16,262 bases of DNA from Candidatus Methanoperedens sp. Lineage in GTDB: Archaea; Halobacteriota; Methanosarcinia; Methanosarcinales; Methanoperedenaceae. The position numbers were made by a program, and so were the translations under genes. The number at the start of each line of letters is the position of its first letter. Positions within the stretch are counted from its first letter, which is position 1. Positions 1 to 16,262 of this stretch are shown piece by piece. The DNA is taken from the NCBI GenBank assembly GCA_027460535.1, contig JAPZAR010000017.1:1-16262 (forward strand), written 5' to 3'. The notes below the pieces were generated by a model. The model was not told where the DNA came from. It did not search any database and saw nothing but the letters and a program-made list of their open reading frames with translations.

Positions 1-7
1 GGAGTTA

Positions 8-139
8 CTGGAGAATGTCTACACTGTTAACATCCATCATGGAGATAAGCTGTTAAAAAGAACGAGTTCTGTGACTGAAGAGCAGAAAAAAATTATGGAT
101 GTTTTTGGCTGTTGTCATAACCAAGGGTAAAAGTTGGGT
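8..139 (+). repeat. Left arm of a perfect 132-bp inverted repeat shared with the right window edge. Probably the terminus of an IS-like element carrying the 3' end of an ORF (stop TAA 128-130).
   Basis: The reverse complement of 16131-16262 is identical base for base to 8-139 (aligned by hand). An ORF reads in from the left edge in frame 2: ...ELLENVYTVNIHHGDKLLKRTSSVTEEQKKIMDVFGCCHNQG*. Identity stops 9 nt after the stop codon, as expected for an element end. The transposase assignment is a contextual guess, not a recognised motif. Confidence 0.85.
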
Positions 140-289
140 AAATCTGCGTTCATACACCGATTACGGAAGAAAAGTGATTTATCGTATTTTCCTCATTGTA
201 ATTCGGGTGTCATTTATATCATGTAGATATGAACAGATGAAATAAAGATGCCTGTCAAAATTATTAAAAAAAGAAAAAATTTTAAACTG

Positions 290-946
290 CTACGTCACCA
301 CTATGTCACCTGATGTTCCGCCGTCGACAGGAGCGTAATTGTACCAGGCTTGTTTCTTATATTGATATGTCCATCCCCAATGAGGCTGGGCGAAATCACC
401 AACTCCGGTGAAATATGCGGAAAGGTAATTGAAGGTCGGAGTAATACCAGTTTGGCCAGCTCCATAAGTTCCCAAGAGAATGTCAGCTTTGGTTCCACTG
501 AAGTTGAATGAGCCTATGGAACCCTTTGTTTTCCGAGTTCCAGGATCAAACGTTCCATTGAAGATTGCAATATATCCTCCTTTAAATGTTCCTGATGCAT
601 CCTTGAGTTGAGAAGAACCGTTTCCTGGGCTTAATGCACCTTTGAATGTCTGCCATTTTCCATCGTACTTCACCACTGCATAGAAACTGCCGTCTGGAAC
701 TTTCCAGACCTGCACTATCTTGTTGTAATTGTCGAGTGCCCAATACCCAACATTTCCAGAATCCTCATCATTCGTCACTTTTAATGATATGTCTAAGATC
801 AATTTTGATCCACTTGGAACTCCCCGATCGTTTACGAAAGTTCCGAAGACTGGGTGACTCGGTGATGCAAATGCCGCCTGTGCCATCACAGATACCATTA
901 CCATGGCAAATATTAATGCCATGGATAGACTTCTCATTTTTTTCAT
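290..946 (-). CDS. Secreted hypothetical protein with an N-terminal signal peptide
   Basis: 218-aa ORF. The N-terminus MKKMRSLSMALIFAMVMVSVMAQAAFA/SPS has a charged n-region, a hydrophobic core and an AxA-type cleavage site. An AAGGAG Shine-Dalgarno (954-959 read on the minus strand) lies 7 nt upstream of the ATG. The mature part is Gly/Thr/Tyr/Trp-rich and I do not recognise the family. Confidence 0.7.
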   Translation of the reverse strand: MKKMRSLSMALIFAMVMVSVMAQAAFASPSHPVFGTFVNDRGVPSGSKLILDISLKVTNDEDSGNVGYWALDNYNKIVQVWKVPDGSFYAVVKYDGKWQTFKGALSPGNGSSQLKDASGTFKGGYIAIFNGTFDPGTRKTKGSIGSFNFSGTKADILLGTYGAGQTGITPTFNYLSAYFTGVGDFAQPHWGWTYQYKKQAWYNYAPVDGGTSGDIVVT

Positions 947-981
947 TTTTTTTCTCCTTTATTTGATACTTACTTTATGGT

Positions 982-1087
982 AAGGCTCGCCTGAGGCAAC
1001 CTTGTACAGCGCTTGATGCACTCACCGCACCACCCTTGCAGGCAAATCCCTGTGCATCTCGGATTTTTTAAAGCATGGTTTAAAAAA
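982..1087 (-). promoter_or_regulatory. Conserved promoter/5' leader element, copy 1 (near-identical 56-nt core at 1009-1064)
   Basis: The core 1009-1064 matches 1642-1697 with a single mismatch. It lies between an AT-rich TATA-like stretch and the start codon of the 290-946 gene. On the minus strand it contains a 7-bp stem, GAUGCAC (1015-1021) with GUGCAUC (1052-1058), enclosing a short hairpin with a GCAA tetraloop. Confidence 0.4.
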
Positions 1088-1115
1088 TAAAAGAGGGATT
1101 TGTACCTCTCAAAAT

Positions 1116-1565
1116 TTACGGATTTATTTGTATGTTTCCGGCTGTCAGATTCTCGTCCCGCGTATAGGCGTCTATAGTTATCATGAACATGTCAGGCGTT
1201 GGGGTCTTGCCGTTTTTACTGTTATCCATTACCATCACAGTAAAGGGGAATGCGCCAGTTCCGTTTATAGTCGCGAATCCGGTAAATGTTGCCGTATTGC
1301 CGGTGACTGTCAGCATCGTCACGTTTATTGAGTCAACGCTTAATGCGTTAGCGGGATCATCGTAATTCAGGTGTCCTGTTACAATCCCACTTACGTCTTT
1401 AACATTGAAATCGAAGTGCGACTCGTTGTTCATGTTAACAATCATTCCTCCGCCATTTGTCATATTTGCACCGGGCTTTGTAGCTACAGTTGTGGGGATC
1501 ATAAAAGCCGCCACTACCAAAACTAACACCAGTGACAACACTGTTGTTCTCTTTTCTATTTTCAT
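1116..1565 (-). CDS. Secreted or membrane-anchored hypothetical protein with an N-terminal signal/anchor
   Basis: The ORF track gives 1116-1580 (154 aa). A GGAGG (1573-1577, minus strand) sits 7 nt upstream of the second ATG at 1565, so the likely start is MKIEKRTTVLSLVLVLVVAAFMIPTTVA. The mature part looks beta-rich (NVTMLTVTGNTATFTGFATINGTGAFPFTVMVMDNS) and ends in GNIQINP. No confident family assignment. Confidence 0.7.
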   Translation of the reverse strand: MKIEKRTTVLSLVLVLVVAAFMIPTTVATKPGANMTNGGGMIVNMNNESHFDFNVKDVSGIVTGHLNYDDPANALSVDSINVTMLTVTGNTATFTGFATINGTGAFPFTVMVMDNSKNGKTPTPDMFMITIDAYTRDENLTAGNIQINP

Positions 1566-1603
1566 TCTATTTCCTCCCATATTTTAACCATTTACCTTTC
1601 GGC

Positions 1604-1720
1604 AAGGCTAACCTAAAGCTGCCTTGTATAGCGCCCACTCGGCGCTTGATGCACTCACCGCACCACCCTCGCAGGCAAATCCCTGTGCATCTCGGATATT
1701 TAAGATACGGTTTTAAGAAG
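1604..1720 (-). promoter_or_regulatory. Conserved promoter/5' leader element, copy 2 (core at 1642-1697)
   Basis: Same element as 982-1087, upstream of the 1116-1565 gene. It carries one substitution (1670 c versus 1037 t) that changes the minus-strand tetraloop from GCAA to GCGA, both GNRA. It also has a 10-nt insertion that creates its own hairpin (agcgcc cactc ggcgct). Confidence 0.4.
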
Positions 1721-1969
1721 AGGTGCCAGTTTTAAGCGTACAGTCCTTTGCATATATACAAATCATTTTTAGCACCCGCACCATACACATAATTATGATG
1801 GAATTTGCCCTATATAAGCCTTTCTAAATTATAATATCTGAAACTTGCGTTCATCTGCGGTTTTTGTCTTACAATTTTGATACCTTATTTTTCGGCAAAT
1901 CCTTTGGTTGTGCGTCCTTGCCCACGAACATAAAGTGATGGGGGAAAATCCGGTTCAGAAGTGTGGATA

Positions 1970-2010
1970 ATGTGTTATCTGAATACGAAAGATGTGTTAT
2001 CTGAATACGA
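1970..2010. repeat. Tandem direct repeat, 2 copies of the 19-bp unit atgtgttatctgaatacga separated by 3 bp
   Basis: 1970-1988 and 1992-2010 are identical, read directly from the sequence. The repeat is intergenic, just 3' of the 2044-2400 gene. Confidence 0.85.
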
Positions 2011-2043
2011 TGAAACCACGCCAGTCGAATAAAAATATGAGAG

Positions 2044-2400
2044 TTACTTCGGATTCACTCGTATGAATAAATACCAGCTATATATCACATGGATAAATGC
2101 AATCAAAAAAATGAAGTAAGTAAGCTCAGCTAAATGGTAGTTATTTATCAAGTTCCCGATTGCACTTAACCTGCCCACGGGCTTGAAAAGTGTATTTAAT
2201 GCAAGAGATAGACCCGCTATGGAGATAAACAACCATGTCTCCTGGATGATGCCGCCTTTCAGGAAAAGCCTGGCCTTCAATACGTCTCTATCCAGCCTGT
2301 GCATATTGAAAAGACCCAATCCACAGAAAAAGGTTATGCCAACGGCAGAGTTCACATCGAATATTTCCATAAATACATCAACAAATCCCATCGCATTCAT
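2044..2400 (-). CDS. Small hypothetical integral membrane protein
   Basis: 118-aa ORF with about 3-4 hydrophobic segments (AVGITFFCGLGLF, TWLFISIAGLSLALNTLF, LTYFIFLIAFIHVIYSWYLF). An oligo-T run follows the stop on the coding strand. No recognised family. Confidence 0.5.
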   Translation of the reverse strand: MNAMGFVDVFMEIFDVNSAVGITFFCGLGLFNMHRLDRDVLKARLFLKGGIIQETWLFISIAGLSLALNTLFKPVGRLSAIGNLINNYHLAELTYFIFLIAFIHVIYSWYLFIRVNPK

Positions 2401-2850
2401 CGCATTATATATTATTTAATCTCATATATATCGTTATTGTAGGTAGTATCAAGCCCCCGAGGTTTCGCCGATTAAAACCGCAATATTTATGTAAAGAAAG
2501 TATTATGCTGGTGTATGTGAGGAGCCAAAATAAGTAACATTTTTATAGATAGGATATTTGGATAGGATAGGAATTTAGGGCTCCTCAAATATAGAATGCT
2601 TTTTGATATTTAAATGATTTTTCCAGTATTATACCCAAATTCATCCTGAATCAGAGCTGGAAAAATGCGAAAGCTGGAAGTCAGCTTAAATACATGTGAT
2701 AAATTGCCCCGGGGAATACCTCTCCGGAGACGCTGGAGAAGCTTATACGAGCCATGGTGCAAGTTTGTGGAAAAAATGGCTGTGTACGCTTCTCCTGACC
2801 ATCGCTCTACCTGCGGTCATGACCTTCTTATTTAAAAAAATCGAATGGAA

Positions 2851-4182
2851 TTACCGTCTCAACCTTGAAATACCCTGCCTTACTTTTAGACTCAATTTAT
2901 CAGGCACGCATTCAAGCAGCTCTGGATCAAGGTAAACTGCATTTATCCATGCACGTGAGGCCCTATCGTAACTTCCAAGGTTATAGTAGGCAGATGCCAT
3001 GCCGTGATGAGCTTCGGGAATTCCGGGATCGATTCTTAATGCCTCCTGGAACTCCTTGATGGCTTCTTCGTACATTCCGGACTCTGAATAGATGTTCCCA
3101 AGGTTATTTCGGGCAAGAACATATTCGGGGTTGATCTTGAGAGCTTCATTGAACTCCGTAATGGCTTCATTATTTCTCTTTTGCGCAGCATAGATATTTC
3201 CGAGGTTGTTGTGGGCAGGGGCGTAGCCCGGATCTATCCTGAGGGCTTCCCGAATCTCGACCAATGCCTCATCATATCTGCCTGAGCGGGCATAGATATT
3301 ACCAAGATTGCTGTGCGCCTCCGTATATCCAGGATTAAGGCCGAGAGCCTCTAAAAGTTCCCTTATGGCGTCATCAGCCTTTCCCATTTTATCATAAGTA
3401 ACAGCGAGGTTATTGTGAACTTCAATATAATCCGGATTAAGACGCAAAGCCGCCTTAAGCTCATTTATTGCATCCTCATATCTGCCTATCATGTCATAGG
3501 CGATACCAAGATTGTTGTGGATATTGTGGCTAAGACCTATGGAAGAAGTCACATGGAAGGAAGAATAATAATCTGTTAAAAGTTTTGAAGTCTCAACATC
3601 CATTCCATCTGTATTTTTTAAAGAATAATAATTTTCTTTCCGCTCGTAATACACAATGTCGATATCTTTTATTGAACCGATGCTATAATCCACGAAGATC
3701 ATACGATCAGGAGGAATATCGATCACAAGAAAGACGTGCGGTCCTGAACTCGCTGCTTTTATCTCGGGAACTATGGAACTTGACAGGATGTAGCCAAGCT
3801 GGGTAATAGCCGCACATGATGCCAGGAATTCCTGCTCCTTCAATTTTTCTTTTTCAGGGATGCTCGATTTATCCAGCAGAGCAAAGATGTCTTGATTCGC
3901 AAGATCCAATCCGTTAACAAGAAGCATTATCAGCTTTGCAGGAAAATCGGGACGGTAGTAGCCCTTGTTTTCCAGATGAAGCATCAGGTCTTTGAGGGAA
4001 TTTATTAATCCTGGCGTATCTTTTTCTTTTACGGCAGAGATCGCTGCTTGCTTTAGTATATCGAAATTTATCTCTTTGAATAAAATATCCAGTTCAAATA
4101 TGATCTCTTGAATGCTGGTCTCATTATAGCCGAGATGCCTGAGCAGGTCTCTGACATCCGGGAAAGGTTCTGTGTCTTTCAT
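2851..4182 (-). CDS. TPR-repeat protein with an N-terminal domain of unknown function and about 6 C-terminal TPR units
   Basis: 443-aa ORF. The C-terminal half is a regular 34-residue periodic array (HNNLGIAYDMIGRYEDAINELKAALRLNPDY, HNNLAVTYDKMGKADDAIRELLEALGLNPGY, HSNLGNIYARSGRYDEALVEIREALRIDPGY, and so on), the canonical TPR signature. Confidence 0.85.
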   Translation of the reverse strand: MKDTEPFPDVRDLLRHLGYNETSIQEIIFELDILFKEINFDILKQAAISAVKEKDTPGLINSLKDLMLHLENKGYYRPDFPAKLIMLLVNGLDLANQDIFALLDKSSIPEKEKLKEQEFLASCAAITQLGYILSSSIVPEIKAASSGPHVFLVIDIPPDRMIFVDYSIGSIKDIDIVYYERKENYYSLKNTDGMDVETSKLLTDYYSSFHVTSSIGLSHNIHNNLGIAYDMIGRYEDAINELKAALRLNPDYIEVHNNLAVTYDKMGKADDAIRELLEALGLNPGYTEAHSNLGNIYARSGRYDEALVEIREALRIDPGYAPAHNNLGNIYAAQKRNNEAITEFNEALKINPEYVLARNNLGNIYSESGMYEEAIKEFQEALRIDPGIPEAHHGMASAYYNLGSYDRASRAWINAVYLDPELLECVPDKLSLKVRQGISRLRR

Positions 4183-4434
4183 TTTTCCACTTGGGTGCCT
4201 GATCGTTTAGGTTCTTCCCGGATCATCCTGGCGGACAGATATTCAAAAAGCAGATTTGAGGGACAGCACAGCTGATTCTGGTGGTATGGGTGGTTGGTGG
4301 TATGTTTAAGAAAAGTTTGACCATGCTGTCATTCCTCCCTGCTCTCAGAGGTTTCACCCGGAGAATAAGCGCCCAACAATCCTCCGGATTTCCTCTCATT
4401 AATGAGGTTTATATTGATCTTCACGTTAATAAAT

Positions 4435-4794
4435 TTATTTCCAGAATTTCCACCATTTCTTAGACTTGGCCTCACTTTCCGGCAAAAGCATCTGATCGAA
4501 TACCCGGGTTATCTTGCTGTATTCCATCTGCAAGAAACCCAGCTGGGATTCCATGCTCTTTATTCTCTCCTCCATCATCTTGCGCATTTGTTCTTTTTGA
4601 GCTAACTCGGACTTCAGGGATTCGGCTTCTTTCCGGCTGCTCAAATCCTCTTCTGTTTTGTTCAGGCTTTCTTCGGGTTTTTTCAGGTAGTCCTCAAGGA
4701 TATTTCGATAAAATGCACCTTTTGGTGTCGGGCCCCTTTGCTCTTCCATTTTATTGAAGAATTCTTCTTCAACCCGGATGCTGATTGTCTTCAT
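4435..4794 (-). CDS. Small ribbon-helix-helix-like protein with a coiled-coil tail
   Basis: 119 aa. The N-terminus MKTISIRVEEEFFNKMEEQRG...GAFYRNILEDYL fits a beta-strand plus two helices (CopG/RHH layout). The remainder is a Glu/Lys/Leu-rich heptad-like sequence. Pattern-based call only. Confidence 0.5.
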   Translation of the reverse strand: MKTISIRVEEEFFNKMEEQRGPTPKGAFYRNILEDYLKKPEESLNKTEEDLSSRKEAESLKSELAQKEQMRKMMEERIKSMESQLGFLQMEYSKITRVFDQMLLPESEAKSKKWWKFWK

Positions 4795-5009
4795 GAAACT
4801 GAAAATGGAACATAATGTATTAATAGTTTATACAAAAGATTTCATTTCATCCTGTTCCCGACCAAGAAGACCTTACGTCGGCCACCATGACCATCAAGTG
4901 AAAGAATAAATTTATAGAAGCATGGAGTATAAGTAAGGGCAATAGAGACCCTTTTGACTTCTGAATGCCAATAAGAAATCATAGATTGAAAAAACAGGCA
5001 AGAAACAAC

Positions 5010-5189
5010 ATGACGACTATAACCATAAAAAAAGAAACGTATACCCTAGATAACAGATTATTGCAGGATTTGGGATATATCTTAAAAGGGAGAGTATGGA
5101 GGAAAAAAATTGAAATGTCCCAGATTAGAGACGAACTTGAGAAACTGCAGGTATTGAAAATTCCCAATATAGAGATTATACTGGATTAA
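5010..5189 (+). CDS. Possible small hypothetical protein
   Basis: The ORF 4965-5189 has an internal ATG at 5010 giving MTTITIKKETYTLDN... It is divergent from the RHH gene. There is no clear Shine-Dalgarno and the region is AT-rich, so it may be spurious. Confidence 0.25.
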   Translation: MTTITIKKETYTLDNRLLQDLGYILKGRVWRKKIEMSQIRDELEKLQVLKIPNIEIILD

Positions 5190-5225
5190 AGGTATAATCT
5201 CCCCGTGGAAACTGATGCATAGAAG

Positions 5226-5313
5226 TGGCGCCGAGGGGGAGACTTGAACTCCCGAGGGGCAAAGCCCCACAAGCTTTCCAGGCTTGCGCCTTAGGCCGCT
5301 AGACTACCTCGGC
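5226..5313 (-). tRNA. tRNA-Ser, anticodon GGA, with genomically encoded CCA
   Basis: Hand-folded from the minus strand. Acceptor stem GCCGAGG/CCUCGGC; 3-bp D stem GUC/GGC; anticodon stem CAAGC/GCUUG with loop CUGGAAA (anticodon GGA). Long variable arm GGGGC-UUU-GCCCC; T arm GGGAG-UUCAAGU-CUCCC; discriminator G followed by CCA. Confidence 0.92.
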
Positions 5314-5341
5314 TCGTGCCTCTAAATATAACAGATGACTC

Positions 5342-6346
5342 TTATGCTTTTGCCTTCCATCCTTTGGGATAAGTGCCGGGTTCAAGAAGCACCCTGTCTG
5401 TCGCCGCCACTATGCCTGTCGCCGCTCTTAGAATTTCGGCAGACTTCATCTTCGCCTGGCCGAAAGCCACTGCTTCGCCTTTCAACGTAAATATCGCAAC
5501 GGTATCCCCTTTCTCGATCCCCGTCTCGAGCGAGAGAACACCCGGCGCAGCCAGGCTTGCCCCGTGGCAGATGGCGTCAACGGCATTATCCCGGATCACT
5601 ATCTTTGGAAGGTGGGAAAGGGCATACTCCAGGGGACTTATCACTTTCCTCAATGATCCTTCTTTGTCGCTTTCCTTCCATTCTACATACGCATCTTTCA
5701 GGTCGTGGAGAGTGACAAGGGTCTCATCCTCGCGAAAAGGACCGCTCTTTGTACGCCGCAGTTCCTGCATATGCGCGCCTGTTCCCAGAGCCATGCCCAT
5801 ATCGTGGCAAAGCTTCCTGATATACGTCCCTGCCTCACATCCTGCCCTGAAAAGCACATTTTCGCCATCGAGTTCCATAAACTCCAGATAATAAATATTC
5901 CTTATCCTTGTTTCCCTTTTTACTGCGGATTTTATGGAAGGCTTCTGGTATATCGGGCCTGTAAAGTCGGAAAACACGCTTCTTATCGTCTTTTCGGGCA
6001 CGACGGAGTGAAGTTTCATCATGCACACATATTCCTTGCCCGCTGTAAGAAGTGCATCCACGGCTCTGGTGGCATCCTCCAGCAGAATGGGAAGCAATCC
6101 TGTAACATTTGGATCAAGGGTTCCGCTGTGTCCAGCTTTCTCAAGCTCCAGGATTTTCTTCACCCAGGACGTGACCTCGTGACTTGTGGGCCCGGCAGGC
6201 TTATCAAGGTTAATTGCTCCTTTTCGAATATATTCCTGTATCAGCCTGTCTTTTGGCCGTTTCCCAAACCGCTCGTCCGTGGAGTCCTCAGATTTTATCA
6301 GTATCTCTCTCTTTGTTTCTGAAGGTAACTGGTTCATGTTAAACAT
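5342..6346 (-). CDS. cbf5: tRNA/rRNA pseudouridine synthase Cbf5 (H/ACA RNP catalytic subunit, TruB family with C-terminal PUA domain)
   Basis: 334 aa. It has the catalytic TruB motif HSGTLDPNVTGLLPI and a PUA-like C-terminus (LPKIVIRDNAVDAICHGASLAAPGV). It sits immediately downstream of cmk, as is typical in archaea. The start is either ATG 6346 or ATG 6337, and it overlaps the cmk stop. Confidence 0.95.
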   Translation of the reverse strand: MFNMNQLPSETKREILIKSEDSTDERFGKRPKDRLIQEYIRKGAINLDKPAGPTSHEVTSWVKKILELEKAGHSGTLDPNVTGLLPILLEDATRAVDALLTAGKEYVCMMKLHSVVPEKTIRSVFSDFTGPIYQKPSIKSAVKRETRIRNIYYLEFMELDGENVLFRAGCEAGTYIRKLCHDMGMALGTGAHMQELRRTKSGPFREDETLVTLHDLKDAYVEWKESDKEGSLRKVISPLEYALSHLPKIVIRDNAVDAICHGASLAAPGVLSLETGIEKGDTVAIFTLKGEAVAFGQAKMKSAEILRAATGIVAATDRVLLEPGTYPKGWKAKA

Positions 6347-6855
6347 TCAACCGCTTTAATGACTATTTCACTTATCTCTTCAGGTTTCCACCTACTGGAA
6401 TCGATCACAAGATCGTACACGGACAGGTCATTTATATCTATATTGTAATAATTTATATAGCGCTCACGTTCGCAGACTTCCCTTTCTGACGTCTCTGACA
6501 TCGCATCTGGAACTGATTTGCTTTCCCTTTTTGCGATACGTTCCGCCCTGATCTCAATGGGGGCTTTCAGCCAGACCTTGAGGTCTGCATCCACCAGAAA
6601 CCCCGAAAGTCTCCCTTCAAGAAGGATATCATCCCTTTCAATAGCTATTCTTTTTTGCATCGCATCGATTTCCCGGTCTATATCCCCATTATTTCTTGCA
6701 AGTATCCCGAATTCAGCGAGACACATGCAGCGGTCTTCTGCGCATTTTCTGAAAACATCGCCCATGGAGATAAGCTCAAGACCAAGCTTGACCGACAATA
6801 TCTTTGATAATGTGCTCTTCCCGCTGCCCGGTGGTCCGCTGATTGTGAGTATCAA
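6334..6855 (-). CDS. cmk: Cytidylate kinase, archaeal type
   Basis: 173 aa with the P-loop at the N-terminus (ILTISGPPGSGKSTLSKIL). The start is a TTG that directly abuts the TAA of the upstream gene (TAATTG). The next in-frame Met lies after the P-loop, so TTG is the only viable start. Confidence 0.9.
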   Translation of the reverse strand: MILTISGPPGSGKSTLSKILSVKLGLELISMGDVFRKCAEDRCMCLAEFGILARNNGDIDREIDAMQKRIAIERDDILLEGRLSGFLVDADLKVWLKAPIEIRAERIAKRESKSVPDAMSETSEREVCERERYINYYNIDINDLSVYDLVIDSSRWKPEEISEIVIKAVECLT

Positions 6856-7725
6856 TTACATTCCGCCTATATTCAATGCCTTCCTTGTCATCTGGCTCAC
6901 GGGGATCGAACACAGGAAATACCAGAATAACCAGTACTGGAATGGTCCGAACAGCGTTGCGTTCATATGCTGCTTACCCCAGAAAGGAAAAATCATCGTA
7001 GATGGTGGTGCATAAATGTTTAGCTTGCCATTTTCCGTTGTGGCATTGAATTCCTGGGTTTTATCTCCTTCTGTTTTAAGTAATACCTTAGTTTTCTCTT
7101 CATTTAGGCTGAGAGAGAGAAGGTTTTTTGGGTCGGATACTGTGATTACTCCACCATCACTGCTCTTTTCGATTGTCGCGTTTTTCACCCACTCAACGCT
7201 CTGAGTTTTCTCAAGAAAAGTTATCAGTTTACTGCTGTCGTTTATTGGTATGTCATTCCAGCTAAAATACTCTGGAGTTATGACTGTATATGCCCAGAAG
7301 AAGAGCGGGATTGAAATAATGCTTATATACAGCATTGGTTTGAACTGCTGTTTCATCATCTCCATCTGGTCTCCCATCATTTCAGCGCGCTGGGCTTCCA
7401 GTTTTTTCATTTTCTGGGCATTGTTGGCGAGCTGCGCCTCCTTGAATTCGGTCTGCATGGTCTTCATTTTTTCCTGGACGCGCCTCATCAGATTCCAGTC
7501 CATTGTGTATTTCTGGATGAGGGATGCGTAAAGACCGGTGATCGCGGCAAGGAGGAAAATTATAATGTAGGATTCTTTTTCCGGAGGGAATAAATCCAGG
7601 AGCGGATTTAAGATCGTTCCCACGAATTTGCCTATTTCGCTCCTCAAATTCGGGAATAGCAAGATTCCGAACATCAGGAATATCCCAAGGTACAATGCCA
7701 TCTTTTTTATTATTTTCTTAAACAT
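6856..7725 (-). CDS. DUF106 / EMC3-YidC-like archaeal membrane protein with an enlarged loop
   Basis: 289 aa. Layout is TM, then a basic coiled-coil (RRVQEKMKTMQTEFKEAQLANNAQKMKKLEAQRAEMM), then TM, then a long hydrophilic insert, then TM. It occupies the conserved archaeal position between adk and cmk, and its start overlaps the adk stop by 8 nt (ATGTTTAA). Confidence 0.8.
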   Translation of the reverse strand: MFKKIIKKMALYLGIFLMFGILLFPNLRSEIGKFVGTILNPLLDLFPPEKESYIIIFLLAAITGLYASLIQKYTMDWNLMRRVQEKMKTMQTEFKEAQLANNAQKMKKLEAQRAEMMGDQMEMMKQQFKPMLYISIISIPLFFWAYTVITPEYFSWNDIPINDSSKLITFLEKTQSVEWVKNATIEKSSDGGVITVSDPKNLLSLSLNEEKTKVLLKTEGDKTQEFNATTENGKLNIYAPPSTMIFPFWGKQHMNATLFGPFQYWLFWYFLCSIPVSQMTRKALNIGGM

Positions 7726-8365
7726 ACTGCTCCAATACTTTTTTAATATCCTCGAATATCTCAGGGATTTCCTTCCCCCCTTCTATCGGCCGAAGAAGAC
7801 CTTTTTTCTTATAATATTCAATCAAAGGCTTTGTTTGTTTCTTATATACAATGAGCCTGTTCTTTACTGCTTCGGCCTTATCATCGTCCCGCTGGTATAA
7901 TTTGCCGTTGCACAGGTCGCAGAATCCATCTTTCCCCGGAGGGATAAAGACCACATGATAGCTGGCGCCGCACACGCACATCCTCCGCCCTGAGATGCGC
8001 CTCACCAATTCCTCGTCATCGACCTCGATGTTCAGGACTATATCAAGCTTTTTATTCGATTCGGTAAGGATCATCTGGAGGGCATCTGCCTGGGGTATGG
8101 TCCTGGGATATCCATCCAATAAAAAGCCCCCGGAGCAATCCTGCCTTGATAATCTGTCTTTTATGATTGTTATCAAAAGCTCATCCGGGACAAGCTCTCC
8201 TTTTGACATGTAGGACTTTGCCTTTAAGCCGAGGGGCGTATTGTTGCTTATATTCTCGCGCAGTATGTCACCTGTGGATATGTGAGGTAGAGAATAATAA
8301 TGCGCTATTCTCTTCGCCTGTGTGCCTTTTCCGGCCCCAGGGGGACCAAGTAAAATAATGTTCAT
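7718..8365 (-). CDS. adk: Adenylate kinase, long form with a Cys4 zinc lid
   Basis: 215 aa. It has the P-loop IILLGPPGAGKGTQ and the AMP-binding STGDILR motif. The lid carries CVCG...CDLCNG (four Cys). Confidence 0.95.
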   Translation of the reverse strand: MNIILLGPPGAGKGTQAKRIAHYYSLPHISTGDILRENISNNTPLGLKAKSYMSKGELVPDELLITIIKDRLSRQDCSGGFLLDGYPRTIPQADALQMILTESNKKLDIVLNIEVDDEELVRRISGRRMCVCGASYHVVFIPPGKDGFCDLCNGKLYQRDDDKAEAVKNRLIVYKKQTKPLIEYYKKKGLLRPIEGGKEIPEIFEDIKKVLEQYV

Positions 8366-8584
8366 TCAAATCGATTCCCGTATGTTGAGTTGTATATTAA
8401 AGCTTATTCAAATCCGTTTTATATTTGAAAAAAAATTTGATTACCAATTGATCTGTTAAAATTGCTCTATAAATTTTTTTTTGTCCGCATGACGCAATGT
8501 TTATTAACCAGGAGTTTATATATAATCCATCAGGGAAAAATGGGAAAAACGGATTTTGCATAATAAGATGGAAGGAGACAATCA

Positions 8585-8779
8585 ATGTTAGAAACACCGA
8601 GAGAGAGAGTGGAATTGTTAAAAGCAGGGATCAGCGGCAAAAAAATAGAAGAGCTATACATAAAGCATAATAACTTTAGAATAGTGGACGGCCCGTTCTT
8701 TTTCGAGATGGTCGAAATTGATACCAGGGGAAATCAGAATTTCATTCAGGAGACAGCAGCCGCCTGCGAGTACGTTTAG
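8585..8779 (+). CDS. Small hypothetical protein (64 aa), function unknown
   Basis: AAGGAG (8572-8577) lies 7 nt upstream of the ATG at 8585. The sequence is MLETPRERVELLKAGISGKKIEELYIKHNNFRIVDGPFFFEMVEIDTRGNQNFIQETAAACEYV. The N-terminal part vaguely resembles a helix-turn-helix. It lies on the same strand as, and upstream of, the peptide/rSAM cassette. Confidence 0.45.
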   Translation: MLETPRERVELLKAGISGKKIEELYIKHNNFRIVDGPFFFEMVEIDTRGNQNFIQETAAACEYV

Positions 8780-8841
8780 GTTGAAACCGGCCCGACTAAT
8801 GAACGCGCTCATCAGGGGAGTTGCAGGCTCCCATGCTTTCT

Positions 8842-8974
8842 CTAATTCATAAGTTTGAGGAATATCTCTTCAGGTGATTTCTGTCTTTTGAATATCTATT
8901 GCCATTCCATTGTTTAGATTAACCAGGGCATAATCCTGTTAAAATCAACCAGATTTCTTTGTGTGCGCTATGAA
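8842..8974 (-). pseudogene. Decayed fragment of an ABC-transporter ATPase 3' end, a ghost copy of 10759-10893
   Basis: 8842-8872 is identical over 31 nt to 10759-10789, starting exactly at the TAG stop codon. Homology then continues at lower identity with -2, -1 and +1 nt indels. After correcting for the indels it decodes roughly as ...NNGMAIDI.KTE..EEIFLKLMN*, versus ...KNNGMIIDIKTIETSLEEIFLKLMN* in the intact gene. Confidence 0.7.
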
Positions 8975-9002
8975 TTTTTTTTCCCATTAGCACCCTCCGA
9001 AA

Positions 9003-9036
9003 TTATTATATACCAAATGCAGACATTATATATAAT
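9003..9036 (+). promoter_or_regulatory. Candidate archaeal TATA boxes for the peptide/rSAM cassette
   Basis: attatata (9005-9012) and attatatataat (9025-9036) lie 35-70 nt upstream of the precursor start. Assigned by position and composition only. Confidence 0.3.
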
Positions 9037-9072
9037 CGGGAAATATTATTTAATAAAAAGGAGGTGAGAGTC

Positions 9073-9309
9073 GTGGAAAAGGAAGCTATAGGAAAAAATA
9101 TATTGATCAATCTTAAGCGGGTTGAAAAGATTGATGCTGAGTCTCAAAGGATAATTAAAGATTTTGAGAAACAAACTGGGAAACCCCTAAAAGGTTCAAC
9201 TGGATTTGTGCTTTCCATGCATAAAGTGCCGGTAATGGGATCAACTGGTTACTGTCAATGTAAATGCAGCAGTACGAGCGATTGCGGGGGCGGCGGAGGA
9301 GGTTCATAA
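9073..9309 (+). CDS. Putative RiPP precursor peptide (78 aa) with a long leader, a C-terminal Cys-rich core and a Gly6-Ser tail
   Basis: A strong Shine-Dalgarno GGAGGTGA (9060-9067) lies upstream of the GTG at 9073. The GTG at 9064 used by the ORF track lies inside the SD itself. The sequence is MEKEAIGKNILINLKRVEKIDAESQRIIKDFEKQTGKPLKGSTGFVLSMHKVPVMGSTGYCQCKCSSTSDCGGGGGGS. It sits immediately upstream of, and co-directional with, an RRE-containing radical SAM/SPASM enzyme. Confidence 0.65.
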   Translation: MEKEAIGKNILINLKRVEKIDAESQRIIKDFEKQTGKPLKGSTGFVLSMHKVPVMGSTGYCQCKCSSTSDCGGGGGGS

Positions 9310-9326
9310 ATGATAGTTTGAAGCTT

Positions 9327-9360
9327 CGGCAGAAGCCATTAATTGATAAGCTTTCTGCCG
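9327..9360 (+). promoter_or_regulatory. Intercistronic stem-loop between precursor and maturase, a possible attenuator or processing site
   Basis: cggcagaagc (9327-9336) pairs with gctttctgccg (9350-9360). That gives 10 bp with one bulged T and a 13-nt loop, followed by a weakly T-rich tract (gcatttctatt). Confidence 0.4.
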
Positions 9361-9380
9361 GGCATTTCTATTCGTGGAAG

Positions 9381-10712
9381 ATGGACGCTATGAAACTTAA
9401 TAAGAATTTAATATTACCGCGATATTCTTCTTTCAATGTATATAAAAACAATAGTGATTATTTTATCATTAATCCTGAAGTAAATTTTTGGTTTAGATTA
9501 TCTAAAGAACAGTTCCTGGCGTTTAAGCTGCTAGACGGGAAGTCAACCGTTGATGAATTGCTTAACAAAATAGATGACAATCTTCCAGAATCACTGCGGG
9601 AAGCCTGTATTAAATTTATTGAAGAAATTGCCTTGAATTACCCCGCGAAGTCTATCGCTCTTCCTAAATCAACATTATTATCCACAATGTATCTGGTATT
9701 GACAAATAAATGTAATTCTAATTGTTTATATTGTTTTCGTGATTTGGAAGGTTCTCATGGTATTGATGGGCACAGTGCTTTAGATAAGAATTTGATAAAG
9801 AATGCTATCCTGTCTTTCAGAAATATAGCTGTCGCTAATCCTGCAATCGTTTATACAGGAGGGGAACCGTGTTTGTTTCCTGAGTTGATTGAAATTGCAG
9901 ATTTTGCTAAGAAAAATAATATTGAAAACGTGCTGCAAACAAACGGTTTGCTCATCAATGAAAACAATGCCTCGTTATATGCCGAAATATTCGACAAGAT
10001 CCAGATTAGTTTGGATTCTACCAATGAAGAAGTAAACGACTGGTTGAGAGGAAAAAAAGGGCATTTCAAAACCGTAAAGCGTGCTATGGCATTGTTGCGT
10101 AAATATGATGTAAAGATTAAGTTAGCGGCTACTATTACAAAAAAGAATTTTCATGACATCTCAAACATAAAAAAATATTTCCCGGAAATTGAGTTTCAAT
10201 TCACCCCCATGCTCCAGATTGGAAAAGGGAAAGAAAACTCTCATTTGTCGTTCTCGCCAGATGAATTTCTTGAACATTTAGTTAGTCTACCCGATGGTTC
10301 GAAAACTCTAACTGTTAAAAATATTCCTGAATTCGGAACAAAAAACCAGATGTGTGGCGCCGGAACATCTATTTTGAGTATTTCCTCAAATGGAGATGTC
10401 TTCCCCTGTCAAATGTTGCATCACCCAGATTTTTATTGTGGGAACATAAAAAATGATTCGTTAGAAAATATATACCATTCTTCGGAAACAATAGAAAGAT
10501 TTAGGACACTTACAATTGATATGGTAGATAGTTGCAAGGATTGTGATGTACGCTATATTTGTGCAGGAGGCTGCATAGCTAATGGATTTTGGCTTAATAA
10601 TGCCTTTCCGGTTAAAGATTATTTTTGTGAATTTAACAAAGAACTCTATTTTTATAACATGATTAGCAAATTTAAGGAGATCAATCTGACAGCAACTAAT
10701 ACTTTTGCATGA
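9381..10712 (+). CDS. Radical SAM / SPASM-domain peptide maturase with an N-terminal PqqD-like RiPP recognition element
   Basis: It has the CX3CX2C motif CNSNCLYC (9711-9734) and the GGE-type motif VYTGGEP. The C-terminal SPASM signature is CGAGTSILSISSNGDVFPC ... CKDCDVRYICAGGC ... C. The first ~95 aa (FNVYKNNSDYFIINPEVNFWFRLSKEQFLAFKLLDGKSTVDELLNKI) look like a PqqD/RRE winged helix. The start is taken as ATG 9381; ATG 9390 is equally possible. The ORF-track start at 9264 overlaps the precursor and lacks an SD. Confidence 0.9.
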   Translation: MDAMKLNKNLILPRYSSFNVYKNNSDYFIINPEVNFWFRLSKEQFLAFKLLDGKSTVDELLNKIDDNLPESLREACIKFIEEIALNYPAKSIALPKSTLLSTMYLVLTNKCNSNCLYCFRDLEGSHGIDGHSALDKNLIKNAILSFRNIAVANPAIVYTGGEPCLFPELIEIADFAKKNNIENVLQTNGLLINENNASLYAEIFDKIQISLDSTNEEVNDWLRGKKGHFKTVKRAMALLRKYDVKIKLAATITKKNFHDISNIKKYFPEIEFQFTPMLQIGKGKENSHLSFSPDEFLEHLVSLPDGSKTLTVKNIPEFGTKNQMCGAGTSILSISSNGDVFPCQMLHHPDFYCGNIKNDSLENIYHSSETIERFRTLTIDMVDSCKDCDVRYICAGGCIANGFWLNNAFPVKDYFCEFNKELYFYNMISKFKEINLTATNTFA

Positions 10713-10758
10713 TGCGATATCAGATCATAAATAAGCCAAAGAATGGCTCGACGTGAGG

Positions 10759-11640
10759 CTAATTCATAAGTTTGAGGAATATCTCTTCAAGTGAAGTTTC
10801 TATTGTTTTAATATCTATAATCATTCCGTTGTTCTTCACAACCCAACCAGTGATTCTGTTGAACTCATCCAGATCATTTGTGCGTGCTATGAAAGCCCCG
10901 TTCTCTTTTGATGCTTTGAAATCAAATTCTGCCTCAGCATTGAACTTGATTATGTATTCAATGCCACCGCACATTTTCTTTATCTCTGCCATTGTGCCGC
11001 AGGCTATTTCCTTTCCTTTATTCATTATCAGCACGCGGTCGCACAGGCTTTCCACCTGGTAAAGGTTGTGTGCGCTGAACACAATGGTCTTTCCCTGATT
11101 TTTAAGTTCCGACACGAAATCTGCGAGATATCTTGATGTCGTGGGGTCAAGACCCGATGTCATTTCATCCAGTACCAGGTATTCGGGGTCATTGATCAAT
11201 GCCCGGGCGATAGCTACCTTTCGCTGCATCCCCTTTGACATATCCCCTATCCTTTTATTTGCAGCTTCGAGCCGAAGCGCGCCCAGTATCTCCTTTATCC
11301 TATCCGAGGCAATACCTTTCTTGATCCCGTAAATTTCCGCGAAGAAAAGAAGATAATCATTCGCAGTCATTCCTTCATACAGGGGACTTTCTTCTGGCAA
11401 AAAACCAAGTTTCTGTTTTATTTTCTTCGAATCCTTTTTGAAATCCATTCCTTCTATCCCTATACTTCCACTCGTAGGGGTGATAAGCCCGCTCAGCATT
11501 TTCAGGGTGGTGGTCTTGCCCGCGCCATTCGGCCCCACGATGCCGAATATCTCACCTTTTTCAATCCCGAAGGTCAGGGACTCGACCGCTGTAAATCCAT
11601 CGTATTCCTTATGCAGCCCTTTTACCTCGATCTCTTTCAT
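10759..11640 (-). CDS. ABC transporter ATP-binding protein (ABC-2/DrrA-like) with no adjacent permease gene
   Basis: 293 aa. Motifs present: Walker A GPNGAGKTT, Q-loop, signature variant MSKGMQRKVAIA, Walker B YLVLDEMTSGLD, and H-loop FSAHN. There is also a ~70-aa C-terminal accessory domain. Confidence 0.93.
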   Translation of the reverse strand: MKEIEVKGLHKEYDGFTAVESLTFGIEKGEIFGIVGPNGAGKTTTLKMLSGLITPTSGSIGIEGMDFKKDSKKIKQKLGFLPEESPLYEGMTANDYLLFFAEIYGIKKGIASDRIKEILGALRLEAANKRIGDMSKGMQRKVAIARALINDPEYLVLDEMTSGLDPTTSRYLADFVSELKNQGKTIVFSAHNLYQVESLCDRVLIMNKGKEIACGTMAEIKKMCGGIEYIIKFNAEAEFDFKASKENGAFIARTNDLDEFNRITGWVVKNNGMIIDIKTIETSLEEIFLKLMN

Positions 11641-11825
11641 AGAGTCTATTATTTAATCAGCAATAATATAAATACGATGGGTATAATGAAAAACCGGCTA
11701 ATCAAGCTCCTCAATAACCGCTGAGAAAGTTGCGCCAATCATTGACCTGAGAAAGCGGTCTTTTGACAGGGAGCTGCAATGAATTTCGTCGAAAGTCCCC
11801 TCGTTAGAGATTTTCAGCGCACCTA

Positions 11826-12107
11826 TCACGATTCATAATCCACACTGATTGCCGAATCTCTCACCGACGTGATATATTTTGACACCTCAACGTGAACAGG
11901 ATTCGCCTGGTATGTTTTCATGTCCTCCATCGAGTCAAATTTTGTCACAAGGGCCAGATCATACGAACGCTCTGAGTGCAGGATATCAATCCCAGCCTCC
12001 AGATGACGCAATTGCGGGATTTTGCCCTTCATACTCAGCAGCAAATCCCTGGCTTTTTCAATACTCCGGGGATTTCGGTCTTTAAATTTAAAGAACACTA
12101 TATGCAT
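11826..12107 (-). CDS. Dabb (stress-responsive alpha/beta-barrel) domain protein
   Basis: It starts MHIVFFKFKD... and contains ...HLEAGIDI...YDLALVTKFDSMEDMKTYQANPVHVEV, typical of Dabb. The likely start is the ATG at 12107 rather than the TTG at 12113 used by the ORF track. It lies directly downstream of tyrS. Confidence 0.8.
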   Translation of the reverse strand: MHIVFFKFKDRNPRSIEKARDLLLSMKGKIPQLRHLEAGIDILHSERSYDLALVTKFDSMEDMKTYQANPVHVEVSKYITSVRDSAISVDYES

Positions 12108-12114
12108 GAACAAT

Positions 12115-13077
12115 TCAGTCCACCCCCTGCATCAATTTCCTCACCGGTTCTAATATCTCGTTCATGTATTCGGCAGCCGCTGTCTTCAAGTCCATCGGGT
12201 GAAGTTTGCGCTCGCCAAAATCTGATTCAAGCGCCTCGTAACTCCCATAATTCAGGTCGCCGCCATACTTTTCGGGGCGCTTCACGATTATTTCTGGATA
12301 GCGCGGCATGATATGGAATCTGAATAGTGAGAGCACAGGGTTGTCTTTCACCCCGCCTTCCACGCAGAAAGCTCCTTTCATTTTCTTCTTAATATCCTCC
12401 GGCGTGTCATCCACTGAAATGTAATTACCTTTGCTTGATGACATCTTCTTCCCGTCAAGACCGAGTAGGATGGGGGTATGGATGCAGACCGGCGCCCTGT
12501 ACCCAAGCTCAGGCAAACCTTCTCGCGCCAGCATGTGAATCTTTCGCTGGTCTATGCCGCCCACGGCCACATCAACGCCGAGGTGTGCTATGTCCAGCGC
12601 CTGCATTAGGGGATAGATCATCTGCGAAACCTTGGGGTTCTCCGCATCCCGGCTCACCTCATCCATGCTGCGCCGCGCCCTATTCAGCGTGGTGCTGCGA
12701 GCGAGTTTCAGTACATCCAGCATGTAATCAGGCTCTAATTGGTATGAGGAGCCGAGAACGAAATTTGTTTTTTCTTCGTCAAGACCGAGCGCAATGAAGC
12801 ATCTTTTATTATATTCAGCGATTTTCCTCACTTCATCCATGGTTCCCTTTTCATTGAGATAGGCATGGACATCCGCAAGAAGCACGGTTATTTTGAAACC
12901 TGCATGCTGGAGATCAAGGAGCTTGTTCACCGTAAGTACATGGCCCATATGGATCTTCCCGCTGGGTTCGTAGCCCACGTAAGCGCTGGGCTGCGTTATT
13001 GAGTTAATGAGCGCTTCTAATTCTTCCTGGGTGACGATCTCTTCGGTGTTTCGCGTGATCAATGCTAATGTATCCAT
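12115..13077 (-). CDS. tyrS: Tyrosyl-tRNA synthetase, archaeal type
   Basis: 320 aa. It carries the class I HIGH-type motif (GKIHMGHVL) and a KMSKS-type motif (KKMSSSKGN). The length and lack of a C-terminal S4-like domain fit archaeal TyrRS. Confidence 0.95.
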   Translation of the reverse strand: MDTLALITRNTEEIVTQEELEALINSITQPSAYVGYEPSGKIHMGHVLTVNKLLDLQHAGFKITVLLADVHAYLNEKGTMDEVRKIAEYNKRCFIALGLDEEKTNFVLGSSYQLEPDYMLDVLKLARSTTLNRARRSMDEVSRDAENPKVSQMIYPLMQALDIAHLGVDVAVGGIDQRKIHMLAREGLPELGYRAPVCIHTPILLGLDGKKMSSSKGNYISVDDTPEDIKKKMKGAFCVEGGVKDNPVLSLFRFHIMPRYPEIIVKRPEKYGGDLNYGSYEALESDFGERKLHPMDLKTAAAEYMNEILEPVRKLMQGVD

Positions 13078-13347
13078 GTTCGAGAACTCCTTTTGCTCCG
13101 CGGTTCTATGTCAGGCATACACATATACTCTGCGGATTATAGGAGAATCGGAGTCTCTTATCACACGACATTGCCATAAATCGGTGGGGCATCAGTTGGT
13201 ATTCAATACGAAGAATTATATCTTCGTGTTACGTGTACGTTCCAACCAAAGAAGAAATGGATATGCCAATTATGCTGAAGGAGCAATGATTTTTTCGAAT
13301 TAAGGAAAAATTTAAAAACTATGAATAATTATTAGGCCTTTTGCGGA

Positions 13348-14808
13348 ATGAAAAAACTAATGAAAAAGAAATTTAACAATAAAATCCTTATTATCGGTTA
13401 TGGTTCAGTTTCGCAATGCACCGTGCCCGTTTTATTGGATAAAATCGATGTCTCGCTAAACAACATTACTATAATTGATTTTGAAGACAAATCAAAAGCC
13501 CTGAAAAAATATACTGATCAGGGATTAAAATATTTCCGTGAAAAAATTACCCCGGAAAATATAGATCAAGTTTTGTCAAAATATCTGGATAATGGGGACT
13601 TGCTCATTGATTTAGCATGGAATATCGGCGCCAATGATATTATTAAGTGGTGCCATGAACACAATGTATTGTACGTTAATACTTCGATTGAACTCTGGGA
13701 TCCTTCTGAGGGAATTTATACGAAGAGCCCGTTTGAAAAATCGCTTTATTGGCGGCAAATGCAGTTGCGGGATCTTTCCCTTAATTGGAAAGATGCGCCG
13801 ACGGCTGTTGTTGACCATGGCGCTAATCCCGGCCTCATTTCTCACTTCGTCAAGCAAGGCCTATTGGATATTGCTGCACGTATCTGTGCTGATAAGAAAG
13901 TTTCTCAAGCAGACGAAGAGGAAATTTGCCATCTTGCGAAAAACTGGGATTTTGCCCAACTCGCGAAGAAATTAGGAATTAAGGTAATCCATTGTAGTGA
14001 GCGAGATACTCAAATTACCAACAAGCCAAAATTGGTTAACGAATTTGTAGGGACGTGGAGCATTGAAGGATTACGGGAAGAAGGAACTGCTCCGGCTGAA
14101 TTGGGCTGGGGCACGCATGAGAGGAAGCTGCCTTCTTTGGCCAATATACCTCCGTGCGGACCTAAAAATCAAATTTTTTTGCCTCAAATGGGCATCAATA
14201 CATGGGTCAGATCGTGGATACCGGATGAAGAAATTGTCGGTATGATGATCCGCCATGGTGAAGCATTCGGTCTTTCAGACCGATTAACTGTTTGGGAAAA
14301 TGGCAAGGCGATCTACCGGCCTACCGTAAATTATGCTTATATGCCCTGCCATGAAACGCTTTCTTCGCTTCATGAATTGCGCGGCCGGAATTACGAAATC
14401 CAGCCAAAGATCAGAATTATGACAGATGAAATTACATCTGGCGATGATACTTTGGGAGCGCTCTTGATGGGGCATTATTATAATTCCTGGTGGACGGGCA
14501 GCTCTTTAAGCATTGACGAAGCCAGATCTCTCGTTCCGGGCCAAAACGCTACCACCCTTCAAGTTGCGGCAGGTATTGTTGCTGCCATACTCTGGATGCT
14601 TGAAAATCCGCGGGAAGGTATTAAATTGCCCGACGACCTGCCTCATGATTTTGTTCTGGATATTGCTAAACCGTATCTTGGAAAATTTATTTCCACTCCG
14701 TCGGACTGGACGCCTCTTAAAAATCGCAAAATATTTTTTAAAGAAAATCCTGCCGCGAAATCCAATCCTGATCCCTGGCAATTTGAAAATTTTCTTTTTA
14801 TAGATTAA
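13348..14808 (+). CDS. hss: Homospermidine synthase-like enzyme (bacterial-type HSS, saccharopine-dehydrogenase-like NAD fold)
   Basis: 486 aa with an N-terminal Rossmann motif KILIIGYGSVSQ. The stretches VDHGANPGLISHFVKQGL and GTWSIEGLREEGTAPAELGWGTHE match my recollection of bacterial homospermidine synthases. It is followed by an ornithine decarboxylase gene. Confidence 0.75.
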   Translation: MKKLMKKKFNNKILIIGYGSVSQCTVPVLLDKIDVSLNNITIIDFEDKSKALKKYTDQGLKYFREKITPENIDQVLSKYLDNGDLLIDLAWNIGANDIIKWCHEHNVLYVNTSIELWDPSEGIYTKSPFEKSLYWRQMQLRDLSLNWKDAPTAVVDHGANPGLISHFVKQGLLDIAARICADKKVSQADEEEICHLAKNWDFAQLAKKLGIKVIHCSERDTQITNKPKLVNEFVGTWSIEGLREEGTAPAELGWGTHERKLPSLANIPPCGPKNQIFLPQMGINTWVRSWIPDEEIVGMMIRHGEAFGLSDRLTVWENGKAIYRPTVNYAYMPCHETLSSLHELRGRNYEIQPKIRIMTDEITSGDDTLGALLMGHYYNSWWTGSSLSIDEARSLVPGQNATTLQVAAGIVAAILWMLENPREGIKLPDDLPHDFVLDIAKPYLGKFISTPSDWTPLKNRKIFFKENPAAKSNPDPWQFENFLFID

Positions 14809-14841
14809 TAAGAACAATTGTTAATAATATCGGATACAATA

Positions 14842-16020
14842 ATGATCGAAAAACAACATAAAATTTTAGAAAAAATTGCCCGGGAACACGGTACGCCGGT
14901 TTTTATTGTAGATCATGAAAAGATCAGGAAGAATTATCGTGAATTCAGGGAAAAATTGCCTGACGTGCAGGCATATTTTGCTGTTAAGGCAAATTCCAAT
15001 CCTGAAATTATCAAAACTATGTATGATATGGGAGCAAGTTTTGACGTGGCTTCTTTCCCTGAATTTATGCTTGTTCATAATAATATCAAGCATTTGCCAG
15101 AAAAAGAACGGCAGGATTTTATCTGGGACAAAATTATCTATGCTAATACCATCAAGCCTGCCGAAGTCCTGGCTAAGTTAAATGAATATAAGATATTAGT
15201 TACTTTTGATAACGTTGAAGAATTGAGAAAGATAAAAAAACATGCCCCGGATGTTGGTCTGGTTCTAAGGATCCGCGTACCCAATACCGGTTCTATGGTT
15301 GAGCTTTCCTCAAAATTTGGAGCCCATCCTGGAGAAGCGGTGGATCTTATCGCTGAAGCCGTGAATTTAGGGCTTGGAGTTGAAGGCATTAGTTTCCACG
15401 TGGGCAGCCAGTGCAATAATTTTGATAACTATTCGCAAGCTTTGAATTTCGCCTCCTCGATTTTCAAGGAAGCGGAATTGAGAAATTATCAAATTGGGTT
15501 TATTGACAAAGAAGGCAAAAAACGAAAGATTTTGGATATTGGCGGCGGCTTTCCGGTAAAGTACACGCCGGACGTAAAATCTTTTTCCGCCCTGTCTGAA
15601 ATTTTGAATTCGGAAATAAAGCGTTTGTTCCCCAATGATGATATTCAGGTTATTGCCGAGCCGGGAAGATTTATGGTGGCAACGGCCTGTACCTTGGTCA
15701 CGAAAATTATTGGCAAAGCTGTTCGTGATGGAAAAACATGCTATTATCTGAACGACGGTGTTTATCATACTTTTTCCGGACAGGTTTTTGATCATCAGCA
15801 CTATCCGCTGCATTCCTTCAAGGGCGGAGAGAAAAAAGTTTGCGCTACATTTGGCCCCACTTGCGATGCTTTCGACACTATTTCGCTGGCCGATGAGCTG
15901 CCGGAAGATCTGCAAATTGACGATTTGCTTTATGCTGAAAATATTGGTGCCTATACGATCGCTTCAACCACCTATTTTAACGGTTTCCCGCCTCCAAAAG
16001 TGGTGCATTTGAATAAATAA
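14842..16020 (+). CDS. PLP-dependent ornithine (Orn/Lys/Arg) decarboxylase, alanine-racemase fold (group IV)
   Basis: It has the PLP-lysine motif YFAVKANSNP, the phosphate-binding motif DIGGGFP, the EPGRFMVA motif and the substrate-site FGPTCDAFD. The likely start is the ATG at 14842 (MIEKQHKILEKIAREHGTPVFIVD) rather than the TTG at 14818. Confidence 0.88.
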   Translation: MIEKQHKILEKIAREHGTPVFIVDHEKIRKNYREFREKLPDVQAYFAVKANSNPEIIKTMYDMGASFDVASFPEFMLVHNNIKHLPEKERQDFIWDKIIYANTIKPAEVLAKLNEYKILVTFDNVEELRKIKKHAPDVGLVLRIRVPNTGSMVELSSKFGAHPGEAVDLIAEAVNLGLGVEGISFHVGSQCNNFDNYSQALNFASSIFKEAELRNYQIGFIDKEGKKRKILDIGGGFPVKYTPDVKSFSALSEILNSEIKRLFPNDDIQVIAEPGRFMVATACTLVTKIIGKAVRDGKTCYYLNDGVYHTFSGQVFDHQHYPLHSFKGGEKKVCATFGPTCDAFDTISLADELPEDLQIDDLLYAENIGAYTIASTTYFNGFPPPKVVHLNK

Positions 16021-16130
16021 GGTTCATCAATAACGATTCTGGCACATGTAGAATATTTCCAGGATAAATTTATGTTAAAACATTTCCAGTTCTTCAAAAA
16101 CTTCAAAGCGATCTTTATTAAAAGTAAATA

Positions 16131-16262
16131 ACCCAACTTTTACCCTTGGTTATGACAACAGCCAAAAACATCCATAATTTTTTTCTGCTCTTCAGTCACA
16201 GAACTCGTTCTTTTTAACAGCTTATCTCCATGATGGATGTTAACAGTGTAGACATTCTCCAG
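16131..16262 (-). repeat. Right arm of the perfect 132-bp inverted repeat. Same IS-like element end, with the ORF 3' end reading inward on the minus strand (stop at 16140-16142).
   Basis: It is the exact reverse complement of 8-139 and is truncated by the window edge, so the true repeat is probably longer. Confidence 0.85.

Follow-up and report, generated by a model that had tools for sequence, protein, structure and literature searches.

A two-gene RiPP-like cassette with a Cys/Gly-tailed peptide and a radical SAM/SPASM maturase in Candidatus Methanoperedens

The two-gene locus and its maturase

The window analyzed here, a whole stretch of 16,262 nucleotides, comes from a contig of Candidatus Methanoperedens, a methane-oxidizing archaeon, and encompasses adk as well as the genes cbf5, cmk and tyrS that an earlier note on this DNA had recognized as neighbors of a small cassette; indeed, all the sequence features described in that note were recovered in place. 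The cassette (Table 1) starts with the gene for a Cys/Gly-tailed peptide, which is preceded, as the note had it, by a strong Shine-Dalgarno sequence (GGAGGTGA, positions 9060-9067, 5 nt before the GTG start). After a gap of 71 nt (previously given as about 70 nt), the enzyme ORF begins at 9381 on the same strand. This ORF is present as called before, but its start is probably a conserved ATG at 9390 (MKLN...), which homologs favor over both 9381 and the TTG at 9318 chosen in GenBank, where the two products are labeled "hypothetical protein" (the peptide, P0050) and "radical SAM protein".

DNA homology with a second Methanoperedens genome (L001) starts at position 8996, and the TATA-like element at 9026-9035 can be considered a putative part of the promoter. 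A scan for sigma-70 promoters and terminators performed no better than on shuffled sequences, the sigma-70 model being unsuited to an archaeon, and the sole match in the Rfam and tRNA scans was a tRNA-Ser gene (5226-5313) unrelated to the cassette. Between the two genes, a hairpin followed by a T-rich stretch is predicted (-17.2 kcal/mol, z = -3.06 for the local fold), and each of the five further close-clade loci tested has a hairpin of different sequence at this position (z between -3.1 and -6.4); the local hairpin alone is significant, the fold of the full 96-nt spacer having z = -1.57. This hairpin likely sets the ratio of the peptide and enzyme transcripts by acting as a partial terminator or attenuator, and would probably keep the peptide mRNA more abundant than the enzyme mRNA.

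Table 1. Features of the cassette and its immediate surroundings (positions in the window)
Feature	Position	Strand	Remarks
Decayed copy of the ABC ATPase gene's final ~44 codons	8842-8975	-	Left cassette boundary
Upstream region	8996-9072	+	Conserved with the second Methanoperedens genome (L001)
TATA-like AT-rich element TTATATATAA	9026-9035	+	Read directly from the sequence
Small ORF	9073-9309	+	78 aa, GTG start, ends GYCQCKCSSTSDCGGGGGGS
Leader region	9073-9252	+	60 aa; holds hydrophobic F-V-L motif (GFVLS)
Core CQCKCSSTSDCGGGGGGS and stop codon	9253-9309	+	Conserved in 54 peptides
Hairpin and T-rich stretch after it	9323-9363	+	Between peptide and enzyme genes
Maturase ORF	9381-10712	+	443 aa
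RRE-like N-terminal domain	9381-9665	+	Residues 1-95
Radical SAM core	9696-10160	+	Pfam PF04055, 5.7e-21
SPASM domain	10353-10628	+	Pfam PF13186, 8e-13
C-terminal tail and stop codon	10629-10712	+	ORF listing
ABC-2/DrrA-type ATPase	10759-11640	-	Pfam ABC_tran, 2.8e-32; convergent with maturase

Pfam models recognize both the radical SAM core and the SPASM domain of the enzyme, and the motifs previously read from the sequence are all there: the CX3CX2C motif CNSNCLYC (residues 111-118) and GGE (160-162), located by regular expressions and invariant in 16 homologs (alignment A1), and the full SPASM signature (C325-x12-G-x4-C343, C385-x2-C-x5-C-x3-C398 and the distal C416). The complete set of seven canonical SPASM Cys residues (325, 343, 385, 388, 394, 398 and 416) predicts two auxiliary Fe-S clusters. 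These seven are the only Cys residues that the SPASM regions of the two maturase clades discussed below have in common; an extra one, Cys353, is characteristic of the clade of the window enzyme and is absent from clade B.

The N-terminus had been assigned to a PqqD-like RRE, and the fold and topology of this domain agree. The AlphaFold2 model of residues 1-98 (pLDDT 90) consists of three strands followed by three helices; the top Foldseek matches include TbiB1, ThcOx, TruD/LynD, lasso B1, the PbtF RRE, PqqD and the CteB N-terminus, and 13 of the 15 best PDB matches are either RRE domains or RiPP enzymes that contain one, with probabilities of up to 0.99 and weak E-values (8e-3 at best). The relationship became apparent through fold comparison alone: a profile search with the domain found no relative of solved structure, and Pfam PqqD is not matched by the window enzyme and is weakly matched (E = 0.0054) by a clade-B relative (L119). 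The modeled domain is a winged helix-turn-helix of the PqqD-like RRE type, with a putative role in peptide binding.

The full-length model, which has low confidence in the SPASM domain (residues 325-344 and 396-403 have pLDDT values under 50), finds its best fold match in CteB, the thioether-forming SCIFF maturase (441 columns, E = 3e-12), with anSME nearly equal. Among the NCBIfam models, the best match is the family of the streptosactin sactisynthase StsB/GggB (NF045574; 139.2 bits against a cutoff of 625), which covers residues 19-401 and so includes the N-terminal domain. The other scores are 120.6 (cutoff 349) for anSME (TIGR03942), 118 each for DynA and WgkB, 117.2 (265) for MftC, 114 for the heme synthase AhbD, 88.2 (850) for AlbA (NF012164), 88 (340) for PapB, 86 (381) for PqqE and 79.5 (425) for the SCIFF maturase (TIGR03974). 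No cutoff of a named NCBIfam family is reached or even approached by the maturase, and the type of bond formed cannot be read from homology.

The peptide family, its hosts and its mobility

The same peptide is encoded upstream of the enzyme in 7 of 7 distinct close-homolog contexts that have upstream DNA. A second enzyme clade (clade B, roughly 77 enzymes), about 30% identical to the first, adjoins peptides with the same core, and for more distant peptides, a radical SAM/SPASM gene lies within about 140 nt downstream in six of the seven loci examined; one peptide lineage (L121-L123) has no adjacent radical SAM gene. The peptide adjoins the enzyme in archaea, Planctomycetota, and Clostridia and relatives, and, in clade B, on additional metagenome contigs, including one of Pyrinomonadaceae; a scan of a genome collection contributed a single close relative. 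The conservation of a same-strand small ORF next to the enzyme goes far beyond chance and supports the original reading of the locus as a RiPP-like precursor with an RRE-fused radical SAM/SPASM maturase. The earlier note had asked whether a Cys/Gly-tailed ORF co-occurs upstream of the enzyme homologs, which it does, across phyla; the opposite outcome that it considered, nearest homologs that are sulfatase maturases or cofactor enzymes without such an ORF, is not what we found.

The 18-residue core in the window reads C-Q-C-K-C-S-S-T-S-D-C-G6-S, with Thr at position 8; across the family, a run of Gly comes after the pattern C-x-C-x-C-[S/G]-x-[T/S]-x-x-C. All four Cys residues are invariant in 54 peptides, the C5-C11 loop spans five residues in 51 of these, and aromatic residues are absent from the core. 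The Gly run obeys a parity rule: counting from the last Cys, positions +2, +4 and +6 are Gly in all 54 sequences, whereas every one of the 14 non-Gly substitutions, found in 9 sequences that are not fully independent, is at +1, +3 or +5. Gly codons vary synonymously from locus to locus. The period-2 invariance matches the spacing of the Cys residues at i, i+2 and i+4, although it could alternatively stem from packing or metal binding rather than from crosslink sites. A rule for core positions 2 and 4 that seemed to hold in close relatives (Lys at one of them and Gln at the other) was dropped, as the wider set includes QQ, KK, KE, LK and others.

The core is conserved far more strongly than the leader and is attached to at least five unrelated leader types, including double-glycine secretion leaders and Tat signals. 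In the three members with double-glycine leaders, ELxxVxGG directly precedes Cys1, and we set the leader/core boundary at the first Cys for this reason. These relatives and those with Tat signals imply that, for some of the family at least, the product is processed and exported. In the leader, F45 is invariant in both alignments A2 and A4, and V46 in A2; the family-wide F-V-L motif is a candidate RRE-binding strand.

The family is rare, with 48 clusters among 1.84 billion representatives, and the previous impression that its C-terminal motif fits no named class was borne out. None of the 52 family peptides scanned belongs to an NCBIfam model, the weak match of two double-glycine-leader members to TIGR04149 being due to the leader; the window peptide, the one family peptide scanned against Pfam, has no significant match there; and the family is unnamed in the literature searched (core motifs, Methanoperedens RiPPs, mining of archaeal radical SAM/SPASM enzymes and accessions, with poor coverage of polyglycine wording).

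The notion of an archaeal RiPP family, in contrast, did not survive, given that the enzyme clades span bacteria, the named hosts are bacterial and the cassette is low in GC. The close enzyme clade also includes Gottschalkia, Desulfolucanica and Clostridium pasteurianum (Clostridia and relatives) as well as anammox Brocadiaceae, and in the larger sister clade, whose peptides share this core, the named hosts belong to Acidobacteriota, Actinomycetota and Alphaproteobacteria. In the enzyme tree, the two Methanoperedens proteins are a shallow pair nested among the others. The GC content of the maturase gene, 34.3%, is the lowest in the window (40.6-50.4% for the other genes), and a duplicated fragment of the adjacent ABC ATPase gene flanks the cassette on both sides as a direct repeat (8842-8914 and 10759-10833, 97% identity over the first 36 nt). 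The decayed copy was aligned three-way with the 3' end of the L001 ATPase gene; its translation ends in ...PEEIFLKLMN and a stop codon, with further stops inside. Because of the host range, the nested shallow pair in the tree, the low GC of the maturase gene and the bracketing repeat, the data fit horizontal acquisition of the cassette by Methanoperedens, most likely from bacteria. The distribution of the family is very sparse and patchy, and the signs of mobility among the loci comprise integrase fragments and toxin-antitoxin flanks in addition to this repeat. Judging from sequence comparison, the family is rare, unnamed and mostly bacterial, and the cassette is a real lead but not an archaeal invention.

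The ABC ATPase gene is 46 nt 3' of the maturase gene on the opposite strand. Its product, which scores 251 bits against TIGR01188 (cutoff 312), is 78% identical to the corresponding neighbor in L001. The earlier statement that no exporter is visible holds family-wide, with neither an exporter nor a protease conserved with the pair in the loci examined, but needs the qualification that this ABC-2 ATPase abuts the maturase in both Methanoperedens genomes. We considered the ATPase as the family exporter and rejected it: the gene is absent from all bacterial loci, its link to the cassette being specific to Methanoperedens, its GC content of 44% is host-like, and the window contains no permease. 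It probably lies outside the imported two-gene unit.

Predicted product and competing readings

We favor, with a probability of about 0.6, the interpretation that this is a two-gene RiPP cassette for an intramolecularly thioether-bridged peptide, similar to sactipeptides or ranthipeptides. Under this interpretation, the 78-residue product would be a precursor in which a leader of 60 residues precedes a core of 18, and the RRE of the maturase would bind the leader, with the F-V-L strand as the probable contact. At the radical SAM site, a 5'-deoxyadenosyl radical would form and abstract hydrogen from acceptor residues of the core, with the SPASM clusters helping to bond the Cys sulfurs to the acceptor carbons. 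The core might fold into a hairpin that places Cys1, Cys3 and Cys5 opposite Gly13, Gly15 and Gly17, possibly yielding three sactionine (S-to-C-alpha) bridges nested as C5-G13, C3-G15 and C1-G17, and Cys11 and Thr8 might provide a fourth link, in the turn. The Gly/Cys pattern is only suggestive of such Cys-to-C-alpha thioethers; Gly and Ser are proven sactionine acceptors in streptosactin (PMC8172795). In CteB, an open Aux I site binds the substrate Cys, whereas the clusters of anSME are fully ligated (PMC6231123).

A further extrapolation, which we advance tentatively and with the odds against it, is that the core represents an undescribed scaffold: a minimal beta-hairpin ladder of three nested Cys-to-Gly C-alpha thioethers (Cys at i, i+2 and i+4 opposite Gly at j, j+2 and j+4) with the fourth Cys in the turn, under such strong constraint that entire leaders (RRE-type, double-glycine, Tat) were exchanged around it. 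In Methanoperedens and Brocadiaceae, the peptide might then have an ecological or redox/metal role common to both groups, as opposed to an antibiotic one. Methanoperedens and anammox Brocadiaceae commonly share habitats.

The same gene pair and leader/RRE logic could also serve a maturase that installs a modification other than a thioether, such as C-C or C-O crosslinks, epimerization, oxidation to formylglycine at Cys or Ser in the manner of anSME, a thio-oxazole, or C-alpha chemistry on the Gly run alone. SPASM maturases are known for many reaction types, anSME, DynA, WgkB, MftC and AhbD score at similar strength (above), and the closest enzyme of solved structure by sequence is anSME. We nevertheless consider this unlikely: four invariant Cys residues within 11 positions are a hallmark of thioether RiPPs, the aromatic residues that most known C-C and C-O crosslinks need are missing from the core, and thioether synthases rank first in the full-length fold comparison as well as among the NCBIfam models.

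Less likely still is a cofactor-like or metal-binding product for the metabolism of the producer itself rather than a secreted bioactive peptide, with the CxCxC...C thiolates holding a metal or Fe-S centre or the core being converted to a redox cofactor, by analogy with mycofactocin and PQQ. Conservation of the core far beyond that of the leader, across five unrelated leader types, is typical of PQQ, mycofactocin and SCIFF and not of antibiotics; the loci examined lack a conserved protease, immunity gene or exporter; Tat, the signal for which is found in some members, is a route for folded, cofactor-loaded proteins; and Methanoperedens and the anammox bacteria among the hosts are redox specialists. 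However, the double-glycine leaders that abut Cys1 imply leader removal and export of a peptide of roughly 20 residues, the sparse, patchy distribution with its signs of mobility is unlike that of a core metabolic cofactor, and no partner oxidoreductase is conserved nearby. Finally, the view of the small ORF as incidental and of the enzyme as a housekeeping SPASM protein (for example, one that matures sulfatases or makes heme or a cofactor) with a substrate encoded elsewhere, for which the generic likeness to anSME, AhbD and NirJ and the plain GenBank labels could speak, is effectively refuted because of the co-occurrence of peptide and enzyme across phyla and in clade B, with the RRE-like domain and the low cofactor-family scores adding to the case against it.

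Much new enzyme chemistry and many bioactive scaffolds come from radical SAM-modified peptides; to our knowledge, studies of archaeal examples are rare or nonexistent. The cassette is a compact two-gene system open to test, and it likely documents the transfer of a natural-product cassette from bacteria into an anaerobic methane oxidizer. The parity rule of the Gly run yields a concrete, falsifiable structural prediction, and the invariance of the core over very distant hosts and five leader architectures argues for a product of precise three-dimensional structure with a specific target or function. Sister enzymes are encoded by the cultured bacteria Gottschalkia purinilytica, Desulfolucanica intricata, Clostridium pasteurianum BC1, Actinacidiphila acididurans and Flavisphingomonas formosensis, so the chemistry is approachable without cultivating Methanoperedens.

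Comparison with known radical SAM systems

Among solved structures, the best sequence match of the maturase is anSME (6.5e-30), which has the same radical SAM and SPASM architecture and eight ligating Cys residues (PMC6231123). The alignment with anSME structures is limited to residues 105-418 or so and misses the RRE-like domain, the score is below the cutoff of the family equivalog, and, unlike in anSME systems, a dedicated small peptide is conserved next to the enzyme and the window holds no sulfatase gene. Mycofactocin and PQQ pathways are likewise a poor fit: the MftC and PqqE scores are below the equivalog cutoffs, and none of the companion genes (MftB/D/E/F, PqqB/C/D) was detected in any locus examined.

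Of the SCIFF/ranthipeptide systems (CteA/CteB, Tte1186, freyrasin/PapB), CteB has the same order of RRE, radical SAM and SPASM domains, and these systems, like the one described here, are two-gene cassettes without a dedicated protease or exporter. The strongly conserved Cys-rich core of SCIFF argues against a simple antibiotic role (PMC8326336), and the same holds here. By contrast, SCIFF precursors are about 45 aa long, with six Cys residues and no Gly run, and the bonds are to Thr C-gamma or Asp C-beta. Membership in this family is not indicated by the TIGR03974 and PapB scores, nor does the SCIFF peptide model of NCBIfam match the window peptide or the 52 family peptides.

Streptosactin (GggA with GggB = StsB, a type 2 sactipeptide) is made, as envisaged here, by a radical SAM/SPASM enzyme, and the best NCBIfam match of the maturase is to StsB, although the curated sactisynthase cutoffs (StsB and AlbA) are not reached. 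The streptosactin precursor family takes its name from a conserved Gly motif, and the streptosactin thioethers from Cys to Gly C-alpha and to Ser were demonstrated experimentally (PMC8172795, PMC9389541). Streptosactin itself is streptococcal, has two unnested 4-residue rings and comes with quorum-sensing regulators and a protease in the cluster, whereas the cassette in Methanoperedens combines four Cys residues, a C-x-C-x-C triplet, at least six Gly with period-2 invariance and a 60-residue leader, with no protease.

The topology that we propose resembles that of the classical nested sactipeptides (subtilosin/AlbA, thurincin H and thuricin CD), in which acceptors are mostly bulky or polar and 3-4 residues apart, leaders are 8-29 aa long, and immunity and export genes are present. 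A period-2 ladder with all-Gly acceptors is not described in the literature searched. What these peptides share with the predicted product is the even spacing of Cys donors and acceptors, with N-terminal donors and C-terminal acceptors arranged in a hairpin (PMC8326336), and AlbA has seven SPASM Cys residues (PMC6231123), the same number as the window enzyme.

The gene pair and its genomic surroundings

Comparison with the ORFs, motifs and Pfam matches of the window showed that everything the earlier note had stated about the sequence was correct, namely the peptide ORF, its spacing, the enzyme motifs and the surrounding genes (cbf5, cmk, tyrS), and the observation as a whole is confirmed at the sequence level. 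Upstream of the pair, the gene order is cbf5, cmk, an EMC3/YidC-like gene and adk; downstream lie genes for an ABC ATPase, a Dabb-domain protein, TyrS, and saccharopine-dehydrogenase-like and Orn/DAP-decarboxylase-like proteins. The ~475 bp between adk and the repeat of the ATPase fragment (8366-8841) contain nothing recognisable, and a 64-aa ORF within this stretch (8585-8779) has no Pfam or NCBIfam match. At 13348-16020, the saccharopine-dehydrogenase-like gene adjoins the Orn/DAP/Arg-decarboxylase-like gene, a pair that may resemble the carboxy(nor)spermidine dehydrogenase/decarboxylase route to polyamines.

Coordinates of the peptide-maturase cassette and adjacent features in the window
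Feature	Position	Strand	Remarks
tRNA-Ser (anticodon GGA)	5226-5313	-	Immediately downstream of cbf5; sole Rfam/ARAGORN match in the window
Decayed duplicate of the ABC ATPase gene end (last ~44 codons)	8842-8975		Reads ...PEEIFLKLMN(stop); internal stops
AT-rich TATA-like element, putative promoter	9026-9035		Upstream of the cassette, within DNA homologous to the second Methanoperedens genome
Sequence at Shine-Dalgarno position, GGAGGTGA	9060-9067	+	Upstream of the peptide GTG
Precursor peptide ORF	9073-9309	+	GTG start; 78 aa; C-terminus GYCQCKCSSTSDCGGGGGGS
Local hairpin followed by a T-rich stretch	9323-9363		After the peptide stop codon; -17.2 kcal/mol, z = -3.06
Maturase ORF	9381-10712	+	443 aa; 71 nt downstream of the peptide ORF
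ABC ATPase	10759-11640	-	DrrA/ABC-2 type

Given that the homologues of the enzyme begin at MKLN, the conserved ATG at 9390 is preferred as the start codon to 9381 and to the TTG at 9318 annotated in GenBank. All five other loci tested from the clade of window-type enzymes (hereafter the close clade) have a hairpin of unrelated sequence at the same position after the peptide gene (z from -3.1 to -6.4), which is succeeded by a T run in the anammox locus. In lantibiotic and subtilosin operons, a hairpin so placed is usually read as an attenuator that keeps the precursor mRNA in excess.

The ABC ATPase scores 251 bits against TIGR01188 (under the cutoff of 312) and 160 bits against a lantibiotic-protection ATPase model, and shares 78% identity with the ATPase of the other Methanoperedens genome. 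In that genome (7376-11076 of the locus), two genes for ABC-2 permeases, weakly similar to SagH and CPBP proteins, adjoin that of the orthologous ATPase, whereas the window contains no permease, the Dabb and tyrS genes standing in their place; no comparable transporter adjoins the pair in any bacterial locus inspected. The ATPase may serve export or immunity in Methanoperedens, but the system is not defined by it.

A conserved peptide core with exchangeable leaders

Close homologues of the enzyme (53-87% identity) are scarce: clustering at 90% identity gives about 15 clusters from a set of 5.8 billion proteins. They come from the second Methanoperedens genome, anammox Brocadiaceae (Ca. Wujingus and Ca. 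Subterrananammoxibius), Gottschalkia purinilytica, Desulfolucanica intricata, Clostridium pasteurianum, and groundwater and other metagenomes. When all fetched loci were translated in six frames and searched with the pattern C.C.C...CG4+, an ORF of 69-78 aa with this core was found directly upstream of every close homologue for which upstream DNA is available. The Gly and Cys codons vary synonymously among the loci, which indicates selection on the protein.

A profile of the peptides retrieved 18 peptides from a word-indexed database and 48 cluster representatives in an exhaustive HMMER scan of 1.84 billion representatives. All retrieved peptides share the C-terminus C-x-C-x-C-[S/G]-x-[T/S]-x-[S/D/T]-C, followed by a Gly-rich run (6-9 residues) and a tail (0-12 residues), and are preceded by leaders of at least five unrelated types: that of the window peptide (LINLKRVEKID...PLKGFVLD), a longer one (HILxRNxxGGLT...LPxxV...PFLIL), a short one (FRKALP...DPFVIIG), a Tat signal (MRRREFL...) and a classical double-glycine leader (ELxxV[S/A]GG). 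The last abuts the first Cys and places the leader/core boundary at Cys1; such leaders imply cleavage and export of these members. One database copy of the groundwater peptide (P0048; 126 aa), a relative of the peptide at locus L046, continues past the Gly run into ~58 unrelated residues; a frameshift in the GGN repeat, or an assembly error there, is a more probable cause than a genuine long form.

In six of the seven look-ups of distant peptides, a radical SAM/SPASM gene (431-509 aa) lies no more than ~140 nt downstream. At one of these loci (L128, 2578-4773), two tandem precursor genes (136 and 137 aa) with Tat signal peptides and slightly longer core loops precede the radical SAM/SPASM gene, which suggests that some family members are exported after modification. 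The sister enzymes found beside peptides with the same core (clade B; ~77 clusters) have pairwise identities of 38-64%, and their full-length identity to the window enzyme, with the region of the RiPP recognition element (RRE) included, is 27-32%. Clade B hosts known by name are Pyrinomonadaceae, Thermoanaerobaculia, Spirillospora, Actinacidiphila acididurans and Flavisphingomonas formosensis. The one look-up that departs from the peptide-maturase pairing is the P0062 lineage (loci L121-L123; 7001-9656 in L121), where the same-core peptide CKCQCSVTNDCGGGGGGS precedes a 738-aa protein that is not a radical SAM enzyme and has no Pfam or NCBIfam match; either the locus has decayed or the partner enzyme is a different one. 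A phage-type integrase gene is located ~3 kb upstream of the peptide in the L121 lineage.

Probable horizontal acquisition by Methanoperedens

A neighbor-joining tree with its root on clade B groups the two Methanoperedens enzymes as a pair (100% support) within a clade that otherwise consists of a Clostridia-type group, Brocadiaceae and unassigned metagenome sequences. The GC content of the maturase gene (34.3%) is the lowest in the window, the genes otherwise ranging from 40.6 to 50.4%, with 44% for the adjacent ATPase. The peptide and maturase genes are bracketed by a direct repeat of ~75-130 bp (8842-8975 with 10759-10833, or 10759-10890), with no integrase between the repeats, that resembles a scar left at the ATPase gene's 3' end by an insertion or rearrangement. 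Homology between the window and the second Methanoperedens genome is confined to 8996-11619 (81.6% identity), with both flanks different; the shared DNA upstream of the cassette starts at 8996 and takes in the TATA-like element. The bacterial loci of the pair sit among toxin-antitoxin modules or integrase fragments, a toxin-antitoxin setting being typical of mobile or variable genome regions. In anammox genomes (L003; 4626-5204 and 7630-8338), the cassette is flanked by a HigB/HTH toxin-antitoxin pair on one side and by a MazE/PIN pair on the other.

These observations fit the entry of a small mobile two-gene cassette into Methanoperedens beside the 3' end of the ABC ATPase gene, a direction of transfer suggested by the tree and the nucleotide composition. 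The RiPP-like cassette proposed in the earlier note is real and appears to be uncharacterised, but its attribution to an archaeal family is not borne out: the family is rare, patchy and found mainly in bacteria, and Methanoperedens probably gained its copy by horizontal transfer.

Predicted chemistry and relation to known RiPP maturases

The maturase contains the motifs CNSNCLYC (residues 111-118) and GGE (160-162) and the SPASM cysteines C-x12-G-x4-C (325-343), C-x2-C-x5-C-x3-C (385-398) and C416, and matches the Pfam families Radical_SAM (5.7e-21) and SPASM (8e-13). Sequence profiles do not reveal the RRE: the N-terminal domain yielded no match to Pfam PqqD and nothing relevant in a profile search against PDB sequences. 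At the fold level, the presence of this domain, also claimed previously, is upheld. Residues 1-98 are predicted (pLDDT 90) to form strands 19-23, 26-31 and 36-40 followed by helices 42-48, 57-67 and 70-86, and the best PDB fold matches are almost exclusively RREs, including leader-bound TbiB1, ThcOx, TruD/LynD, a lasso-peptide B1 protein, the PbtF RRE, PqqD and the N-termini of CteB and TigE, with probabilities up to 0.99 and E-values of only 8e-3 to 0.5. The domain is a putative leader binder.

The full-length model (pLDDT 76) aligns best with CteB, the SCIFF thioether synthase (441 columns), followed by anSME, SkfB, SuiB and TigE. Only the seven canonical SPASM cysteines are common to the close clade and clade B, the extra Cys353 of the window clade being replaced in the latter. 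The same count, seven cysteines to serve two [4Fe-4S] clusters, has been discussed for AlbA; CteB also has seven, and its open Aux I site binds a substrate Cys, whereas anSME is fully ligated (PMC6231123). The seven-Cys arrangement is compatible with thioether formation, without proving it, and a non-Cys ligand of an auxiliary cluster is possible, as in PqqE.

Anchoring 54 peptides on the last Cys revealed Gly at +2, +4 and +6 in every one. The nine sequences with impure Gly runs (SGGGGG, GGSGGG, GGGGSG, SGSGSG, GGSGQGG) carry all 14 substitutions at +1, +3 or +5, and the retrieval profile favours Gly equally at all six positions, so the parity is not a profile artefact. The three period-2 glycines mirror three invariant period-2 cysteines (C1, C3, C5), between which positions 2 and 4 vary freely; of the 51 cores of standard length, 35 have Thr and 6 have Ser at position 8. 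The simplest structural reading would be a two-stranded hairpin with the Cys and Gly faces as cross-strand neighbors. Radical SAM sactisynthases take the C-alpha hydrogen from the acceptor residue. In streptosactin, Gly and Ser are proven sactionine acceptors (PMC8172795, PMC9389541). The top NCBIfam match of the window enzyme is the streptosactin synthase family (StsB; 139 bits against a cutoff of 625). Taken together, the hairpin, the C-alpha chemistry and these acceptors lead us to propose that the core might carry three nested sactionine bridges (C5-G13, C3-G15 and C1-G17), with a possible fourth link between Cys11 and the conserved Thr8. Alternatively, the parity could arise from steric packing or metal binding instead of crosslinks.

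The maturase belongs to no curated family, all model scores being below cutoff: besides StsB, these are anSME (121 against 349), MftC (117 against 265), PapB (88 against 340), AlbA (88 against 850) and the SCIFF maturase (79.5 against 425). No NCBIfam peptide model matches any of 52 family peptides, and the window peptide has no significant Pfam match. Databases name the pair only "radical SAM protein" and "hypothetical protein", and searches of 8 million full texts returned nothing on the family, although subscription-only papers, or network tables in the supplements of large surveys of radical SAM RiPPs, may mention the cluster without a name. The system would operate as RRE-dependent sactipeptide or ranthipeptide pathways do. 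The underlying paradigm is familiar. Three features make the cassette a good experimental target: a core that is invariant and obeys the Cys/Gly parity rule, leader types that are interchangeable, and hosts that include both an anaerobic methanotrophic archaeon and anammox bacteria.
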